Positions 1 to 64,000 of a DNA stretch of 64,000 nucleotides are shown here, piece by piece; positions within the stretch are counted from its first letter, which is position 1; each line of letters begins with the position of its first letter. The notes below the pieces were generated by a model. That model was not told the DNA's origin and did no database searches. It worked only from the letters and a program-made list of their open reading frames with translations. The stretch covers positions 2,368 to 66,367 of the forward strand of contig CAVPNQ010000096.1 in assembly GCA_963706735.1 (NCBI GenBank). The letters are read 5' to 3'. A program made the translations under genes and the position numbers. This DNA comes from an uncultured Planctomycetia bacterium. GTDB lineage: Bacteria; Planctomycetota; MHYJ01; WSZJ01.

Positions 1-1
1 T

Positions 2-697
2 CTCGTCGCAAAACTGCTCGGGATCGACGCCGAGCCGGTGCACGTCGAGTTCGGCCTCATGCGGATCATCCGCGACGGGCAGCGCGAGAAGATGGCCACG
101 CGCAAGGGGACGATCGTGCTGCTGGCGGACGTGATCCAGGAAGCGGTGGACCGGGTGCACGAGATCGTGGCGGACCGTGAGTGGGACGCGGCGAAGAAGG
201 ACCGGATCGCGCACGCGGTCGGTATCGGGGCGGTGATCTTCAACGACCTGTCGCGCGGGCGGACGAGGGACATCGACTTCAACCTGCAGCAGATGCTGGA
301 TTTCGACCCCGAGACGAAGGCGTTCAAGGGGGAGACAGGGCCGTACCTGCAGTACACGCAGGCGAGGCTGACGAGCGCGCTGAGGAAGTACGGGAAACCT
401 GTGACGGGCGACATCGATTTCAGGCTGCTGGCGACCGACGACGACAAGGGCGTGGCGCGCCAGGTCGGCCGCTACCCGCAGATCGTCCAGGACGCCGCGA
501 CGCGCTACGAGCCGTCCATCGTCAGCCGCTTCCTGATCGACCTGGCGGGCGAAGTGAACCGTTTCTGGAAGCAGCAGCGGATCATCAGCGACGACCAGGC
601 CCTGACGGCCGCGCGCATCCTGCTCATAGCCACAGCCAGGCAGGTCCTCCTGAGTGGCCTGGCCTTACTCGGGATAGAAGCGCCGGAAGAAATGTAA
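2..697 (+). CDS. argS: arginine--tRNA ligase, C-terminal fragment (5' end lies outside the window)
   Basis: The frame is open from the window edge. The translation (GTIVLLADVIQEA, GPYLQYTQARL, ending IEAPEEM) fits the end of the class I ArgRS core plus the DALR anticodon-binding domain. TAA stop at 695-697. Confidence 0.85.
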   Translation, partial: LVAKLLGIDAEPVHVEFGLMRIIRDGQREKMATRKGTIVLLADVIQEAVDRVHEIVADREWDAAKKDRIAHAVGIGAVIFNDLSRGRTRDIDFNLQQMLDFDPETKAFKGETGPYLQYTQARLTSALRKYGKPVTGDIDFRLLATDDDKGVARQVGRYPQIVQDAATRYEPSIVSRFLIDLAGEVNRFWKQQRIISDDQALTAARILLIATARQVLLSGLALLGIEAPEEM

Positions 698-744
698 TTC
701 CGAATCCGCCCAAACGACCCGTCCGCCCCCGTACCATACTCACC

Positions 745-831
745 GCAACCCTCAACCCCCAACCCCAACCGAACCCCGAACTCAGAACCCCGAACTCCGA
801 ACTCAACTTCCGGAACCCAAAACCCCCAACC
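745..831 (+). repeat. C/A-rich intergenic element of about 85 bp, copy 1 (immediately 5' of a gene start)
   Basis: The core acccccaaccccaaccgaaccccgaactcagaaccccgaactccgaactcaacttccggaaccc matches the reverse complement of about 52630-52700 with 5 mismatches in 64 nt (aligned by eye). It ends 1 nt before the GTG start at 832. Confidence 0.8.
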
Positions 832-1767
832 GTGCCCAGCCAAGCCCCCCTTCTCCAGGTCACCGACCTCCTCAAATCCTACGGCCGCGTCCAGGCCCTC
901 CAGGGCGTGACGCTCTCCGCCAGCTCCCGCGCCATCGGCCTCCTCGGTCCCAACGGCTCCGGCAAGTCCACCCTCATCAAGGTCCTCCTCGGCCTCATCC
1001 GCCCCACCGCCGGATCCGCTTCCGTCCTCGGCCTCGACTCCCAGCGCGACGCCCTCCGCATCCGCCAGATGACCGGGTTCATGCCCGAGACCGAATGCAT
1101 GATCCCGCGCATGAGCGCCGTCCAGTTCGTCACCCTCGCCGGCCAGCTTGTCGGCATGTCCGGCGGCGACGCCCTCGCACGCGCCCACGACGTCCTCCAC
1201 GCCCTCGACCTCGGCGAAGCCCGCTACCGCGACATCGATACCTACTCCACCGGCATGCTCCAGCGCGTCAAGCTCGCCCAGGCCCTCGTCCACCACCCCC
1301 AGCTCCTCTTCCTCGACGAACCCACCAACGGCCTCGATCCCAAGGGCCGCGACGAAATGCTCGGCCTCATCAAGGACATCTCTTCCCGGAAGGGCATCAA
1401 CGTCGTCCTCTCCAGCCACATCCTCCACGACGTCGAGAGCGTCTGCGACGAGCTCGTCGTCCTGCACCGCGGACGCCTCGTCGCCGCGGGGCCGCTCAAG
1501 ACCATCATCGGCACCGCCGAAAGCGCCCTCGAAATCCGCTTCCGCGGCGACCGCGCGGCGCTTGAAGGTGCCATGCGCAAGGAAGGGCTTTCGCCGCGGG
1601 CCGCGTTCGAGGGGGACCGGATGGTCGTGCCGGTGGCGGACGTGAAGGACACGGCGCCGGTCCTGCGCGCGGCGGCGAAGTGCGGCGCGCAGGTGCGGCA
1701 CCTGGCGCCGGCGCAGAAATCGCTCGAGGACGTCTTCGCGGGGCTGATCGAGGGAGCGGAAAAATGA
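832..1767 (+). CDS. ABC transporter ATP-binding protein
   Basis: Walker A GPNGSGKST, ABC signature YSTGMLQRV, Walker B LLFLDEPTNGLD. An in-frame GTG at 832 gives the typical N-terminus (LLQVTDLLKSYG). The longer ORF from 181 overlaps argS in another frame. Confidence 0.85.
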   Translation: MPSQAPLLQVTDLLKSYGRVQALQGVTLSASSRAIGLLGPNGSGKSTLIKVLLGLIRPTAGSASVLGLDSQRDALRIRQMTGFMPETECMIPRMSAVQFVTLAGQLVGMSGGDALARAHDVLHALDLGEARYRDIDTYSTGMLQRVKLAQALVHHPQLLFLDEPTNGLDPKGRDEMLGLIKDISSRKGINVVLSSHILHDVESVCDELVVLHRGRLVAAGPLKTIIGTAESALEIRFRGDRAALEGAMRKEGLSPRAAFEGDRMVVPVADVKDTAPVLRAAAKCGAQVRHLAPAQKSLEDVFAGLIEGAEK

Positions 1768-2636
1768 CCCAGCCGACCTCTTCGAGCCCGATTTTCGACC
1801 AGACCTACCAGCCCTGGCAGGGGACGTTCGTGTCGCATGCCTTCCGCGCCCCGGTCATCGCCATGGCCGCGACCCGGAACCTCATCCGCAGCAACGGAGT
1901 CGCGTTCGGGCTCGTCTACGGGCTCGCGGCGCTGATCCTCGCGATCGTGATGCTCCTCGTCCTCATGGAAGTCAAGATCCCCTCCGACGCGCTCTACAGC
2001 GCGTTCGGGGCCTCCGTCTTCATCACCTGCCTGCTCCTCGTCCCCGTCGCCGGCGGCAACCTCATCTCGGCCGACATCCGCCACAACGCCCACCTGATGT
2101 ACTTCTCGAAATCGATCTACCGCATCGACTACATGGCGGGGAAGGGCGCCGCGGCGCTTCTCCTGCTGACCCCGGGCATCCTCGTCCCCTGCCTGCTCGC
2201 CGCGGCGATTCCCGCGGTGATGTCGTTCGTGCCGGTCTCCAATGCATACCTCGCGCGCGTGTTCGCGGCACTCCTCCTCCTCATTCCCGTCGCGCTCCTG
2301 CCCGCCGTCGCCGTCTGCATGGCGATTTCCTCATGCACGCGCCGCGCCTGGCTCGCCGGGATCGGGTGGTTCGCCATCTTCGCGATCCCCTGGGTCGTCG
2401 GGAAGACGCTCGAGGGAGCGCGGCTGAAGTGGGGACACATGGTGTCGTTCAACGGAAACCTGAGCGCCATCGCGGCGTGGGTCCTGCCGCTTCCAGAGTC
2501 CGGGAAGTCGATGCTGGTGGACGAGCGCTTGAGGTACGCGGATCCCTGGCTGTCCGTGCTGATCCTTTCGGCGATCACAGCCGGCTCTCTCGCGCTCGTG
2601 TTCTGGCGCATCGGCATCACGGAGCGCCGCTCGTGA
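1764..2636 (+). CDS. multi-pass membrane protein, probable ABC-2-type permease partner
   Basis: ATG at 1764 overlaps the upstream TGA (ATGA coupling). The translation is hydrophobic with several predicted TM helices and sits between two ABC ATPase genes. Confidence 0.6.
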   Translation: MTQPTSSSPIFDQTYQPWQGTFVSHAFRAPVIAMAATRNLIRSNGVAFGLVYGLAALILAIVMLLVLMEVKIPSDALYSAFGASVFITCLLLVPVAGGNLISADIRHNAHLMYFSKSIYRIDYMAGKGAAALLLLTPGILVPCLLAAAIPAVMSFVPVSNAYLARVFAALLLLIPVALLPAVAVCMAISSCTRRAWLAGIGWFAIFAIPWVVGKTLEGARLKWGHMVSFNGNLSAIAAWVLPLPESGKSMLVDERLRYADPWLSVLILSAITAGSLALVFWRIGITERRS

Positions 2637-3571
2637 ACGCACCCGCGCCTGCGCTGCCGCTCGTCCTCTTCGAGCACGTCACCCGCTGGTACGGGCAGGT
2701 GGTGGCGCTTCGAGACGTCACCATCCCCATTGGCGCCGGGATCATCGGGCTGCTCGGCCCGAACGGGGCGGGGAAGACGACGTTCATCCGCGTGCTCACC
2801 GGGACGATGCCTCCGTCGCAGGGGCGCGCCCTCCTGTTCGGCGAGCCGGCGTTCGGGTCGCCGAACCTCTACCGCCGCATCGGCTACTGCCCCGACCACG
2901 ACAACTTCTTCGAGTTCATGACCGGCCGCGAGTTCGTCGAGACCCTCCTGGGCGTCCACGGCTACGGTGGCGCCGACCGGCGCGCCCGCGCCGCGCGCGC
3001 CCTCGACCGCGTCAAGGCGGCCGACTTCGCCGACCGGAAGATCTACACGTACTCCAAGGGCATGCGGCAGCGGCTCAAGATCGCGCAGGCGCTCGGGCAC
3101 GACCCCGAGCTGCTCATCCTCGACGAGCCTCTGAACGGCGTGGACCCGCTGATCCGGCGCGACGTGATCGACCTCGTGAAGGAGCTGGGCAAGGAAGGGA
3201 AGTCCGTGATCGTCTCGAGCCACGTCCTGCACGAGGTCGAGGCGATGACGCCGAACATCGTCCTCATCCACAAGGGGCGCGTGAAGGCCTACGGCAACGT
3301 GCACGAAATCCGCGGGCTCATCGACCGCCACCCGCACTCGATCGAGCTCCGCACGCCGCGCCCCCGCGACCTGGCTGCCCTTCTCGCCCGCCAGCCCGAC
3401 GTCTCCGAGCTCGTCATCGCCGAGGGACAGGTCACCCTTCGCACCCCCGCCCCCGACCGCTTCTATTCCGCCCTCCCCGCCCTCCTCCTCGAGTCCGGCA
3501 TCGACGTCCACGAACTCCACAGCCCCGACGACAACCTCGACGCCGTCTTCCGCTACCTCACCGAGGCCTGA
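2633..3571 (+). CDS. ABC transporter ATP-binding protein (second ATPase of the module)
   Basis: GTG at 2633 overlaps the upstream TGA (GTGA). Walker A GPNGAGKTT, signature YSKGMRQRL, Walker B LLILDEPLNGVD. Confidence 0.85.
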   Translation: MNAPAPALPLVLFEHVTRWYGQVVALRDVTIPIGAGIIGLLGPNGAGKTTFIRVLTGTMPPSQGRALLFGEPAFGSPNLYRRIGYCPDHDNFFEFMTGREFVETLLGVHGYGGADRRARAARALDRVKAADFADRKIYTYSKGMRQRLKIAQALGHDPELLILDEPLNGVDPLIRRDVIDLVKELGKEGKSVIVSSHVLHEVEAMTPNIVLIHKGRVKAYGNVHEIRGLIDRHPHSIELRTPRPRDLAALLARQPDVSELVIAEGQVTLRTPAPDRFYSALPALLLESGIDVHELHSPDDNLDAVFRYLTEA

Positions 3572-3573
3572 CC

Positions 3574-4458
3574 ATGAGCCCCCTCCCCGGCCTCCTCGCC
3601 TCCGCCCGCCTCGCGCTTCGCCAGTTCATGAACGGCCCGCGCAAGTGGCTGCTGCTGCTCCTCGGCGCGGTCTTCCCGGGGATCATCGCGATCTTCGCGT
3701 TCGCCGTGGAACACGGCCCGGTCAACCCGTTCCTGCAGGTCTTCGAGGGAATCTACCTCTCGGTCATCCTTCTCCTCATCGCGCTTCTCGGCGCCACCTC
3801 CGGGTTCTCCGGCGACGCCGAGGACGGCACCGTCGTCTACCTGTTCACCCGCCCGACGCCGCGATGGGCGATCGTGATGGGGAAGTGGCTGGGGACGGTT
3901 CCACCGCTGGTCGCGCTGGCGCTCCTGCCGGTGTTCGTGTCGTGGGGACTGGCGCAAAGCAGCCCTGCGGACAGTTCCGGATCGGTCGCCGACGAGCGCG
4001 CCGCCATGCGGCCGGAAGGGGGCGGCTCCGCGCCCGGCACAGGCGCACCCAACCGCAGCTCGGCCCCGCCCCGCGGGCGAACCGTCCGCGAAATCCCGGG
4101 CGCCAAAGACCTCGCCCTCGTCTCCTTCGCCACCGCCGTGTCCGTCCTCGAGTTCGGCACCCTCTTCTTCGCCCTCGGTGTCGTCGTCGGTCGCCCTTAT
4201 GTCGTCGGCCTCTGCTACTCCGTGCTCTTCGAACTCATCCTCAGCCTCACCCCGTTCAAGATGTGGGTCCTCTCCAAGATGCTCCGCGGCGCCGTCTTCC
4301 GCATCCCCACCCCCGTCCCGCGCTTCTGGGAAGGCGCCCTCGAGGATCTGCCGTCCGCGACGGTGTGCGTGATCGGCCTGGTCGTCGTCCCCGTCGCGTC
4401 GCTGGCGGTCGCCACGATCGTCGTCGGGCACAAGTCGTACCTGGCGAAGGCGGACTAG
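3574..4458 (+). CDS. ABC-2-type permease-like membrane protein
   Basis: ATG lies 3 nt after the previous stop. There are several hydrophobic segments with a Gly/Ser/Pro-rich loop. Last gene of the 4-gene module. Confidence 0.6.
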   Translation: MSPLPGLLASARLALRQFMNGPRKWLLLLLGAVFPGIIAIFAFAVEHGPVNPFLQVFEGIYLSVILLLIALLGATSGFSGDAEDGTVVYLFTRPTPRWAIVMGKWLGTVPPLVALALLPVFVSWGLAQSSPADSSGSVADERAAMRPEGGGSAPGTGAPNRSSAPPRGRTVREIPGAKDLALVSFATAVSVLEFGTLFFALGVVVGRPYVVGLCYSVLFELILSLTPFKMWVLSKMLRGAVFRIPTPVPRFWEGALEDLPSATVCVIGLVVVPVASLAVATIVVGHKSYLAKAD

Positions 4459-5450
4459 GCCGGAGGCTCGCCCTTCCCCTTGAAAAAACCGGCCGCCCCT
4501 TCGCGCGCCGCCAGCGCCACCCCCAGCCCCACGATCAGCGCGTCCGACAGCCTCTGCACCGCCGCGTACGCCGCCGCTTCCGGCGCCCCGATCCCGATCA
4601 GCGAGAACGTCCAGACGACGCCGCTCTCGAACACGCCGAGCCCCCCGGGCGTGACGTGGAACGCCAGCACTACCTGAGTCATAACGAAGATGAGTGCCAT
4701 CTCGTCGAAAGGCGTCGCCCGGCCGAGAAAGTGGAAGAACACAAGCGGCTTCAGCACCACCAACGCGAGCGGCCCGCCGGTGAGCAGAAGAGCTGCCCCG
4801 AAGGCCGCCCGGTGGTCGCGGAATGTCTCCTGGATCTTCCCCTCGGTGTCCGCAGCCCACGCGCGGAGCCGCTCACCGCGCTTTCCCAGCACCCGCAACA
4901 CCCCGGACGCCAGTGGCCACCTCAGGACAAACGCGGCGAAGACCACGAGGAACGCCACGAGGAGGCCTGCGGCGACTCCGGTGGCCGTCCATTTCAGCCC
5001 GCGCGGCAGGTCGAACCGCCAGACCATCGTGGCGGTGCAGACCAGGATGGCGACGAGGAACCCCGTGAACTCGGCGAATTTGTTCGAAATGACCGTCGCC
5101 GCGACGTCGCGCGAGGGTAACCCGAAGCGCCGGCTAATGTGCCAGATCCGCAGGGGTTCGCCGCCGAGGTACATCGAGGGGGCGAGGTAGGCGAGGGAAT
5201 TGCCCATGAGGAACGATGCCAGGGTGGCCCGGAAGGGGATCTTCCAGCCCCTGGAGCGCAGCAGGGCGTGCCAGCCGACCGCCTGGAGCGCGAGGATGAG
5301 AAACGACCAGCCCGCGAAGGTCGCCACGCCGCCGGGACCGATGCGCTTGAGCACGGCCCGGGTTGCAGGCCAGTCCAGGCGCGTGGCCAGGAATGCCAGC
5401 AGCCCGAGAGCCAGAAGGACCGACAGGACTGCGAGGAGGCGCTTGCGCAT
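4455..5450 (-). CDS. flippase-like / lysylphosphatidylglycerol-synthase TM-region family (UPF0104) membrane protein
   Basis: 331 aa and polytopic. The N-terminal pattern RLLAVLSVLLALGLLAFLATRLDW...LLRSRGWKIPF is typical of the UPF0104/LPG_synthase_TM family. Confidence 0.6.
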   Translation of the reverse strand: MRKRLLAVLSVLLALGLLAFLATRLDWPATRAVLKRIGPGGVATFAGWSFLILALQAVGWHALLRSRGWKIPFRATLASFLMGNSLAYLAPSMYLGGEPLRIWHISRRFGLPSRDVAATVISNKFAEFTGFLVAILVCTATMVWRFDLPRGLKWTATGVAAGLLVAFLVVFAAFVLRWPLASGVLRVLGKRGERLRAWAADTEGKIQETFRDHRAAFGAALLLTGGPLALVVLKPLVFFHFLGRATPFDEMALIFVMTQVVLAFHVTPGGLGVFESGVVWTFSLIGIGAPEAAAYAAVQRLSDALIVGLGVALAAREGAAGFFKGKGEPPA

Positions 5451-5630
5451 GGGTGGGGCCTGGGGCCAGTTCCGAGCGGCCAGCGGCCGGCGGCCAGTGT
5501 ACGACGCGCGAGGAGCCGGGTGGCATGTTCGAGTCCTGGCCGCTCGCCGCTGGCCGCTGGTGACTGGTTACAAAAAAACCGGGGGCCACGTTTGGCCCCC
5601 GGCTCCGGTTACGCTTTCTCGCCCGCAGTC

Positions 5631-6722
5631 CTAGCTGATCAACGGCACTCCGCCCGCCTTGCCGGCCTTCGGCGCCGGGGCCGCGGCCTCGCCGCCGCCC
5701 GCCGCCTTGCGCTTCTTCTCTTCCGAGATCGCCGCAATCAGCGCGCCCGCCGCAACCGCCTTCAGCGGGTCCTTCGCATGACGCACGCCCTTGACCGGGA
5801 TCGGAAGACCGATCTCGCGCAGGCAATTCTTGAAGCGGTCCACGAACCCCGGGGGCTTGCTCGTTCCGCCGGCGATCACGATCTCGACAGGCTCGTCGAT
5901 CGTGGCGTTGGCGGCCTTGAGCTGCTGGCCGATGTTCGTGATGACGTAACGGATCAGGTCCTCGTAGTAAATCTCGAGCGCGACCATGATCTGGTCCGTC
6001 GGGTCGATCCTGTCGAAGTTCAGGTACTTCTCCTTGTGGCTCTGCACCTTCGACACCGGCACGCTCCTCACCTTCGCCACCTGCCGGTCGATCCAGTCGC
6101 CCGAACGCCCGCAGGAGAACTCAAGCAGCTTCTTCGCGCGCCACGACGCCGCGAGGTTCACCATGCCCGCGCCCCACGAAATCGCGATGCCCGTGAACGG
6201 CAGCACCTCGTTGTTGATCGTGACCGTCGGGTTCTCGCTGTAGATGATGCACATGGCTTCGTTAATACACTTCACGTCGTACCCGAGCTTCTTGAGGAAC
6301 CGCTCGAGCACCATCCGGTGGAACGTGACGTCGAATTCGGCGTCGATCGGGTTGGCGGGCATCGTCGCGCAGATGACCTCGCCCGGGTAGCTCGGCTTGC
6401 CCACCACGGCCTCGAGAAGAACTTCCATCATGCTGATGGCTTCTTCCTCGCCGGGGTTCAACACGCCCTTCGCCATCGGGCGGCGATAGTCCTTCTGGTT
6501 TCCCGTCACCATCGAGAACTTGAGAGCGTCCTCGCCGACGACGTAGATCTGCTCGCCCTTGATGATGTAGAAGGCGCCGGCCTTCGTGAGCATGTCTTCC
6601 GCGAAGTCCTCGTTGGGCATCGAGAAGAACGCATCACGTTCCATCGTGAACACTTCCTTGCCGTCCTTGAGCTCCGCTCCCACGAGGAAGCACGTCCCGA
6701 TGTCGACTCCCTTAGCGCACAT
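5631..6722 (-). CDS. actin-fold (ASKHA) ATPase, divergent actin/ParM/MreB-like protein with a Lys/Ala/Gly-rich tail
   Basis: Phosphate-1-like GVDIGTCFLV at the N-terminus, phosphate-2-like ISWGAGMVN, adenosine motif IAGGTSKPPGF. The C-terminal tail is EEKKRKAAGGGEAAAPAPKAGKAGG. An SD-like aaagggg lies upstream. Confidence 0.65.
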   Translation of the reverse strand: MCAKGVDIGTCFLVGAELKDGKEVFTMERDAFFSMPNEDFAEDMLTKAGAFYIIKGEQIYVVGEDALKFSMVTGNQKDYRRPMAKGVLNPGEEEAISMMEVLLEAVVGKPSYPGEVICATMPANPIDAEFDVTFHRMVLERFLKKLGYDVKCINEAMCIIYSENPTVTINNEVLPFTGIAISWGAGMVNLAASWRAKKLLEFSCGRSGDWIDRQVAKVRSVPVSKVQSHKEKYLNFDRIDPTDQIMVALEIYYEDLIRYVITNIGQQLKAANATIDEPVEIVIAGGTSKPPGFVDRFKNCLREIGLPIPVKGVRHAKDPLKAVAAGALIAAISEEKKRKAAGGGEAAAPAPKAGKAGGVPLIS

Positions 6723-6799
6723 TCCGGCCCCTTTCTACCAGATGGTGATCAATGTGCCGTGGCAGGGCGGCCGTGCCGCCCCGCGAGGCCCTCTGTTTG

Positions 6800-7621
6800 T
6801 TAGTCGATTCCGCCGAGCAGGTCGGCCATGCCGCCTGCGTCGCCTTCGCCCGCCGTCTGCTTGCCGATCTTCTCGAAGTTCGCCGTCAGCTCGTTCTCCT
6901 TCGACTCAAGCAGCTTGAGGCGGGCCTTGATTTCGACCTCGGTGAGCCGGATGCGCTCGTTGGCCCCGCTGTCCATGCTGCCGTCGCCCAGCGCCTGGCG
7001 CGGTCCCGCCGCCACCATGCCGCTGAGGAGGCCCTTGAATTCCTTGAGAAGCGTGTCGCGGAACTCGTTGAACTGCGTGAGGACGGCCTGGGACCGCTGG
7101 CGTTCCTCCAGCACCGCCTTGCGCAGCTCCAGCACCTCGCGCTTGATCAGCGTCTTCTCGTCCTTCTCCTTGTCGAAGAACGACGACCGCAGCTTGTCGA
7201 ATTCCTTCTTCAGCCACCCGTTGTCGCCGTCCATCGTCTGGATCAGCTTCTTGAGGTCGTCGAAGTCCGATCGGATCTGCTCGACATCCTTCGAGCCCGC
7301 AAGCACGGTCCGCAACTCGTTGAGCGCCTTGATCACGGTGTCCTTGTCCGGCGATTTCAGGATCACCTGCCTCAACTCCTCGATCCGCGACTTGATCTCG
7401 CTCCGGGTCTCCTCCTTCACGAGCACCGCTTCGTTCGAGCCGGGCTCCGACTTCTTCACGTTCTGGAGGTACCCTTCTTCAAGCGCGAGCTTGAGCTGCC
7501 TGGACTGCTCGACGCGCTCCCGCCCGATCTTGTCCAGGTCGAAGTAGTCCTTGGCGGGGATCTTGACCTTGAGGTCTTCGATCTGTATCGAGCCGCGCAG
7601 GACGTTCTTGACGATCCACAT
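6800..7621 (-). CDS. coiled-coil protein, upstream partner of the actin-like ATPase
   Basis: 273 aa. A short N-terminal domain is followed by about 200 aa of heptad-like, charged, K/E/L-rich sequence. SD ggaga upstream; same strand, 77 nt upstream of the actin-like gene. Confidence 0.6.
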   Translation of the reverse strand: MWIVKNVLRGSIQIEDLKVKIPAKDYFDLDKIGRERVEQSRQLKLALEEGYLQNVKKSEPGSNEAVLVKEETRSEIKSRIEELRQVILKSPDKDTVIKALNELRTVLAGSKDVEQIRSDFDDLKKLIQTMDGDNGWLKKEFDKLRSSFFDKEKDEKTLIKREVLELRKAVLEERQRSQAVLTQFNEFRDTLLKEFKGLLSGMVAAGPRQALGDGSMDSGANERIRLTEVEIKARLKLLESKENELTANFEKIGKQTAGEGDAGGMADLLGGID

Positions 7622-7765
7622 ACCTTGAAATCTCCGGTATTTGGCCGGGACCGGGCGTCCCAGGGGTAGGTTGAGTTTTGTACCCCGCGCGTGGCCCCCG
7701 AGTCAAATGCTTTTGGCCAGGCCGGGCGTGGGAAGCGGTTCGGAGGGGAAAATTACGCCTTCCTG

Positions 7766-7795
7766 CGGACCCCGCGACCGGCGCACCGGGGTCCG
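7766..7795 (-). terminator. GC-rich hairpin downstream of tRNA-Ala
   Basis: cggaccccg / cggggtccg 9-bp stem with a 12-nt loop, about 35 nt 3' of the tRNA on the minus strand. No clear U-tract. Confidence 0.35.
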
Positions 7796-7829
7796 GCCAG
7801 CCAGAACGAATGCCTTCGGCGCACCTGAA

Positions 7830-7902
<73 letters not shown>

Positions 7903-8092
7903 GTCCGGGTGAGCCGAAGGAGGCGGGAGGATAGCGATGTGTTCCCGGACCGTCAAGGTTGCGCACTCCACCCCCTCGCCCCGGCGGCCGGGACAGGGGC
8001 TTCGAAAACAAAACACCGGACCGCAGCGGCCCCCCCGCGACAAAAAAACGGGGCCCCTTCGGTTGAAGGGGACCCCGTCGCAAGTTCCGCCG

Positions 8093-8542
8093 CTACTCGA
8101 TCGTGACCTTCGTCGCCACCCCGACCTTTGTCAGCGCGTACACGCTCAGGCGCCCCAGGCTCGTCCCGGCCGCCACCATCTTGTCGATGATCGCCTGCAC
8201 CCGGTCTTTCGACCGCGCCAGCGAAAGCTTCCGCCCGACCTTCACCAGGAACGCCCCGCCGCCTGCCGCCTTGCGCCCCGATCCCGGAGGACGCCCCGGT
8301 CCGCGCCCCTTCTTGCCGGCCTTCTTGCGCTTGCCGGCTTTCTTCCGGGCAGGCTTCGCCAGGTCCGGTCGCACCGCGTTGATCAGCTCCGAGAGCTTGG
8401 GCATGAACAGCCCCTGCCCGAATTCGTGCTTCACCGCCTTCTGGATCTCCCGGAACTTCACCTTCGAAGCCTCGGTGATGCTGGTCAGGTGCTTCCCGAG
8501 GAAATCCTTCACCTTGTCGAAGTCCAGCGTGCTGGCCGCCAT
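8093..8542 (-). CDS. small basic protein with an AT-hook-like KRKKAGKKGRGPGRPPGSGRK segment (hypothetical, possibly DNA-binding)
   Basis: 149 aa. A strong SD (aggagg) lies 6 nt upstream of the ATG. The central Lys/Arg/Gly/Pro tract resembles AT-hook GRP cores. Lies between two tRNA genes. Confidence 0.6.
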   Translation of the reverse strand: MAASTLDFDKVKDFLGKHLTSITEASKVKFREIQKAVKHEFGQGLFMPKLSELINAVRPDLAKPARKKAGKRKKAGKKGRGPGRPPGSGRKAAGGGAFLVKVGRKLSLARSKDRVQAIIDKMVAAGTSLGRLSVYALTKVGVATKVTIE

Positions 8543-8713
8543 CGGTCCTCCTTGGAAAAGTCTTCGTAAACGCCAATGTGTTCCCTAATGCGGGCGTGCA
8601 TTAGACGCCAATGCAGTCCCAATGCAATGTTTTTCGGTGCGCAATATTGGAAGCGCCCCCGCAAGGCGCGCCGCGAAGCAGGCGCGCCACCATCCGATTC
8701 TCGTTTCCACAAG

Positions 8714-8856
8714 CATCCGGAGGCTGGAAGACGCGGGGTGGAGGCGAGCCGTGGGGAGGGGCGGCGGCGCGAACAAGGCGTCCCCGGGATCAAGCCCCCG
8801 CCGCCGCCGCCCTTCCCCCGGCGACCCTCCACCCCGCGTCTTCCAGCCTCCGGATG
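8714..8856. repeat. perfect 31-bp inverted repeat (long hairpin) abutting the 3' end of tRNA-Val
   Basis: 8714-8744 catccggaggctggaagacgcggggtggagg is the exact reverse complement of 8826-8856. The 81-nt spacer is itself GC-rich and partly self-complementary (ggggaggggcggcggcg / cgccgccgccgcccttcccc). Confidence 0.85.
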
Positions 8857-8928
8857 GGCGGCAGAGGATTTGAACCTCTGACCTCCTGCGTGTCGAGCAG
8901 GCGTTCTAGCCAGCTGAACTAGCCGCCC
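8855..8928 (-). tRNA. tRNA-Val (anticodon GAC)
   Basis: The reverse complement folds as GGGCGGC-TA-GTTC-AGCTGGCTA-GAAC-G-CCTGC-TCGACAC-GCAGG-AGGTC-AGAGG-TTCAAAT-CCTCT-GCCGCCC-A. Confidence 0.9.
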
Positions 8929-8967
8929 CGGTAAGGCGCGGGATCCTACACGGCGTCGCGGAGACTG

Positions 8968-9876
8968 TCAAACGACCTCCGTCGAAGCGATGACCTTGAG
9001 CAGTTTGTCGCCGTAGCGGCGCAGCAGCGAGGGGGGGAACCCGGCCGCGCGCAGTTCCGCGTCCGTCGTCGGGTTCTTCTCGGCGATGGTGCCCATCATC
9101 CTGTTGCCGACGCTCATGAGAAGCGCAATGTGCCCCTTGTTGGCCATCTCGGTGCGCCAGTCCAGCAGCGCCCGGAGGCGCGCCCGGGCTTTCTTGTCCC
9201 GGTTCCGCCGCGAAAACCCTTCCTCGTACGGATGCGCCTTTGGCGGCTCGTAGGCTTTCACCGACGCCAGCATCGCCTTGATCCCCTCGCGCACCGCGTC
9301 GGTCTTGCCCGCCGCGGCGACGCGCTCGCCGAGCACGCGTGCGATTCCCGGGAGGACCCATGCGTCCAGCGCCCCGTACTTGAATTGCCCAGGGGACAAG
9401 GGCCGGACCCGCCAGTTCGACTGCTGGCTCCCCTTGGTCATCGTCACCATCAGGCATTCCCGCGCCAGCTCGCGCAGGTTCGGGCTCGGGAACGCCAGCA
9501 CCTGCGCCGCCACCAGCGTGTCGAAAACATTCTCCGCCAGGATCCCGTTCACCCGCTTGAGCACCGCCAGGTCCCCGATCCCTCCGTGAACGACGAGCAC
9601 ATGAAGCGGGCTCGCGTACAGCGCTTCGATGATCGGCTTGTACTCGAACGCCAGCGAGTCGATCAGCCACGCTTCTTTCCCGTCCGAGATCTGGATGAGG
9701 GCGATCTCGCAGTGGTGCTGGCCCGTGAGCGTGGTCTCGATGTCGAGCCCCCAGGGCTCCTGTCGGGCGATGATGCGCTCGCGGAGGCGCTCGCCCGACT
9801 CCGGGTCGGAGACCCAGTGGATGGGGAAGGGAAGGGTTTCCTTGAAGGATTCGGGGGGGGGAAAGGGGGTGGGCAC
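8968..9876 (-). CDS. rnd: ribonuclease D (DEDD 3'-5' exonuclease plus HRDC-like C-terminus)
   Basis: Exo I motif WGLDIETT, then DTLVAAQVL and YGALDAWVL motifs. The C-terminal region resembles HRDC (LLDWRTEMA...IAEKNPTTDAELRA). Confidence 0.8.
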   Translation of the reverse strand: MPTPFPPPESFKETLPFPIHWVSDPESGERLRERIIARQEPWGLDIETTLTGQHHCEIALIQISDGKEAWLIDSLAFEYKPIIEALYASPLHVLVVHGGIGDLAVLKRVNGILAENVFDTLVAAQVLAFPSPNLRELARECLMVTMTKGSQQSNWRVRPLSPGQFKYGALDAWVLPGIARVLGERVAAAGKTDAVREGIKAMLASVKAYEPPKAHPYEEGFSRRNRDKKARARLRALLDWRTEMANKGHIALLMSVGNRMMGTIAEKNPTTDAELRAAGFPPSLLRRYGDKLLKVIASTEVV

Positions 9877-10135
9877 AGGAGAGTTCTAGCAGATTCTCCA
9901 ACGATTGGTCAAAAGGCAGGGGCCAATGCGACGGGGGAGGCGTGAGTGAATGCCCCTTCACGGGGAGCCGAGGCCGGGATGATCCCGATCTGCACCGCCG
10001 TTTCGAAGCCTGGCAGGCAAAAAAACTATTGCTTGAACGGCGAGGGTTCAATCGTAAAATCTCACTCCTCAGGCATGGCTTCGCAGGGGGTGGGGTGGAG
10101 CCAACAAAATTCGCACTCGTTGAGGGGAACAAAAA

Positions 10136-11911
10136 ATGATGCATCGGCTGTTCGCGTGTCTGCTCGTGCTCGGCGCCTGCGCGAGTTCCGCCTCGGCGCA
10201 GTCGGTGATTTACGGCGAGAATTTTGACGGCGGTCCCGCCGGGACCTTGCCGGCTGGATGGTCTGCGGATGCGCCGACTGGCACGGTCGGCTGGTCGGTG
10301 GACGCCACTCCGGCCGTGGACGGCGTCACTTCCGGGATGCACACGTTCTCCGGAGGCTGCTACGCCTCCATTCCCAGCACCCCGATGCCGCCCCCCATGT
10401 TCGGCACGGCTCCGTTCACGCTCAATTTCAATAACGGCGTCAATACAGAGAGCGGCGGGCTTTACTCAGGAGGGGCAACCTCTCCCGTGGTCACGGTTTC
10501 CTCCCTGACAGGAGTGACTTTGACGTTCTGGTGTCGTCATGAGGGCCTGACCTGCGATGTGTCGCCGTCGGCCGCCGGATTCGGCAGCGATCAGAAGTTC
10601 GTCGAGATCCTCGATTCAACAGGCTCAACTGTCTTGCTCTCCGTCCAGATCTGCGTCGATGCCGATGGCGACGGCGCGGCTCCTTATACCTCGAGCAGCC
10701 CGCTGATCAACACCTGCTACGAGATGTTCTCTGCTCACACCCATACCCTCGACATCAGCGGAATCGCGGTCACATCGTTCCGCATCCGGTTCCGGGCGAA
10801 CGAAGTCGTGGAAAGCACCTTGGCCGCTACCCTCGGGCCGGACACGCTCTGGATGGGATGGTTCGTCGATTCGGTCTCCGTGAACTGCCCCACGGCCGAC
10901 CTCGCTGCTCCGACCATTCCCACGCAAATCGCGCCCGCTTCGGGGATCACCGTTGTTTCCCCTGTCGTGTTCGACTGGTCCGACTCGACAGATACGGCTC
11001 CCTGCGGCCCTGGCACCGTGGTGTACCGCCTCCAGATCGACAATCTGGGAACAGTCGGCTTTCCCGACTTCGATATCCTCGGCATTGGAGCCTCAACGGC
11101 AGCCCAGGCCCTTGCTCCGGGCAGCTACGAGTGGCGAGTGCTCGCGACCGACGGAAGCGGGAATTCCAGCGCGTTCACGGGTTTGTCACCGTTCGACGTT
11201 GAAGTCAACCTTCCACCGGATCTGGCCGACACGCTGTTTGTCAACGAGTCCATCAACGGGGCCCAGAATGGGGAACCGGGTTTTGTGGATCCCGTGACGG
11301 ACCAGGAGCCCGTGTTCAGCGCGATTTATCGTGACGCCAATGCGGCGCCGGATTTTGCCGCGGGCCTGCGTTACCAGGTTTCTCTCGACCCAACGTTTGC
11401 CACCTTCGTCTTCGATTCCGGGCTGGTCGGCCTCAGCCCGGTGCTGCCCGATGACACGCGTTGCCCGGATTTGACGATCAACGTCACGCTGTCTCGCGAT
11501 ACGGTGTACTTCTGGCGTATCCAGTTCACGGACGTTGGTGGAATCACCGGCGCGTTCAGCCCGGCCCAATCGTTCCGCATCGGAGATGACTTCGAATTCG
11601 GCGTCCGGAAGGGCTCGTCTCACCACGGTCGTCGTTGCTGGGTTGCGACCGCGGCGTGGGGTAGCGAGTCTTCGCGCGTGGTGACGGAGTTGCAGGCTTG
11701 GCGAAGCAGCGCACTCGAAGCTGTCCCCGTGGGCCGGATGGCTTCCCGCGCGTATCACGTCGGCGGAGCCGTGGCCGCCGAGGGGATGTCGAAGTTGGGC
11801 ATCGTCGAGGTGTTCAAATCACCCCTGACCGGCTCGCTAGCCTCGATCGCGATCATCGGCATGCTGTTCATCCTGGCGATCGGCGCATCCCGTTTCAGCG
11901 TCCGTAGCTAA
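10136..11911 (+). CDS. secreted repeat/Fn3-like protein with a C-terminal Cys-x-x-ATAAxGS box and membrane anchor
   Basis: Signal peptide MMHRLFACLLVLGACASSASA with an SD gagggga upstream. The C-terminus is CWVATAAWGSESSRVVTELQAWR followed by the TM helix SIAIIGMLFILAIGA, resembling the recurrent CFxATAAYGS-type C-terminal sorting box (family name recalled, not verified). Confidence 0.7.
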   Translation: MMHRLFACLLVLGACASSASAQSVIYGENFDGGPAGTLPAGWSADAPTGTVGWSVDATPAVDGVTSGMHTFSGGCYASIPSTPMPPPMFGTAPFTLNFNNGVNTESGGLYSGGATSPVVTVSSLTGVTLTFWCRHEGLTCDVSPSAAGFGSDQKFVEILDSTGSTVLLSVQICVDADGDGAAPYTSSSPLINTCYEMFSAHTHTLDISGIAVTSFRIRFRANEVVESTLAATLGPDTLWMGWFVDSVSVNCPTADLAAPTIPTQIAPASGITVVSPVVFDWSDSTDTAPCGPGTVVYRLQIDNLGTVGFPDFDILGIGASTAAQALAPGSYEWRVLATDGSGNSSAFTGLSPFDVEVNLPPDLADTLFVNESINGAQNGEPGFVDPVTDQEPVFSAIYRDANAAPDFAAGLRYQVSLDPTFATFVFDSGLVGLSPVLPDDTRCPDLTINVTLSRDTVYFWRIQFTDVGGITGAFSPAQSFRIGDDFEFGVRKGSSHHGRRCWVATAAWGSESSRVVTELQAWRSSALEAVPVGRMASRAYHVGGAVAAEGMSKLGIVEVFKSPLTGSLASIAIIGMLFILAIGASRFSVRS

Positions 11912-11976
11912 ACAAGTCCTTCTCGAATCGCGGGCCGCCCTCCTTGGGGCGGCCCGCGGTGTTTAGGGGGATCGAA

Positions 11977-13884
11977 TTGAAGAAAAGGGCAGGAATCACG
12001 CTCAGGTCGGCGGGCGCGATCGTTGCAGCCTTCGCCCTCGCCGGCGTTTCCCGGGGAGAAGATGCCATCGGTCCAGAGAAGGAACCTCCCTCCGACGGTG
12101 CGGACCTGGAAGGGTCCATTCTTCCGAGAGGCGCATTTGCGCGATTCGGCACGATTCGTTTCCGGAACTCTTCTTCCGCGAAATCCGTGCATTTTGCGGG
12201 ACCCGACGTGATTTTCTCCGTGCTGCCGGATAAAGTCCTTTCGTTTCTGGATTGGCCCTCCGGGAAGCGGAGATTGCGGGTCCTGCTGGACGGGACGGCT
12301 ATTGCGTGTGCCGCGCCGAACAGGCCGGGAAACCTGGTGCTGGTCGCGCTGACAGACGGGCACGTGACGGTAGTGAGCGTGGCGACAGGCAAGAAGGTCT
12401 CCGGGTTTCGGTCGGGCGGAGGTGTGACCCGTTCGATGGCGGTATCGCCCGACGGGAAACTCGTTGCGTGTGCGGGTGACGACGGAGCGGTCCGCATCGT
12501 TCGAATTGAAACCGGCACGGAGCAGAAGGCTCTGGTCGTCGGTTCGTCTCGGCTGGCGGGAGTCAGCTGGGCGAGTTCGGGAGCGATCGCGGCGGTCGAT
12601 TCCGATGGGGTCGTGGCGGCATGGAACGGCACGTTTGATCCGGTCGGGCGTTTCCAGGCTCCGCCGGGCACCACGCTGATTGCGGCTTCTCCCACCGGTG
12701 ACATCATCTGGGTCGCCGGCAGGAATCCTGGAGTTGGCGGATGGGATGCGAAGAACGGCAAGCGGAATTCCCTGCTTGAGACCGGCGAAGAGGAAACCGC
12801 GAGCCTGGCCCTGTCACCGGACGGCTCTGTCCTGGTCGCTGGAGGAGCTCGTGGCAACGTGAGGGCCTGGGAGTCCCAGAGCCTGAAGAAGCTCTTCACC
12901 TTCGACAGCCGCGTCGGCCGCGTCACGGGAGTCGCCTTCGCGCCCGACGGCAAGTCCATCGTTTCCGTTGGAGAGGACCGGGAGGTCCTGGTCCAGGATT
13001 GCCGAACGGGCGCGAAAATCGCGCCTCAGCCTGGGCACGCGGAAACAGTGACTTGCCTGGACCTGTCCCCGGACGGAAAGCGGCTGGCCACGGGATCGGC
13101 GGATCGGCAAGTCATGGTTTGGGACGCAAACACATCGAAGTTCCTTCTCGCGCTTCCGCGGCTGCCGGATTCCGTCAACGCGCTCGACTGGACGCCGGAC
13201 GGGACCCACCTCGTCATCGGGTGCGGCAAGCGGCTCGCTGTCTGTACCGCGGCGGCCACCGCGACGCCGAAGTTGTTCGAGACGGGGGCGGGAGCGATCC
13301 GTGGGGTTTCCTGTCTCCCCGGTCGCGGTGTCCTCACGGGCGGGACCGACACCATGATTCGCCTGCTGGACCCGACGTCAGGCCAGGTCCTATCGGAATT
13401 TGCAGGGCACTCCAGCATGGTGCGTGGCGTGGCCTCCGATTCCCAGGGGAGGCGCTTCGCCAGCGCGGGCGCCGACGGACGCGCGGCGATCTGGTCGCAG
13501 CCGGACGGCAAGCCACTCTGGCTCGACGCGGTGCGTGGCCCGTACACCTGCGCGGTTTTTTCCGCGGACGGCAAGCGGCTGGCGACGGGATCCGGTGACG
13601 CCTGCGTGCGGATCTGGGACGTCGAAACTGGAAAGTTGCAGCTCCTCGTGCGCGGGTTCGACGGGGAAATCCTGGGCATTGCCCTCTCGCCCGACGGAAC
13701 TCGCCTGGCCGCGAGCACAGTCGGGAATTCCGTGCGGGTCTGCGATTCCACGCGCGGCGCGGAGATCGCCGTATTCCATGGGCTTGGAGGGGAAGTCCGC
13801 GGTGTGTGCTGGGGAAGCGACTCGGACACCCTGTATTCAGCCATGTTCGAAACGACGGCGATCGGATGGAGGATCGCGAAATGA
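11977..13884 (+). CDS. WD40-repeat beta-propeller protein with signal peptide
   Basis: There are many WD-like repeats (GHxxxVxxLxxSPDGxxLATGSxDxxVRIWD). The proposed TTG start at 11977, 6 nt after aggggg, gives the signal-like MKKRAGITLRSAGAIVAAFALAG. The track start at 11944 is also TTG. Confidence 0.8.
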   Translation: MKKRAGITLRSAGAIVAAFALAGVSRGEDAIGPEKEPPSDGADLEGSILPRGAFARFGTIRFRNSSSAKSVHFAGPDVIFSVLPDKVLSFLDWPSGKRRLRVLLDGTAIACAAPNRPGNLVLVALTDGHVTVVSVATGKKVSGFRSGGGVTRSMAVSPDGKLVACAGDDGAVRIVRIETGTEQKALVVGSSRLAGVSWASSGAIAAVDSDGVVAAWNGTFDPVGRFQAPPGTTLIAASPTGDIIWVAGRNPGVGGWDAKNGKRNSLLETGEEETASLALSPDGSVLVAGGARGNVRAWESQSLKKLFTFDSRVGRVTGVAFAPDGKSIVSVGEDREVLVQDCRTGAKIAPQPGHAETVTCLDLSPDGKRLATGSADRQVMVWDANTSKFLLALPRLPDSVNALDWTPDGTHLVIGCGKRLAVCTAAATATPKLFETGAGAIRGVSCLPGRGVLTGGTDTMIRLLDPTSGQVLSEFAGHSSMVRGVASDSQGRRFASAGADGRAAIWSQPDGKPLWLDAVRGPYTCAVFSADGKRLATGSGDACVRIWDVETGKLQLLVRGFDGEILGIALSPDGTRLAASTVGNSVRVCDSTRGAEIAVFHGLGGEVRGVCWGSDSDTLYSAMFETTAIGWRIAK

Positions 13885-15326
13885 CCTCATCCCGGCGGTG
13901 GCTCGTGGTGCTGTCGATTGCGTCCCTTTTCGCATCTCGCTGGCTTCTGCGTGGTGAAGACGGCCCCGTGCCCGCTCCCGAGCTTCGTCCCTGGTCCGAA
14001 TCCAGGCTTGAGTGGGAATGGAGGTGCCGGGCGGTCGTGCAGCGGCCGGCCGTCGCGGAGTTCACCGCAGGTGAAAAGAAGCTCCCGGTCGAAGGCCGCA
14101 TTGCGCTTCTCGTGGTCGCGGCCGCCGGTGCCGACCCGGGAGATCTGTTGCAGGCTGCCCAGGAGCTGGCGAAGCCGTCGCCGCTGGTGGACGTGGCCTG
14201 GGTTGCTCCGGACGAGGCCACCGCGGGGGTGTTGCAAAAATCCGGCGCCCGGGGCGTGCGGGGAGCGGTCGTCCCGGAAGTCTGCGACCTGGTCAGTCCC
14301 GAACTCCGGCCGGCCCTGCTCGTCGTCGCTCCGGACCGGAAAATCGCCTTCGTCCATCCCGCCGGTCCCTCGTGGGACGCGCAATCCGTGGCCGACGAGC
14401 TGGCGATGCTGCGGCGGATCGCCGATCCGAAGTCGCCGCCGGTCGCGCCGCCGGCCCCCACGAGCGAATTCCGGGGCGCACTCGCCTGCGCCGCCTGCCA
14501 TCGTTCGGAGTTTGCCGACTGGCTGCTAACCCCGCACTCCGTCGCCGTGGACGAGCTTTCCCTGCTCGGCAAGGACACCGACGCCTCGTGCCTGCCCTGC
14601 CATGTCGCGGGCTGGAACCAGAAGGGCGGTTATGCAACCCCCGGGGCCGATCGGAGGCTCTCGCACGTGCAGTGCGAGACCTGCCACGATCCCCAACGCA
14701 CGCACGCCGGCGACAAGCGCCTGCGACGTGAAGAATACGCAGCGCGCTGCCGGACGTGCCACACGCCTTCAGCATCGATCGCCCCTGACATCGCCATGTC
14801 CATTCCCTCGGTCAGCCATCCGAACGCCGCCAATGCCGACAAGATCACCTGGGAGTTCCGTGACCACGCGATCGAGACTTTCCGGGAAAACACGTATTTC
14901 CAGTACTGCTCCAAAACAGCCTATGTCGGTTCCGAGTCGTGCAAGTCCTGCCACGAAGCCGCCCATAAGCAGTGGGGCGATTCACCCCACGCCGGCGCAT
15001 TCGAAACGCTTCGCAAGGCGAAGAAAGAACGCGAAGCGGGTTGCGTCCCGTGCCATACCACCGGCTTCGGGCACGAAGGCGGCTTCCAGGACGAAAAGTC
15101 CACGCCTGCCGTGGCTCACGTGGGGTGCGAGTCCTGCCATGGTCCCGGGAAAATGCACAACGAAGCCAAGACCCGCGAAGAGCGGTTGTCGTCGATATTC
15201 AGATTCGACGAGAAGTGCCCCACCTGCGTCGTCCAGCGGATCTGCCGGACGTGCCATACGTCCGAGCACGACCCGGACTTCAGCCTCTCCAAGGCGCTGG
15301 AGAAGATCCGCCACGGGAACCGATAA
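13881..15326 (+). CDS. octahaem c-type cytochrome with an N-terminal thioredoxin-fold-like region
   Basis: Eight CxxCH motifs (CAACH, CLPCH, CETCH, CRTCH, CKSCH, CVPCH, CESCH, CRTCH) form two tetrahaem-like halves. ATG at 13881 overlaps the WD40 stop (ATGA). N-terminal signal/TM segment RRWLVVLSIASLF. Confidence 0.85.
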   Translation: MTSSRRWLVVLSIASLFASRWLLRGEDGPVPAPELRPWSESRLEWEWRCRAVVQRPAVAEFTAGEKKLPVEGRIALLVVAAAGADPGDLLQAAQELAKPSPLVDVAWVAPDEATAGVLQKSGARGVRGAVVPEVCDLVSPELRPALLVVAPDRKIAFVHPAGPSWDAQSVADELAMLRRIADPKSPPVAPPAPTSEFRGALACAACHRSEFADWLLTPHSVAVDELSLLGKDTDASCLPCHVAGWNQKGGYATPGADRRLSHVQCETCHDPQRTHAGDKRLRREEYAARCRTCHTPSASIAPDIAMSIPSVSHPNAANADKITWEFRDHAIETFRENTYFQYCSKTAYVGSESCKSCHEAAHKQWGDSPHAGAFETLRKAKKEREAGCVPCHTTGFGHEGGFQDEKSTPAVAHVGCESCHGPGKMHNEAKTREERLSSIFRFDEKCPTCVVQRICRTCHTSEHDPDFSLSKALEKIRHGNR

Positions 15327-15776
15327 TCAGGCGGTTGGCTCCCCGGAACGACCTTCCACCGCCGGCGGCAGCAACCCCTTCTTCCTCAGCCTCTCCTCCG
15401 CCTCCGGGTCGTGAATGAAGTACGTCCCGAACTCGATGGCGTCGAATTCGTTCAGCTCGCCCGCGCGCAGCCGCAGCCCCGGCACGAACTGCTGGATCGC
15501 CTCCTCCACCTTAGCGATAAACCCCTCGAACTTCGCTTCCGGAAGCACCACGTGCGCCGTCACCAGGTCGTTGGCCTCGGCCTGGGCGATGAAGTGCATG
15601 GCCTCGATGCGGCCGTCGAGGCGGCGCTTGGAGACGACGCGCCAGCAAAGGCGGGAGCCTTTGTGCTCGGCCCAGTCGGTGGAAGCGACGCGGTGGATGG
15701 CCTCGCCCTTGCGCATGTGGAGGGCGGCCTTGCGGGGGCCGTCGGGTCGCGGGGGGAAGGCGGGGGGTTGCATCAT
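15327..15776 (-). CDS. hypothetical protein
   Basis: 149-aa ORF whose ATG overlaps the stop of the upstream dehydrogenase gene (ATGA). No motif recognised and the start is uncertain. Confidence 0.45.
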   Translation of the reverse strand: MMQPPAFPPRPDGPRKAALHMRKGEAIHRVASTDWAEHKGSRLCWRVVSKRRLDGRIEAMHFIAQAEANDLVTAHVVLPEAKFEGFIAKVEEAIQQFVPGLRLRAGELNEFDAIEFGTYFIHDPEAEERLRKKGLLPPAVEGRSGEPTA

Positions 15777-16801
15777 GGGACGAGGACGATCTTACCGAGA
15801 TTCTGGCGCGCTTCCATGCGGCGGTGGGCGTCGGCGGCCTGGGCCAGCGGGAAGGTGCGGTCGACGACGGGGCGGGCCTTGCCGTGGGCGATGAGGCGAA
15901 GGGCCTCGATGAGTTCCCAGCGGGAGCCCATGTAGGCGCCGAGGATGGAGACCTCGGGGACGTAGAGGGAGCGGAGGGGCATGGTGAACTGCTTTCCGGC
16001 GGTCGCCCCGCAGCAGACGACGCGGCCGCCGCGGGCGCAGAGGGCGGCGGCGGCGGCGGTGAAGTCGCCGCCGACGTGGTCGACGACGAGGTCGGCGCCG
16101 CGGCCGCCGGTGAGCCGGCGGACTTCGTCGCCGATGTTTTTATTTGAAGAGCTGTCCAGCGCTTCCCATGCCCCCAGCTTCTTCGCCAGCGCGACTTTCT
16201 CCGGGCCGCCCGCGGCGGCGATGACGCGGGCGCCGGCCGCGGCGGCGAGCTGGACCGCGGCGATGCCGACGCCGCCGGCGGCGCCCGGGACGTGGACGGT
16301 CTCGCCGGGGCGGAGGTGGCCGCGGGTGAAGAGCATGTGCCAGGCGGTGAGGAAGACGAGCGGGATCGAGGCGGCCTCGGGGAACGGCATGCCGGGAGGG
16401 ATGGGGAGGCAATTGCGCGCGGGGACGACGGTGTGAGTGGCGAAGGTGCCCTGCGTCTGGAAGCCGTGGATGCGGAACGAGGGGCAGCGCGATTCGTGGC
16501 CCGCAAGGCAGTCGGGGCAGGAGCCGCAGGAGAGGCCGGGGGCGATCATGACGGCATCTCCCGGCTGGACGGCCGTCACGCCGGGGCCCACGGCCTCCAC
16601 GATCCCCGCGCCATCGCAGCCGCCGATGTGCGGCATCGGGATCTGTGCGCCCAGGCCGATCCTCACCCAGATGTCCAGGTGGTTCAGCGCGGCCGCGCGC
16701 ACAGCCACGCGCACTTCGCCGGGCCCGGGTTGCGGGTCGGGCAGTTCCGCGGCCTCGAGAACCTCCGGGCCGCCGTGCTGGCGAAACACGATGGCCTTCA
16801 C
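15773..16801 (-). CDS. zinc-type alcohol dehydrogenase / quinone oxidoreductase (MDR superfamily)
   Basis: 342 aa. GroES-like N-terminus (MKAIVFRQHGGPEVLE...), a Cys-rich zinc region (GLSCGSCPDCLAGHESRC) and a Rossmann GAAGGVGIAAVQLA. Confidence 0.85.
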   Translation of the reverse strand: MKAIVFRQHGGPEVLEAAELPDPQPGPGEVRVAVRAAALNHLDIWVRIGLGAQIPMPHIGGCDGAGIVEAVGPGVTAVQPGDAVMIAPGLSCGSCPDCLAGHESRCPSFRIHGFQTQGTFATHTVVPARNCLPIPPGMPFPEAASIPLVFLTAWHMLFTRGHLRPGETVHVPGAAGGVGIAAVQLAAAAGARVIAAAGGPEKVALAKKLGAWEALDSSSNKNIGDEVRRLTGGRGADLVVDHVGGDFTAAAAALCARGGRVVCCGATAGKQFTMPLRSLYVPEVSILGAYMGSRWELIEALRLIAHGKARPVVDRTFPLAQAADAHRRMEARQNLGKIVLVP

Positions 16802-16832
16802 TGAAACCCCCAGGACATGAGGACCGCGAACT

Positions 16833-17189
16833 TTAACCCTGCTTCGCCACCCCGATCTGGATCGACCGGATCACGACCTCAATCACCATCGAGTCGTCGA
16901 AGAAACCGATCACCTGCGTCTTGTCCGGGATCACGTCCTTCCCGTTCAGCAGGTACAGCAGCCCCGCCGCCACGATCGCATCCACGCCCTTCTTCTTCTT
17001 CCACCGATCCTCGTGCAGCACGCTCGCCAGCCACTCCACGTCCGACTTCAGGCGCTTCGGCATCGCCTTGGACCGCAGCTTCTTCGGCAACCCCTTCTCA
17101 ATCGTCTTCTTCGCCGCTTCCAGCTGCCGGTCGTCGCGCGGGTAATACGGGGACTCCACGAGCTCTTCGAGCGTCTGGATGGTGGGCAT
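16833..17189 (-). CDS. DUF1232 (YkvA-like) family protein
   Basis: Only the last 118 aa of the 617-aa track ORF look like protein (KGVDAIVAAGLLYLLNGKDVIPDKTQVIGFFDDSMVIEVVI). An alternative ATG lies at 17219. Confidence 0.6.
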   Translation of the reverse strand: MPTIQTLEELVESPYYPRDDRQLEAAKKTIEKGLPKKLRSKAMPKRLKSDVEWLASVLHEDRWKKKKGVDAIVAAGLLYLLNGKDVIPDKTQVIGFFDDSMVIEVVIRSIQIGVAKQG

Positions 17190-17242
17190 GGGGGAGATGA
17201 TAGGAAGCGGCTGCCGCATTGAGAAGAAAAGGGGCGGCGGGG

Positions 17243-18799
17243 TTATTTTTCGGGAAGGGCGTCGGCGAGGGCGCTGAAGGGGATGGGGCCGAGGGAGAGG
17301 AGGCGGTCGTGAAAGGCGCGCTCGTCGAACTTCGGGCCGAGGCGGTTCTTTTCGGAGGCGAGGAGGCGATCGAAGCGGTCGCGGCCGACGATGTAACCGG
17401 AGTAGTAGCCGGGGGAGGCGAGGTAGCGGGAGACCTCCATTTCGGCGCTGGGGCGTTCCATGCCGACGCTTTCGACGAGGAGGCGGACGGCTTCGTCCTT
17501 CGTCATGCCGCCGAAGTTGCAGCCGACGTCGATGATGACGCGGGCGCAGCGCCAGAGGCGCATCTTGAGCTGGGTGAGGCGGGTGCGGTCGTCGTAGTAG
17601 CCGTGGCGGGCCATGAGTTCCTCGCAGTAGAGGCCCCAGCCCTCGACGTACGCGGGGTTGTAGAACCATTTCGGGACGTCGCGGTCGCGGCGGGCGGCGA
17701 TCGCGAACTGCAGGTGGTGACCGGGGATGGCCTCGTGGAGGGAGACGACGCGGATCCAGAAGCGGTTGTTCCCGCGCAGGACTTCCTCCTGCTCGGCCTT
17801 CTTGAGGCGGGTGACCGGTGAAACGACGTACACGCCCTTGAGTTCCGGGTCGGCGGGATCGAGCGGGCGGTAGTACCCGTAGGGCGTGCGGTCGTCCTTG
17901 TCGCCCCATTCGGCGCGCACGTGCGAGGCCCAGTCGGGGACGGTCACGAACCCTTCCTTCTTCACGAACGCTGCCGCGCGCTCCATTTCCGCCCGGCACG
18001 TGTCGAGCAGCTGTTCCGCGTCCGGGTGGTCGAGGCGCAGGTCGGCGGCGATCTCCCGCCACGTGCGGGCCGCGTCGATCTTCTTCGCGACCGCGGCGAG
18101 CTCGACCTCGGTCTCCCGGAAAAGGCGCTTCCCCAGGGCGAGAATATCGGAAGGGGAGTCGTCGATGCCGACCTCCCAGCGGAAGTAATGGACGAATTCG
18201 CGCCAGCGGAGGTCGCGGGCGCGGCGCTCGGTGCGGCGGTCGGCGAGTCTGCTGCGTTCGGAGAGGAAGCGGAGGAGGGCGGCGAAGGCGGGGAGTCTGG
18301 GGCGGCGGGGGTGTTTCTCGATGGACTTGAACAGGGGTGAGAGAGCTTCGTCGTTGCGGCGGGCGTCTTCGCGGTCGATGTGCTCGAGGGCGGCGCGGGC
18401 GTCCTTTGAAGCGGCTTCGAGGCGGGCGAGGAAGGTGGCTTCCGCGGGGGTGCCGAGGGCGGCATCGGCTTCGGCGGCGTCGGGGAGCCAGGCGGAGACG
18501 TCGCGGTGCTCGAGGTCGAGTTCGGTCCAGGCCTCGAGGTGCTGGCGCAGTCGGTGCTTCATCAGGGAGAGGTCGAGCCGTTGCGGGCCGGACAGAGTCG
18601 CTTCGTCGAACCCGGTCTCCAGCGACGAGAGGAATTCCTCGGCTTCTTCGACTTCGGCGGCGCGGAGGTGGCCGCGTGCGTGCCACGCGCTGCCGCCGAG
18701 TTCACGGGCGCGGCGGGCGAGGTTCTCCGCGGCGTCGCCGGGGGGCGCCGCGAGGGCAGGGAGGGCGAGAAGGGCGAGCAGGAACCAGGTCCGGCGCAT
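17243..18799 (-). CDS. DUF885 family secreted protein (metallopeptidase-like HExxH-variant HEAIPGHH)
   Basis: ATG at 18799 gives the signal peptide MRRTWFLLALLALPALAAP. The HEAIPGHHLQ and YVEGWGLYCE motifs are typical of DUF885. Confidence 0.75.
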   Translation of the reverse strand: MRRTWFLLALLALPALAAPPGDAAENLARRARELGGSAWHARGHLRAAEVEEAEEFLSSLETGFDEATLSGPQRLDLSLMKHRLRQHLEAWTELDLEHRDVSAWLPDAAEADAALGTPAEATFLARLEAASKDARAALEHIDREDARRNDEALSPLFKSIEKHPRRPRLPAFAALLRFLSERSRLADRRTERRARDLRWREFVHYFRWEVGIDDSPSDILALGKRLFRETEVELAAVAKKIDAARTWREIAADLRLDHPDAEQLLDTCRAEMERAAAFVKKEGFVTVPDWASHVRAEWGDKDDRTPYGYYRPLDPADPELKGVYVVSPVTRLKKAEQEEVLRGNNRFWIRVVSLHEAIPGHHLQFAIAARRDRDVPKWFYNPAYVEGWGLYCEELMARHGYYDDRTRLTQLKMRLWRCARVIIDVGCNFGGMTKDEAVRLLVESVGMERPSAEMEVSRYLASPGYYSGYIVGRDRFDRLLASEKNRLGPKFDERAFHDRLLSLGPIPFSALADALPEK

Positions 18800-18860
18800 T
18801 TGGAGAAGTGTACGAAACCTCGCGGATGGGGAGCCTCGCCCTTTGTTAACATCCCGCCCC

Positions 18861-20180
18861 ATGAAATCGCTTGTCCTGTTCCTGCTTGCCTCGGGCGCGA
18901 CGATCGCGGCCGCGGATCCCCTTCGGTACTCGACGGAGCCGGGAGAACTTGACTCCTGGTCCGCGCACTTTTCGCGCGAGACGATCGTCCGGCGCGGCGG
19001 CTCGGTCGAGAGGTTCCTGTGGGCGCGCGCCGGGATGCAGCGTGCCACCGCGTGCGCGCGCGAGAACGGCCGGACCCTTTTCGCCGTGGAAACTGACCAC
19101 GGGCCCGCCCGCGTTTCCGCCTACACCGTTGACGGCCAGGATCGTGCGCGGGCCGAGGCGGACAGGCTGTCGAGGATGCTGCCTGCCCCTTCGAAGGAAG
19201 TTTCGTTTCTCTGGCTCGACGATCGGGGCCGGGGGGCGCCTGAGCCGCGGGATCCGTCTCTCGAGGAAGCGGTTCTGCGGGCGCTGGACGAGGTCGAGGT
19301 GTTTCCCGAGGGGGACGAAGCCTCGTGGTCGAGGGAGGGACGGTCGGGAGCGGTGGGCTGGAAGGCGGTTTTTGCGCGGACCGGGGGGACGGTGAAAGGG
19401 ACGTTCACGTTCACAACCGCGGAACTCGGCGGTGCGCGCGTGGCGTTCGATGCCGGGACCGCGACGCTGACGATGCTGGGCGGAAGCGTGCGGTCGATTG
19501 AAGGGAAAGCGTCGTGGACGGTGGCGACGAAGGATGGGACCGAGCGCAACGAGATCAAGTTTTCGCTGACGGGAAGCCGCGGGACCGCCATGGCGGCTGC
19601 CGAGGCTTCAGACAGTGCCGCGGACGCCGCTCCGCTCATTTCGGCGCAGGAGGCGTGGCGCGACGGCGAGCGCGATCGCGCGGTCGAGCTCTGGGAAAAG
19701 GCCGCCGCGGATCCCGCGAACCGGTGGGCCTCCTTCGCCCGCGGCCGGGCCGTGGACGCCCGCCGCGAACTCCCGATGCTCGGCCAGGCGGCGCCCGCCC
19801 TCAAGGCGACGGCGTGGATCGGCGCGGCGCCGGAAGCGGGCGAGTGGCAACTCGTGTACTTCTGGGCGACCTGGGCCCCGCGCTGCGAGCCGGAGCTCGC
19901 CGGGCTGGCCGCCCTGCTCAAGGGCCGGACCCGCGTGTCCGGCGCCGGCGTCACGCGCGCAGATTCGCTTCAGTCCGAGGACGTCATCCGCAGCGCCGTC
20001 TCGCGCCTCGCGCTCCCGTTCGGGGTCGCGCTCGACGACGGCAGCCTGACGAAGGCCTTCAAAGTCGAAGCGCTTCCCCGGGTCTTCCTCGTGGATCCCG
20101 ACGGCAGGGTGCGGTTTGAGGGGATGGGGAGCGAAGTGGAGACGCTGAAGTCGGTGATGGACAAGCTCGCGGGGGAGTAG
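18861..20180 (+). CDS. secreted protein with a C-terminal TlpA/redoxin-like thioredoxin fold (single-Cys WAPRC site)
   Basis: ATG at 18861 gives the signal MKSLVLFLLASGATIAAA. The C-terminal WQLVYFWATWAPRCEPEL...ALPRVFLVDPDGRV matches the redoxin fold, but the first Cys of CxxC is replaced by Ala. Confidence 0.7.
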   Translation: MKSLVLFLLASGATIAAADPLRYSTEPGELDSWSAHFSRETIVRRGGSVERFLWARAGMQRATACARENGRTLFAVETDHGPARVSAYTVDGQDRARAEADRLSRMLPAPSKEVSFLWLDDRGRGAPEPRDPSLEEAVLRALDEVEVFPEGDEASWSREGRSGAVGWKAVFARTGGTVKGTFTFTTAELGGARVAFDAGTATLTMLGGSVRSIEGKASWTVATKDGTERNEIKFSLTGSRGTAMAAAEASDSAADAAPLISAQEAWRDGERDRAVELWEKAAADPANRWASFARGRAVDARRELPMLGQAAPALKATAWIGAAPEAGEWQLVYFWATWAPRCEPELAGLAALLKGRTRVSGAGVTRADSLQSEDVIRSAVSRLALPFGVALDDGSLTKAFKVEALPRVFLVDPDGRVRFEGMGSEVETLKSVMDKLAGE

Positions 20181-20189
20181 GGGTGCGTG

Positions 20190-20434
20190 GCCGGAATTGC
20201 AGTGGCGTCTGAGAGAGACTTGACGCGAGCCATGGCCTCGAAAAGGCAAACTCAAAACCGCGAAACGCAAAGCCAAACGCCAAACGCAAAACAGCAAACA
20301 AGATACACGTGTGACGCCATTCTGCAGGCCATTCGACGACGTTGCCGGACTTGTCGTTTGCCGTTTGTCGTTTGCTTGAGGGTTCTCTGTTTTGCCTTTG
20401 CCGTTTCCCCTCCCGGCCACCCTGCAATTCCGGC
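20190..20434. repeat. imperfect palindrome of about 245 bp with 13-bp terminal inverted repeats (MITE-/REP-like)
   Basis: Terminal arms gccggaattgcag (20190-20202) and ctgcaattccggc (20422-20434). The internal C/A-rich arm (caaacgccaaacgcaaaacagcaaac) faces a G/T-rich arm (gtttgccgtttgtcgtttgc). It begins 10 nt after the stop at 20180. Confidence 0.75.
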
Positions 20435-20647
20435 TATGCACCCGGGGAGTAGGCCCCGCACACTTCGTTCATGTCTGCCCCGGCCCCGTCCACGGCTGCA
20501 CGCGTTTCGGCCTTTCCCGCCCGGCGGTCGCGGCGCGCGTAACTCCTTTTGCCCTTTAGTCTTCCTCTGCGCGGCGCTACGATCCTGCGGGTCGGGGTTG
20601 CGGGCACCTTGTTTGCGCTCTTCTGCTGTCACTGTCGGAGAAACCCT

Positions 20648-22045
20648 ATGCGCACCCTGCTCCTGTCGATCGTGCTGGCGGCCGTGGCGGCCGCCGAGAA
20701 CCGCGTGACGGTCGTCGCCATCGACGACCAGATCGGTCCGTCGACCGTTTATCTCGTGAAGCGATCGCTGGAGGCGGCGAAGGCGGACGGTTCGACGCTT
20801 GTGGTGTTCGAGATCAACACGCCCGGCGGGCGCGTGGACTCGGCGCTGGACATCACGGACCTGATCGAGCGGTCCGGGTTGCCGACGGCCGCGTACGTCA
20901 AGGCGGGCAACTTCGGCGGCGCGCAGTCCGCGGGCGCGCTGATCTCGATCGCGTGCGGGCGCATCCTCATGGAACCGAGCGCGACGATCGGAAGCGCGCA
21001 GCCGGTGCAGAGCGACGGCGTCATGGCGAGCGAGAAGGTGATCTCCTGGGTGGCCGCGCAGTTCCGCGCGAAGGCGGAGAAGCGCGGGCTGCCGGCGCTG
21101 GTCGCCATGGGGATGGTCGATCCCGACCTCGAGATTCGCGAAATCGAGATCGAAGGCGCGCCGCGCCTCGTGGACGGGCTCCAGTTCGCCCAGATGGAGC
21201 AGCAGGGAAGCAAGCTCAAGGTCCTGCGCGTGGTGAAGCAGAAGGGCAAGCTCCTGAACCTGACCGCCACCGAGGCGCGCCAGCTCGGCATTTCGTACGC
21301 GACGGTGGACTCCCTGGAAAAGGCCTACGCGGCGCTCGGCACCGTTCCCGGCACCGTCGTGAAGATCTCCAGCAGCTGGAGCGAGACCTTCGTCGCCTTC
21401 ATCACGCAGGGGCTCGTCACCGGCCTCCTGATCGCCCTCGGCTTCATCTTCATCTGGGTCGAGTGCAAGACCCCGGGCGTCGGCGTCCCCGCGCTCCTGG
21501 CGGCGTGCTGCTTCGGCCTCATCTTCTTCGGCCACTACCTCGTCGGACTCGCGCAGGCGACCGAGATCCTGCTCTTCGTCCTCGGCGCGGCTCTTCTCGT
21601 CGCCGAATTCCTCACGCCCGGCTTCGGCGTCGTCGGCGCCTCCGGCCTGCTCCTCATGGTCTGCGGCCTGGTCCTCGCCCTCCAGAGCTTCGTCATCCCC
21701 TCCAACCCCTACCAGTGGAACTCGCTGGTCGGTAACTTCCTCACCCTCACCGCTTCCACCGGCGCGGCCGTCCTCGGCTTCGCCTGCATCGTCCGATTCC
21801 TCCCCAGCACCCCCATGTTCGGGAAGCTGGTGCTGAAGTCGGAAGTGCCGCCTGCGGAGGCGCCGGCCGCGACGGTGCTGGTCGGCCGCGAGGGGCTCGC
21901 GCTCACGCCGCTTCGGCCCTCCGGCAAGGTCGAGGTGGACGGGATGACGGTGGACGTGGTGGCGGAAGGGGAGTTCGTGGACATCGGCTCGAAGATTGCG
22001 GTGGTGAAGGTGGAAGGCCCGAGCGTCGTCGTGAGACGGGTATAG
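20648..22045 (+). CDS. nfeD: NfeD family membrane-bound ClpP-class serine protease
   Basis: Signal peptide, ClpP-like N-domain (VVAIDDQIGPSTVYLVKRSLEAA...INTPGGRVDSA), four to five TM helices, and a C-terminal OB-like LRPSGKVEVDGMTVDVVAEGEFV. Confidence 0.8.
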   Translation: MRTLLLSIVLAAVAAAENRVTVVAIDDQIGPSTVYLVKRSLEAAKADGSTLVVFEINTPGGRVDSALDITDLIERSGLPTAAYVKAGNFGGAQSAGALISIACGRILMEPSATIGSAQPVQSDGVMASEKVISWVAAQFRAKAEKRGLPALVAMGMVDPDLEIREIEIEGAPRLVDGLQFAQMEQQGSKLKVLRVVKQKGKLLNLTATEARQLGISYATVDSLEKAYAALGTVPGTVVKISSSWSETFVAFITQGLVTGLLIALGFIFIWVECKTPGVGVPALLAACCFGLIFFGHYLVGLAQATEILLFVLGAALLVAEFLTPGFGVVGASGLLLMVCGLVLALQSFVIPSNPYQWNSLVGNFLTLTASTGAAVLGFACIVRFLPSTPMFGKLVLKSEVPPAEAPAATVLVGREGLALTPLRPSGKVEVDGMTVDVVAEGEFVDIGSKIAVVKVEGPSVVVRRV

Positions 22046-22058
22046 CGGAGCCAAGGCC

Positions 22059-22508
22059 ATGACAATGATCCTGACCATCTACGCGCTGTCGATGCTGCTG
22101 ATCCTGGGCGAGCTCATCATGCCCAGCGCGATCCTCGCGATCGTCGGCACCGGCGGGCTCGTGGGCTCGATCGCGTGGGCCTGGAGGGCCGAAGGCTGGC
22201 CGAACGGGCTCTGGATGCTCGTCGTCGCCGTCGTGATCGTGCCGGCCGCGATCGTGCGGGCGGCGAAGAAACTCACCCTGCAGGCTCAGCTCGAAGGCAC
22301 GGGCGCTGTGCCCGCGCCGGGAATCCTGCCCGGAATGGAAGGACATGCCGCAACGCCGCTTCGGCCCACGGGCGTGGCGATTTTCAACGGACAACGAATG
22401 GACGTCCTGACGAACGGCGAGCCTGTCGATCGCGATGCGGCCATCCGCATCGTGTCGGTCGAGGGAAACCGCGTCGTCGTGGCGCCCGTCGAAAGGAGAA
22501 TCGGATGA
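22059..22508 (+). CDS. short NfeD-like membrane protein (TM region plus C-terminal NfeD OB domain)
   Basis: 149 aa. Two to three TM helices, then [29 protein letters not shown]. Directly precedes floA. Confidence 0.7.
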
Positions 22509-23521
22509 ACCCGATCATGCTCGCCGAAGTGCAGCCTCTTCACCTGGTTCTCGGCATGGCCGGGGGAATCGTGCTGCTGGTGTTCCTCATCGTCGTCGCC
22601 AATTTCGGCTTCCTGTACATCCAGGCGATGATGTCGGGAGCGCACGTGGCGCTGTGGGACCTGATCGGGATGCGTCTCCGGAAAGTGGACCCGCGGCTGA
22701 TCGTGATTACGCGGATCACGGCGTCGAAGGCCGGCCTGCCGATCACGACGGACAAGCTGGAAGCGCACTACCTGGCCGGCGGGCACGTCGAGCGGGTGGT
22801 GAACGCGCTGATCGCGGCGAACAAGGCGTCGATCCCGCTGACGTGGGACCGTGCGACGGCGATCGACCTGGCGGGACGCGACGTGCTGGAGGCGGTGCAC
22901 ACGAGCGTTCTTCCGAAGGTGATCGACTGTCCCGACCCGCGGCGAGGGCGCGACACCGTGAGCGCGGTCGCGAAGAACGGCATCGAGCTCAAGGTGAAGG
23001 CGAGGGTGACGGTCCGCACGAACCTCGACCGGCTCATCGGCGGCGCGACGGAAGAAACGATCATCGCGCGAGTCGGCGAAGGCATCGTGACCTCAATCGG
23101 ATCGGCGGAAAATCACCACGCCGTGCTGGAAAACCCGGACCACATTTCGAAGACCGTGCTCCAGAAGGGCCTGGACGCCGGAACGGCGTTCGAGATCCTT
23201 TCGATCGACATCGCGGACATCGACGTCGGCGACAACATCGGCGCGAAGCTTCGCACGGACCAGGCCGAATCGGACAAGAAGGTGGCCCAGGCCGAGGCGG
23301 AAAAGCGGCGAGCGATGGCGGTCGCGGTCGAGCAGGAAATGCAGGCGAAGGCGATGGAAAACCGCGCGGAGGTCATCAAGGCGGAGGCCGAGATTCCGCT
23401 CGCGATCGCGGCCGCTTTCAAGTCCGGCAACATCGGCGTCATGGACTACTACAAGATGAAGAACGTGCAGGCAGATACCGACATGAGGAAAGGCATCGCA
23501 GGGCAGCAGAAGCAGGGGTAG
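22505..23521 (+). CDS. floA: flotillin-like protein FloA (UPF0365/YqfA family, SPFH)
   Basis: ATG at 22505 overlaps the upstream TGA. The translation [34 protein letters not shown]...[24 protein letters not shown] is characteristic of FloA. Confidence 0.85.
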
Positions 23522-23593
23522 TTCAACCGTGAACTCTTGATCGCCGGCGCGGGAAGCGGAACACGCTTCCCGCGCCGGACAGGAATCGAAACC

Positions 23594-24142
23594 ATGGTCA
23601 CCGCCGGCGGCGACGGGCTCATCACGATCCTCTTCTGGGGGGTCGTGTTCGTCGTTGGAGCCTTCGCTTCCGCGGCGAAAAAGAAACGCCAGCAGAGGGA
23701 AGCGCTGGAGACGCAGGAGCAGCTGCGCCGCGTGGACGAGGCGATCCGCAATGCCCGGCAGCGGGCCCCTGCTCCGCACGCGTCGGCCGAGCCGGTTTAC
23801 GCCCAGGCGGTCGCGCTTCCTGAGGTCGTGTACGGCGTCACGCAGTCGGCCCCGCAGGTCCTCGAGGTCGCTTCACCTGCCTTCCGCCCGGCGACGTTTG
23901 CCGCCTCTCCGCAGGCCGTACCCGTCGCACCGGCCTCGCAGTCGGAAGGCCCCGCGCGCCCCGGGGCCTGGGAACTCGCTCGCATGGAGGCCGCCGCGGC
24001 CGGGGCGCCCAAAACCCTTCCGTCCCAGAGCGGACAGGATGACTCGCTGTTCGCACCTCCAACGCTCCGCGAGTTGCGCGAAGCGATCGTCTGGCGCGAG
24101 ATCTTCGGCCGGTGCACGGCCATGAAGGTGCGGTCATGGTGA
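23594..24142 (+). CDS. hypothetical single-pass membrane protein (Pro/Ala-rich)
   Basis: ATG at 23594, TM helix LITILFWGVVFVVGAFA, then a KKKRQQRE stop-transfer. Same strand, directly after floA. Confidence 0.5.
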   Translation: MVTAGGDGLITILFWGVVFVVGAFASAAKKKRQQREALETQEQLRRVDEAIRNARQRAPAPHASAEPVYAQAVALPEVVYGVTQSAPQVLEVASPAFRPATFAASPQAVPVAPASQSEGPARPGAWELARMEAAAAGAPKTLPSQSGQDDSLFAPPTLRELREAIVWREIFGRCTAMKVRSW

Positions 24143-24480
24143 TCGACCTGATCATCCGGCTCATCCAGGAAGCGAATCAGCGCAGCCAGCAGGCGCAGCA
24201 GGAAGCGGTGCGCCAGCGCGCGGCGGCGGAGGGCATCCCGATGGCGATGCCCGCGCAGACCGGGCCGAAGAAAAAGAAGAAGAAAAAGAAGCAGCGCGCG
24301 GAGCAGAGCGTGGAAGGGCCGCAGCGGCCGCGGCAGGCGAAGCGTGCGCCGTCGGCGCAGACGGAGGAGGCGCTCGTCCCTGTGGCCGCCCCGCCGGAGG
24401 CCACGGACCCCCGCCGCCTCTTCATCCTGAGCGAAATCCTGGGGCCGCCCGTCGCGCTTCGCGACGAAGAGGACTATTAG
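24136..24480 (+). CDS. hypothetical small protein with a poly-lysine run
   Basis: ATG at 24136 overlaps the previous stop (ATGGTGA). It contains KKKKKKKK encoded by the aag/aaa run at about 24268-24292. Its C-terminal motif SEILGPPVALR echoes WREIFGR of the previous protein. Confidence 0.45.
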   Translation: MVIDLIIRLIQEANQRSQQAQQEAVRQRAAAEGIPMAMPAQTGPKKKKKKKKQRAEQSVEGPQRPRQAKRAPSAQTEEALVPVAAPPEATDPRRLFILSEILGPPVALRDEEDY

Positions 24481-24534
24481 TCGCCCGCTCGCTCGGGGTT
24501 CGCCTTCCGCCCGCGCACTTGGCACAATCCGGCC

Positions 24535-26427
24535 GTGAGCCTCGCGCTTCTGATGGTCGCGCATGCCGGCCTGTGGATCCTTGCGATCGCGCTGCAGCGG
24601 CGCGTCCCGGCGGAGTCGCGGGCGGGGTCGGTGGCGCTGGCGGGGCTGATCCATGCGGTGCTGGCGAGCGTGCTGGCGCTGGGGCTGGGCCTGTTCGGCG
24701 CGCTGGCGCCGGTGCGGATGACGGTCGCGGGGGCGGCGGCGGGAGCGCTGGGTTTTGCGCTCGGGGGCGCGGCGGCGCTGAAGGAGGCCGGCCGCGCGGC
24801 TGAAGAACTCGTGCGCGGGCTCCGCCAGGAATCGGCCGGGGTCGCGATCCTGCTCGGCGTCTTTGCGCTTTTTCTCGTCTTCCGCCACGCCGTCAACGCG
24901 TGGATCTTCGTGCCGTACACGTTCGACGAGCACGCGTACCACCTGCCGCACCTGGTTTCGTGGGTCCAGACGGGGTCGCTCGCCCGCCCGGCGATGGTGG
25001 ACACCCGCGCGTATTTCCCCGCCGGGATGCAGCTGCTCCAGGCCTGGTGGGTGGTGATCCCGCACCATGATGTCCTCGTGGAAATGGCGTCGCTGGAGAT
25101 GGCGGCACTGGGGGCGGCGGCCACGGCCGCGCTCGCGCGGGCTCTCGGCGCCACGCGCTGCGGCGCGATCCTGGCCGGACTGCTCTGGGCCTGCGCGCCG
25201 ATCGTCCTGGCGCAGGGCTCTTCCGCCATGAACGACGCCGCCGCCGGGTCGCTGGTCCTGGCCGCCGCGGCGTTTCTCGTCCGCCCCGCGAACCCGCACC
25301 GCGCGATCTTCCACGCCTCGCTCGCACTGGCGCTGGGCGCCGGCATCAAGCCGACCGTGTTGTTCGTGGTTCCCGCGCTGGCGATCCTCGCGGTCGTGGC
25401 ATGGCGAAGGGCGAAAGGCGCGGAAGCGGCGCCCGAGGCTGCGCCCCCCCGCGCGTGGTGCCGTGTCTGCGCCGCGTCGCTCGCCGTCTGCGCGGTGGTG
25501 TGCGGTCTCTGGTGGTACGGGCTCAACGCGCGCGACTTCGGAAACCCGTTCTACCCCGTGACGGCAGGCGCTGGCGGCTCGCAGAAGATCAGCCCGATGC
25601 CTGCGACGATGTCGGGCGGCCCCTCCTTCAGCAACCTGTTCGCCAGCCTGCGCGACGTGTTCGGCTCCCGGTATGTTCGTTTCGACCCTCTCGTCACGCC
25701 CGTGGCGGACCGGACGGGATGGGGGTTGCCGATCTCGATCGTGGGGCCGTTCGCGCTGGCCTGGCTGGCCGTGCGCGACCGGCGGTGGCGGCTTCCCGCC
25801 GGCGTGTTCGCGGCCGGGATCGTCCTGACGTACCTCCTGGTCGAGCACGACAAATACAACGCGCGCTTCGTCCTCTGGGCCGCCGCGCTTCCGGCGGCCG
25901 CGCTCGCGACCGTCGTGGCGCGGCTCCCGCGCGGATGGATCGCCGTCGCGCTCGTCGCGTACGCCGCCGGCGCCGACCTCGTGCGCACCTCCGTCCCCGC
26001 CGCGTTCTGGCAGCGCGGCCAGTCGGGAAACCTCCAGGTGGACGAGCCTTTCCTCAAGGACTACCTGCGCATCCCCTGGGAACGCCGCGACGCCCGCTAC
26101 GTCACCCTCGCCCGCTTCGTCGGCGTCCCCGGCGGCCCCGACGAGTTCCTGCGCTGGCAGGCCCGCTACGACGAAAACATGCCCGTCCTCTGCCTCACGG
26201 CGGGCTGGCCTGCCGCCGCCCTCGCCCGCGCTGATTACCGCCGCCGCGTCGAGTTCGCATCCCCGAAATCCGCCGACGACCTCCTCGCCACCCTCCGCGC
26301 CCGCGGGTGCCGCCGCCTCTTCGTCTGGGCCGCCCCCGAGGACGTCCAGCGCGCCGTCGCCGACGCCGTCGCCAACGGATCCCTCCGCCCCATGCACGCC
26401 GGCTGGTTCGAGCGAAGCGGACCGTGA
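24535..26427 (+). CDS. polytopic membrane protein, putative GT-C-type glycosyltransferase (ArnT/PMT-like)
   Basis: 630 aa with at least 10 hydrophobic helices. An early loop Asp/Glu motif (YTFDEHAYHLPH) is followed by a C-terminal soluble domain. Family assignment is by architecture only. Confidence 0.5.
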   Translation: MSLALLMVAHAGLWILAIALQRRVPAESRAGSVALAGLIHAVLASVLALGLGLFGALAPVRMTVAGAAAGALGFALGGAAALKEAGRAAEELVRGLRQESAGVAILLGVFALFLVFRHAVNAWIFVPYTFDEHAYHLPHLVSWVQTGSLARPAMVDTRAYFPAGMQLLQAWWVVIPHHDVLVEMASLEMAALGAAATAALARALGATRCGAILAGLLWACAPIVLAQGSSAMNDAAAGSLVLAAAAFLVRPANPHRAIFHASLALALGAGIKPTVLFVVPALAILAVVAWRRAKGAEAAPEAAPPRAWCRVCAASLAVCAVVCGLWWYGLNARDFGNPFYPVTAGAGGSQKISPMPATMSGGPSFSNLFASLRDVFGSRYVRFDPLVTPVADRTGWGLPISIVGPFALAWLAVRDRRWRLPAGVFAAGIVLTYLLVEHDKYNARFVLWAAALPAAALATVVARLPRGWIAVALVAYAAGADLVRTSVPAAFWQRGQSGNLQVDEPFLKDYLRIPWERRDARYVTLARFVGVPGGPDEFLRWQARYDENMPVLCLTAGWPAAALARADYRRRVEFASPKSADDLLATLRARGCRRLFVWAAPEDVQRAVADAVANGSLRPMHAGWFERSGP

Positions 26428-28130
26428 CCGGCGGACTGTGGGAATCCCAGGAAGCGTTTGCGGGGGCGGAAGGGCCCGCCGCGCGGGTGGCGCTCTCGTG
26501 GGTGCTCGCCGTGTTCGCGCTCGTCCCCGCGATCGTGCTCATCGGCGGCTCGCTCCGGCCGAAGTCCTGCTGGCTCCGGTCGATCGCCCATTTCGTCGCG
26601 CGGCCCCGCTGGGGCGCGCCCCTCGTCGCCGCCCTCGTCGCGCTGCTCATGAGCGGCGCCCTCTCCGCCCGCCACGCCGTCGTCCCGTACATCCACGACG
26701 AGTTCGCGTACCTCCTCCAGGGCGACACCTTCGCCCACGGCCGCCTCGCCAATCCCGCCCCTCCCGCGTGGCAGCACTTCGAGACCTTCCACGTCCTCGT
26801 CCAGCCCACCTGGTCCACGAAATATCCGCCGGGCCAGGGCCTCACGCTCGCCTTCGGCCAGGCAGTCTTCGACGCTCCCATCGCCGGCGTCTGGCTCGCC
26901 TTCGCCGCCGCCTGCGCCGCCGTCGCCTGGGCCGCCCGCGCCTGGCTCGGCCCCCGCTGGGGCCTCGTCGCCGGCCTCATGGCCGCCGTCCACCCCGCCT
27001 TCCATATCTTCAAACCCTTCACCTGGACCCAGTCCTACTGGGGCGGCGGCCTCGCGTTCCTCGGCGGCGCCCTCGTCCTCGGCGCCTGGCGCCGCCTCGA
27101 CCGACGCGCCGCCATCCCCGCCGCCCTCGCACTCGGATGCGGCCTCGCCATCCTCCTCGTCACCCGGCCCTGGGAAGGGGCCATCGCGTCGCTTCCCGTC
27201 GCCGCGGGCCTCATCGCGAACTTCCTCAACAACCCGGCCAACCGCCGTCCCCTCCTGCTCCGCGTCGCCACGCCCGTCGCGCTCGTCCTCCTCCTCACCG
27301 CCGGCGGCATAGCCCGCATTAACGCGGCCGCGACGGGAAGCGCCACCACCATGCCCTACGTTCTCTACGAGCAGCAGTACGCGGCCGCGCCGATCTTCAT
27401 TTTCCAGGAAGCGCCTCCGGCGCGGTGGAACGAGCACCCGCAGATCATCGCGTACCACGGCGGCTGGAGCCGGGCGATCTGGGCGAAGCAGCGGACGCTG
27501 AAGGGGTTTCTCGCTGTGGCGGCGTTCAAGTGCTTCCTGATCTGGAACTTCTATCCCGGGGCGTATATGGCGCTGGTGCCGGGGTTTTTCATGCTGCTGC
27601 GATCGAGGAGGTTCGGGCGGATTTCGCTGGTGATCGTCTTCGGGCTGGTCGCGACGCTCTGCACGTGCTGGACGCAGCCTCACTACGTCGCGCCCTCTGC
27701 GGCCGCCTTCTTCCTGTTCTGCGCCGCCTGCGCGCGCCGGCTGGCCTGCTGCCTCAAGAACCGCCGCGCCGCGCTCTGGCTCGCGGCGGCGGGGCTGCTG
27801 TCGAGCCCCGTCTTCCTGCTGTTCGGCGGGTTCATCCTGCATTCGCGGACGCGCCCTGCGTGGGCAGACCATCGCACGCGGATCGTCGGGAAACTCGAAG
27901 AAACCCCGGGGAACCACCTGGTCCTGGTGAAGTATGCGCCGCTTCACAACATCAATTTCGAGTGGGTCTACAACAGCGCGGACATCCCTTCGCAGAGGAT
28001 CGTCTGGGCGCGTTCGATGGGGGAGGAGAAGGACGCGCGCCTGCTGGAAGCCTATCCCGGCCGCTCGCTGTGGATTCTCGAACCCGACCGCGGAGTGCCG
28101 CAGCTCTCGCCGGCCGGCCGCACGAAATAG
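26424..28130 (+). CDS. second polytopic membrane protein, putative GT-C-type glycosyltransferase
   Basis: GTG at 26424 overlaps the previous TGA (GTGA). The loop motif YIHDEFAYLLQGDTF is analogous to the upstream paralogue. Confidence 0.5.
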   Translation: MTGGLWESQEAFAGAEGPAARVALSWVLAVFALVPAIVLIGGSLRPKSCWLRSIAHFVARPRWGAPLVAALVALLMSGALSARHAVVPYIHDEFAYLLQGDTFAHGRLANPAPPAWQHFETFHVLVQPTWSTKYPPGQGLTLAFGQAVFDAPIAGVWLAFAAACAAVAWAARAWLGPRWGLVAGLMAAVHPAFHIFKPFTWTQSYWGGGLAFLGGALVLGAWRRLDRRAAIPAALALGCGLAILLVTRPWEGAIASLPVAAGLIANFLNNPANRRPLLLRVATPVALVLLLTAGGIARINAAATGSATTMPYVLYEQQYAAAPIFIFQEAPPARWNEHPQIIAYHGGWSRAIWAKQRTLKGFLAVAAFKCFLIWNFYPGAYMALVPGFFMLLRSRRFGRISLVIVFGLVATLCTCWTQPHYVAPSAAAFFLFCAACARRLACCLKNRRAALWLAAAGLLSSPVFLLFGGFILHSRTRPAWADHRTRIVGKLEETPGNHLVLVKYAPLHNINFEWVYNSADIPSQRIVWARSMGEEKDARLLEAYPGRSLWILEPDRGVPQLSPAGRTK

Positions 28131-28137
28131 GAGAGGG

Positions 28138-28509
28138 CTACATCCCGACGCGCCACTTCACGCCGTCGGGAAACGACTCCAGCGCCGCCCCGCCTCTCCC
28201 GCGGCTCACTTCGAAGATCTCCCCCTGCCCCGAGCCGCGCACGATGGAGGTCTCGACGAGAACGCGGAGCCCCCGGGCGCAGAATTGCGCGTACGGCACC
28301 TCCAGGATCGCGGGCGGCTTCACCTTAGCGAGCTTGCCGGCCGAGAACTTCCACGCCCCGGCGCGCTCCCCGGTGCAGTACCCGTGGGTCCAGTCGGCCT
28401 CCGCGTATTCCACGATCGTCCACGCGCGCCGGCTGCGCTTCTTCATCGCGGCCGCGACCGCCCGGGCGACCGCCGTTCCTCCGTCGTGTTTCGCGCGTGC
28501 CTTGACCAT
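28138..28509 (-). CDS. hypothetical protein
   Basis: 123-aa ORF, last gene of the minus-strand operon. No motif recognised. Confidence 0.4.
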   Translation of the reverse strand: MVKARAKHDGGTAVARAVAAAMKKRSRRAWTIVEYAEADWTHGYCTGERAGAWKFSAGKLAKVKPPAILEVPYAQFCARGLRVLVETSIVRGSGQGEIFEVSRGRGGAALESFPDGVKWRVGM

Positions 28510-28513
28510 GTTT

Positions 28514-29308
28514 TTATTTCATCGACCCCGGGGCGACCGGGTCCCAGCCGGGGAGCTTCCCGCGCAGGCCGCGCAGCGACAGCCACACCTCGTTGAAGAT
28601 CGACAGCACCAGTCCCCCCGCGATGATCCCCGCGCTCGCCATGATCCACGTGTCGTGCTTCCGGTCCTTCCAGCCTTCCCAAAGGTACACGCCTCCCGCG
28701 GCGAGCCCCACGAAAACGACCGCGAGCGCCCCCAGCAACCCCAGGTACCGCCACAGGACGCGCCGGTTGTCCCGGTGCACCCGCACGATCCCCCCGGCGA
28801 TCGAGAGGTTCCACCAGAAGAGCGAGAACAGGCAGATCCCCCAGCGCCCGTCGTTCGCGTAGGACCACGTGTGCGGCCAGACGCCGAACGTGAATGCGAC
28901 CAGCAGCGCCGAGACGCCGAACAGCCGGAGCTGAAGCGACCACTTGCGCGACTTGTGGCGGTACATGCGCATGGAGAGGAGGGCGCCGGGCAGGCCGCCG
29001 AGGGTGCAGAGGTAGACGAGCGTCTTCTCCGACACCCGCCAGTCGCCCTTCTCCGCCCGCCGCTTGTCCTCACGCCACACAAGGAGGCTGATCAGGTTCA
29101 CGAGGAAGAGCCAGACGCCGAGCTTGAACCACGCGCGCTCCGGGTGGCGAGGGTCCTTGTCGAAGAAGAACATCTCGGACCCGTCCATCGCGAACCAGAC
29201 GACGAGGGGGAGGATGTAGAGCAGCCAGTAGATCTTGTTGAGCGACCAGAAGGGGAGCGTGCGGCGCTGGGCGGCGGGGGGTGAAGCGGCGGGGTCGGCG
29301 TCGCGCAT
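28514..29308 (-). CDS. DUF1294 domain membrane protein
   Basis: ATG at 29308. The segment TLGGLPGALLSMRMYRHKSRKW is the DUF1294 signature region, flanked by extra TM helices. The longer track ORF extension is Arg/Gly-rich shadow sequence. Confidence 0.65.
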   Translation of the reverse strand: MRDADPAASPPAAQRRTLPFWSLNKIYWLLYILPLVVWFAMDGSEMFFFDKDPRHPERAWFKLGVWLFLVNLISLLVWREDKRRAEKGDWRVSEKTLVYLCTLGGLPGALLSMRMYRHKSRKWSLQLRLFGVSALLVAFTFGVWPHTWSYANDGRWGICLFSLFWWNLSIAGGIVRVHRDNRRVLWRYLGLLGALAVVFVGLAAGGVYLWEGWKDRKHDTWIMASAGIIAGGLVLSIFNEVWLSLRGLRGKLPGWDPVAPGSMK

Positions 29309-29343
29309 GGGCGGATTATGGCGGGGGAGTGGCAGGGCGGGCA

Positions 29344-29853
29344 CTACTTCCGGTGCTCCTCCGCGATGCTGACGTGCATCCGGGCGATCTTCTCGACGAG
29401 CGCGGCGGTCCTCCGCCCGGCCATGGACTCCTTCGACCACCCGCCGGCGTCGGTGACTTCGGCCAGGGTCGCCTCGTTCGGCGGCTGGCCCTTCGCGAGG
29501 ACGGCCACCCGGGCCTTGAACGACGGCCGGTCCTCGCCGTGGCTCGACACGCGCCAGCCGAGCGCCCGCACCGCTTCGTCCCCGAGCCAGAAATCCTCGA
29601 GCGTCGCGCGAATCACGAGATCCGCGGAGGCCTCGTCTCCCGCCCGCCCGAAACCCGCGTCGGACACCGCCGTCGCGGCCGCGAGACGGATCCGCACGGC
29701 CAGCGCGTTCCGGTCGAGTTCCGCATGCGTCGCGGCAATGACCGGCTCTGCGACCCAGACGGTTCCCGCCACCGGGACCGGGTCGTTCTCGAACTGCAGC
29801 CCCGTACATCCCGCCAGGAACAGGACTGCCACCGACACGAAGAGCCGCTTCAT
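29344..29853 (-). CDS. lipoprotein (hypothetical)
   Basis: ATG at 29853 gives MKRLFVSVAVLFLAGC with the lipobox LAGC. It overlaps the stop of the upstream permease gene by 4 nt. Confidence 0.65.
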   Translation of the reverse strand: MKRLFVSVAVLFLAGCTGLQFENDPVPVAGTVWVAEPVIAATHAELDRNALAVRIRLAAATAVSDAGFGRAGDEASADLVIRATLEDFWLGDEAVRALGWRVSSHGEDRPSFKARVAVLAKGQPPNEATLAEVTDAGGWSKESMAGRRTAALVEKIARMHVSIAEEHRK

Positions 29854-31304
29854 TTCTTCTCCTTCCAGGTCCGGGTCTCCCCGTCGAATGTCGCCGATCC
29901 ACCGTTCGATTTCCACCATGCCGCAAGCACATCCAGCCCCTCGTTCTCGCCCGCGGGGGCCCCCGCCGCGGGCAGCGCCTTCTTCAGGGAGGTCAGCGCG
30001 CCGACACGGGCCATGTGACCCTCGGCGTCGCGCGCAAGGGCGAACAGGCGCTCCAGCCCGGCAGTCTCGCCGAGTTCGGCCAGCGCCGCCGCCGCCTTCA
30101 GCGGGACCCACTCGTCCTCGTCGTCCTTCGCCGCGAGCAGCTTCAGCTCCGGAATCGCCTCCGCTGCGCCGATAGCGCCGAGCGCTTCAGAAGCGCTCTC
30201 CTTGACGCCGGCATCCCGGTCGCGAAGCAAAGCGATCAGTTTCGGCACCGCGGGCCGGTACTTCTGGTCCCCCAGCTTGTGCGCCGCCTCGCTTCGCTTC
30301 GCCGCCAGTTTGTCCGAAAGGTCCAGCAGCAGGTCTTCCGGCGCGTCGCCGTGACGGTGGCTCAAGGCTTCCTGCCGTTCTCGATCTTCTTCGCCCTGCT
30401 GCCTGAGGACGTGCACCAGGCTCCACCCGATCGCGGGTACGACCAGGCAACCCGCGGCCACGAGGGCGGCGGCGCGAAGGCGGTTCGCCGCGAAGTAGAC
30501 GGTCCTGCCGATCCCGGCGGCCAGCAGCACGGCCGCGAAGAAGCAGATGATGGTGGGGCCACTCGGGCGGTCGAACGAAAAGAGGATGCCGACGGCCGAA
30601 ACGACGGTGCCGAGGACCCACGCGATCGCCAGGCGCGCCCGGATCGACTCGGCGAACATCGTCGCGACCACCGCAGGGGCGATGAGGAAACAGAACACCA
30701 GCAGCACCCCGGCGATCGCCACCGAAGACGTGATCACGAACCCGAATGACAGGTAGAAAAAGAAGTCCCAGAGCCGCACGTACAGCCCGTCGGCCCGGGC
30801 CTTTTCGAGGTCGAACGAAATCGCCAGGAACTGGCGGCGGAACACGAAATGGAAGGTTCCCACGACCGCGTAGATGCCCGCCGTCTTGAGCAGCTGTCCC
30901 TTCGTGACCCAGACGATGCTGCCGGACAGAAGCGCCTTGAGGTGCTCGTCCCCCTGGTGCGCCGCGTCGGTCAGCAGGATCGCCGCCGCCGCCGCAATCG
31001 CATAAACCAGCCCGACGATCGCTTCCTGCGGCACCTTTTCCCGCCGCGTCCGGGTCGCTGCGAACACCGCGGCCCCCGCCAGCGTGAACCCCAGCGACAC
31101 GAAATACGCCGTCGGGCTGCGCAGGTCGTGCCCGAGCAGGAAGGCGACCGTCCCTCCGAGCGCCGCAATCTGCGCCATCGCCAGGTCCACGAAGATCACC
31201 TTGCGCGCGAGGACGTGGATCCCCAGGTATCCGTGGATCCCCACCAGGACCAGGCAGGCCAGGAACGGAAGGACGAGGACGGGAAGATTGTGAAGGGCCT
31301 CCAT
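29850..31304 (-). CDS. metal ABC transporter permease (ABC-3/ZnuB-TroCD family) fused to C-terminal HEAT repeats
   Basis: The N-terminal 280 aa or so are typical ABC-3 permease (LVGIHGYLGIHVLARKVIFVDLAMAQIAALG). The C-terminal 190 aa or so contain PBS-lyase-type HEAT repeats (AVPKLIALLRDRDAGVKESASEALGAIG). Confidence 0.8.
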   Translation of the reverse strand: MEALHNLPVLVLPFLACLVLVGIHGYLGIHVLARKVIFVDLAMAQIAALGGTVAFLLGHDLRSPTAYFVSLGFTLAGAAVFAATRTRREKVPQEAIVGLVYAIAAAAAILLTDAAHQGDEHLKALLSGSIVWVTKGQLLKTAGIYAVVGTFHFVFRRQFLAISFDLEKARADGLYVRLWDFFFYLSFGFVITSSVAIAGVLLVFCFLIAPAVVATMFAESIRARLAIAWVLGTVVSAVGILFSFDRPSGPTIICFFAAVLLAAGIGRTVYFAANRLRAAALVAAGCLVVPAIGWSLVHVLRQQGEEDRERQEALSHRHGDAPEDLLLDLSDKLAAKRSEAAHKLGDQKYRPAVPKLIALLRDRDAGVKESASEALGAIGAAEAIPELKLLAAKDDEDEWVPLKAAAALAELGETAGLERLFALARDAEGHMARVGALTSLKKALPAAGAPAGENEGLDVLAAWWKSNGGSATFDGETRTWKEKK

Positions 31305-32297
31305 TCAGCGGGCCTCCCCGCTGACTTCCTTGACGATGCGGGCGATGGCCGCGAGGGCGTCGTCTCCCTCGAGCGGCACCGACACCGTCCGCGCCCCCGT
31401 CTTTTCTGCGATGAGCCGGACCGGGGACTCGTCGTAGAACGGCTGCGTCACCACGAGCCCGATCTTCCGCTCCCGCATCATGAGGATCACGTCCGCGGAA
31501 TGCGCCGCGCTGGCGGGAATCCCGGGCCGCGGCTCGACCGTGGCGGCAAGCTTCATGCCGAATCGCGCCCAGAAGTAGTTCATGCTCGTGTGGAACGACA
31601 CCACTTCCTTTCCCTTGAGGGACGCCATGTCCTTCAACCAGCCTCCGACTTTCTCCGTGAGCTTGTTGTCGCTCACCCATTTGTCGAGTTCGCCGGCCTC
31701 CGCCAGCCTCGCCAGCTTGCTCCCCCCGGCTTCCTCGACGAGCGCGGCACCGAACATCGCTTCGTCGAGCTTTCGGTGGTACGCCTTGAGATTCGCCGCA
31801 TACGACTTCGCCCCCTCGGCGTCGAGCGCCGAAAGCCGCTCGGAGATGCCCGTCGCGATTCTCCGAAGCGCGATCGGGTCGATGCAGAAGTGCGGGTTGC
31901 CCAGCGCATGAACGTCTCCCATCGAGCGATCCACCGTTCCTGTCGGCAGATCGATCACCGAAACGAACGACGAAGCGTCCAGGTACCCGTTCGCACCCGC
32001 CTGCACCTTCCCGTTCCGGCAGCCTTCCAGGAGCGGGGGGACCCAGCCGATTTCCAGCTCCAGCCCGTTCACGATGAACAGGTCCGCGTTGCGCAGTTCC
32101 ACGATGAAGGAAGGCTTCGCGTCAACGAAGTGCGGGTCCTGCCCGGCCTTCGCGAGCACGACGACGTCCACTCGGTCCCCGCCGACTTCGCGGGCCACGC
32201 TTCCCAGCGACGGAATCGTCACCACGACCTTCGTTTTCGCTTCCGCCCCGGACACGAGTGCAACGGCCAGCACGATCGAGTTCAGGAATGTTTTCAC
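31305..32297 (-). CDS. metal ABC transporter substrate-binding protein (TroA/ZnuA cluster-9 family)
   Basis: Signal peptide, then VVVTIPSLGSVAREVGGDRVDVVVLAKAGQDPHFVDAKPS...NGLELEIGW and the later DVHALGNPHF His-containing motifs. Confidence 0.85.
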   Translation of the reverse strand: MKTFLNSIVLAVALVSGAEAKTKVVVTIPSLGSVAREVGGDRVDVVVLAKAGQDPHFVDAKPSFIVELRNADLFIVNGLELEIGWVPPLLEGCRNGKVQAGANGYLDASSFVSVIDLPTGTVDRSMGDVHALGNPHFCIDPIALRRIATGISERLSALDAEGAKSYAANLKAYHRKLDEAMFGAALVEEAGGSKLARLAEAGELDKWVSDNKLTEKVGGWLKDMASLKGKEVVSFHTSMNYFWARFGMKLAATVEPRPGIPASAAHSADVILMMRERKIGLVVTQPFYDESPVRLIAEKTGARTVSVPLEGDDALAAIARIVKEVSGEAR

Positions 32298-32388
32298 AGG
32301 CGTCCGCGGCGGTTCAGGCCGCGCTCCTTGTTCCAGTGGGTGTCATGAATTCCGCGGGCGTTCGCCGTCGAACGCCCGCGGGTCCGGA

Positions 32389-33747
32389 TCAGAACTTGTG
32401 CGCTCCGTGCGTGCCGAGCAGGAACTCCACCTGCAGCCAGACCGAATGCTCGTCCTTGCTCGACCCGTGGAACGATGCGATCGCCGAGCCGTGGTCGTAG
32501 TTGTACTGGAGCCGGATCTTGCTGAACTCGGTCGGGTAGAACGTCAGCGCCGCCGAGATCCGGTAGCGCGGGTCGAATTCAAAATTGTCACGATCGTCGT
32601 GGGCCAGTTCGCCCTTTCCCTGGTCCCACCGCGCCCCGACCGTCCAGCGGTGCGTGAACCCCCAGACGACCTGCGCGTAGTACCCCCAGTCCCACAACTC
32701 GTCGTGCTCGAAGGAGTTGCCGTCCTCGTCGAACCCGCGCGCCTGCTCGAACCGCCGCCCCATCCACTCCGCCTGGAACTGCACGAAGGGCCAGCCGTGG
32801 TCGTTCTGAAGCGGCTTCCATCGCAGGTAGAAATCGGCGCCCAGCAGGTCCGTGTCGGCGCTTCCGCCCGTTGAATTCGGCCCGTGCGCCCATGAAGCGC
32901 CGATCGTCGTCGAGATCGTGTCGCCAAGGTCGAAATTGGAAGCGACGCGCACGAGGTACTGCAGGTCCTCGAGGGTCGCGACGTCGCGGCCGTCGGCGTT
33001 CACGTAGAAGGGGGATTCCTCCTCGTTGATGAAGCTGTGCGTGGTTCCGCCGTTGGCGTTGAACACCCCTGCGGTTGCCAGCAGGAACCACGGCGTCGGC
33101 GCGAGCCACGACACCTCGGCGCCCTGCGATCTCAACCCCTCGGGGCCGAGGAAACGGGAGTTCACCACAGGCTGGTCCACGAATTGCCATGCGTGCGGGT
33201 GCATCAGGTTCAGGCGCCCGAACGACTCGAACATCTGCCCCGCCTTGACCTGGAAACCCCACGGAAGGCAGGTGGTCGTCAGGAACGCTTCCTCGAGCTC
33301 GACCCCCGTTTCGCCGTCCTGATCGATCTTGAGGATGACGTGCACCTCGCCGTTGAAGTACGGGTCCACTGCGCCTTTCCCCGTAATCTCCAGATTCTGG
33401 ATCGTGAAGCCGCGCCGGCGCGGGTCGTGGTCGCCGGCCTGAAGCGACCGGATGACCTCGTCCCTCGCGGAAGACGTTCCGGCCGCGAACAGCAGGTCGA
33501 ACGAGAGATCGAGCAGCCTCGCGCTCGCCCCGCCGCCCAGGGGCAGGCTGGCCAGCCCGCCCGAGGCCGGCGGCGTCTTGTCCATCTCCGCTTCCAGCTC
33601 TTTCTCGAGTTCCCGCTTGTTCTTGTCCTTCTCGAGCGCCTCGATCCGCTTGTTCGCGTTGTCGAGATCCTGCCTCAATTTCTCCAGCTCGCCAGCCTGG
33701 GCGTAGACGCTTCCCGCGATGAGCAGGGAAGCCAGTGCGATCCGCAT
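32389..33747 (-). CDS. outer-membrane beta-barrel porin-like protein with an N-terminal coiled-coil
   Basis: ATG at 33747 gives the signal MRIALASLLIAGSVYA. Alternating beta-strand pattern with a C-terminal aromatic residue (…HGAHKF). Lies upstream of the metal-binding protein gene. Confidence 0.7.
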   Translation of the reverse strand: MRIALASLLIAGSVYAQAGELEKLRQDLDNANKRIEALEKDKNKRELEKELEAEMDKTPPASGGLASLPLGGGASARLLDLSFDLLFAAGTSSARDEVIRSLQAGDHDPRRRGFTIQNLEITGKGAVDPYFNGEVHVILKIDQDGETGVELEEAFLTTTCLPWGFQVKAGQMFESFGRLNLMHPHAWQFVDQPVVNSRFLGPEGLRSQGAEVSWLAPTPWFLLATAGVFNANGGTTHSFINEEESPFYVNADGRDVATLEDLQYLVRVASNFDLGDTISTTIGASWAHGPNSTGGSADTDLLGADFYLRWKPLQNDHGWPFVQFQAEWMGRRFEQARGFDEDGNSFEHDELWDWGYYAQVVWGFTHRWTVGARWDQGKGELAHDDRDNFEFDPRYRISAALTFYPTEFSKIRLQYNYDHGSAIASFHGSSKDEHSVWLQVEFLLGTHGAHKF

Positions 33748-33873
33748 GGGGTGACTCCGCAAGGGTTCCGTGGGTGGTTGTGAAACGAAATGGCACCGGG
33801 AGCCCGTGCGTTCGGGAGAGGCCGCCTGCACGGACGGAGTCCGGGCGCGGCGGGAGTCCTGCGAAGCCGGGCT

Positions 33874-34212
33874 CTAGAAGACCGGCGGCGCCCTTGCGGG
33901 GGCGGAGGAAGGAATGCCGGCGACGACGACCGACACGGGACGCGTCGCGGGAGGAAGGGCGGGGGGTTCACCGGCCGCGGTCGGCGGCGAGCCGGGTTCG
34001 GAAACAGAGGGAAGCGCGAGGAGTCCACAGACGGTGCACTGGTCTTCGTCGTGGCACTCGTGGCGGAGCGACTCGCGATCGGCGCCCTCGGCGCAGTGCT
34101 CGTGGCCTCGCAGCGCTTCCATCTCATGGAGCGGCCCGGCCGTGCCGGCGACGAAAGTCGCGACGGCCAGAAGGGCGAATACGGCGGGTTGGAGGCGAAG
34201 GCGGGTGCTCAT
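33874..34212 (-). CDS. small secreted His/Cys-rich protein (hypothetical, possibly metal-binding)
   Basis: ATG at 34212 gives the signal-like LQPAVFALLAVATFVAG, then HEMEALRGHEHCAEGADRESLRHECHDEDQCTVC. Confidence 0.5.
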   Translation of the reverse strand: MSTRLRLQPAVFALLAVATFVAGTAGPLHEMEALRGHEHCAEGADRESLRHECHDEDQCTVCGLLALPSVSEPGSPPTAAGEPPALPPATRPVSVVVAGIPSSAPARAPPVF

Positions 34213-34312
34213 GCGGGGAGTTCTACACCAATACGGAAGAGGATGGCCGGAAATTCGACCGGACGACAACGGCCACCCTGCCCCGGTTCGAGGGCAGGGC
34301 GGCGAGAGTCGC

Positions 34313-34426
34313 TTACTTCTTCGACTTGGCCTTGGACTTCTTCACGGACTTGACCGCTTTCGACTTCGCGGGAGTCGAGGAGCAGCCCGAGCTGGTGCAA
34401 CCGCAGGACGATTTCTTCATGGCCAT
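34313..34426 (-). CDS. unannotated 37-codon ORF encoding a Cys/Ser/Lys-rich peptide MAMKKSSCGCTSSGCSSTPAKSKAVKSVKKSKAKSKK
   Basis: Below the track's length cut-off. ATG at 34426 is preceded by ggaga 8 nt upstream; TAA stop at 34315-34313. It is followed by an 8-bp GC hairpin (34276-34299). First ORF of the metal-uptake operon. Confidence 0.4.
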   Translation of the reverse strand: MAMKKSSCGCTSSGCSSTPAKSKAVKSVKKSKAKSKK

Positions 34427-34603
34427 GGTGCCGTTCTCCGAGTGTGGACCCGGGCCCGCCCGGTTTCCGAGTGGAAACCAGGCGGCCCGTGTCGGGCATT
34501 GTGCCCTCGCCGTGCGGCGCGGCGAGGCAAATCTGGATCAGCAGGTCAGCCCTTCGGTGAGCATGTCTCTACCCGCACGAAACACCCTGGGCCCCCCGAG
34601 GCG

Positions 34604-34643
34604 TTTTTCCTTTTTAGTTTTTCCTTTTTAGTTTTTCGTTTCC
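34604..34643. repeat. tandem T-rich (A-tract on the other strand) 14-nt direct repeats in a divergent promoter region
   Basis: tttttcctttttag x2, then tttttcgtttcc. It lies 60-100 nt upstream of the CBS gene start (34704). Confidence 0.7.
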
Positions 34644-34703
34644 TTGCCGTTGCCTTGGCCGCCGCCGTTCCCGATCCGCTTCCCACGTACCCCGGAGCCC
34701 CCC

Positions 34704-35342
34704 ATGTTCGTCCGCGAATGGATGTCCTCCCCCGCCGTCACGATCCAGGCCCGCGTCCCCGCGCCCGTGGCGCTGGAGTTCATGCAGAAGCACCACATCC
34801 GCCGGCTGCCCGTGATCGAGAGCGGCGCGCTGGTGGGGATCATCACGAAGAGCGACCTGTTTTCGGAGCTGGGGAAGCACAAAGGCGACCGGGCGACCTC
34901 GAAGAAGACGGTGGAGGACGTGATGACGCCGGGGCCGTACACGGTGTCGCCGGACGACACGTTCGAGAGCGCGGCGCTTCTGATGCTGAAGCAGAAGATC
35001 TCGGGGCTTCCGGTGGTGAAGCTCGACAAGGTCGTCGGGATGCTCACGGAGTCGGACGTCTTCCGCGCCTTCGCGGCGATGCTGGGGCTCGCGGAGCACG
35101 GCCCGCGCATCACGATGCAGATCCCGGACACGGAGGACCTGCTCGAGGGCGTCCGCAAGCGCGCCGGCCGCCTGAAAATCCGCACGCTGGTGACGCTGTA
35201 CAACCCGAGGGCGAAGCGCTGGGATGTGGCGGTGCGCGTGCGCGGGCGGATGGGGGAGGACGACCCCGAGCCGGCGCCGCAGCCTGCGAAGCGAGGCGCC
35301 AGCGGGCTGATCAGGCGTCCGCCGGCCGAGCCGACGAAATAG
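34704..35342 (+). CDS. CBS-pair domain protein with a C-terminal ACT-like region
   Basis: Two CBS motifs (VREWMSSPAVTI...HHIRRLPVIESGALVGIITKSDL and VEDVMTPGPYTV...ISGLPVVKLDKVVGMLTESDVF). Confidence 0.8.
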   Translation: MFVREWMSSPAVTIQARVPAPVALEFMQKHHIRRLPVIESGALVGIITKSDLFSELGKHKGDRATSKKTVEDVMTPGPYTVSPDDTFESAALLMLKQKISGLPVVKLDKVVGMLTESDVFRAFAAMLGLAEHGPRITMQIPDTEDLLEGVRKRAGRLKIRTLVTLYNPRAKRWDVAVRVRGRMGEDDPEPAPQPAKRGASGLIRRPPAEPTK

Positions 35343-35346
35343 CTGC

Positions 35347-36771
35347 TTAGGGCACGGAGACGGTCGCGGGCGCGCAGAACGGCCCGCGGTTGCCGCCGAG
35401 GTCGTAGGGCTGGACGCGGTAGGTGTAGTCCGTGCCGGGCGAGACATCCGGGTCCGTGAATCCGTGCGCCTTGTTCGACCCGATGTGGCGTTCCGGCTCG
35501 TCCTTCGCGCTCCGGTAGATCGAGTACCCCTGCACCGCCTCGTTGTCCGTCGCCGCCGGCCACTTGAGATAGACGCGGCCGTCCTTGTACTGGGCCGCCA
35601 GCACGGACCCCGCGGGCCAGCTCGGCGGCTCGCGATCCGCGCTCTCGGGCGCCTGGATCTTCCCCTGCGGCCACAGCACGCACACGACCCGCTTGAAGTT
35701 CTCGTCCAGGTTCTTGCAGATGTTCCCGTACACGCACCGGATCACCGTGTCCGCGCGCCCCGCCGCCACCTTCTTCGGCCAGTCGGGGTCCGCCAGCAGC
35801 GGCCGAGCCATCCCGATCAAGTCCGCCTTCCCCTCGTTCAGGATCCGCTCCGCGAACGCCGGGTCCGAAATCTTCCCCGTGGTCACGATCGGCGTCGTGA
35901 ACCCGTGCTGCCGCACCCACTCCCTGATCCCCGCCGCGATGTACACGTTCAGCCCGTCCGGGTAGTCCGCCCCCGGCATGCACCGGTCCCCGGAATACCC
36001 CGTGTACGGGTACAGCGGCGCCCCCGGCTTATGAATCGCGTCCTCGAACTTCCCGCCGGCGCTCACCGAAATGTAATCCATCGACAACTGCGCCATCCGA
36101 AGCGCAATCGCCCGCGAGTCCGGGACCGAATACCCGCCCTTGATGCACTCCTCGCCGTCAAACCGCACGCCGAGCATGAAATCCCGCCCGACCTGCCGCC
36201 GAACCTCCTCGATCACTTCCCCCATCAGCCTCATCCGGTTCGCCAGCGACCCGCCGTACTCATCCTTCCGGTTGTTCTTCGCCGACAGGAAACTCGACAG
36301 CGTGTACGCGTGCGCCATGTGCAGCTCCACGCCGTCGTACCCGCACTCCCGCGCCCGCCGCGCGGCGGCGCCGTACGCGACGACAATCTCGCGGATCTCG
36401 TCCTTCGTCAGGTCCCCCACAAGCTGCCGCCACCCGCTCCGCGCGATCTTGAGAAAGTGGATGATCTGCGGAACGACCTTGGAAGGGCCCGCGCCGTGCA
36501 CCCGCTTCGCCAGCTCCGTCAGCCCCGGCTTGAACTCGTCCCCGCAGATGCGCAAGAGCGGCCCCGACTTCGCCGTATGCACCGCCATCGCTTCCACCAC
36601 GATCAGCCCCGCCCCGCCTTTTGCGAAGCGAACGTAGCGATCCGTGATGTCCGCGTTGATCGCGCCGTCTTCGCCCGAGAGCCGCGTCACCATCGCCGGT
36701 ACGACGATCCGGTTGGGAAGAGTGACGCCGTTGATGGGGAAGGGCTGGAAGAGCGCCGGGAAGCTGGCCAT
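35347..36771 (-). CDS. NADH:flavin oxidoreductase (Old Yellow Enzyme family) with a C-terminal Fn3-like domain
   Basis: ATG at 36771. The sequence FPINGVTLPNRIVVPAMVTRL...GYDGVELHMAHAYTLSSFLS... is typical OYE TIM-barrel. The C-terminal 90 aa or so (YLKWPAATDNEAVQGYSIYRS...YRVQPYDLGGN) look like Fn3. Confidence 0.8.
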   Translation of the reverse strand: MASFPALFQPFPINGVTLPNRIVVPAMVTRLSGEDGAINADITDRYVRFAKGGAGLIVVEAMAVHTAKSGPLLRICGDEFKPGLTELAKRVHGAGPSKVVPQIIHFLKIARSGWRQLVGDLTKDEIREIVVAYGAAARRARECGYDGVELHMAHAYTLSSFLSAKNNRKDEYGGSLANRMRLMGEVIEEVRRQVGRDFMLGVRFDGEECIKGGYSVPDSRAIALRMAQLSMDYISVSAGGKFEDAIHKPGAPLYPYTGYSGDRCMPGADYPDGLNVYIAAGIREWVRQHGFTTPIVTTGKISDPAFAERILNEGKADLIGMARPLLADPDWPKKVAAGRADTVIRCVYGNICKNLDENFKRVVCVLWPQGKIQAPESADREPPSWPAGSVLAAQYKDGRVYLKWPAATDNEAVQGYSIYRSAKDEPERHIGSNKAHGFTDPDVSPGTDYTYRVQPYDLGGNRGPFCAPATVSVP

Positions 36772-36838
36772 GGGGGCGCATGCTAGCCGAGGGCGGCGAT
36801 TCGGGACAATTTCGGCTTCGTCCAGCCGTTCCTGCAGC

Positions 36839-37603
36839 ATGAGAATCGCGACGACGGCATTCCTCCTCCTGGCCTCGTGGCGCCTGTCCGCCGAAGAACC
36901 CCGCGACCGCGCCGAGGTCCTGAAACTCGGCGCAAAGGTCGTCGCGTCCACCCGCGACGGCGTCTACACCGTCGAGTGGCTCCCCGCAGACCTCGACAAG
37001 AAAGACGCCGGAAGCGTGCGCGTGCTTTTCGCCCTCCACGGCACGCAGGGCCACGCCGAAACCTCCGTCCGCCTCTGGCAGCCCTTCGCGAAAAAACGCG
37101 GCGTCGCCGTCGTCGCGCTCCAGTGGTGGCTCGGCGACGACGCCTACCTGCAGCCGAAGGAAGCGTACGCGTTCATCGAGACTCGCCTGGCCGCGCTTCG
37201 CAAGGACCACCCGGCCATCGCCGAAAAGGGCCACCTCCTCGACGGCTTCAGCCGCGGCTCCGCGAACGTCCCCGGCCTCGCGATCATCGACCGCGACCCG
37301 AAGAAAGGCGTGTTCAGCCTGTTCATCTGCGACTCCGGCGCCTGGCCCGAGGACAAGCCCCCGCCGTACGTCCGCGACGCCGGCGACGACGCGTTCAAAG
37401 GGCAGCGCTTCGTCGGCTACTTCGGCGGCAAGGACGTCCAATTCGGTGCGCCGGCGACGAAGAACGGGCGCGCGGCGAAAGCGTTCATCGAGAAGCGCGG
37501 CGGCAAATTCGAGCTGTGGTACGAGCCGGAGGACGGGACGCACGGGACGTTCATGAACACGCCGAAGATGGTGGAAGCGGCGCTGGATGTCTGGCTGAAG
37601 TAG
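36839..37603 (+). CDS. secreted alpha/beta-hydrolase-like protein (esterase/depolymerase-like)
   Basis: ATG at 36839 gives the signal MRIATTAFLLLASW. The GFSRGS nucleophile-elbow-like motif (GxSxG) and a late His (EDGTHGTF) are present. Confidence 0.6.
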   Translation: MRIATTAFLLLASWRLSAEEPRDRAEVLKLGAKVVASTRDGVYTVEWLPADLDKKDAGSVRVLFALHGTQGHAETSVRLWQPFAKKRGVAVVALQWWLGDDAYLQPKEAYAFIETRLAALRKDHPAIAEKGHLLDGFSRGSANVPGLAIIDRDPKKGVFSLFICDSGAWPEDKPPPYVRDAGDDAFKGQRFVGYFGGKDVQFGAPATKNGRAAKAFIEKRGGKFELWYEPEDGTHGTFMNTPKMVEAALDVWLK

Positions 37604-37970
37604 GGCGAAGGGCGCGTCGGCAGCGCCGGCGGTTGCGTGCCGCGATCAATCAGGGATTCGATTGGAGTGGTCGGAGTGCTCTTACTTCGTGCCCAGTTCG
37701 CGTACGAGATGGCCACACAAATGCACCGAACTACCGGAAAGGCATTGATCGAGCTCTTCGGGAAGTTGGGGCTTTACAAATCAGCGACTCCGAGCCTAGA
37801 CCAAAGCGCACCATCAAGCAGCAGTCTGTTAGGTGAGGTGTAGGTAACTTCGAGCACCCCGTCCTATGGAGAGCGCCTACGTACCATTGCGCGCCATTTT
37901 TTGTTGAAAAAGTCTTGCCACGTGCAGTTGTGCATGTACCATCCCTGCATCAACACAGGGAGGCAATCCG

Positions 37971-38429
37971 ATGGACCGAGTCAAGATCGCAGAAACGCTG
38001 TTCGTGGCAGTGGGTGAGGCGAAGGCCGAGCGCGAGCGCCTGTTGCCCCAGCTCAAGGCGATCAACGAGCAACTCAACCAGCTCGACGCAGTAATCGCGG
38101 CCGGCGACGCCTACCTGCGTGGGTTCAAGGCCATCCCGGACGCGGCCCCCATCGCCGCGGCGGCAGAGAAGACGTCGGCGACCCAGCCGACGGGCGAGCA
38201 ACCTCGTGCGATGCTCGGAAAGGGAGAACTCCCGCGGATTGTGAGGGCACTCTTGGCCAACGGCAAGGAACTGACGATCCCCGAAATCGTCCGCGACGCG
38301 CGCATCGCTTTCGGCAAGGCGCTGTCTTCTGGAAGCCTAAGGACGATGCTCAATCGACAGAAAAAGACCGGCACGTTCATGCCCGGGGCCCGGGGTTGGA
38401 AAGTCGTTCCGAGAAAAGAAGGAGCGTAG
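37971..38429 (+). CDS. hypothetical protein (N-terminal coiled-coil, C-terminal winged-helix-like segment), first gene of the low-GC patch
   Basis: Good SD gggagg 7 nt upstream of the ATG. Local GC is visibly lower than the flanks. The segment LPRIVRALLANGKELTIPEIVRDARIAFGKALSSGSLRTML resembles small HTH/wHTH modules. Confidence 0.6.
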   Translation: MDRVKIAETLFVAVGEAKAERERLLPQLKAINEQLNQLDAVIAAGDAYLRGFKAIPDAAPIAAAAEKTSATQPTGEQPRAMLGKGELPRIVRALLANGKELTIPEIVRDARIAFGKALSSGSLRTMLNRQKKTGTFMPGARGWKVVPRKEGA

Positions 38430-38440
38430 CCAATAAAAAA

Positions 38441-38456
38441 GCCCCGTCGCCGGGGC
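38441..38456. terminator. short GC hairpin flanked by an A-run
   Basis: aaaaaa-gccccg-tcgc-cggggc, located between the stop at 38429 and the tRNA at 38471. Confidence 0.35.
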
Positions 38457-38470
38457 TCAAGACTGAGGTC

Positions 38471-38558
38471 GCGTGCATGGCGGAATCGGCATACGCAGCG
38501 GTCTTTAAAACCGCGGCTCCTTGGCGGGAGATTGAGGGTTCGACTCCCTCTGCACGCA
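38471..38558 (+). tRNA. class II (Leu-type) tRNA with anticodon UUA, a predicted ochre (UAA) suppressor
   Basis: Manual fold: GCGTGCA-TG-GCG-GAATCGGCATA-CGC-A-GCGGT-CTTTAAA-ACCGC, a variable arm of about 18 nt, then GAGGG-TTCGACT-CCCTC-TGCACGC-A. The anticodon is positions 38505-38507 (TTA). The D-arm is near-identical to bacterial tRNA-Leu, and the discriminator is A. Confidence 0.7.
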
Positions 38559-38566
38559 TCGAGGTT

Positions 38567-38661
38567 GCTGGCATGGCGGAATTAGCAGACGCAGCCGACT
38601 TGGGATCGGCGGGGGTATCCTTGACCGGGGCCCCGTACGGGTGCAAGTCCCGTCGTCAGCA
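38567..38661 (+). tRNA. atypical 95-nt Leu-type tRNA-like gene with anticodon UGG (possibly a pseudogene or non-canonical tRNA)
   Basis: Fold: GCTGGCA-TG-GCG-GAATTAGCAGA-CGC-A-GCCGA-CTTGGGA-TCGGC, a 26-nt variable region, then ACGGG-TGCAAGT-CCCGT-CGTCAGC-A. The acceptor has 6/7 pairs, the T-loop has G at position 55, and the variable region is over-long. The flanks cgaggt/acctcg extend the stem and are followed by cttttt. Confidence 0.45.
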
Positions 38662-38819
38662 CCTCGCTTTTTCACAGAACGTAGAAGCGATGGCCATCTA
38701 ATCGCCGCTGCATCGACATGTCAAGAAGATCTCTTGCCGCGCTGCGTCAACTCCTCGGCGCGCCAGCCTGATCACCTTTAGGAGTTTATTTCAAATCCGC
38801 TTGCCGGCGCGCCCAAGCC

Positions 38820-39400
38820 TGAAGCTGCCCCCATCTTTTGGAAGGTGACTATGCAGTGATTTAGGCAAAGTCGCCGTCTGAAACGTTTGGTCGGTCATCT
38901 GTCATCGGTCAGAGGCGGGGGAAGCACGCCGTCGAGTTCAAGGCCCGGGTGGCGCAGAATGCGGGGCCCGGACGCAAGACTCTTGGCGATCTGGGGGCGG
39001 CCGCCGGGTGCATACGACGGTAATCGCGGGGTAGAACCGGATACTCCTCGATGCGGCGCCGCATCCTTTCGCCCGAGGTGTCTCAGTTAGAGGGCAGTCG
39101 CGGGGCGGATATCATGGCGCCTCTGTACGAGCACACCGGCCCGTTCAAGATGTTGCTGGACGGCCAAAGAATAAGCTCTGATCGGCGAGATGCGACAGAA
39201 GCGCGCCTGGATCGAGCCGGGTTACTCGAAAATAGCCCTCTCGCGGTAGTGCCGGCTGTCCGGCCCGCGCGGTCGAGCTACTACTATGTGCCGATGGCTA
39301 CGGAAAGCGCGTCGTATCTACGTCTGAGGAGGGCGGTCCCGTACGCTCGAACGGATGCGTACAGCTGGATCTTGACCGAGTGGCCAGAACAGAGTCCTGG
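38820..39400 (+). pseudogene. decayed IS3-family transposase (orfA plus 5' part of orfB) with a possible left inverted repeat
   Basis: tgaagctgcccccatc at 38820 resembles IS3/IS407-type IR ends. Translated fragments AVEFKARVAQNAGPGRKTLGDLGAAAG, LYEHTGPFKMLLDG, IEPGYSKIALSR*CRL and RSSYYYVP match the conserved orfA/orfB N-terminal regions, but they are spread over frames with TAA/TAG stops. The fragment is truncated before the DDE domain. Confidence 0.65.
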
Positions 39401-39474
39401 GCCGGATGGGTTCAAGTGTTCGCGTGGGCGGGTGGCGCGAAGCGCTCGACACTCCGTATACTCCGTCACCAACA

Positions 39475-40761
39475 ATGCCACACCTCCAACAAAGCCTCTT
39501 CGGTGAGACCCAGCCTCTTTCAACGCGGCCAAAGAAGGCGGATACCTCCTCAACGTTCGCCGGGAACACCAAGCTCCCCGTGCATCGCTGGTTTCGTTTC
39601 AGCCCTGGATTCTCGGCGCCATGGGCCGAGTCGGTCATTCGAGATGCAGGAGCAACCCGCGTCCTGGATCCGTTCGCCGGGTCGGGTACCACGCTCCTTG
39701 CTGCAGAGGATGTCGGAGTGGAAGCCATCGGGGTAGAGGCTCATCCGTTCATATATCGCGTCGCTTTCGCGAAGCTGTTTCGTCGTTCTGACCCGGAAGA
39801 TTTCCTCGCGCGAGTCCGAAAAATTCGTTCCTCCGCCGCGCGGCGCAAGGGATCCAGTGAGGGGTACCCGTCGCTCGTAGAGCGGTGTTACCCGCCGGAC
39901 GTGCTTGCTGCACTGGATGCGCTTCGCGCAGCGGTAGAGGACTCTCGCGATGATTCAGCAGCATGGCATCTCTCCTGGATGGCGCTGGTGTGCATCTTGC
40001 GGATGTGCTCCCCGGTGGGAACGGCCCAGTGGCAATACGTGCTGCCCAGCAAGGTGAAAAAGCGCACGGCAGAGCCCTTCATGGCGTTCGATTCGATGAC
40101 TCAGGGCATGGCCGCGGACATGCGAACGGTAAGGTGCGCCGGGCCCCGAGCCCGTGTACTCGCGGGTGACGCCCGAAACCTAGCTGACGTGCCGGACGGC
40201 TGGGCCGATCTCGTCGTTACCTCGCCTCCGTATCCCAACAACTACGACTACGCTGACGCGACACGGCTTGAGATGTGTTTCTTCCGCGAAGTAAATGGCT
40301 GGGGGGATCTCCAAGAAACGGTGCGCAGGCTCTTGGTTCGAGCCTGCACGCAACATGTCCCGGAGCGAGCCGTGAATCTCGGCGAAGTGCTCGCCGCGCC
40401 CGAGTTGGCACCCATCCGCAAACCACTCACCGAGGTCTGCGAACAACTCGCCGAAATCCGGAAGACGAAGGGCGGGAAGAAGACCTACCACCTCATGGTC
40501 GCGTGCTATTTCCACGATCTTGCGCGAACGTGGCAGGCACTCCGTCGCTGCGCCGCTCCCGGCGCGCGCGCGTGCTTCGTCATCGGGGATTCAGCTCCTT
40601 ACGGTGTCTACGTCTCGGCCGTGGAATGGTTGGGTGAACTGGCGCTCGGCGCCGGATTCAGGACTTGGGAGTTCGAGCGGACGCGGGATCGAAACGTAAA
40701 GTGGAAGAATCGAAAACACCGCGTCCCGCTTTGCGAGGGGCGACTTTGGGTGAAAGGCTGA
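39475..40761 (+). CDS. SAM-dependent DNA methyltransferase (N6-A/N4-C type; motif I before motif IV)
   Basis: ATG at 39475. Motif I VLDPFAGSGTTLLAAE, motif IV LVVTSPPYPNNYDY, and a C-terminal FVIGDSAPYG. Followed 3 nt later by a nuclease-like gene. Confidence 0.75.
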   Translation: MPHLQQSLFGETQPLSTRPKKADTSSTFAGNTKLPVHRWFRFSPGFSAPWAESVIRDAGATRVLDPFAGSGTTLLAAEDVGVEAIGVEAHPFIYRVAFAKLFRRSDPEDFLARVRKIRSSAARRKGSSEGYPSLVERCYPPDVLAALDALRAAVEDSRDDSAAWHLSWMALVCILRMCSPVGTAQWQYVLPSKVKKRTAEPFMAFDSMTQGMAADMRTVRCAGPRARVLAGDARNLADVPDGWADLVVTSPPYPNNYDYADATRLEMCFFREVNGWGDLQETVRRLLVRACTQHVPERAVNLGEVLAAPELAPIRKPLTEVCEQLAEIRKTKGGKKTYHLMVACYFHDLARTWQALRRCAAPGARACFVIGDSAPYGVYVSAVEWLGELALGAGFRTWEFERTRDRNVKWKNRKHRVPLCEGRLWVKG

Positions 40762-40764
40762 TCG

Positions 40765-41628
40765 GTGGCTACCTCCCCGACACACAGGTTCGGCCAGATC
40801 ATCGGCGATGTTCTCGAGGCGGCGCTAAATGAACCGCTTTCGGAAGTGGCGAAGCGACACGGGCTGTACCTCGACTGCAAACGCCCGCGCGCAGCTCGAG
40901 GTGGAAAGTCGAAAGTCGGATGGGATGACAACAAGGGGAACCGGCACGACTTGGATTATGTCCTAGAGGCGGGTGGAACAGACGCTACCGTTGGACGGCC
41001 GAAGGCATTCATCGAAATCGCGTACCGCCGCTATACGAAGCACTCGCGCAACAAGTCCCAAGAAATTCAAGGCGCGATCACTCCGCTCTGCGAAACGTAC
41101 GCACAGGACCACCCGTTCATCGGCGGCGTGTTGGCCGGCGTCTTCACGGAGGGATCGCTTACCCAACTTCGCTCTCACGGATTTGACGTGCTCTACATGC
41201 CGTTCGACAGCATCGTCAAGGCCTTCAAGGTGGTCGGGATAGACGCGTACTTTGATGAGGAATCGGAGGATTCTGAGGTGCAACGCAAGGTGGACAAATG
41301 GAATCGTCTCCCCGCGAACGCCACAGCAAAGGTCGGGGCAGAGATGCGCAAGGTCGAAAGCGCCGCGTTTGCCAAGTTCGTGACTGGGCTGGAGGTGGCG
41401 CTCAACCGTTCGGTCACTTCGGTTTTCGTGCTGGCCTTACACGGCCAAGCGAAGGAGGTGACCACTGTCGAGTCCGCCATTGCCTTCATCGACGGGTTTA
41501 ACGAAGCGAGGGCGGGTGGAAAGTTTGTGAGGTTCGAGGTAAATGTCCGCTACTCGAATAGAGACGAGATTCGCGGCACGTTCGAGTCAAAAGTAGAGGC
41601 CATCAGGTTTCTGCAGAGCCTTGTCTAG
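40765..41628 (+). CDS. putative restriction endonuclease (PD-(D/E)XK-like), partner of the methyltransferase
   Basis: GTG start 3 nt after the MTase stop. The segment NRHDLDYVLEAGG...KAFIEIAYRRYTKH resembles a D...E-x-K nuclease core. No other family recognised. Confidence 0.5.
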   Translation: MATSPTHRFGQIIGDVLEAALNEPLSEVAKRHGLYLDCKRPRAARGGKSKVGWDDNKGNRHDLDYVLEAGGTDATVGRPKAFIEIAYRRYTKHSRNKSQEIQGAITPLCETYAQDHPFIGGVLAGVFTEGSLTQLRSHGFDVLYMPFDSIVKAFKVVGIDAYFDEESEDSEVQRKVDKWNRLPANATAKVGAEMRKVESAAFAKFVTGLEVALNRSVTSVFVLALHGQAKEVTTVESAIAFIDGFNEARAGGKFVRFEVNVRYSNRDEIRGTFESKVEAIRFLQSLV

Positions 41629-41866
41629 GCGCCACTGTTCCGCCCCGCTTCGAGCGCCTGCCGCGATCTCGCATGCTTGATGCTCTCCGAACCTGGCTGA
41701 ACCTAACCGCAGAACACCTCCGCAGCGCAGTCGGTTGCGCGACAAATTCCTTCCGGTATTCCGGCGCACCGAGAGATCCAAACCACGTCGGCCCGCGTTG
41801 ACTCTGTGTATGCACACCGGTAGCCTCCCGACCACGCAACTCACCGAGTTCCCGTGCGTACCGCTC

Positions 41867-44197
41867 ATGCACAAATCACCCATGTCCGGTTTCGGGACGA
41901 CGCCGCGCGAGCCTCCGCGCGAAGTGGGGCGGTATCGCCTCGTGTCCCCGCTGGGGCAGGGAGGCATGGGCATTGTGTTCGAAGCGGAGGACCCCGACCT
42001 CGGGCGACCCGTCGCGCTGAAGTTCATGAATGCGGGGCCGCTTCTTGAAGAGCACGTCAGCCGGTTTCTTCGCGAGTCGCGGCTGGCGGCGCGGCTTCGA
42101 CATCCGAACATCGTCACGGTGCATGAAGTCGGGACGGCGGAGCTCTACGGGAGTCCGGTGCCTTATCTCTGCATGGAACTCGTCCGCGGGCGGACGCTCC
42201 AGGACGAACTCGCGGGTGCCGGATCCGACCTGAAGGGCGTCGTTTCGATGCTCGAGCGGATTTCCCGGGCGGTCCACTACGCGCACGAAGAAGGCGTGCT
42301 GCATCGCGACCTCAAGCCGTCGAACATCCTGATCGACGCCGCGGGGACGCCTTTCCTCACCGACTTCGGCCTCGCCCGGCCGCTCGACAACGCGACGCAG
42401 CTCACGTTGAGCGGCGTCATGATCGGCACTCCGGACTACATGTCGCCGGAGCAGGCCACGGGGCGCACGAGGGACCTTGGGCCCTGGACCGACGTGTGGT
42501 CCCTCGGCGTCATCCTCTACCAGGCGGCGACGAAAACGCTGCCGTTCCGGAAGGACAACGTCCTGGGCACGCTCGCGGCGATCCGGGAAGACGACCCGAC
42601 TCCCGTGCTCCAGCTGAACCCCGCCGTTCCCGCGGACCTCGATTTCATCGTGCGCAAGGCGCTTCAGAAGTCGCACGCGCGGCGGTACGCGACGGCGCGC
42701 GACCTGGCAAACGACCTGAAGCGCTGGCTGGTCGGCGAGAAGATCGAGACGGACTCGGGGATGCCGCTGGGCCCGGAGAGGCAGCGGACGCGCAACGTGC
42801 GCGACCTGTGGGAATCGCTTGGGCACACCCTGCTGCTCAAGGGCGACTACATCGGGGCGGAAGAGGCGTTCGAAGCGGTGCGCGACGCGGCGGAGCGGCA
42901 GGGCTCGAGTTCGCCCGCGAGCGAGGCTCGCCAGCTGCGGAATCTCGCCATCGTGTCCGCGCGGCTCGGGCGCATCGAGGTGGCGATCCGGCGATGCACC
43001 GAGGGGATTTCGAAAGCGGGAGCCGACGATCCGGCGGGTGCGGCCTGGCTCCACGCAGTGGCCGGCCTGGCCTGCTGCTACGACGGCCGCTTCGCCGACG
43101 CGGCCCTGCGCGCCGGGTGCGGGAGGCAGCGGCTGGAGGAATCGCCGGCGGGATCGGAGGCCGACCGCGCGGGCGCCGGGGCGATGCTCTTTCGGACCGA
43201 GGGCAACGTGCTGCTGGGACAGGGGCAGCCGCTGAAGGCGGCGCAGGCGTTCGAGGCGGGGCTCGCGCTGAGCCGGAAATGCGGGGACCTGGTGGAAGAG
43301 TCCACCGCGCTCTTCAATGTGGCGGACGCCTACGCCCATGCCGGCGATGCGCGGCGGGCGCTGGCGGGTTTCGAAGAAGCGCTGCTGGCGAAGGCGGCGC
43401 TGGGGGACCGGTGGGGGCTGGCGGGCACGCACAACAAGCTGGCGTGGCTCTGCCTGGAAGGAGGGAACCCGCAGCGGGCGCTGGAGATGGCGATCCGGGG
43501 GACGCGCCTGGCGGAGCAGACCGAGGACCGCCGGATGATCGCGATCAACCGCCTGGCGCTGGGGCAGATCCGGCTGTCGCGCCACGAGATGGAAGAGGCT
43601 CGGCGCGAATGCGTGGCGGCGCTCGATCACGCGGCCGCGATCGGGGCGACGCCGGAGGTCATCGAGTGCCTGCTCGGGCTCGCGGCGGTGGACCGCACCG
43701 AGGGGCTGCTCGTCCGCGCCGGGGAACGGGTCGCGCGGGCGAAGGCGCTCGCCGAGCAGTCCGGGGAGACCGCGCTGGCCGAAGTCGAGGCGCGGTTCGC
43801 CAGGGTGAGAACCCCCGCGCTGGACCTCGAGGCGATGGTGGAGGTCTGCGAAGCGCATGCCGCGACGGGCCAGGTGGACAAGGCGGTCGAGATTCTGCGG
43901 TCGCTCGCGGAACGGTCGGCCGCCATCGGGTCCGATTCCGCAGAGGCGGACGCCCGCCTGCTTCTGGCTCGATTGACGAGCGATGTAGTCCAGGCCCGTT
44001 CCGCGCAGGCCCTTGCCGACAGGATCGGGACGCCCCTGCGCCGGGCCCGCGCAGCCCGGCTCGTGGCCGACCTCGGCGGGGGCACTTCGGATCGCGCCGC
44101 GGCGGAATTGCTGAGAGCTCAGCTTCTCCGCGGCGTGCCACCCGACTGCGTCGAGGCCGCGCTGGCCGCGTGGGGAAAGGGCCCCCTTCCGATTTAA
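41867..44197 (+). CDS. serine/threonine protein kinase with a C-terminal TPR/tetratricopeptide-like array
   Basis: Gly-loop GQGGMGIVFEA, VALK, catalytic HRDLKPSNIL, DFGLA, MSPEQ, then about 480 aa of TPR-like helices. The start is ATG 41867 or 41882. Confidence 0.85.
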   Translation: MHKSPMSGFGTTPREPPREVGRYRLVSPLGQGGMGIVFEAEDPDLGRPVALKFMNAGPLLEEHVSRFLRESRLAARLRHPNIVTVHEVGTAELYGSPVPYLCMELVRGRTLQDELAGAGSDLKGVVSMLERISRAVHYAHEEGVLHRDLKPSNILIDAAGTPFLTDFGLARPLDNATQLTLSGVMIGTPDYMSPEQATGRTRDLGPWTDVWSLGVILYQAATKTLPFRKDNVLGTLAAIREDDPTPVLQLNPAVPADLDFIVRKALQKSHARRYATARDLANDLKRWLVGEKIETDSGMPLGPERQRTRNVRDLWESLGHTLLLKGDYIGAEEAFEAVRDAAERQGSSSPASEARQLRNLAIVSARLGRIEVAIRRCTEGISKAGADDPAGAAWLHAVAGLACCYDGRFADAALRAGCGRQRLEESPAGSEADRAGAGAMLFRTEGNVLLGQGQPLKAAQAFEAGLALSRKCGDLVEESTALFNVADAYAHAGDARRALAGFEEALLAKAALGDRWGLAGTHNKLAWLCLEGGNPQRALEMAIRGTRLAEQTEDRRMIAINRLALGQIRLSRHEMEEARRECVAALDHAAAIGATPEVIECLLGLAAVDRTEGLLVRAGERVARAKALAEQSGETALAEVEARFARVRTPALDLEAMVEVCEAHAATGQVDKAVEILRSLAERSAAIGSDSAEADARLLLARLTSDVVQARSAQALADRIGTPLRRARAARLVADLGGGTSDRAAAELLRAQLLRGVPPDCVEAALAAWGKGPLPI

Positions 44198-44203
44198 GCC
44201 CGC

Positions 44204-44878
44204 CTAACCATTGAGGCCGGCGATCCAGAGGATGCCGACGACGAGGTTGAACGACCCCGCGACGATGCTGATCGTCTTCTGGAACTGAAGCGTGGGCGTG
44301 GTCCGCCGGCGGATCATCGCGGCGACGCCGATCGCGTAGGCGATCATCGAGACCGTGACGCCGATGCCGAAGGCCGCGAGGAACAGGAACGCCATCGCTT
44401 CCGAACCCGCGAACGCCGCGGGAATCGCGACCACGACCGCTCCGGATCCCGCCAGCCCATGGAGCAGCCCCATGAACGTCGGGGCGTGCCGGTGGACGTG
44501 CCCCGGGCCGGCGGCATGGGAGTGCGCGTGGGCATGGACGATCCCGTCTCCGTGCTCGTGCACGTGCTGGTGCAGCTTGAAGGCCCTTCGGAACGACCAG
44601 AGCGCGATCAGGATCAGCGTCGCGCCGACGATCCGCTCGCCCCACGCGCCCATGAACTCGTGGCCGATCTTGAGGTGCATCGCGGCGACGCCCACGCCCA
44701 GCACCATGAGCCCGTGGCCCGCCGCCCACCGCGCCGCGTAGCCGACCGCGTTCTTAACCGAGGGAGCGCTTCCCACGAACGCCGTCATCGCGGCGATGTG
44801 GTCCGGGTCCAGGGCGTGGCTCAGCCCGAGGACGGCGCCCGTCCCGATCATGATGGCCGGATGTGACATGGGATCCAT
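44204..44878 (-). CDS. nickel/cobalt transporter (NiCoT / UreH-like family)
   Basis: ATG at 44878. The NiCoT-like signature HALDPDHIAA is in TM2, with a His-rich loop HQHVHEHGDGIVHAHAHSHAAGPGHVHRH and the second-half motif LLHGLAGSG. Confidence 0.75.
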   Translation of the reverse strand: MDPMSHPAIMIGTGAVLGLSHALDPDHIAAMTAFVGSAPSVKNAVGYAARWAAGHGLMVLGVGVAAMHLKIGHEFMGAWGERIVGATLILIALWSFRRAFKLHQHVHEHGDGIVHAHAHSHAAGPGHVHRHAPTFMGLLHGLAGSGAVVVAIPAAFAGSEAMAFLFLAAFGIGVTVSMIAYAIGVAAMIRRRTTPTLQFQKTISIVAGSFNLVVGILWIAGLNG

Positions 44879-44980
44879 TCCGCAATCAGTCTGACAGGCG
44901 GGGGAAATCGTCGCAATCCCGTTGTAGGGCGTGACAGAATCACAGAACTCCTCCCGGGGATCCGCGTCCAAGACGCACCC

Positions 44981-45844
44981 ATGAAGCGCCTCCTGGTCAT
45001 CCTCGCCTTGCTCACAGCGACGGTCCTCTCGCCGGCCGGGGAGGACGTGGAAGGGCTGGCCCGCGAAATCATCTCCGACGACGACGAAACGAGGCTGACG
45101 GCGATCGACCGGCTGGAGCGGGGAGGCCCGGAATCGGCCCCCGCCCTTCACGCGCTCTTCGCGCATCGCGACGCCCGGGTTCGCGACGCGGCCGCGAACA
45201 TTGCCCGGAGCCGCAAGGATTTCGGGACGTTCGCCGCCGACCTCGCGGTGCTGCTTCGCGATCCCGACGCCGGCAACCGCTGGACCGCCGCGTACGTCCT
45301 CGGAAAGGGAGGCGCCGCTTCCGCCCCCGCCGCGCCGGAGCTGGTCCGCTCGATGCTGGACCCCTCGCTGCGCAACCAGGTCGCCGCGAAATGGGCCGTG
45401 GCCGCGATCGGCGAGGCCGCGTGGCCCGCGCTCGTCGAAACGCTGCGCGAGCCCTCGACGATTCTCGCCGCCCGCGCGTTCGGCCTGATCTCCGGGCCCG
45501 GCGAGCAGATCCAGGGCGGGGAAGCCTGCGCGCGGGGTGCGCTTCGGTTCGCACTCCAGAAGAGCCCCGAGCCCTCGATCCGGCGCCAGGCGGCGCGCGT
45601 CCTTCGTAGGCTCGCTCTTCTTGGAAGCGACGAAGAAGCCGCGCTTCTCAAGGCCGCGCTCGACGACGAGTCGGCGGACGTGCGGATCGCGGCGGCCGAA
45701 GCGCTGGCTCGCGTCCCTCAGGAACGGTTCGAGAACGTCCGGCGCAGTCTGCGCGAGGGGCGTCACGACGCTGATCTGAAGGCCCGCGCGGCGATCATCG
45801 AAGTCCTGAAGAAACTCGGTGCCGGCGAGGAGGAGCTCAAGTGA
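44981..45844 (+). CDS. HEAT-repeat protein with signal peptide
   Basis: Signal MKRLLVILALLTATVLSPA, followed by repeated xxVRxxAAxALGxxG HEAT/PBS-lyase motifs. Confidence 0.75.
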   Translation: MKRLLVILALLTATVLSPAGEDVEGLAREIISDDDETRLTAIDRLERGGPESAPALHALFAHRDARVRDAAANIARSRKDFGTFAADLAVLLRDPDAGNRWTAAYVLGKGGAASAPAAPELVRSMLDPSLRNQVAAKWAVAAIGEAAWPALVETLREPSTILAARAFGLISGPGEQIQGGEACARGALRFALQKSPEPSIRRQAARVLRRLALLGSDEEAALLKAALDDESADVRIAAAEALARVPQERFENVRRSLREGRHDADLKARAAIIEVLKKLGAGEEELK

Positions 45845-46995
45845 AGCGCTTCGCCATCTTGCTGCTCGCGTTCGCGGTCGGGTGCGATAAGCCGGCCGTG
45901 AAGGTGCCGCTGCCGGTCGCGGCGTCGAAGACCGGGCGCGGGACGCCGCCGCCGGGCAAGGGGGAGATCCGGCCGGGGACGTTCATCCCGTGGGTCGAGC
46001 CGGGCCGTTCGGCGGACGACTGGATCCGCGACCTGCGCGACGGGGACGACCATGAACGGTGGCAGGCGCGGTTCAACCTGGCGCAGATGAAGGGCGAGGC
46101 GGTGCCGAAGCTCGTGGAGATGCTGCAGTCCGCGGACGCGAAGATCCGGGAGCTCGGTGCGTGGGGGCTGGCCGGAATGGGCCGCGAGGCCGTCGCCGCG
46201 CTCGGCCCGCTGGTCGCGGCATTGCGCGACCCGAACGAGCAGGTCGCGCAGCAGGCCGCGATGGTTTTTCCGCGGCTCGGTCCGGACGCCGCCTCGGCGG
46301 CGCCCGCGCTGGTCCGCGCGATCCTCGAGGGGCTCGTGGACACCAATCTGGGCCTCGCGACGACGCTCGTGCGCGTGTTCGGAACCGCAGGGGAGGACGC
46401 CCTGCTGGAGGCCCTTCGCGAGCCGAATCTCGAGCGGGTCCTGTGGCTCTACCGCAACCTCGACGGCAGCATGGTCGGCACCGAGGACTTCGCCGTGTGG
46501 CTCCTCGAGCGGGCGTTGCGCACCCACGCCGACGCGGCGGTGCGCCGTCGCGCCGTCGAGGTCCTCAGCCGCCTCGGACGCGATACCGCGCTCGCCGACG
46601 CCACCCTCATCCGCGCCCTTCTCGAGGACGCCGACCCCGCCGTCCGCGCAGCCTGCGCCCGTCTCCTCGGCCGGCTCTCCAGCGACGATGACGATCTGCG
46701 CGAAGCGGCGCTTCCCGCTCTGCGCGAAGCCGCGAAGGACCCCGATCCCGCCGTCTCCCGGGCAGCCACCACGGCCGCACGGCGCGCCGAACCCGCCGGA
46801 AACGTCCACTTCCAGAACGACGCGAGGCGCAAGGAAGAAGAAGCGGCGATCCTGGAGCGGCAGGGGAAACCGGAGGCGGCGGCGGCGATCTACCGGGAAC
46901 TGCTCGAGGAGCACGACGACGATCCGCATGCCCCGGCGTGGCGCCAGGCCCTCGAGAAGATCAGGACAGCCGCGGGCGGCGATGGCGAGAAGTAG
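45841..46995 (+). CDS. HEAT-repeat lipoprotein
   Basis: GTG at 45841 overlaps the previous stop. Lipobox LLAFAVGC, followed by HEAT repeats. Confidence 0.7.
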   Translation: MKRFAILLLAFAVGCDKPAVKVPLPVAASKTGRGTPPPGKGEIRPGTFIPWVEPGRSADDWIRDLRDGDDHERWQARFNLAQMKGEAVPKLVEMLQSADAKIRELGAWGLAGMGREAVAALGPLVAALRDPNEQVAQQAAMVFPRLGPDAASAAPALVRAILEGLVDTNLGLATTLVRVFGTAGEDALLEALREPNLERVLWLYRNLDGSMVGTEDFAVWLLERALRTHADAAVRRRAVEVLSRLGRDTALADATLIRALLEDADPAVRAACARLLGRLSSDDDDLREAALPALREAAKDPDPAVSRAATTAARRAEPAGNVHFQNDARRKEEEAAILERQGKPEAAAAIYRELLEEHDDDPHAPAWRQALEKIRTAAGGDGEK

Positions 46996-47204
46996 AGCCG
47001 GGCAAGGGTTCGCACGCTCATCGGATTTTCATCTCCCGCGCAATCTGGCCCGGGCCGCTGCGGAAATCCAGCCTGAGCAGGGCCGAATGAGCCGCCGCGC
47101 CGCTTCCGGAACGGCACCGCGATTGCGGCGAATCCATGGGCCTAACCGCAAGCCCGGACGGCTCGGGCCGACGCGTCGCACGCCAGCTGGCCAGGAGATG
47201 AACC

Positions 47205-47804
47205 ATGGACCCCTCTTTCGAACTGCCCGCTCTCCCTTCGCAGCAGGCCCCCGGCCGGCCGGCGCCTCCTCATCGCAGTGCCCTCTTCGTCCGCGCGCCC
47301 GGCGAAGTCCTCCCGGACATGCACGACACCGCCGTGATCTCAGGCGGCCTGGCCGCCGCGTTCTACAACTGCGGCAGCGACCGCCTGCAGCGCGGGGAGC
47401 TGGAAGCGGCGATCTCCGACTTCACGGAAGCGTTGCGCCTCGACCCGTCGCTGGCCCTTGCCTGGAACAACCGCGGAGTGGCGCGGGAAATCTCCGGCAA
47501 CCTCGACGGCGCGCTCCAGGACTACGAAACCGCGCTGCGCATCGACCCGATCCTCGCCTCGGCCTGGAACAACCGCGGCCTCATGAGTTACCGCGCCGGC
47601 CAGCTGCAGCAGGCACTTCACGACCTGGACCAGGCCGTCGCAATCGACCCGCTCTACATCAGCGCGCTGTACAACCGGGGGATCGCCCGGTGCCAGCGCG
47701 GCAACCTGGCCGGCGCCGCGAACGACTTCAAGCGCGTCCTGCGGATCAACCCCGAGCATGAGGAAGCGGCGATCGAGCTGGCGGCGCTGCAGGGGATTGC
47801 GTGA
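47205..47804 (+). CDS. TPR-repeat protein
   Basis: Four consecutive 34-aa TPR units (AxxDFTEALRLDPSLALAWNNRG...). Confidence 0.8.
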   Translation: MDPSFELPALPSQQAPGRPAPPHRSALFVRAPGEVLPDMHDTAVISGGLAAAFYNCGSDRLQRGELEAAISDFTEALRLDPSLALAWNNRGVAREISGNLDGALQDYETALRIDPILASAWNNRGLMSYRAGQLQQALHDLDQAVAIDPLYISALYNRGIARCQRGNLAGAANDFKRVLRINPEHEEAAIELAALQGIA

Positions 47805-47937
47805 GCGAATTGAGGCAAGCCCCGCTCCGACGCTCGTTCGCGCCGCACCGGAACCCTTCGACTCGCCCTTCGGGCTCGCTCAGGGTAAGCCGGGCCGTGC
47901 GGAGGCTGGGAATGAGAAACCTGGTCCTCGGCCCGGC

Positions 47938-49137
47938 TCAACGCGTCAGTTCCCGGGCGATGACGAGGCGCTGGATTTCGCTCGTGCCTTCGTAGATGCG
48001 AAGGGCGCGGACGTCGCGGTAGAGGCGCTCGACGACGGATCCTTTCGTCACTCCCAGTCCGCCGTGCAACTGAACCGCGCGGTCGATGACGGCGTGCGCG
48101 TGGTCCGTCGCAAACAGCTTGGACATCGCTGCGGCGATCTTGAGCCCGGCGCCGCCGCGGTCGGCCTCCCAGGCCGCGCGGGCCACCAGGAGCTCGCCGG
48201 CCGCGAGCTCGGTCGCCATGTCGGCGAGCATGAACTGCACGCCCTGGAACCCGGCCAGCGGTTTCCCGAACTGCTTGCGCGCCTTCGTGCGGTCCGTGGA
48301 CTCCTCCAGCGCCCGCCGCGCCATCCCGCACGCCGCCGCGCCGACGGTGGGCCGGAAGCGGTCCAGCGTCGCAAATGCGATCCGCAGGCCGTCCCCCTCG
48401 GCGCCCAGCCGCTCCGATTCCTTCACGTCCACGCTGTCGAAGATCAGCCGCCCGATCGGGTGCGGCGAAATCACCTCAATCGGCCTCGACTTCAACCTCG
48501 GCGCCCCGCCCTTCACCACGAACGCGCTGAACGCGTCCTTGTCCCCGGGCGCCGTCCGCGCGAAAACGACCGTGACCTCCGCAATCCCCGCGTTCGAGAT
48601 GAACGTCTTCTCCCCGTCCAGCCGGTAGAAATCGTCCACCCGCTTCGCCTTGAGCTGCATCCCCGCCGGGTCGCTTCCCGCCTCGTCTTCCGTCAGCGCG
48701 AACGCCGCGATCGCCCCTTCCTCGATCCGCGTCAGCCACGTCTTCCTCTGCGCCTCGCTCCCGCCCACCAGGATCGGGATCGCCCCCAGCCCCTGCATCG
48801 CGAACATCGCGTCCGCCAGCGCCGACGCCCGCGCCAGGTGGTACCGGATGATCGAGCACGCCCGGATCTCCCCGCGCACCGCGTGCCCGAGCCACCGCCC
48901 GTTCGCCAGCCGCAGCACGTACTCCCGCGCGTTGTCCTCCGTCGCCACCTCGTCCGTCCCCGCCAGCGGCGCAATCTCCCGCTTCACGAATTCCTCGATC
49001 GCCCCCGCCACCTGCCGGTGGCCTTCGTCGAAGAACGGAAGCGCATCCCACGGGCCGCCCGCAGGTTTGTAGGCCGGCAGCGGGTCGGGCGGCGGCTTGA
49101 AGGACTGCGTGCGGTAGGGCTGGTTCTTGCCGCTCAT
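47938..49137 (-). CDS. acyl-CoA dehydrogenase
   Basis: ATG at 49137 (399 aa). C-terminal YEGTSEIQRLVIAREL and the internal FALTEDEAGSDPAGM motif. Confidence 0.9.
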   Translation of the reverse strand: MSGKNQPYRTQSFKPPPDPLPAYKPAGGPWDALPFFDEGHRQVAGAIEEFVKREIAPLAGTDEVATEDNAREYVLRLANGRWLGHAVRGEIRACSIIRYHLARASALADAMFAMQGLGAIPILVGGSEAQRKTWLTRIEEGAIAAFALTEDEAGSDPAGMQLKAKRVDDFYRLDGEKTFISNAGIAEVTVVFARTAPGDKDAFSAFVVKGGAPRLKSRPIEVISPHPIGRLIFDSVDVKESERLGAEGDGLRIAFATLDRFRPTVGAAACGMARRALEESTDRTKARKQFGKPLAGFQGVQFMLADMATELAAGELLVARAAWEADRGGAGLKIAAAMSKLFATDHAHAVIDRAVQLHGGLGVTKGSVVERLYRDVRALRIYEGTSEIQRLVIARELTR

Positions 49138-49922
49138 TTGAAGCGCGGCTCCTTCTTCGCCTTGACGGCCTCGTAGGCGGCCTTGAAGTCGGGGTGCAGC
49201 ATGCAGAGGGCCTGCGCCTGGGCCTCGGCCTCGAGGGCCTGTGACAGGGAAGCGCCGAGCTGTTTGTTGAGGAGCGTCTTCGTCATCGCGAGCCCGAACG
49301 CGGGACCCGCCGCGAGCTTCGCGGCGACCTCCGATGTTTTCTTTTCGAGATCGGCCGCCGGGACGATCGCGTTGAGGAAACCGATCCGAAGCGCTTCGTC
49401 CGCAGGGAAGACGTCGCCCGTCATGAGCAGTTCGGTCGCCTTCGTCCAGCCGACGATCCGCGGCAGCAGGAACGTCGCCCCCATGTCGGCCCCGCTGATC
49501 CCGACCTTCGTGAACACGAACCCGAACTTCGCCTCGGGAACCGCGTACCGGAAATCGCTCGCCATCGCCACGATCGCGCCTGCGCCGACGCACGCCCCGT
49601 TGATCGCCGCGACGATCGGCTTCGGGCACGCGCGCATCGCCTCGACCAGGTCGCACGTCATCCGCGCGAACCTGTACACGTCCTCCGCGTCCCGCCCGAA
49701 CAGCTGCGAGATGATCTCTTCCCGGTCCCCGCCGCTGCAGAACCCCTTGCCCGACCCCGTGATCGTCACCGCGCGCACTTCGCCCACCGTCCCGAGGTGC
49801 CGGAACAGGTCGCGCAGCTCCCCGTACACTTCGAACGTCAGCGAATTCAGCGTCGCCGGCCGGTCGAGCACGATCCGGCCGACGCCGTTCGCCGCGGAAT
49901 ACCTGAACGATTTCGGCGTCAT
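49134..49922 (-). CDS. enoyl-CoA hydratase/isomerase (crotonase family)
   Basis: ATG at 49922. The translation GRIVLDRPATLNSL...GKGFCSGGD...ACVGAGAIVAMASD is typical crotonase. Confidence 0.9.
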   Translation of the reverse strand: MTPKSFRYSAANGVGRIVLDRPATLNSLTFEVYGELRDLFRHLGTVGEVRAVTITGSGKGFCSGGDREEIISQLFGRDAEDVYRFARMTCDLVEAMRACPKPIVAAINGACVGAGAIVAMASDFRYAVPEAKFGFVFTKVGISGADMGATFLLPRIVGWTKATELLMTGDVFPADEALRIGFLNAIVPAADLEKKTSEVAAKLAAGPAFGLAMTKTLLNKQLGASLSQALEAEAQAQALCMLHPDFKAAYEAVKAKKEPRFK

Positions 49923-50338
49923 CCCCGCCCCCCGACCGGCAGGTACGCCGTCCCCTTGATCTCCACCATCGCCCCGTCCTCCACCAGCCCCGCCACCACG
50001 ACGCACGCCATCGCGGGATAGTTCCTCCCCATCACCGGCTTCCACACCTCGCCCAGCTTCTTCAGGCTGTCGTTGTACGCCTGCTTGTCCGTGATGAAGA
50101 TCGTCATCTCCGCGACGTTCTCCGGCCCGCCGCCCGCGTGCTTCACCACGTCCATGAAGTTGCGAAGCGCCTGGTCGAACTGCCCGACGAAGTCCTTCGA
50201 GACGATCCGCTTGGCGTGGTCCCACGCGACCTGCCCCGAGATTTCGAGGGCGCGTGCATTCGGCGGGGCCTGCATGCCGTTGTTGTAGCCGGACGGCTTG
50301 CCCAGCGTGGCCGGGTTGACGGCGGTGAGGAAGCTCAT
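49919..50338 (-). CDS. RidA/YjgF/L-PSP family protein
   Basis: ATG at 50338 (139 aa). Typical ISGQVAW...MTIFITD...PAMACVVVAGLVEDGAMVEIKGTA. Confidence 0.8.
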   Translation of the reverse strand: MSFLTAVNPATLGKPSGYNNGMQAPPNARALEISGQVAWDHAKRIVSKDFVGQFDQALRNFMDVVKHAGGGPENVAEMTIFITDKQAYNDSLKKLGEVWKPVMGRNYPAMACVVVAGLVEDGAMVEIKGTAYLPVGGRG

Positions 50339-50393
50339 GGGGGGATTGTAGGGAGTGAAGCGGGGAGTGGTGAGTGTTGAGTATTGAGAAACT

Positions 50394-51014
50394 CTACTCA
50401 GGCAGGTGGACCTGCTTCTTGCCATCCACGGTCCGGATGACCGGACGGGTGGTCGCAATCGTGGCCGCCCGCCGGGCGGCGAGCAGATCCGGGATGCGTG
50501 TCCACGGCAGAAGGGCCTCCAGGTTCTTGATCGTCGGGAAGACCATCGGCAATTCGCCCCGGCGGTGGCCTTCGAGCGCCTGCTGCGGCGTGGCCCAGCG
50601 CAGCTCGATTCCCTCGATGCGGTCCGGCTGCGGGTCCTGCCCGGGCGGCAATTCTGCGACGAAGAAGAAAGTGTCGAAGCGCTTCGGAACTCCCTCCGGC
50701 GTCACCCACCGCGCCGTCCAGACGAGCGACGCCGGCTCGACGCGGACCTGCGCTTCCTCGTACAGCTCGCGCACGGCGCAATTCCGCGCGGTCGCGATTT
50801 CGTCCGCGCCCCGGTCCGCCGCTTCCACGATCCCGCCCGGGAAGACCCAGTTCCCGGGCACGAACGACGCCCGCTCGGCGCGCCGCTGCAGCAGGACCTC
50901 GAACGGCTCGCCGCGCAGCACGATCACGCTCGCGGACGGCACGATCGGCGCATCGGCCGGGCCCGTGCCGGCGCCGCGCGGAAGCTGGTCGTCGCGGACG
51001 TCGTGCGTGCTCAT
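50394..51014 (-). CDS. NUDIX hydrolase
   Basis: ATG at 51014. Nudix box GGIVEAADRGADEIATARNCAVRELYEEAQV. Confidence 0.8.
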   Translation of the reverse strand: MSTHDVRDDQLPRGAGTGPADAPIVPSASVIVLRGEPFEVLLQRRAERASFVPGNWVFPGGIVEAADRGADEIATARNCAVRELYEEAQVRVEPASLVWTARWVTPEGVPKRFDTFFFVAELPPGQDPQPDRIEGIELRWATPQQALEGHRRGELPMVFPTIKNLEALLPWTRIPDLLAARRAATIATTRPVIRTVDGKKQVHLPE

Positions 51015-51033
51015 CTCCGCAGCCCGCCCCGCT

Positions 51034-51822
51034 TCAACACGCCATCTCCCCGCCGCACACCGCGATCGCCTGGCCGTTGATCCCCCGGGCCCCCGGCGAA
51101 CACAGGTACGCCACCGTCTCCGCAATCTCCTCCGGCGAAAACAGCCGGTGCTGCGGGCTTATCGCCTCGATCTCGTTGCGGATGCTCTCCGCGGGCCGCT
51201 TCGTCTTCTGGCTCATGATCTCGATGTTCACCGCCGTCATCTGGCTGTCCACGTACCCGGGGCACACCGCGTTCACCGTGATCTTCTTCCCGGCCAGCTC
51301 CACCGCCAGCGCCCGCGTGAACCCCACCAGCCCGTGCTTCGCCGCGCAGTACGCCGCGATGTACGGATATCCCTTCAGCCCCGCCATCGACGCCACGTTC
51401 ACGATCCGCCCGTGGCCGGCCGCGAGGAGGTGGGGAAGCGCCAGCTGCGTGACCGTGAAGGCGCTCGTGAGGTCGAGCGCGAGCATCTCGTCCCAGAGCG
51501 AGCGCGTCGTCTTCGCGAAGGGCGCGCTCTTCCCGGTTCCCGCGTTGTTGACGACGATCGTCAGGCCGCCGGCGGCGGAAGCGAGGTCGCGGACGACGCG
51601 CTCGATGTCCTCCTGCACGGTCACGTCCCCGGGGAGCTCGATCGCTTCGCCCCCCGCCGCGCGGACTTCCGCCGCCGCTTCACCGAGCTCCGAGGGCGTC
51701 CGCGACATGAGCCCGACCTTGGCGCCAGCGGCTGAGAGGCGGAGGGCGACTGCGCGGCCGATGCCGCGTCCCGCGCCCGTGATGAGCGCGACTTCGCCGG
51801 TCAGGTTGCTTTGGGAGGGCAT
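51034..51822 (-). CDS. short-chain dehydrogenase/reductase (3-oxoacyl-ACP/CoA reductase-like)
   Basis: ATG at 51822. TGAGRGIGRA, NNAG and the YxxxK site (YIAAYCAAKHG). Confidence 0.9.
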   Translation of the reverse strand: MPSQSNLTGEVALITGAGRGIGRAVALRLSAAGAKVGLMSRTPSELGEAAAEVRAAGGEAIELPGDVTVQEDIERVVRDLASAAGGLTIVVNNAGTGKSAPFAKTTRSLWDEMLALDLTSAFTVTQLALPHLLAAGHGRIVNVASMAGLKGYPYIAAYCAAKHGLVGFTRALAVELAGKKITVNAVCPGYVDSQMTAVNIEIMSQKTKRPAESIRNEIEAISPQHRLFSPEEIAETVAYLCSPGARGINGQAIAVCGGEMAC

Positions 51823-51836
51823 GGGTTCGGCCGGCC

Positions 51837-52577
51837 TTACCCCATCTCGGACTTGATCGCCTCGAGCCAGATCTCGACGAGCGTCTGCCACAGGATTTCC
51901 CCGTGTTCCGGCGACGACACCGCCGGCTCGCCGAAGTACGCGTCGTTCGCGCCCATCGCCCCGAACGTCGTCACGCCCTGCTTCATCTGTTTCACGAGGC
52001 CGAGCTTGATGGGGGGAAGGGTCTTCATCTTGTCCTTCTTCACCAGGTCGCGGGACTTGCTGGCGAGAAGAAGGGAGGTCTCGTAGCAGCCGGCGTGGCA
52101 GTCGCCGCTCTGGAATTCCGGCGACAGGCGCTGCGCGAGCGGCTTGCGGCAATGGTTCGTGAAGATGACGTGCGGCCGTTCGAGGAAGTCCTGCGCGACT
52201 TCTTCCAGGACGCGGATGTGGGCGGGTTCGAGGTGCGAGTTGATCAGCGCGACGTTTTCGATCCCGTGCCGGCCGAGCGACCGGAAGATATCCGAGAGCA
52301 GTTCCTTGGCGGTGTTGGGCGAGAGCGAGATCGTCCCCGCGAATTCCGCCGCGTAGTTCGTCACGGCGTAGTTCACCGGCGGGAGGATCACGACCGGTTT
52401 CGGCGCCAGCGCCTTCGAAAGGCGCTCGCACAGCTCGATGGAGAGCAGGACGTCCGTGTAGAGCGGGAGGTGCGGACCGTGGGCTTCCACCGCCCCGATG
52501 GGAAGGAGGGCGAGGGGCTTCTTATGGAAGAGGTCGTCGGCTTCCCGCCATGTCAGGTCTGTCAGCGAAAGGGACAT
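51837..52577 (-). CDS. creatininase-family amidohydrolase
   Basis: LPIGAVEAHGPHLPLYTD and the later His/Glu metal ligands are typical of the creatininase/MftE/ArfB family. Confidence 0.75.
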   Translation of the reverse strand: MSLSLTDLTWREADDLFHKKPLALLPIGAVEAHGPHLPLYTDVLLSIELCERLSKALAPKPVVILPPVNYAVTNYAAEFAGTISLSPNTAKELLSDIFRSLGRHGIENVALINSHLEPAHIRVLEEVAQDFLERPHVIFTNHCRKPLAQRLSPEFQSGDCHAGCYETSLLLASKSRDLVKKDKMKTLPPIKLGLVKQMKQGVTTFGAMGANDAYFGEPAVSSPEHGEILWQTLVEIWLEAIKSEMG

Positions 52578-52618
52578 TGGCGCGGATAATACGGGAGGTG
52601 GGCGGAAAGCAAAAGATT

Positions 52619-52712
52619 TGGTTTTGGTTTGGGGTTGGGGTTCCGGACGTTGAGTTCGGCGTTCGGAGTTCTGGGTTCGGGGTTTGGTTGGGGTTGGGGG
52701 TTCGGGGTTTAG
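52619..52712 (-). repeat. C/A-rich intergenic element, copy 2 (same orientation relative to its downstream gene as copy 1)
   Basis: The reverse complement reads ...acccccaaccccaaccaaaccccgaacccagaactccgaacgccgaactcaacgtccggaacccc... It lies about 40 nt upstream of the creatininase-family start at 52577 (minus strand). Confidence 0.8.
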
Positions 52713-52811
52713 GCGTTATCGGGGGCTGGATATGGCGTAGACGACCTTCGCGCCGCCGACCAGGCCGTCCACTGCGCCGTTCCTCGCAACCCGCAACCCG
52801 AAACTCGCAAC

Positions 52812-54356
52812 TCAGCCGTTGGTCAGCTTCTTCCTCTCGATCTTCCCCCGGTCGTTCCTCGGTAACGCTTCCATCCACTCGACGAACCGCGGCGCCTTGT
52901 ACCGCGCAAGCTTCGCTTTCACATGCTCGACGAGCGCGTTCTTCAGCGCCTCGTCGCGCTTCTGACCATCGTTGGGCACCACGAACGCCTTCGGCAGCAC
53001 CAGGCCGTTCTCGTCCTTCACGCCGATCACGCAGCACTCCTTTACCGCCGGGTGCTGAAGGAGGCAGTTCTCGACCTCGAGCGGGCTCACCCAGATGCCG
53101 CCGATCTTGAGCATGTCGTCGGCGCGCCCCTCGTACCAGTAGTAGCCGTCCGGGTCGCGGCGGAACTGGTCGCCCGTGCAGTACCAGTCGCCGTGAAGCA
53201 GCTGCCTCGTCCGCGCGTCGTCCTGCCAGAACCCTGTCATCGCGCTGTCGCCATTGATCCACAGCGTCCCGATCTCCCCGTCCGGCACCACGTCGCCGTT
53301 CGGGCCGCACACCTTCGCGCGGTACCCCGGCACCAGCTGGCCGAGACTGCCGGGCCGCACCTTGCCGATCTGGCCGCTGATGTAGATGTGGAACATCTCC
53401 GCGCTCCCGATCCCGTCCAGGATGTCCACCTTGAACCGCTTCAGCCAGCGGTCGTACAGCTCGCCGGGAAGCGCCTCGCCGGCGGAGACGGTGATGCGGA
53501 GGCAGGAGAGGTCGGCGTCCTTGCCCGCCGGGTCCTCGAGCATCTTGTTGATCGTGGTGGGGACGTTGGTGAGGACGGTGGGGCGGTACTTCGCGATGAG
53601 CGAAAACAAAACATCGGAGGTCGCGCGCTCCTCGAAGAGCACCGTCGAGCCGCCGACCGCGAAGGGGAACCAGAGGTTGGTGCCGGTGGCGTAGCCGAAG
53701 AAGAGCTTGGGGACGCCGATGGTCCGGTCCGACTCGGTCATCTGCAGGATGCCCTTCGCGTAGCGCTCGGTGTTCCAGGCGAAGTCGTGCTGGAGGTGCA
53801 TGCACGCCTTGGGTTTCCCGGTCGATCCGCTCGTGAACAGCCAGACCGCCGGGTCGTCCTTGTGCGTCGGCGCGTTCTCGCAGTGCGCCGGCTGGGCCGC
53901 GCAGGTCTTCTCGTAGGAGAGGAACGGCCCCGGGTCGCCGCCTACGACGAGCAGGTTCTTCGCGTACTGGAGCTGCGGCCGCAGCTTTGCCAGCCCTTCC
54001 ACGAGTGAGTGGTGCACGACCGCCGTCACCGCCCTCGTGTAATTGAAGTAGTAGACGAAGTCCTCGACCGGGAGGAGCGGGTTCGCCATCGCGAGCACCG
54101 CGCCGGCTTTGTGGACGCCGAACAGCGCCGTCACGAACGCGGGGCAGTCCGGGAGGATGATGAGAACGCGGTCTTCCTGCCGGACGCCGAGGGAGCGAAG
54201 TGCGCCCGCGGCGCGGCAGGCGCCTTCCTGGATTTGGCGGTACGTCCACTTCTCGTCCCGGTAGTACACCGCGACCTTGTCCGCGCGGCCGTCGCGGATG
54301 TTGTGGTCGAGGAAGTAGTCGGAGAGGTTGAACTGGTCCGGGATGGGGTCGAGCAT
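52812..54356 (-). CDS. aryl/benzoate-CoA ligase family AMP-dependent synthetase
   Basis: ATG at 54356 (514 aa). AMP motif WLFTSGSTGKPKACMH, YGxTE variant GYATGTN, GDWYCTGD, and a C-terminal PRNDRGKIERKKL. Confidence 0.85.
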   Translation of the reverse strand: MLDPIPDQFNLSDYFLDHNIRDGRADKVAVYYRDEKWTYRQIQEGACRAAGALRSLGVRQEDRVLIILPDCPAFVTALFGVHKAGAVLAMANPLLPVEDFVYYFNYTRAVTAVVHHSLVEGLAKLRPQLQYAKNLLVVGGDPGPFLSYEKTCAAQPAHCENAPTHKDDPAVWLFTSGSTGKPKACMHLQHDFAWNTERYAKGILQMTESDRTIGVPKLFFGYATGTNLWFPFAVGGSTVLFEERATSDVLFSLIAKYRPTVLTNVPTTINKMLEDPAGKDADLSCLRITVSAGEALPGELYDRWLKRFKVDILDGIGSAEMFHIYISGQIGKVRPGSLGQLVPGYRAKVCGPNGDVVPDGEIGTLWINGDSAMTGFWQDDARTRQLLHGDWYCTGDQFRRDPDGYYWYEGRADDMLKIGGIWVSPLEVENCLLQHPAVKECCVIGVKDENGLVLPKAFVVPNDGQKRDEALKNALVEHVKAKLARYKAPRFVEWMEALPRNDRGKIERKKLTNG

Positions 54357-54364
54357 GGCCCGGC

Positions 54365-54967
54365 TTAGTCCTCCGCCTTCTGCACGTCGTGCCTGTCGAA
54401 CCCCGCATTCACGGGCAGCGCCGGGCAGACGATCCTCCAGCGGCGCGGGTCGCGGAAATCGCCGAGCTCGCAGAACCGGATGATCCGCGCGTCCGCTCCG
54501 AGGTGCGCCTTGATCAGCGCCAGCCCGGCGAATTCGTTCGGCGTCACCGTCTCGTTCTTCTGCTTGATCGACAGGTAGATCAGCTTCCGCGGCGTCTCTT
54601 TCCAGATCACCAGGTCCGGCGCCTTCGCGAAGTTCTCGACGTTCGGGCCGACCTTCTTGCGGAACTCCTCGAGCGGCGCGCCGACGAACGCCTCCATCGC
54701 GGCCGATCCCCGCTCGACCCACGGCTTGCGATTCTCGGACTTCTTCCACAGCTCGAACCACAGCGCCGAAAGCGACTGCCATCCGCCGCAACGGTAGTGG
54801 TGAACCGCCGTCATCTCGAGAAAGTACGACCGCGACGACTTCGCGAACTTCGGGTCGTCACGGAATTCCTCCGGCACCAGCCACTTGTCCCCGCTGACCC
54901 ACTTCTCCTGGTCCGCCGGGTCGAACGTCAGTACCTCTTCACGGATCTCCACCACCGGTCGCGTCAC
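54365..54967 (-). CDS. hypothetical protein, translationally coupled between thioesterase and CoA ligase (weak VRR-NUC/PD-(D/E)XK-like motif)
   Basis: GTG at 54967 overlaps the thioesterase TGA (GTGA). The segment APDLVIWKETPRKLIYLSIKQKNETVTPNEFAGLALIK resembles the G-x-PD...E-V-K...Q pattern, but with Ser in place of Glu. Confidence 0.45.
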   Translation of the reverse strand: MTRPVVEIREEVLTFDPADQEKWVSGDKWLVPEEFRDDPKFAKSSRSYFLEMTAVHHYRCGGWQSLSALWFELWKKSENRKPWVERGSAAMEAFVGAPLEEFRKKVGPNVENFAKAPDLVIWKETPRKLIYLSIKQKNETVTPNEFAGLALIKAHLGADARIIRFCELGDFRDPRRWRIVCPALPVNAGFDRHDVQKAED

Positions 54968-55416
54968 TTTTTGCCTCCGCCCGCAAGGGCTCTCACCTGC
55001 TCCAGGGCTGTCCGGTACTTGGCCGGCAGCTCGATGCTCTTCCACTGTTCGGGGTCCACCGCCACGGTCGTCTGGGTGCAGCGCGCGGCCACGCGGCCCT
55101 TGTTGAGGACCTCGTAGCCGAAGATCACTTTGCTGCGCCCGATCTCCACGACGCGCATGGCGATTTCGACCTCGTCGCCGAATTCCTGGGGAGCCAGGAA
55201 GTCGGCGTCAAGGTGGACGGTCGGAAAACCGATCTTGTCGTGCTTCAGCATCACGGCGTACGGAATGTCCAGGACCTCCTTGAAGAAGTCCTCCATGGCG
55301 ATGTGGCAGAAGTGGAACTGGCGGGGGAAGTAAAGGATGCGGGCAAAATCGACGTCGGCGAAGCGGATGGAGATGGTTTTGGTGAAAACGCCGTTGGGCG
55401 CGCGGGAGGGGGGCAT
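54964..55416 (-). CDS. acyl-CoA thioesterase (4HBT/YbgC hotdog fold)
   Basis: 150 aa. The sequence IRFADVDFARILYFPRQFHFCHIAMEDFF...GDEVEIAMRVVEIGRSKVIF is typical of the 4-hydroxybenzoyl-CoA thioesterase family. Confidence 0.8.
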   Translation of the reverse strand: MPPSRAPNGVFTKTISIRFADVDFARILYFPRQFHFCHIAMEDFFKEVLDIPYAVMLKHDKIGFPTVHLDADFLAPQEFGDEVEIAMRVVEIGRSKVIFGYEVLNKGRVAARCTQTTVAVDPEQWKSIELPAKYRTALEQVRALAGGGKK

Positions 55417-55598
55417 GGGGGAGGGGCTAGGATAGGGTGGAGGCGTGGAGGTCAGAAGAGATTTCCGTCGTGGGGGGAGGGAAGGGGGGGCGTCAGGCTC
55501 AAGTAAATTTTCTTAATGTTTGGCTGAATCCTGCGTATCACTTGCTAGAATTCCTTCTGCTGTCGCGCAGGGGACCCCATCTTTCGAGGCATCGAGCC

Positions 55599-56603
55599 GT
55601 GAAATTCATCTCATCGTTCCTGTTCGCCGGCCTGCTGGCTGGCGTCGTTTGTGCCCAGGACACCCCGCCGGCCGATCCTCCCAAGGACCCGCCGAAGGAA
55701 GGCGATCCGAAGGAAGGCGATCCGGTTCCCCTGGAACCGACGACCGAATGGTCCAAGACCTGGCAGGGCGCACGCAATTCCGCCCAGAAGCGGCAGGGCT
55801 ACGCGATCATGTGGGTCCAGGCCGACAAGCAGGCCGACGGATCGGACGCGCCCCACACGTCGCGCCTCCAGGACATGTACTTCAACCGCCCCGAGGTGTA
55901 CCACGACCTGAACGAGCAGTTCGGGTGCTGGAAGGGGTCGATGGCCGATGCCCAGCAGCAGGGAGGCAAGCACCTGCAGGACGCCGGTGTCACCAAGGGA
56001 CCGGCGCTTCTTTACGTCGATCCGGACACCGGCGAGGTAGTAGACAGCTACGTCGGGCGCTTCACGTACCAGGAAATCGGCGAAGTGACGAAGGCCGTGA
56101 TGGAAGGGAACAACCGGAAGAAGGTCGAGGAGAAGTTGAAGGACAAGGAGAACGCAGGGGACACGAAGCTGCAGCTGCTGTACGGGGACGCGCTGGTGCG
56201 GACGGGCGACACGAAGGATGCGCGCAAGGCGTACGCGGTTGTGCTGAGTAAGTCGAACGACATGAAAGAGAAGATCATGGCCGAAGTGGGCCTGGCCTGG
56301 TGCGACCTGAAGGAGAAGAAGTACAAGGAAGCGATCGAGAACTCGGAAAAGGCGATGGCGCAGATGCCTCCGATGATTCCGCCGCGCGGGACGTGTCTTT
56401 ACATCCAGGTGTGGGCGTACTACGAGCAGAACGAGCTGGATGAGTGCTCGAAGGTGGCGACCGTCCTGCGTGAGACGCTGATCCGCACGACGCACGGATG
56501 GAAGCTGAACGACGACATCATCGACATCGGGTACTGCTTCATCTGCAAGGTCAAGTTCAACCCGGGCTCGCCGCACAGCTGCGAACCGACCGAACCGAAG
56601 TAG
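55599..56603 (+). CDS. secreted thioredoxin-fold-like plus TPR protein
   Basis: GTG at 55599 gives the signal KFISSFLFAGLLAGVVCA. A Pro/Asp/Lys-rich linker, a thioredoxin-like segment without CxxC, then TPR-like helices. Confidence 0.6.
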   Translation: MKFISSFLFAGLLAGVVCAQDTPPADPPKDPPKEGDPKEGDPVPLEPTTEWSKTWQGARNSAQKRQGYAIMWVQADKQADGSDAPHTSRLQDMYFNRPEVYHDLNEQFGCWKGSMADAQQQGGKHLQDAGVTKGPALLYVDPDTGEVVDSYVGRFTYQEIGEVTKAVMEGNNRKKVEEKLKDKENAGDTKLQLLYGDALVRTGDTKDARKAYAVVLSKSNDMKEKIMAEVGLAWCDLKEKKYKEAIENSEKAMAQMPPMIPPRGTCLYIQVWAYYEQNELDECSKVATVLRETLIRTTHGWKLNDDIIDIGYCFICKVKFNPGSPHSCEPTEPK

Positions 56604-56621
56604 AGGCCCAGGAATCACGAC

Positions 56622-56658
56622 GCGGGGCCGGGGAGCGATCCCCGGTCCCGTTTTTTTT
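56622..56658 (+). terminator. intrinsic terminator
   Basis: gcggggccgggga-gcga-tccccggtcccg hairpin followed by tttttttt, 20 nt after the stop at 56603. Confidence 0.8.
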
Positions 56659-56782
56659 GTGTCCCCGGCGCAGGACAGCGCCGCGCCGCTGGAAGCGCGA
56701 CGGGCGTGGGGAAGTCCCGGCACGCGCCTTGCTCTATACTGGCCGGGAGGGAAGAAGTGTCCTCTTTTCCGGAGTGCTGGAC

Positions 56783-57862
56783 ATGATCCGCGCCGCCACG
56801 TTCGCCATGCTGCTGCTCGCCGCCGGGGCCGCCCGCGCCGACCTCATCACCCTCAAGGATGGACGCGTCATCGAGGGGGACGTGATCTCCGACGACGGGA
56901 AAGTCGTAAAGGTCAAGCTGCGAATGGGCGCGGTGACGCTCGAAAAAGACCAGATCGCCTCGATCGAGGAGAAGGCGACGCCGGAGCAGGAGTACGAGGC
57001 TCGGCTGGCGAAGCTGGATGCCGGCAGCGCGAGGGAAAACTTCGATCTCGGGGCGTGGGCCGAAATGGTGAGGCTCGAGAAGCTGGCCGTGAAGCACTAC
57101 ATCGCGGCCGCCACCCTGGACCCGGAGATGAAGGTCGCGGTTGACGAGTTGACGTCGCGGGACTGGCACCTGGTCGAGGGCGAGTGGCAGGACGCCGACA
57201 CCTACTACCCTTCGCGCGGCTACGTCCGCTTCGAAGGCCGCTGGGCCCACCCCCTGGAGTACTCCTGGCGCCTGTCGCAGCAGATCCGCAAGAAGCTGGA
57301 GGAGCGGCTGGCCGCTTCCCGCTCGCAGGTGTCGCGCGAACACAGCGCCGGCGCGCGCGCGGAGGCCGCGGGAATCGCCGCCCGCCGCACGATCGCCACC
57401 CGGACCGCCGAGCGCCGCGAAGCAGAGGCCGCGATCCCGGATGCGGAAGCGGCGGCCCGGACGGCGGAGCGGGCCCGCGACCGGGCGGAGCGCGTGGTGG
57501 AGCGCGCGCAGTGGAGCTACGACCAGGAGCGGCTGCGCCAGCAGCGCGGGGAACCCAACGCGCTGGGGCAGGCGGACATCGACCTGAGGCAGGCGAAGCG
57601 CACCTTCGCGCTCGCGGAGTTCGACCGCGCGACGGCGGAGCAGCGCGTGACGGATCTCAACAAGCTCACGGCCGCGCTCTCGGCCGCGATCGAGGATGCC
57701 GAGGAATCCGCGGCGAAGAACGAGAAGATCGCGGCCGCCGCGGCGGAGGCCGAAAAGGAAGCGCTGGCGGGGCTTCACGAGGTCGAGCAGCAGGTGGAGG
57801 CCGCGAAGGGCGCCGAGGAAAAAGCGAAGGCGGAGTGGGAGAAGGCAAAGCCCGCGAAGTAG
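56783..57862 (+). CDS. secreted coiled-coil protein (hypothetical)
   Basis: ATG at 56783 gives the signal MIRAATFAMLLLAAGAARA. The C-terminal half is Ala/Glu/Arg-rich coiled coil. Confidence 0.6.
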   Translation: MIRAATFAMLLLAAGAARADLITLKDGRVIEGDVISDDGKVVKVKLRMGAVTLEKDQIASIEEKATPEQEYEARLAKLDAGSARENFDLGAWAEMVRLEKLAVKHYIAAATLDPEMKVAVDELTSRDWHLVEGEWQDADTYYPSRGYVRFEGRWAHPLEYSWRLSQQIRKKLEERLAASRSQVSREHSAGARAEAAGIAARRTIATRTAERREAEAAIPDAEAAARTAERARDRAERVVERAQWSYDQERLRQQRGEPNALGQADIDLRQAKRTFALAEFDRATAEQRVTDLNKLTAALSAAIEDAEESAAKNEKIAAAAAEAEKEALAGLHEVEQQVEAAKGAEEKAKAEWEKAKPAK

Positions 57863-57909
57863 CCCGGGCGAGGGAACCGCTTCCGCGCGCTGAGGGTACA
57901 ATCGCCGGG

Positions 57910-60216
57910 ATGAAGAAACTTGCCGCGGCCGTCCTGGCGCTGTCCTCCGTGGTCGCCGGTTGCGAAAAGAAAACTCCGGCCGCGGCGCCTCCTCCCCCGG
58001 CGGGCGGCCCGGCCGTCCCCCCGCCCTCAAACGGCGGCGGATCGAAGCCCCCGACCGATGGCGGATTCGCCCCCGTCAATTCCTACCAGGGCCGCGACAT
58101 CGAGCAGTGGGCCGCCCTCCTCGAATCCCCGAACCGCGACGAACAGAACTCCGCCATCATGGCCCTCGGCCGCATCGGGCCCGCTTCCGTCCCCGTCCTG
58201 CGCGACCGCCTCCGGCACAAGCACGCCGACGTGCGCGTCGCGGCGGCCACCGCGTTCGGCGTGCTCGGACGCATGGGCGCCGACGGCGTGCCCTCGCTCG
58301 CCCTCGCCCTGTCCGATGAGGACTTCAAGGTCCGCGTGGCCGCCGCCGAGGCCCTTCGAGCCATGGGACCCGTCTCGGCTCCCGCTTCCGGCGCGCTCGT
58401 CCTGGCCCTCGCGGACGACGCGGGCAAGGTCCGCGAGTTTGCGGTGCAGGCGCTCGCGGCGATCGGGCAGCCCGCCGTCCCGGACCTCGTCGCCGCCACG
58501 CGCGAAACCGGCCGCGCCATCCGCGAACGCGCCCTCAACGCCCTCGCTTCCATGCTCCCGGGCGTCACTCCTCCCGTGGAGCCGTTTCGCGAAGCGATTC
58601 TCGAGCCGGCGACGCCGCTGAGGCTGGCCGGTGTGCGCGGGCTGGCCCGCATGGGCGCCGCCGCGGCTCCCGCGGCCGCCGAAATCGCCAGCCTGCTCAC
58701 GGATGCCGACCCCACGGTCGCCGAGATCGCGACCGATGCGCTCGCCAAGATCGGCCCTTCCGCTCTAGAGCACATCCAGAAGAACATCGCCGGCGCCACG
58801 CCGCAGGTCCGGGCCCGCGCGTTCAAGTCCATGGGCGGCTGCGGTGCCGCGGCCGTGCCGTTCCTCAAGGCGGGGCTCGCCGATCCCGAATCGACCGTCC
58901 GGTTCGCGGCCGCCGGCGCCCTCGGCGTCATCGGCCCCGCCGCGGCCGACGCGGCGCCCGCCCTCGTCGAACTCCTCGGGGACCCCGAAGAGGGCACCGC
59001 CGGGCGCGCCGTCTGGGCGCTCGGGCGCATCGGCGCAGGCGCCATCGAATTCCTCGAGGGCGCCCTCGTGCTCCCGTCCGCGCTCGCCCGCCGCCGCGCC
59101 TGCGCGGCGCTGGGGGAAGCAGGCCCGGCGGGCGCGCCCGCCGCGGCATCGATCGTCCGCGCGCTCCGCGACGAGAACGCCGAAGTCCGCGCCGCTGCTG
59201 CCGAGGCCCTGGGCAAGCTAGGCCCGGCCGCCGCGCCCCAGGCCGTCGCCGCGCTCGCGTCCCCCGATCCGTTCACCCGCGCCGCCGCCATCCGCGCCCT
59301 CGGCGCTTTCGGCGCCGAGTCCGTCCCCGCCCTCATCGAAGTGCTCCGGAAGCCCGAGTCATTGCTTCAGCGCCTCGCCGCCCAGGACGCCCTCAAGTCG
59401 ATCGGCTCTCCCGCGCTGGTCCCGGTGGCCGCCCTGGTCAAGGACGAAGACAAGGACCTCCGCGCCGCGGCGGCCGAGGTCCTGGGGGGGATGGGCGCGT
59501 CGGGCGTCCCCGTTCTCATGGAACTTCTCGACAGCAAGGACCCCGCGCTCCGGAAGCTTGGCGCGGAGAAGCTCGGCCTCGCCGGGCAGATGGGCGGGCC
59601 CGCGATCCCGGCGCTCTGCGTGCTCCTCCGCGACACGGACGTCGAAATGCGCCGCGCCGCGGCGACCGCCATCGCCGCCATCGGCACCAAGGACAGCGCC
59701 TCATCGGAAGCTTGCGAGAAGGGGCTCACCGATGTCGATCCCGTCGTGCGGGCCGCGTGCGTCATGCCGTACCTCGCCGGCTGCGCGCAGGTCAGCGACG
59801 CCGTGGCGAAAATCGCCCCCCTGGCGCGCGATCCTGACAGCCGCGTGATCGCTTCCGCCCTCCTCGCCCTCACCAGCGACGTCCCCAACATGCTCGGATC
59901 CATCGGCCCGCTCTTCCACGAGGTCGCCATCCCGGCCATGGTGGACGCCTCCCTGAACGCCGACCCCGCGGCCCGCATCGCCGCGGCCGCCGCCCTCGGC
60001 GCCGTCGCGGGGCGCGACGCCGCTCCCGTCGAAGCGCTGGTCAAGCTCGGCAAGGACAAGGACGCCACCGTCCGCGCCGCAGCCTGCACCGCCATGGGCG
60101 GAATCCGCCCCGACCTGTCCGGCAGCGCGAAGATCGTGCTCCGGGAAGCGGCGAAGGATCCCGAGGCCGCGGTGCGCGACGCGGCGGAAGCGGCGCTGAA
60201 GAAGCTCGGCGAGTAG
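57910..60216 (+). CDS. large HEAT-repeat lipoprotein (about 20 PBS-lyase-type repeats)
   Basis: ATG at 57910 gives MKKLAAAVLALSSVVAGC (lipobox). The translation is repetitive: DxxVRxAAAxALGxIGPxAxxAxPALxxxL. Confidence 0.8.
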   Translation: MKKLAAAVLALSSVVAGCEKKTPAAAPPPPAGGPAVPPPSNGGGSKPPTDGGFAPVNSYQGRDIEQWAALLESPNRDEQNSAIMALGRIGPASVPVLRDRLRHKHADVRVAAATAFGVLGRMGADGVPSLALALSDEDFKVRVAAAEALRAMGPVSAPASGALVLALADDAGKVREFAVQALAAIGQPAVPDLVAATRETGRAIRERALNALASMLPGVTPPVEPFREAILEPATPLRLAGVRGLARMGAAAAPAAAEIASLLTDADPTVAEIATDALAKIGPSALEHIQKNIAGATPQVRARAFKSMGGCGAAAVPFLKAGLADPESTVRFAAAGALGVIGPAAADAAPALVELLGDPEEGTAGRAVWALGRIGAGAIEFLEGALVLPSALARRRACAALGEAGPAGAPAAASIVRALRDENAEVRAAAAEALGKLGPAAAPQAVAALASPDPFTRAAAIRALGAFGAESVPALIEVLRKPESLLQRLAAQDALKSIGSPALVPVAALVKDEDKDLRAAAAEVLGGMGASGVPVLMELLDSKDPALRKLGAEKLGLAGQMGGPAIPALCVLLRDTDVEMRRAAATAIAAIGTKDSASSEACEKGLTDVDPVVRAACVMPYLAGCAQVSDAVAKIAPLARDPDSRVIASALLALTSDVPNMLGSIGPLFHEVAIPAMVDASLNADPAARIAAAAALGAVAGRDAAPVEALVKLGKDKDATVRAAACTAMGGIRPDLSGSAKIVLREAAKDPEAAVRDAAEAALKKLGE

Positions 60217-60225
60217 AAGGGGCCG

Positions 60226-60254
60226 AAAAAAAACCGGCGGGCATCGCCCGCCGG
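60226..60254 (-). terminator. intrinsic terminator for the minus-strand DUF867 gene (hairpin shared with the converging HEAT gene)
   Basis: ccggcgggc-atc-gcccgccgg is preceded on the plus strand by aaaaaaaa, which is a U-tract on the minus strand. Confidence 0.75.
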
Positions 60255-60276
60255 CTTGTGGGTTCACACTCGACGC

Positions 60277-60930
60277 CTATCCCAGCTCGCGCACGACCTC
60301 GATCAGCGCCGTCACCAGCTGCGCCGCCGCCCCGCGAATCGCCGGGACCGCTTCGTCCCGCAGCGCCCGCGGCAGCTCGATCTGCACGCCCTTCTTCGGC
60401 ACCCGGTTGATGATGTTGTCCTTGTGGTGCCCCACCAGGTCGTCGGGAATGCGCGCGTGCTCGTCCACGACCTCGTAGGCGCCCTTCAGCGCATGCCTCA
60501 TCGCCCCGGCGCACAGTTCGACCGCTTCCGCAGCCAGCCCGCTCACGTACACCGGCCCGCCGTCCTTCGTGCGGCCGTGCCCGTGGATCGAGATGGCGAC
60601 GCGGGTCGCGGCAATCGCCTGGTCGAGTTTCGGCGAAATGCCGGTGGTCATGCGCGTGACGGTCACATGAAGCGCGGTGTTTCCGGTCGGGCGCTTCGCG
60701 GACAGGACGTACAGCGTGGCGCCGGTGGCCTGTGCGACGGCGCGGGCGATTTCCTCGGTGCCGGGCTCGATGCCTCCGCCGTGGGGGGCGAAGATGCCGA
60801 CGCCGTTGCCGGGCAGGAAGACCTCGCGGACCGCGGGGTCCTTGAGGACGGCCTTGAACTCGGGTTCCTTTGAGGATTTGGCCGAGGACTTGGCCGACGA
60901 CTTGGCGGGCTTGGCTTTGAGGACTTTCAT
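60277..60930 (-). CDS. poly-gamma-glutamate hydrolase-like protein (DUF867/PghP/YjqB family)
   Basis: ATG at 60930. The translation IFAPHGGGIEPGTEEIA...VAISIHGHG...QIELP is characteristic of the phage-associated PghP/UPF0714 zinc hydrolase fold. The N-terminal tail is KAKPAKSSAKSSAKSSK. Confidence 0.65.
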   Translation of the reverse strand: MKVLKAKPAKSSAKSSAKSSKEPEFKAVLKDPAVREVFLPGNGVGIFAPHGGGIEPGTEEIARAVAQATGATLYVLSAKRPTGNTALHVTVTRMTTGISPKLDQAIAATRVAISIHGHGRTKDGGPVYVSGLAAEAVELCAGAMRHALKGAYEVVDEHARIPDDLVGHHKDNIINRVPKKGVQIELPRALRDEAVPAIRGAAAQLVTALIEVVRELG

Positions 60931-61116
60931 TCTTTTCTCCCTCTTGCGCGGAAAGCCGATTGTACCCGAAAGAGGGGTGCGGCGGGAGGGGGAACTTTGG
61001 GAATTGCCGCGGTGCGTCAGGGGCGGGAGGACTTGTCCGCGAAAAGCGTCCTCTTGCAAGGATTTATGTTTTTGAAGCGGAGGTCTTGCGTGCCGCGACT
61101 CCGAGGAATCGTTCCG

Positions 61117-61959
61117 TCACTCCTCGTGGACGTAAGCTTCAAGAATTTCGATTTCGCTCTTCAGATCAGATGCGCTGGCTTCAACGCCGTCCATCCCGGT
61201 TTCCACATCGGACATCCCGGACTCCAAGTCGATCATCAGTAGCTCAAGGTCATCGCGTACGTCTCGCCAGTTCGAGCGTCGGTCGGAGAATTCACCGACC
61301 TTTGACGTGACGTTGTCCACTTCATCCCGCAGCCGAGCAACCTCGCTTGTCAGCTCTGACACTTCGTTTTCGAGCGCCTCGGCCTTCGCCTCAAGTTCTC
61401 CCCCTGTGGTGTCGGTCCCCGGTTGACGGGAAGTCGTATGGGGCCGTTCCGAGTCTCCAGGAGGCGAAGGTGTTCGGAAATAGAGGACGAAATTCAGAAG
61501 AACGGAAACTATCGAGACTCCAACCCAGATGCCTGCCGCGTTGGGACGCGCACTCTGGGAGACTGATCGGTGAGAAGTGGACTCATCCTCCGGGTCGAAC
61601 AGCATATCCGCCGCATCTGGATCGTCATCCGTGGGAAGGCCATCTGATGCGGATTCATCCTCCGGGTCTAACAGCATATCCGCCGCGTCGGGATCGTCAT
61701 CCGTGGGAGATTCATCTGAAGCGGATTCATCTTCCGGGTCGAACAGCAGATCTGCAGCCTTGATTTCATCTTCTGCGGGTCGGCCATCTGAAGAGGACTC
61801 ATCCTCAGGGTAGTGGGTAGTTGCCGCTCCATCTCCGCATACCCTCCCAGAGTGGGCATCGAAGGAAGTGCCACACAACCGGCAACTGACCCGATGCGTT
61901 CGCGCATCTGTCGGTGGGCGCTCCTTAGACATTCCGCACTTCGGACACCGGAGTCGCAT
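61117..61959 (-). CDS. zinc-ribbon (MJ0042-type) membrane protein with acidic tandem repeats and a C-terminal coiled-coil
   Basis: The start at 61959 (MRLRCPKCG...CRLCG) follows gggaga with 5-nt spacing. About 2.4 copies of a 24-aa acidic repeat (LFDPEDESASDxxPTDDDPDAADM), one TM helix (IWVGVSIVSVLLNFVLYF), then a heptad-rich tail. GC is lower than the flanks. Confidence 0.65.
   Translation of the reverse strand: MRLRCPKCGMSKERPPTDARTHRVSCRLCGTSFDAHSGRVCGDGAATTHYPEDESSSDGRPAEDEIKAADLLFDPEDESASDESPTDDDPDAADMLLDPEDESASDGLPTDDDPDAADMLFDPEDESTSHRSVSQSARPNAAGIWVGVSIVSVLLNFVLYFRTPSPPGDSERPHTTSRQPGTDTTGGELEAKAEALENEVSELTSEVARLRDEVDNVTSKVGEFSDRRSNWRDVRDDLELLMIDLESGMSDVETGMDGVEASASDLKSEIEILEAYVHEE
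61583..61760. repeat. 72-bp tandem repeat (about 2.4 copies) inside the zinc-ribbon protein gene
   Basis: The unit tcatcctccgggtcgaacagcatatccgccgcatctggatcgtcatccgtgggaaggccatctgatgcggat recurs with few substitutions. Confidence 0.8.
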
Positions 61960-62198
61960 GGCACTCTCCCGAGATAGAGAATCCACAGAAGTGTAGATTG
62001 GGTTGGCATGCGAGAAGCACGAGATCTCAAACCAAACGATTGGATGAGATCCGCGGTTAGATCCGAGCGAAGGGGGAGCGCTTCGTTTGCTCGGTCATTT
62101 GCTACGTTCGACGGTCGCGCACGGTCACGTCGCCGTCCCGCCACTTCTCGCCGCAAGCCCTTGTGTCCTTACGTGTTTCCAGTCACCTTCGGGCGTTA

Positions 62199-62233
62199 GG
62201 CGGAGTGGCGGAACTGGCAGACGCAACGGATTC
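62199..62233 (+). repeat. orphan 5' half of tRNA-Leu(CAA) (att-like direct repeat, left copy)
   Basis: ggcggagtggcggaactggcagacgcaacggattc is identical to 63907-63941. The sequence diverges inside the anticodon loop and no T-arm or acceptor 3' strand follows. Confidence 0.85.
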
Positions 62234-62506
62234 CCAATCGTTTCAAGTAGTTTCGCGGAGATTCGACCAGGCGAGCAGCAAGGGGATTCTTCCCGCGGCG
62301 GCCCGTATTCGTTTCACGGCGGTCTCTCGGCCGGATTTCCGCCCCCTCGACTGTCTTCGACTCGTCGGATGGCACAAGTACGGCACAACAGTACCCGGGC
62401 AACCCTCGCGAGGTAGAATCGAGCGACGGCGCAGCAGGGTCGCGCTCCTTTTGGGTGGCGAGGTCAAGCCAGACCTCTGGACCGCCTTCGGCTTTCACGG
62501 AGGTTG

Positions 62507-63721
62507 ATGGTGGACCGCAAGCTTCCCGAAACGTGGAGAGTTCCAGCTTTCATCGCGATGCTTCAAACTCCAGAAGCGACGAAGCTGGAGTGGTGGCCGG
62601 GGATGCATGACCTGGATCGCTTCTACTCCATGGTCGAGCGTCTCTTCGGGATCAAGAAGGATGACTTCCCCCGCAACGGTCCCCAGTCTTCGCTCAACCT
62701 GAAGCAGTATTTAGAGATGCCACGTGTAGAAGAGCGTAACCGCAAGGAGATGGCGAGGTTGATTCGAGCGGGAACGGTGTCTGTGCGCCCTGAGCACAAC
62801 ACGGCATTCGCCCTCGAATTGCTCGACCCGGACAGGTACGGCGAAGAATTTGAAAGGTCTTCTACTGGAGCGAGTGGAGGAGTTGACATGCCGAAGGCGA
62901 GGTCTGGGGGCGGTGAAGAGCGAAAACCTAAGAGAGAGATTGTTCACTTGAGGGTCGATAGGGAGAGAGCGGCTTCGCTCTTGCAAAACTGTCTCGACGA
63001 GATGAAGGAGCACTACATTCCCGACCTTGCGATGAATCACTTCGCGCCCGGGATAAGGGCCAAAGCACAGACGTGGACGGACAAATGCGAGGCAGTCCTG
63101 AAGTTGATTTTCGGAGAAGGTCAGACCGTCGACGACTTCTGTGATGCTGGAACCCCGTTCTATTCTGCGGATGACTTCGTCCATCGTTATAAGAAGCTCC
63201 TTGGGGTTCAAGCGTCACTTCCGTACATCGAACAGGCGAACCCGATAGCGGCTGTCCCGAAGGCACCGAACTACTCCACCACGAAGGTCTTCATCGTTCA
63301 CGGGCACGCGCCCCTTAGGCACGAAGTGGAACTCTTCCTAACGAAGATCGGGCTCACCCCGATCATCCTTGAGGAACAAGCCAGCAAGGGAATGACGGTG
63401 ATCGAGAAGCTGGAACACTGCGCCGATGTCGGCTTCGCCGTGGTCCTTCTCACGCCTGACGATGTGGGAGGCAAGCTGGCCGAAGATCCCACCAAGCAGG
63501 CGTTGAAGCCGCGGGCCCGTCAGAACGTGATCCTGGAACTCGGCTACTTCGTCGGGAAGCTCGGAAGGGATCGAGTCTGCGCACTCAAGAAGGGTGAACT
63601 TGAAGAGCCCGGCGACTTCGAGAACGTCGTGTACGTCTCGTACGATGATGGGAAGTGGGGCATCAAACTTGTGAAGGAGCTTGAGGCCGCAGGGATGACT
63701 GTGAATCGCGGGGGGATGTAG
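62507..63721 (+). CDS. protein with a C-terminal TIR-like nucleotide-binding domain (CAP12/Pycsar-effector TIR type) and an unknown N-terminal domain
   Basis: The C-terminal 140 aa or so read KVFIVHGHAPLRHEVELFL...FAVVLLTPDDVG...ARQNVILELGYFVGKLGRDRVCAL, matching the COG4271/PF10137 pattern including the conserved Glu. The N-terminal 260 aa or so are unrecognised. The start is ATG 62507 (the track uses TTG 62504). Confidence 0.7.
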   Translation: MVDRKLPETWRVPAFIAMLQTPEATKLEWWPGMHDLDRFYSMVERLFGIKKDDFPRNGPQSSLNLKQYLEMPRVEERNRKEMARLIRAGTVSVRPEHNTAFALELLDPDRYGEEFERSSTGASGGVDMPKARSGGGEERKPKREIVHLRVDRERAASLLQNCLDEMKEHYIPDLAMNHFAPGIRAKAQTWTDKCEAVLKLIFGEGQTVDDFCDAGTPFYSADDFVHRYKKLLGVQASLPYIEQANPIAAVPKAPNYSTTKVFIVHGHAPLRHEVELFLTKIGLTPIILEEQASKGMTVIEKLEHCADVGFAVVLLTPDDVGGKLAEDPTKQALKPRARQNVILELGYFVGKLGRDRVCALKKGELEEPGDFENVVYVSYDDGKWGIKLVKELEAAGMTVNRGGM

Positions 63722-63906
63722 CTAGCGAATACCCGAAGCCCCCCGCGCAACCTCAGGCCAAAGGCACTTCTTCAGAGTTCCCCCAGCACCACCCCGAAAC
63801 CGGGCGGAAGTGACACAAGTACGGCACAAGCGGCGAAGTCGGCGCAGGTTGTGTAGCAGGCGCAGTTGACGTAACCTCTTGCTCGACACACAAGTGAGTG
63901 TCACTC

Positions 63907-63990
63907 GGCGGAGTGGCGGAACTGGCAGACGCAACGGATTCAAAATCCGTCGGGCTCACACCCGTGAGGGTTCAATTCCCTCCTCCGCTA
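63907..63990 (+). tRNA. tRNA-Leu (anticodon CAA)
   Basis: Fold: GGCGGAG-TG-GCG-GAACTGGCAGA-CGC-A-ACGGA-TTCAAAA-TCCGT, long variable arm CGGGCTCACACCCGTG, then AGGG-TTCAATT-CCCT...CTCCGCT-A. G1:U72 is a wobble pair. Confidence 0.85.
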
Positions 63991-64000
63991 TCGTCTCGAA

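Follow-up and report, generated by a model that had tools for sequence, protein, structure and literature searches.

The window, a 64,000-nucleotide stretch of planctomycetal DNA, ends 10 nt past an intact tRNA-Leu(CAA) gene (63907–63990; all features below are on the forward strand), recognised by ARAGORN and by Rfam (tRNA, 55.6 bits). The first 35 nt of this gene (63907–63941) recur identically and in direct orientation at 62199–62233, as the original prediction had reported, and sequence comparison, ARAGORN and Rfam agree that only the right copy continues into a complete tRNA. The 35-mer has no further match in the window at up to three mismatches (0 expected, 100 shuffles). The repeat stretches to 41 nt with two mismatches (62199–62239 against 63907–63947), owing to which the left copy has CCC in place of the CAA anticodon, with AATC next. 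This left copy corresponds to nt 1–41 of tRNA-Leu(CAA), a 5′ fragment displaced to a position upstream of the intact gene, and ends 2 nt beyond the anticodon loop; its nt 1–35 equal those of the intact gene, and it was aligned three ways with the related locus L009. We refer to it as the attL core and to the first 41 nt of the intact gene as the attR core.

Between the copies lie 1673 nt, hereafter the cassette, with a single ORF that has homologues (62504/62510–63721); the remaining ORFs are overlapping frames in GC-rich DNA. The claim of one gene in 1.67 kb is upheld, and the gene content also agrees with the earlier statement that the cassette encodes no cyclase, SAVED or ThsA-like partner and no integrase. 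Nor was an integrase found among the 24 larger ORFs of the window scanned against Pfam, and an Rfam scan of the window gave tRNAs and nothing else. GC content is 58% over the last 2 kb, compared with about 67% for the window, a sign of foreign origin. Flanking genes in the window encode proteins of the PGA-hydrolase family and zinc-ribbon/coiled-coil and HEAT-repeat proteins. The zinc-ribbon neighbour was considered as a partner and rejected: it is absent from both relatives described next and has weak coiled-coil matches only.

Two related loci were compared with the window. In L009, a related metagenome contig, a PGA-hydrolase-family gene (77% amino acid identity to that of the window, orientation unchanged) is followed by 425 nt and then by an intact, insert-free tRNA-Leu(CAA), to which the tRNA of the window is identical at 83 of 84 positions. 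An empty tRNA-Leu site, the comparison proposed with the original prediction, thus exists in a relative; since the three genomes are too diverged to be aligned in the intergenic DNA that precedes the tRNA or its fragment, the empty-site argument is one of gene synteny. The other locus is a contig (L001) of the Planctomycetia MAG SJ466 (GCA_020849035.1), and it is occupied. Homology between SJ466 and the window begins precisely at the tRNA fragment (5651–5691 in SJ466, anticodon intact) and covers 1.6 kb through the TIR gene at 83.6% identity. Past this gene more than 6 kb of the element remain on the SJ466 contig. They carry a 230-aa orphan ORF, one HTH_17 gene, a primase-helicase (D5_N/DUF5906) that an IS interrupts, and another HTH_17 gene before the contig ends; both HTH_17 genes are AlpA/excisionase-like. 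The SJ466 element spans more than 7.5 kb and includes the left end and the TIR gene as in the window. Its contig ends before the right end of the element and carries no integrase. A tandem array in SJ466 was ruled out, a second tRNA fragment being absent, and the SJ466 primase had no match in viral contigs.

Between the window and SJ466, dS is 0.57 for the cassette gene and 0.62 and 0.89 for flanking chromosomal genes, so that the insertion is probably older than the split of the two genomes; separate recent acquisitions were rejected on this comparison. A search of metagenome contigs for the attL junction gave no matches, and a genome-collection scan with the protein returned the SJ466 contig alone. 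The 5′ half of the tRNA was found at 55 loci in metagenome contigs, all of them intact tRNA-Leu genes and none with a tRNA fragment nearby; L009 was the sole close relative among them. The TIR gene is patchily present among close relatives. An exact-protein look-up in Logan contigs of run ERR12036780 gave contigs of 1.7 and 5.2 kb, both of which end within repeat copies, where a k=31 graph is expected to break if the sequence truly occurs twice.

The left arm of the element, which is also the leader of the TIR gene (62240–62509), is non-coding, aligns without gaps to SJ466 at 84.5% identity and closes with a GGAGG Shine–Dalgarno (SD) sequence (62497–62501). It opens with a terminator-like hairpin that is degraded in the window and intact in SJ466 (stem of about 18 bp with a T-rich tail, by MFE). 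A conserved small ORF here was ruled out by stops in SJ466 and by the absence of codon periodicity from the 265-nt leader, in which no ORF is open in both genomes. Within the left arm lies a phased repeat, TGGCACAAGTACGGCACAA (62370–62388), composed of two GGCACAA(GT) units 11 nt apart, to which a recombinase or an accessory protein may bind. This repeat occurs twice in the window (0.01 expected), and the left copy is kept at the matching place in SJ466. Downstream of the gene, a 3′ untranslated stretch (63722–63790) is still homologous to SJ466, and homology to the larger element stops at about 63790. The right arm (63791–63906), which adjoins the intact tRNA, has no counterpart on the SJ466 contig and matched no full-length element; it carries the second phased repeat (63811–63829) and another CACAAGT at 63889. 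A simple promoter and terminator scan of 61900–64000 gave none, and the right arm showed no sigma-70-like promoter.

Read from a GTG with GGAGG 6 nt upstream, the TIR-domain gene (62510–63721) encodes 403 aa, with 100% identity to the database protein P0001; TTG 62504 and ATG 62507 are alternative in-frame starts. It is under purifying selection, with a dN/dS against SJ466 of 0.08–0.19 for each of three segments. The first segment (62510–62887), a helical orphan extension at the N-terminus, is 126 codons long and has an omega of 0.13 and a pLDDT of 42–73; 23 of its 35 differences from SJ466 are at third codon positions. It had no match among 1.84 billion representative proteins or in Pfam, PADLOC and PHROG, is dissimilar to the small ORF upstream of one homologue (P0037), and is present only in the window and one MAG. 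The second segment (62888–63283) is a helical-bundle middle domain (pLDDT up to 97) that starts at an internal ATG, 62888, with an SD sequence, GGAGGAG, 5 nt upstream (62876–62882). This ATG aligns with the canonical start of a family of proteins of about 290 aa (N-termini such as MPK or MAK). Amino acid identity of the middle domain to P0002 is 64%, and its dS and dN against SJ466 are 1.30 and 0.25; as judged from these substitution estimates, this sensor-like domain diverges much faster than either flank. An N-terminal domain of about 260 aa had originally been called unrecognised. That description fits the 126-aa extension and fails for the remainder, a family helical domain of about 128 aa; the fold check proposed for this part returned, for the middle domain alone, a helical structure unmatched in the PDB (best E=1.2) and, for the extension, low pLDDT.

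The third segment (63284–63646) is, as predicted, a TIR domain of CAP12/Pycsar type that keeps the conserved Glu. It matches Pfam PF10137 over positions 1–118 of the 119 of the profile (residues 261–381; 112.7 bits against a cut-off of 24.7, E=1.3e-32). The AF2 model of the domain has a pLDDT above 90, and its top nine Foldseek matches in the PDB are TIR-STING chains (E down to 1.9e-5), the best structures being 9lmq and 7un8. A non-TIR fold, against which the prediction was to be checked, is thereby set aside. The catalytic Glu, E344 (codon GAA, 63536–63538), lies in helix αC, with the NAD+-pocket Arg and Asn just upstream in RARQNV; R338, N340 and E344 are invariant across 119 homologues and align to R78, N80 and E84 of SfSTING. 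Weaker Foldseek matches are to DNPH1/Rcl N-glycosidases and receiver domains. Nucleotide N-glycosidases such as DNPH1/Rcl likewise have TIR-like folds, so that NAD+ is a putative substrate.

By sequence, the protein belongs to a widespread stand-alone family of candidate anti-phage genes. At least 5984 homologues were found at E≤0.001, and among the matches listed most are of about 290 aa. The PADLOC check suggested earlier returned five PDC-S35 models (E=3e-63 to 1e-41), with the match confined to profile positions of about 110–258, that is to the C-terminal 150 or so residues (245–401); the N-terminal part of the models was unmatched, and the middle domain alone did not match them. phrog_16442 matches at E=5e-50, the PycTIR model weakly in the TIR part (E=2e-7), and the NCBIfam Cap12 equivalog scores 27 bits against a cut-off of 450. 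The PDC sets are described as candidate defence genes, and PDC-S35 is listed by PADLOC among candidates from genes embedded in BREX, DISARM and type I RM systems (10.1101/2024.01.29.577857). Our literature search found no paper that mentions PDC-S35 and nothing experimental on stand-alone PF10137 proteins of about 290 aa.

Homologues lie at a prophage end beside two integrases (L063), in a Thoeris/Z1/Mrr island (L064–66), in a toxin–antitoxin/IS/integrase island (L059) and next to a HepT–MNT pair (L069); two of the seven examined have housekeeping or metabolic-looking neighbours (L062 and L067). The neighbourhood comparison foreseen in the original prediction accordingly gave mostly mobile-element or defence settings. 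IMG/VR viral contigs hold 206 relatives; of the 79 examined, 26 are no more than 2 kb from a contig end. Neighbouring genes vary among the window, SJ466 and the other homologues, and the TIR gene has no conserved partner. With the PDC-S35/PF10137/phrog_16442 proteins of about 290 aa the cassette protein shares the C-terminal TIR, in which Arg, Asn and Glu are invariant, a helical domain of some 130 aa at the N-terminal side, the single-gene format, and carriage of the family on prophages, at integrase-adjacent spots and in defence islands; it differs in the added 126-aa extension, which has no detectable homologue. The original view of the gene as a stand-alone sensor-effector candidate holds as to the single gene; its architecture is not new, given PDC-S35, phrog_16442 and the thousands of homologues. 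Single-gene TIR architecture is already known, and the cassette is a clear case of known kinds rather than a new kind; it does not overturn current views.

The TIR subfamily, the fold and the Arg/Asn/Glu NAD+ site are shared with the Cap12/TIR-STING effectors of CBASS (SfSTING, 7un8, 9lmq), and oligomerisation-activated NAD+ hydrolysis, as in these effectors, would be the likely mode of action. In contrast to them, the cassette protein has no STING or other cyclic-nucleotide sensor, a CD-NTase is absent nearby, and the TIR domain is C-terminal, whereas it is N-terminal in Cap12. Assignment to CBASS is not warranted, the cyclase and STING/SAVED being absent and the N-terminal 260 aa containing no Pfam domain. 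The same holds for Pycsar, whose PycC cyclase is absent from the adjacent genes, and for Thoeris: the cassette has a single gene, no ThsA-type effector, and a TIR of PF10137 rather than PF08937.

We favour, as the probable origin of the cassette, an integrated element of tyrosine-integrase type that has decayed to an att-flanked remnant, with a stand-alone TIR abortive-infection candidate as its cargo. The ancestral mobile element would have borne an attP with a copy of tRNA-Leu(CAA) nt 1–41 and would have inserted into a Planctomycetia chromosome at the anticodon loop of this tRNA gene. The pre-existing 5′ part of the tRNA, together with its native upstream region, would thereby have been displaced to the left end (62199–62239), and an intact tRNA restored at the right end (63907–63990) from the copy of the element. 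Later, the genome of the window would have lost all but the left 1.6 kb, comprising the leader and one cargo gene, and about 116 nt of right arm. As this arm adjoins the intact tRNA upstream, it should now supply the tRNA promoter, and it has probably been kept because it now drives the tRNA. The outcome would be an att-flanked remnant without an integrase, resembling a cis-mobilizable element (CIME). Absence of the integrase is best explained by decay, because the closest relative, SJ466, has an element of more than 7.5 kb that shares the left end and the gene. Since neither genome shows an integrase and both right sides are incomplete, we infer site-specific integration and the direction of the deletion from anatomy only.

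Duplication of the 5′ half of a tRNA had been regarded as unusual. It is no anomaly but a documented minority class: in the Islander collection, 159 of 3919 islands (about 4%) displace a 5′ tRNA fragment (PMC4383910). An intact tDNA with a terminal fragment in the same orientation, upstream in the case of a 5′ fragment, is the recognised mark of tDNA islands, and Islander further requires an integrase gene inside the interval and no less than 2 kb in length (PMC4383910). The cassette resembles these islands in its intact tDNA and same-orientation upstream 5′ fragment, in the identity that ends just past the anticodon loop, in its low GC content and in the unoccupied site of L009. It differs from them in having no integrase and only 1.67 kb, and it would therefore fail the Islander filters as a remnant rather than an island. 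CIMEs are decayed elements that keep attL and attR and have lost their integration and transfer genes (PMC5704250). Here too the att cores and arm repeats are kept without integration or replication genes, and a larger relative exists in another genome, SJ466, which shares attL and 1.6 kb, has 6 kb more, and has its right end off the contig. The CIME concept was, however, defined for derivatives of Firmicutes ICEs and IMEs at 3′ tRNA ends, and mobility of the cassette is putative, with the two anticodon-loop mismatches arguing against it. The defence cargo at the ends of P4-like satellites, prophages and integrative elements offers a further parallel, as SJ466 has HTH_17 genes, a D5-type primase-helicase and a defence candidate beside an att site. 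P4-like satellites have a gene set resembling that of the SJ466 element; the latter differs in showing no integrase, capsid-redirecting or packaging genes and in its Planctomycetia host. The cassette adds a Planctomycetia case to the rare islands that displace 5′ tRNA ends, and it would be a natural example of the persistence of a defence gene after decay of the element that delivered it, the cargo and, probably, a short tRNA-serving arm being left.

As cargo of such a remnant, the TIR protein would most likely act as a single-gene abortive-infection defence. Its variable helical domain, and perhaps also the orphan extension, would sense infection and drive oligomerisation; once the TIR domains had assembled, their conserved Arg/Asn/Glu site would hydrolyse NAD+. 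As a variant of an abundant TIR family, the protein combines an orphan extension with a rapidly evolving middle domain and may also have an internal start, and it could be of use in studies of infection sensing.

The form in which the protein is made admits a second reading, namely that only a 277-aa protein from ATG 62888 is synthesised and that the upstream 126 codons are either a conserved leader or what was once a gene of its own. A strong SD sequence precedes the internal ATG and is conserved in SJ466, this ATG aligns with the N-termini of the 290-aa family, the SJ466 orthologue is annotated by NCBI as 276 aa, and the extension has no homologues and a poorly resolved model. However, the selection on the 126 codons operates in the frame of the TIR gene, as their omega and third-position differences indicate, and the extension has its own conserved SD sequence and GTG and runs without a stop into the TIR part in both genomes. 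The extension, if translated, would therefore be fused to the TIR part. We regard exclusive use of the internal start as unlikely; both isoforms may coexist.

Less probable still is a working miniature rather than a remnant, in which the defence gene and functional att sites would be moved in trans by an integrase encoded elsewhere, in the manner of a CIME or an integron cassette. Such elements have precedent in the CIME concept (PMC5704250), both att cores are kept with 35 nt identical, and phased GGCACAAGT repeats stand in both arms, as for arm-type binding sites. At 84.5% identity the non-coding leader is better conserved than synonymous sites, where about 40% of positions differ. In Logan, the cassette contig has the repeat at each of its two ends, a layout as compatible with an integrated copy as with a circle; a circle would be diagnosed by a junction running from the right arm through the 5′ part of the tRNA to GTTTCAAGTAG in the left arm. 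Against mobility, copies of the junction were found nowhere else in metagenome or genome collections, and no integrase was found in the 64 kb. SJ466 shares the insertion with a chromosome-like dS, suggesting long vertical residence. Strands are presumably exchanged within the 7-nt anticodon loop, where two mismatches also fall, and for tyrosine recombinases mismatches in such a region should block excision. A more elaborate version seems very unlikely to us: a trans-mobilisable defence cassette that holds its host hostage through the sole promoter of tRNA-Leu(CAA), a state that would follow from the 5′ type of integration, and that makes two isoforms, a 277-aa TIR effector typical of the family and a 403-aa form whose orphan N-terminal domain would be a new phage sensor or auto-inhibitor.

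A housekeeping role is about as improbable as trans mobilisation. The TIR-like protein would then be a regulatory or metabolic protein that binds or processes nucleotides and that adjoins the tRNA by chance. The database name of the family, “predicted nucleotide-binding protein”, the metabolic neighbours of two homologues and the weaker fold matches to DNPH1/Rcl-type N-glycosidases and receiver domains would suit this, and the functional role of the 290-aa family is itself a predicted one. Yet immune TIRs (PycTIR and Cap12/TIR-STING) lead the sequence and fold matches, the NADase triad is conserved, PDC-S35 is among the PADLOC candidates from genes within BREX, DISARM or type I RM, and prophages, integrase-adjacent spots and defence islands are frequent settings of homologues. 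Low GC content and patchy presence in close relatives likewise argue against it.

Finally, that the duplication is an assembly artefact, a mis-join at the tRNA or a chimeric contig, is barely credible: although the source is probably a metagenome and short-read graphs break at the repeat, with Logan contigs stopping within it, the left copy differs at 2 of 41 nt and runs on into conserved element DNA, the independently assembled MAG from another study (SJ466) has the identical junction of fragment and element with the same next 1.6 kb, and the Logan contigs concur in containing both junctions.

The segment at 62199-63990 is largely explained as the decayed remains of a 5′-fragment-class integrative element in tRNA-Leu(CAA), which has kept one stand-alone TIR defence candidate. 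The 35-bp repeat described in the original prediction is confirmed: the 35-mers at 62199-62233 and 63907-63941 are identical, and with up to 3 mismatches allowed nothing else in the 64-kb window matches; no match at all is expected by chance. Of the two copies, the right one alone is part of a complete tRNA-Leu(CAA) (63907-63990; ARAGORN; Rfam 55.6 bits). The left copy represents the tRNA 5′ end and lies upstream of the intact gene in the same orientation, ending 2 bases past the anticodon loop. Similarity between the copies reaches 41 nt with 2 mismatches, the left-copy anticodon having changed from CAA to CCC. The claim that a single gene lies between the repeats also holds, as these 1673 nt contain one ORF with homologues (62504/62510-63721). 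A layout of this kind is the standard trace left by site-specific integration at the anticodon-loop sublocation of a tRNA gene, here in the rarer form where the 5′ part of the gene travels with the element. In the Islander survey, 159 islands have 5′ fragments against 3760 with 3′ fragments, and an upstream 5′ fragment counts as valid (PMC4383910).

Related contigs establish that the repeat is real and marks both ends of an inserted element. The first (L009, a 2.2-kb metagenome contig) is an empty site: a PGA-hydrolase-family gene, 77% identical in amino acids to that at 60277-60930 of the window and in the same relative orientation, is followed by 425 nt and then by an intact tRNA-Leu(CAA) without insert, identical to the window tRNA at 83/84 positions. 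The second is L001, a 13-kb contig from Planctomycetia MAG SJ466. Here too the PGA-hydrolase gene is the neighbour, next comes a tRNA 5′ fragment corresponding to that of the window but with an intact anticodon, and the left junction (...AATC followed by GTTTCAAGTAG) is shared with the window. Homology between window and L001 begins exactly at the tRNA fragment, spans 1.6 kb at 83.6% identity and stops about 70 nt beyond the stop codon of the TIR gene. From there to its end the L001 contig carries a 230-aa orphan ORF, an HTH_17 gene that is excisionase/AlpA-like, a D5_N/DUF5906 primase-helicase and a second HTH_17 gene; no tRNA or second tRNA fragment was found in the contig. We note that the primase-helicase (8613-12354 of L001) is split by an IS256-family transposase gene (10537-11793, minus strand), so the larger element is probably also disabled. 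Finally, two Logan contigs from run ERR12036780 (L002 and L149) are identical to window positions 62204-63936 and 57078-62228, each ending within a copy of the 35-nt repeat, as expected of a true repeat. This places the same organism in a public run whose reads could be mined for excision junctions.

In the window, the PGA-hydrolase gene is separated from the tRNA fragment by a low-GC gene (57%; 61117-61959, minus strand). Its 280-aa product has a zinc ribbon, a coiled coil, acidic 24-aa repeats encoded by a 72-nt tandem repeat (61574-61811) and a hydrophobic, TM-like stretch as judged by eye. Neither L001 nor L009 has this gene, so it represents an independent insertion next to this tRNA site.

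No integrase is encoded in the cassette, and none was found among 24 larger ORFs of the window, which are ordinary chromosomal genes (e.g. flotillin/NfeD, ZnuA/ABC-3, RNase D and acyl-CoA enzymes). GC content is lowest in the final 2 kb of the window (58%, compared to about 67% for the window). Cassette and flanking chromosomal genes show similar dS between window and L001 (0.57 for the former, 0.62 and 0.89 for the latter), so the common ancestor of the two probably already had the insertion. The simplest history is that of a larger, L001-like element whose interior was lost in the window lineage, leaving an att-flanked remnant without integrase that fits the definition of a cis-mobilizable element (CIME) (PMC5704250).

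The right arm of this remnant (63791-63906, the 116 nt before the tRNA) has no counterpart on the L001 contig. It contains one copy of a 19-nt motif, TG[G/A]CACAAGTACGGCACAA, the other copy being located 171 nt inside the left end, at a position conserved in L001 (two copies in the window against 0.01 expected). Two GGCACAA(GT) units, spaced by 11 nt, make up the motif, and an extra CACAAGT is found in the right arm 18 nt before the tRNA. Such phased repeats in both arms resemble arm-type recombinase or Xis sites and would be candidates for them. In the 5′-type configuration the intact tRNA is preceded by DNA of the element instead of by its native upstream sequence, which may be why the short right arm has been kept; a simple scan of the right-arm region detected no promoter. 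In L001 a long stem (~18 bp) with a T-rich tail directly follows the orphaned tRNA fragment, and the window version is degraded. The left anticodon loop carries two mismatches, which speaks against an integrase still being able to excise the element. A return to an L009-like site could still come about by homologous recombination between the 35-nt repeats.

The TIR protein matches PF10137 (CAP12/Pycsar TIR) over the full domain (Pfam, E=1.3e-32), five PDC-S35 models with E down to 3e-63 and, more weakly, CBASS-TIR and PycTIR (PADLOC), and phrog_16442 (PHROGs), and is far under the cut-off of the NCBIfam Cap12 equivalogs. Modelled by AlphaFold2 from 119 homologues, the TIR domain has a pLDDT >90 and is closest in the PDB to TIR-STING/Cap12 TIR domains (9lmq and 7un8). 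Residues R338, N340 and E344 (numbered from ATG 62507; Glu codon 63536-63538) are invariant in 119/119 sequences and align with R78, N80 and the catalytic E84 of SfSTING.

The predicted layout of 260 unrecognised residues plus a TIR domain was not borne out. Instead there are three segments, the first two divided at an internal ATG at 62888. Homologues are mostly ~290 aa, with N-termini (MPK.., MAK..) that align at this ATG. A strong Shine-Dalgarno sequence precedes it and is conserved in L001, and the annotated NCBI start of the 276-aa L001 orthologue corresponds to this ATG. A shorter isoform may also be made. For the 126 codons before 62888, a search of 1.84 billion representative proteins gave no homologue, and there is no family match. 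Between window and L001 this extension has a dN/dS of 0.13, third positions account for 23/35 differences, the GGAGG-N6-GTG start is conserved and no stop precedes the TIR part, indicating that the extension is translated and fused to it. The middle segment, from 62888 to the TIR domain, is a confidently modelled helical bundle for which no PDB fold match was found. It is strikingly more diverged (62888-63283 versus L001 6340-6735: dS 1.30, dN 0.25, 64% amino acid identity) than the flanking extension (dS 0.33) and TIR domain (dS 0.45). This pattern would fit recombinational or arms-race turnover of a putative sensor module, and the dS excess over the rest of the same ORF suggests a recombinational swap of the module.

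Sequence and model are best read as a single-gene abortive-infection system whose N-terminal helical region would detect an infection cue and bring about oligomerisation. The TIR domains would then come together into a composite active site, as they do in TIR-STING filaments (PMC9402430), and deplete NAD+. The fold and active-site residues are what the data establish; trigger, substrate and phenotype we infer. Its mode of working may resemble that of Cap12/PycTIR effectors, but since no cyclase, sensor domain or ThsA is present, the protein falls outside CBASS, Pycsar and Thoeris. It belongs to a known, abundant family of candidates and is not a new kind of system. Less ordinary, and noteworthy short of that, are the orphan extension under purifying selection, a possible additional start within the gene, the middle domain's mosaic divergence and the implied reliance of the tRNA on element-derived upstream DNA.

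PDC systems are 145 candidates that the PADLOC authors drew from genes lying within BREX, DISARM and type I RM loci (10.1101/2024.01.29.577857); we found no mention of PDC-S35 in the literature. A recent survey of TIR signalling excluded stand-alone TIRs, as well as TIRs judged to be NAD+-depleting effectors (10.64898/2025.12.03.692087). We inspected seven homologue neighbourhoods: a prophage end adjoining two integrases (L063), a Brevundimonas island with Z1/DUF4420, Mrr and ThsB-TIR/TIR_2 gene arrays (L064-66), a toxin-antitoxin/IS/integrase island (L059), a locus adjoining a HepT-MNT pair (L069), the L001 integrative element sharing the left junction of the window, and two mostly housekeeping contexts (L062 and L067). 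IMG/VR viral contigs yielded 206 confirmed relatives; 79 of these were examined, and 26 are at most 2 kb from a contig end, while no tRNA occurs within 3 kb of any. These settings and viral relatives indicate that the family is typical of the accessory or defence cargo that mobile elements carry. The tRNA link is particular to the window's element. In the Brevundimonas locus (L064, 11673-19746) the homologue adjoins two successive ThsB_TIR, TIR_2 and LD_cluster3 arrays, with the Z1/DUF4420 pair and an Mrr-like nuclease on the opposite side, forming a dense TIR-rich defence island.

Elsewhere in the window, two adjacent Leu-like type-II tRNAs with unusual anticodons occupy 38471-38663. The first is 88 nt long, with an ochre-suppressor-like UUA anticodon in the loop CTTTAAA (Rfam 56.4 bits), and the second is a 97-nt "tRNA-Pro(UGG)" scoring only 38.4 bits. 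Directly downstream, a type II restriction-modification pair (39406-41628; MTase_II E=1e-142, REase_II E=4e-64, PADLOC) lies in a 61% GC islet, the second small tRNA-adjacent defence islet within the window. An ORF at 5631-6734 (minus strand), in a Planctomycete-like chromosome, strongly matches PF25216 Volactin (Pfam, E=2e-74), an archaeal actin-like protein family.
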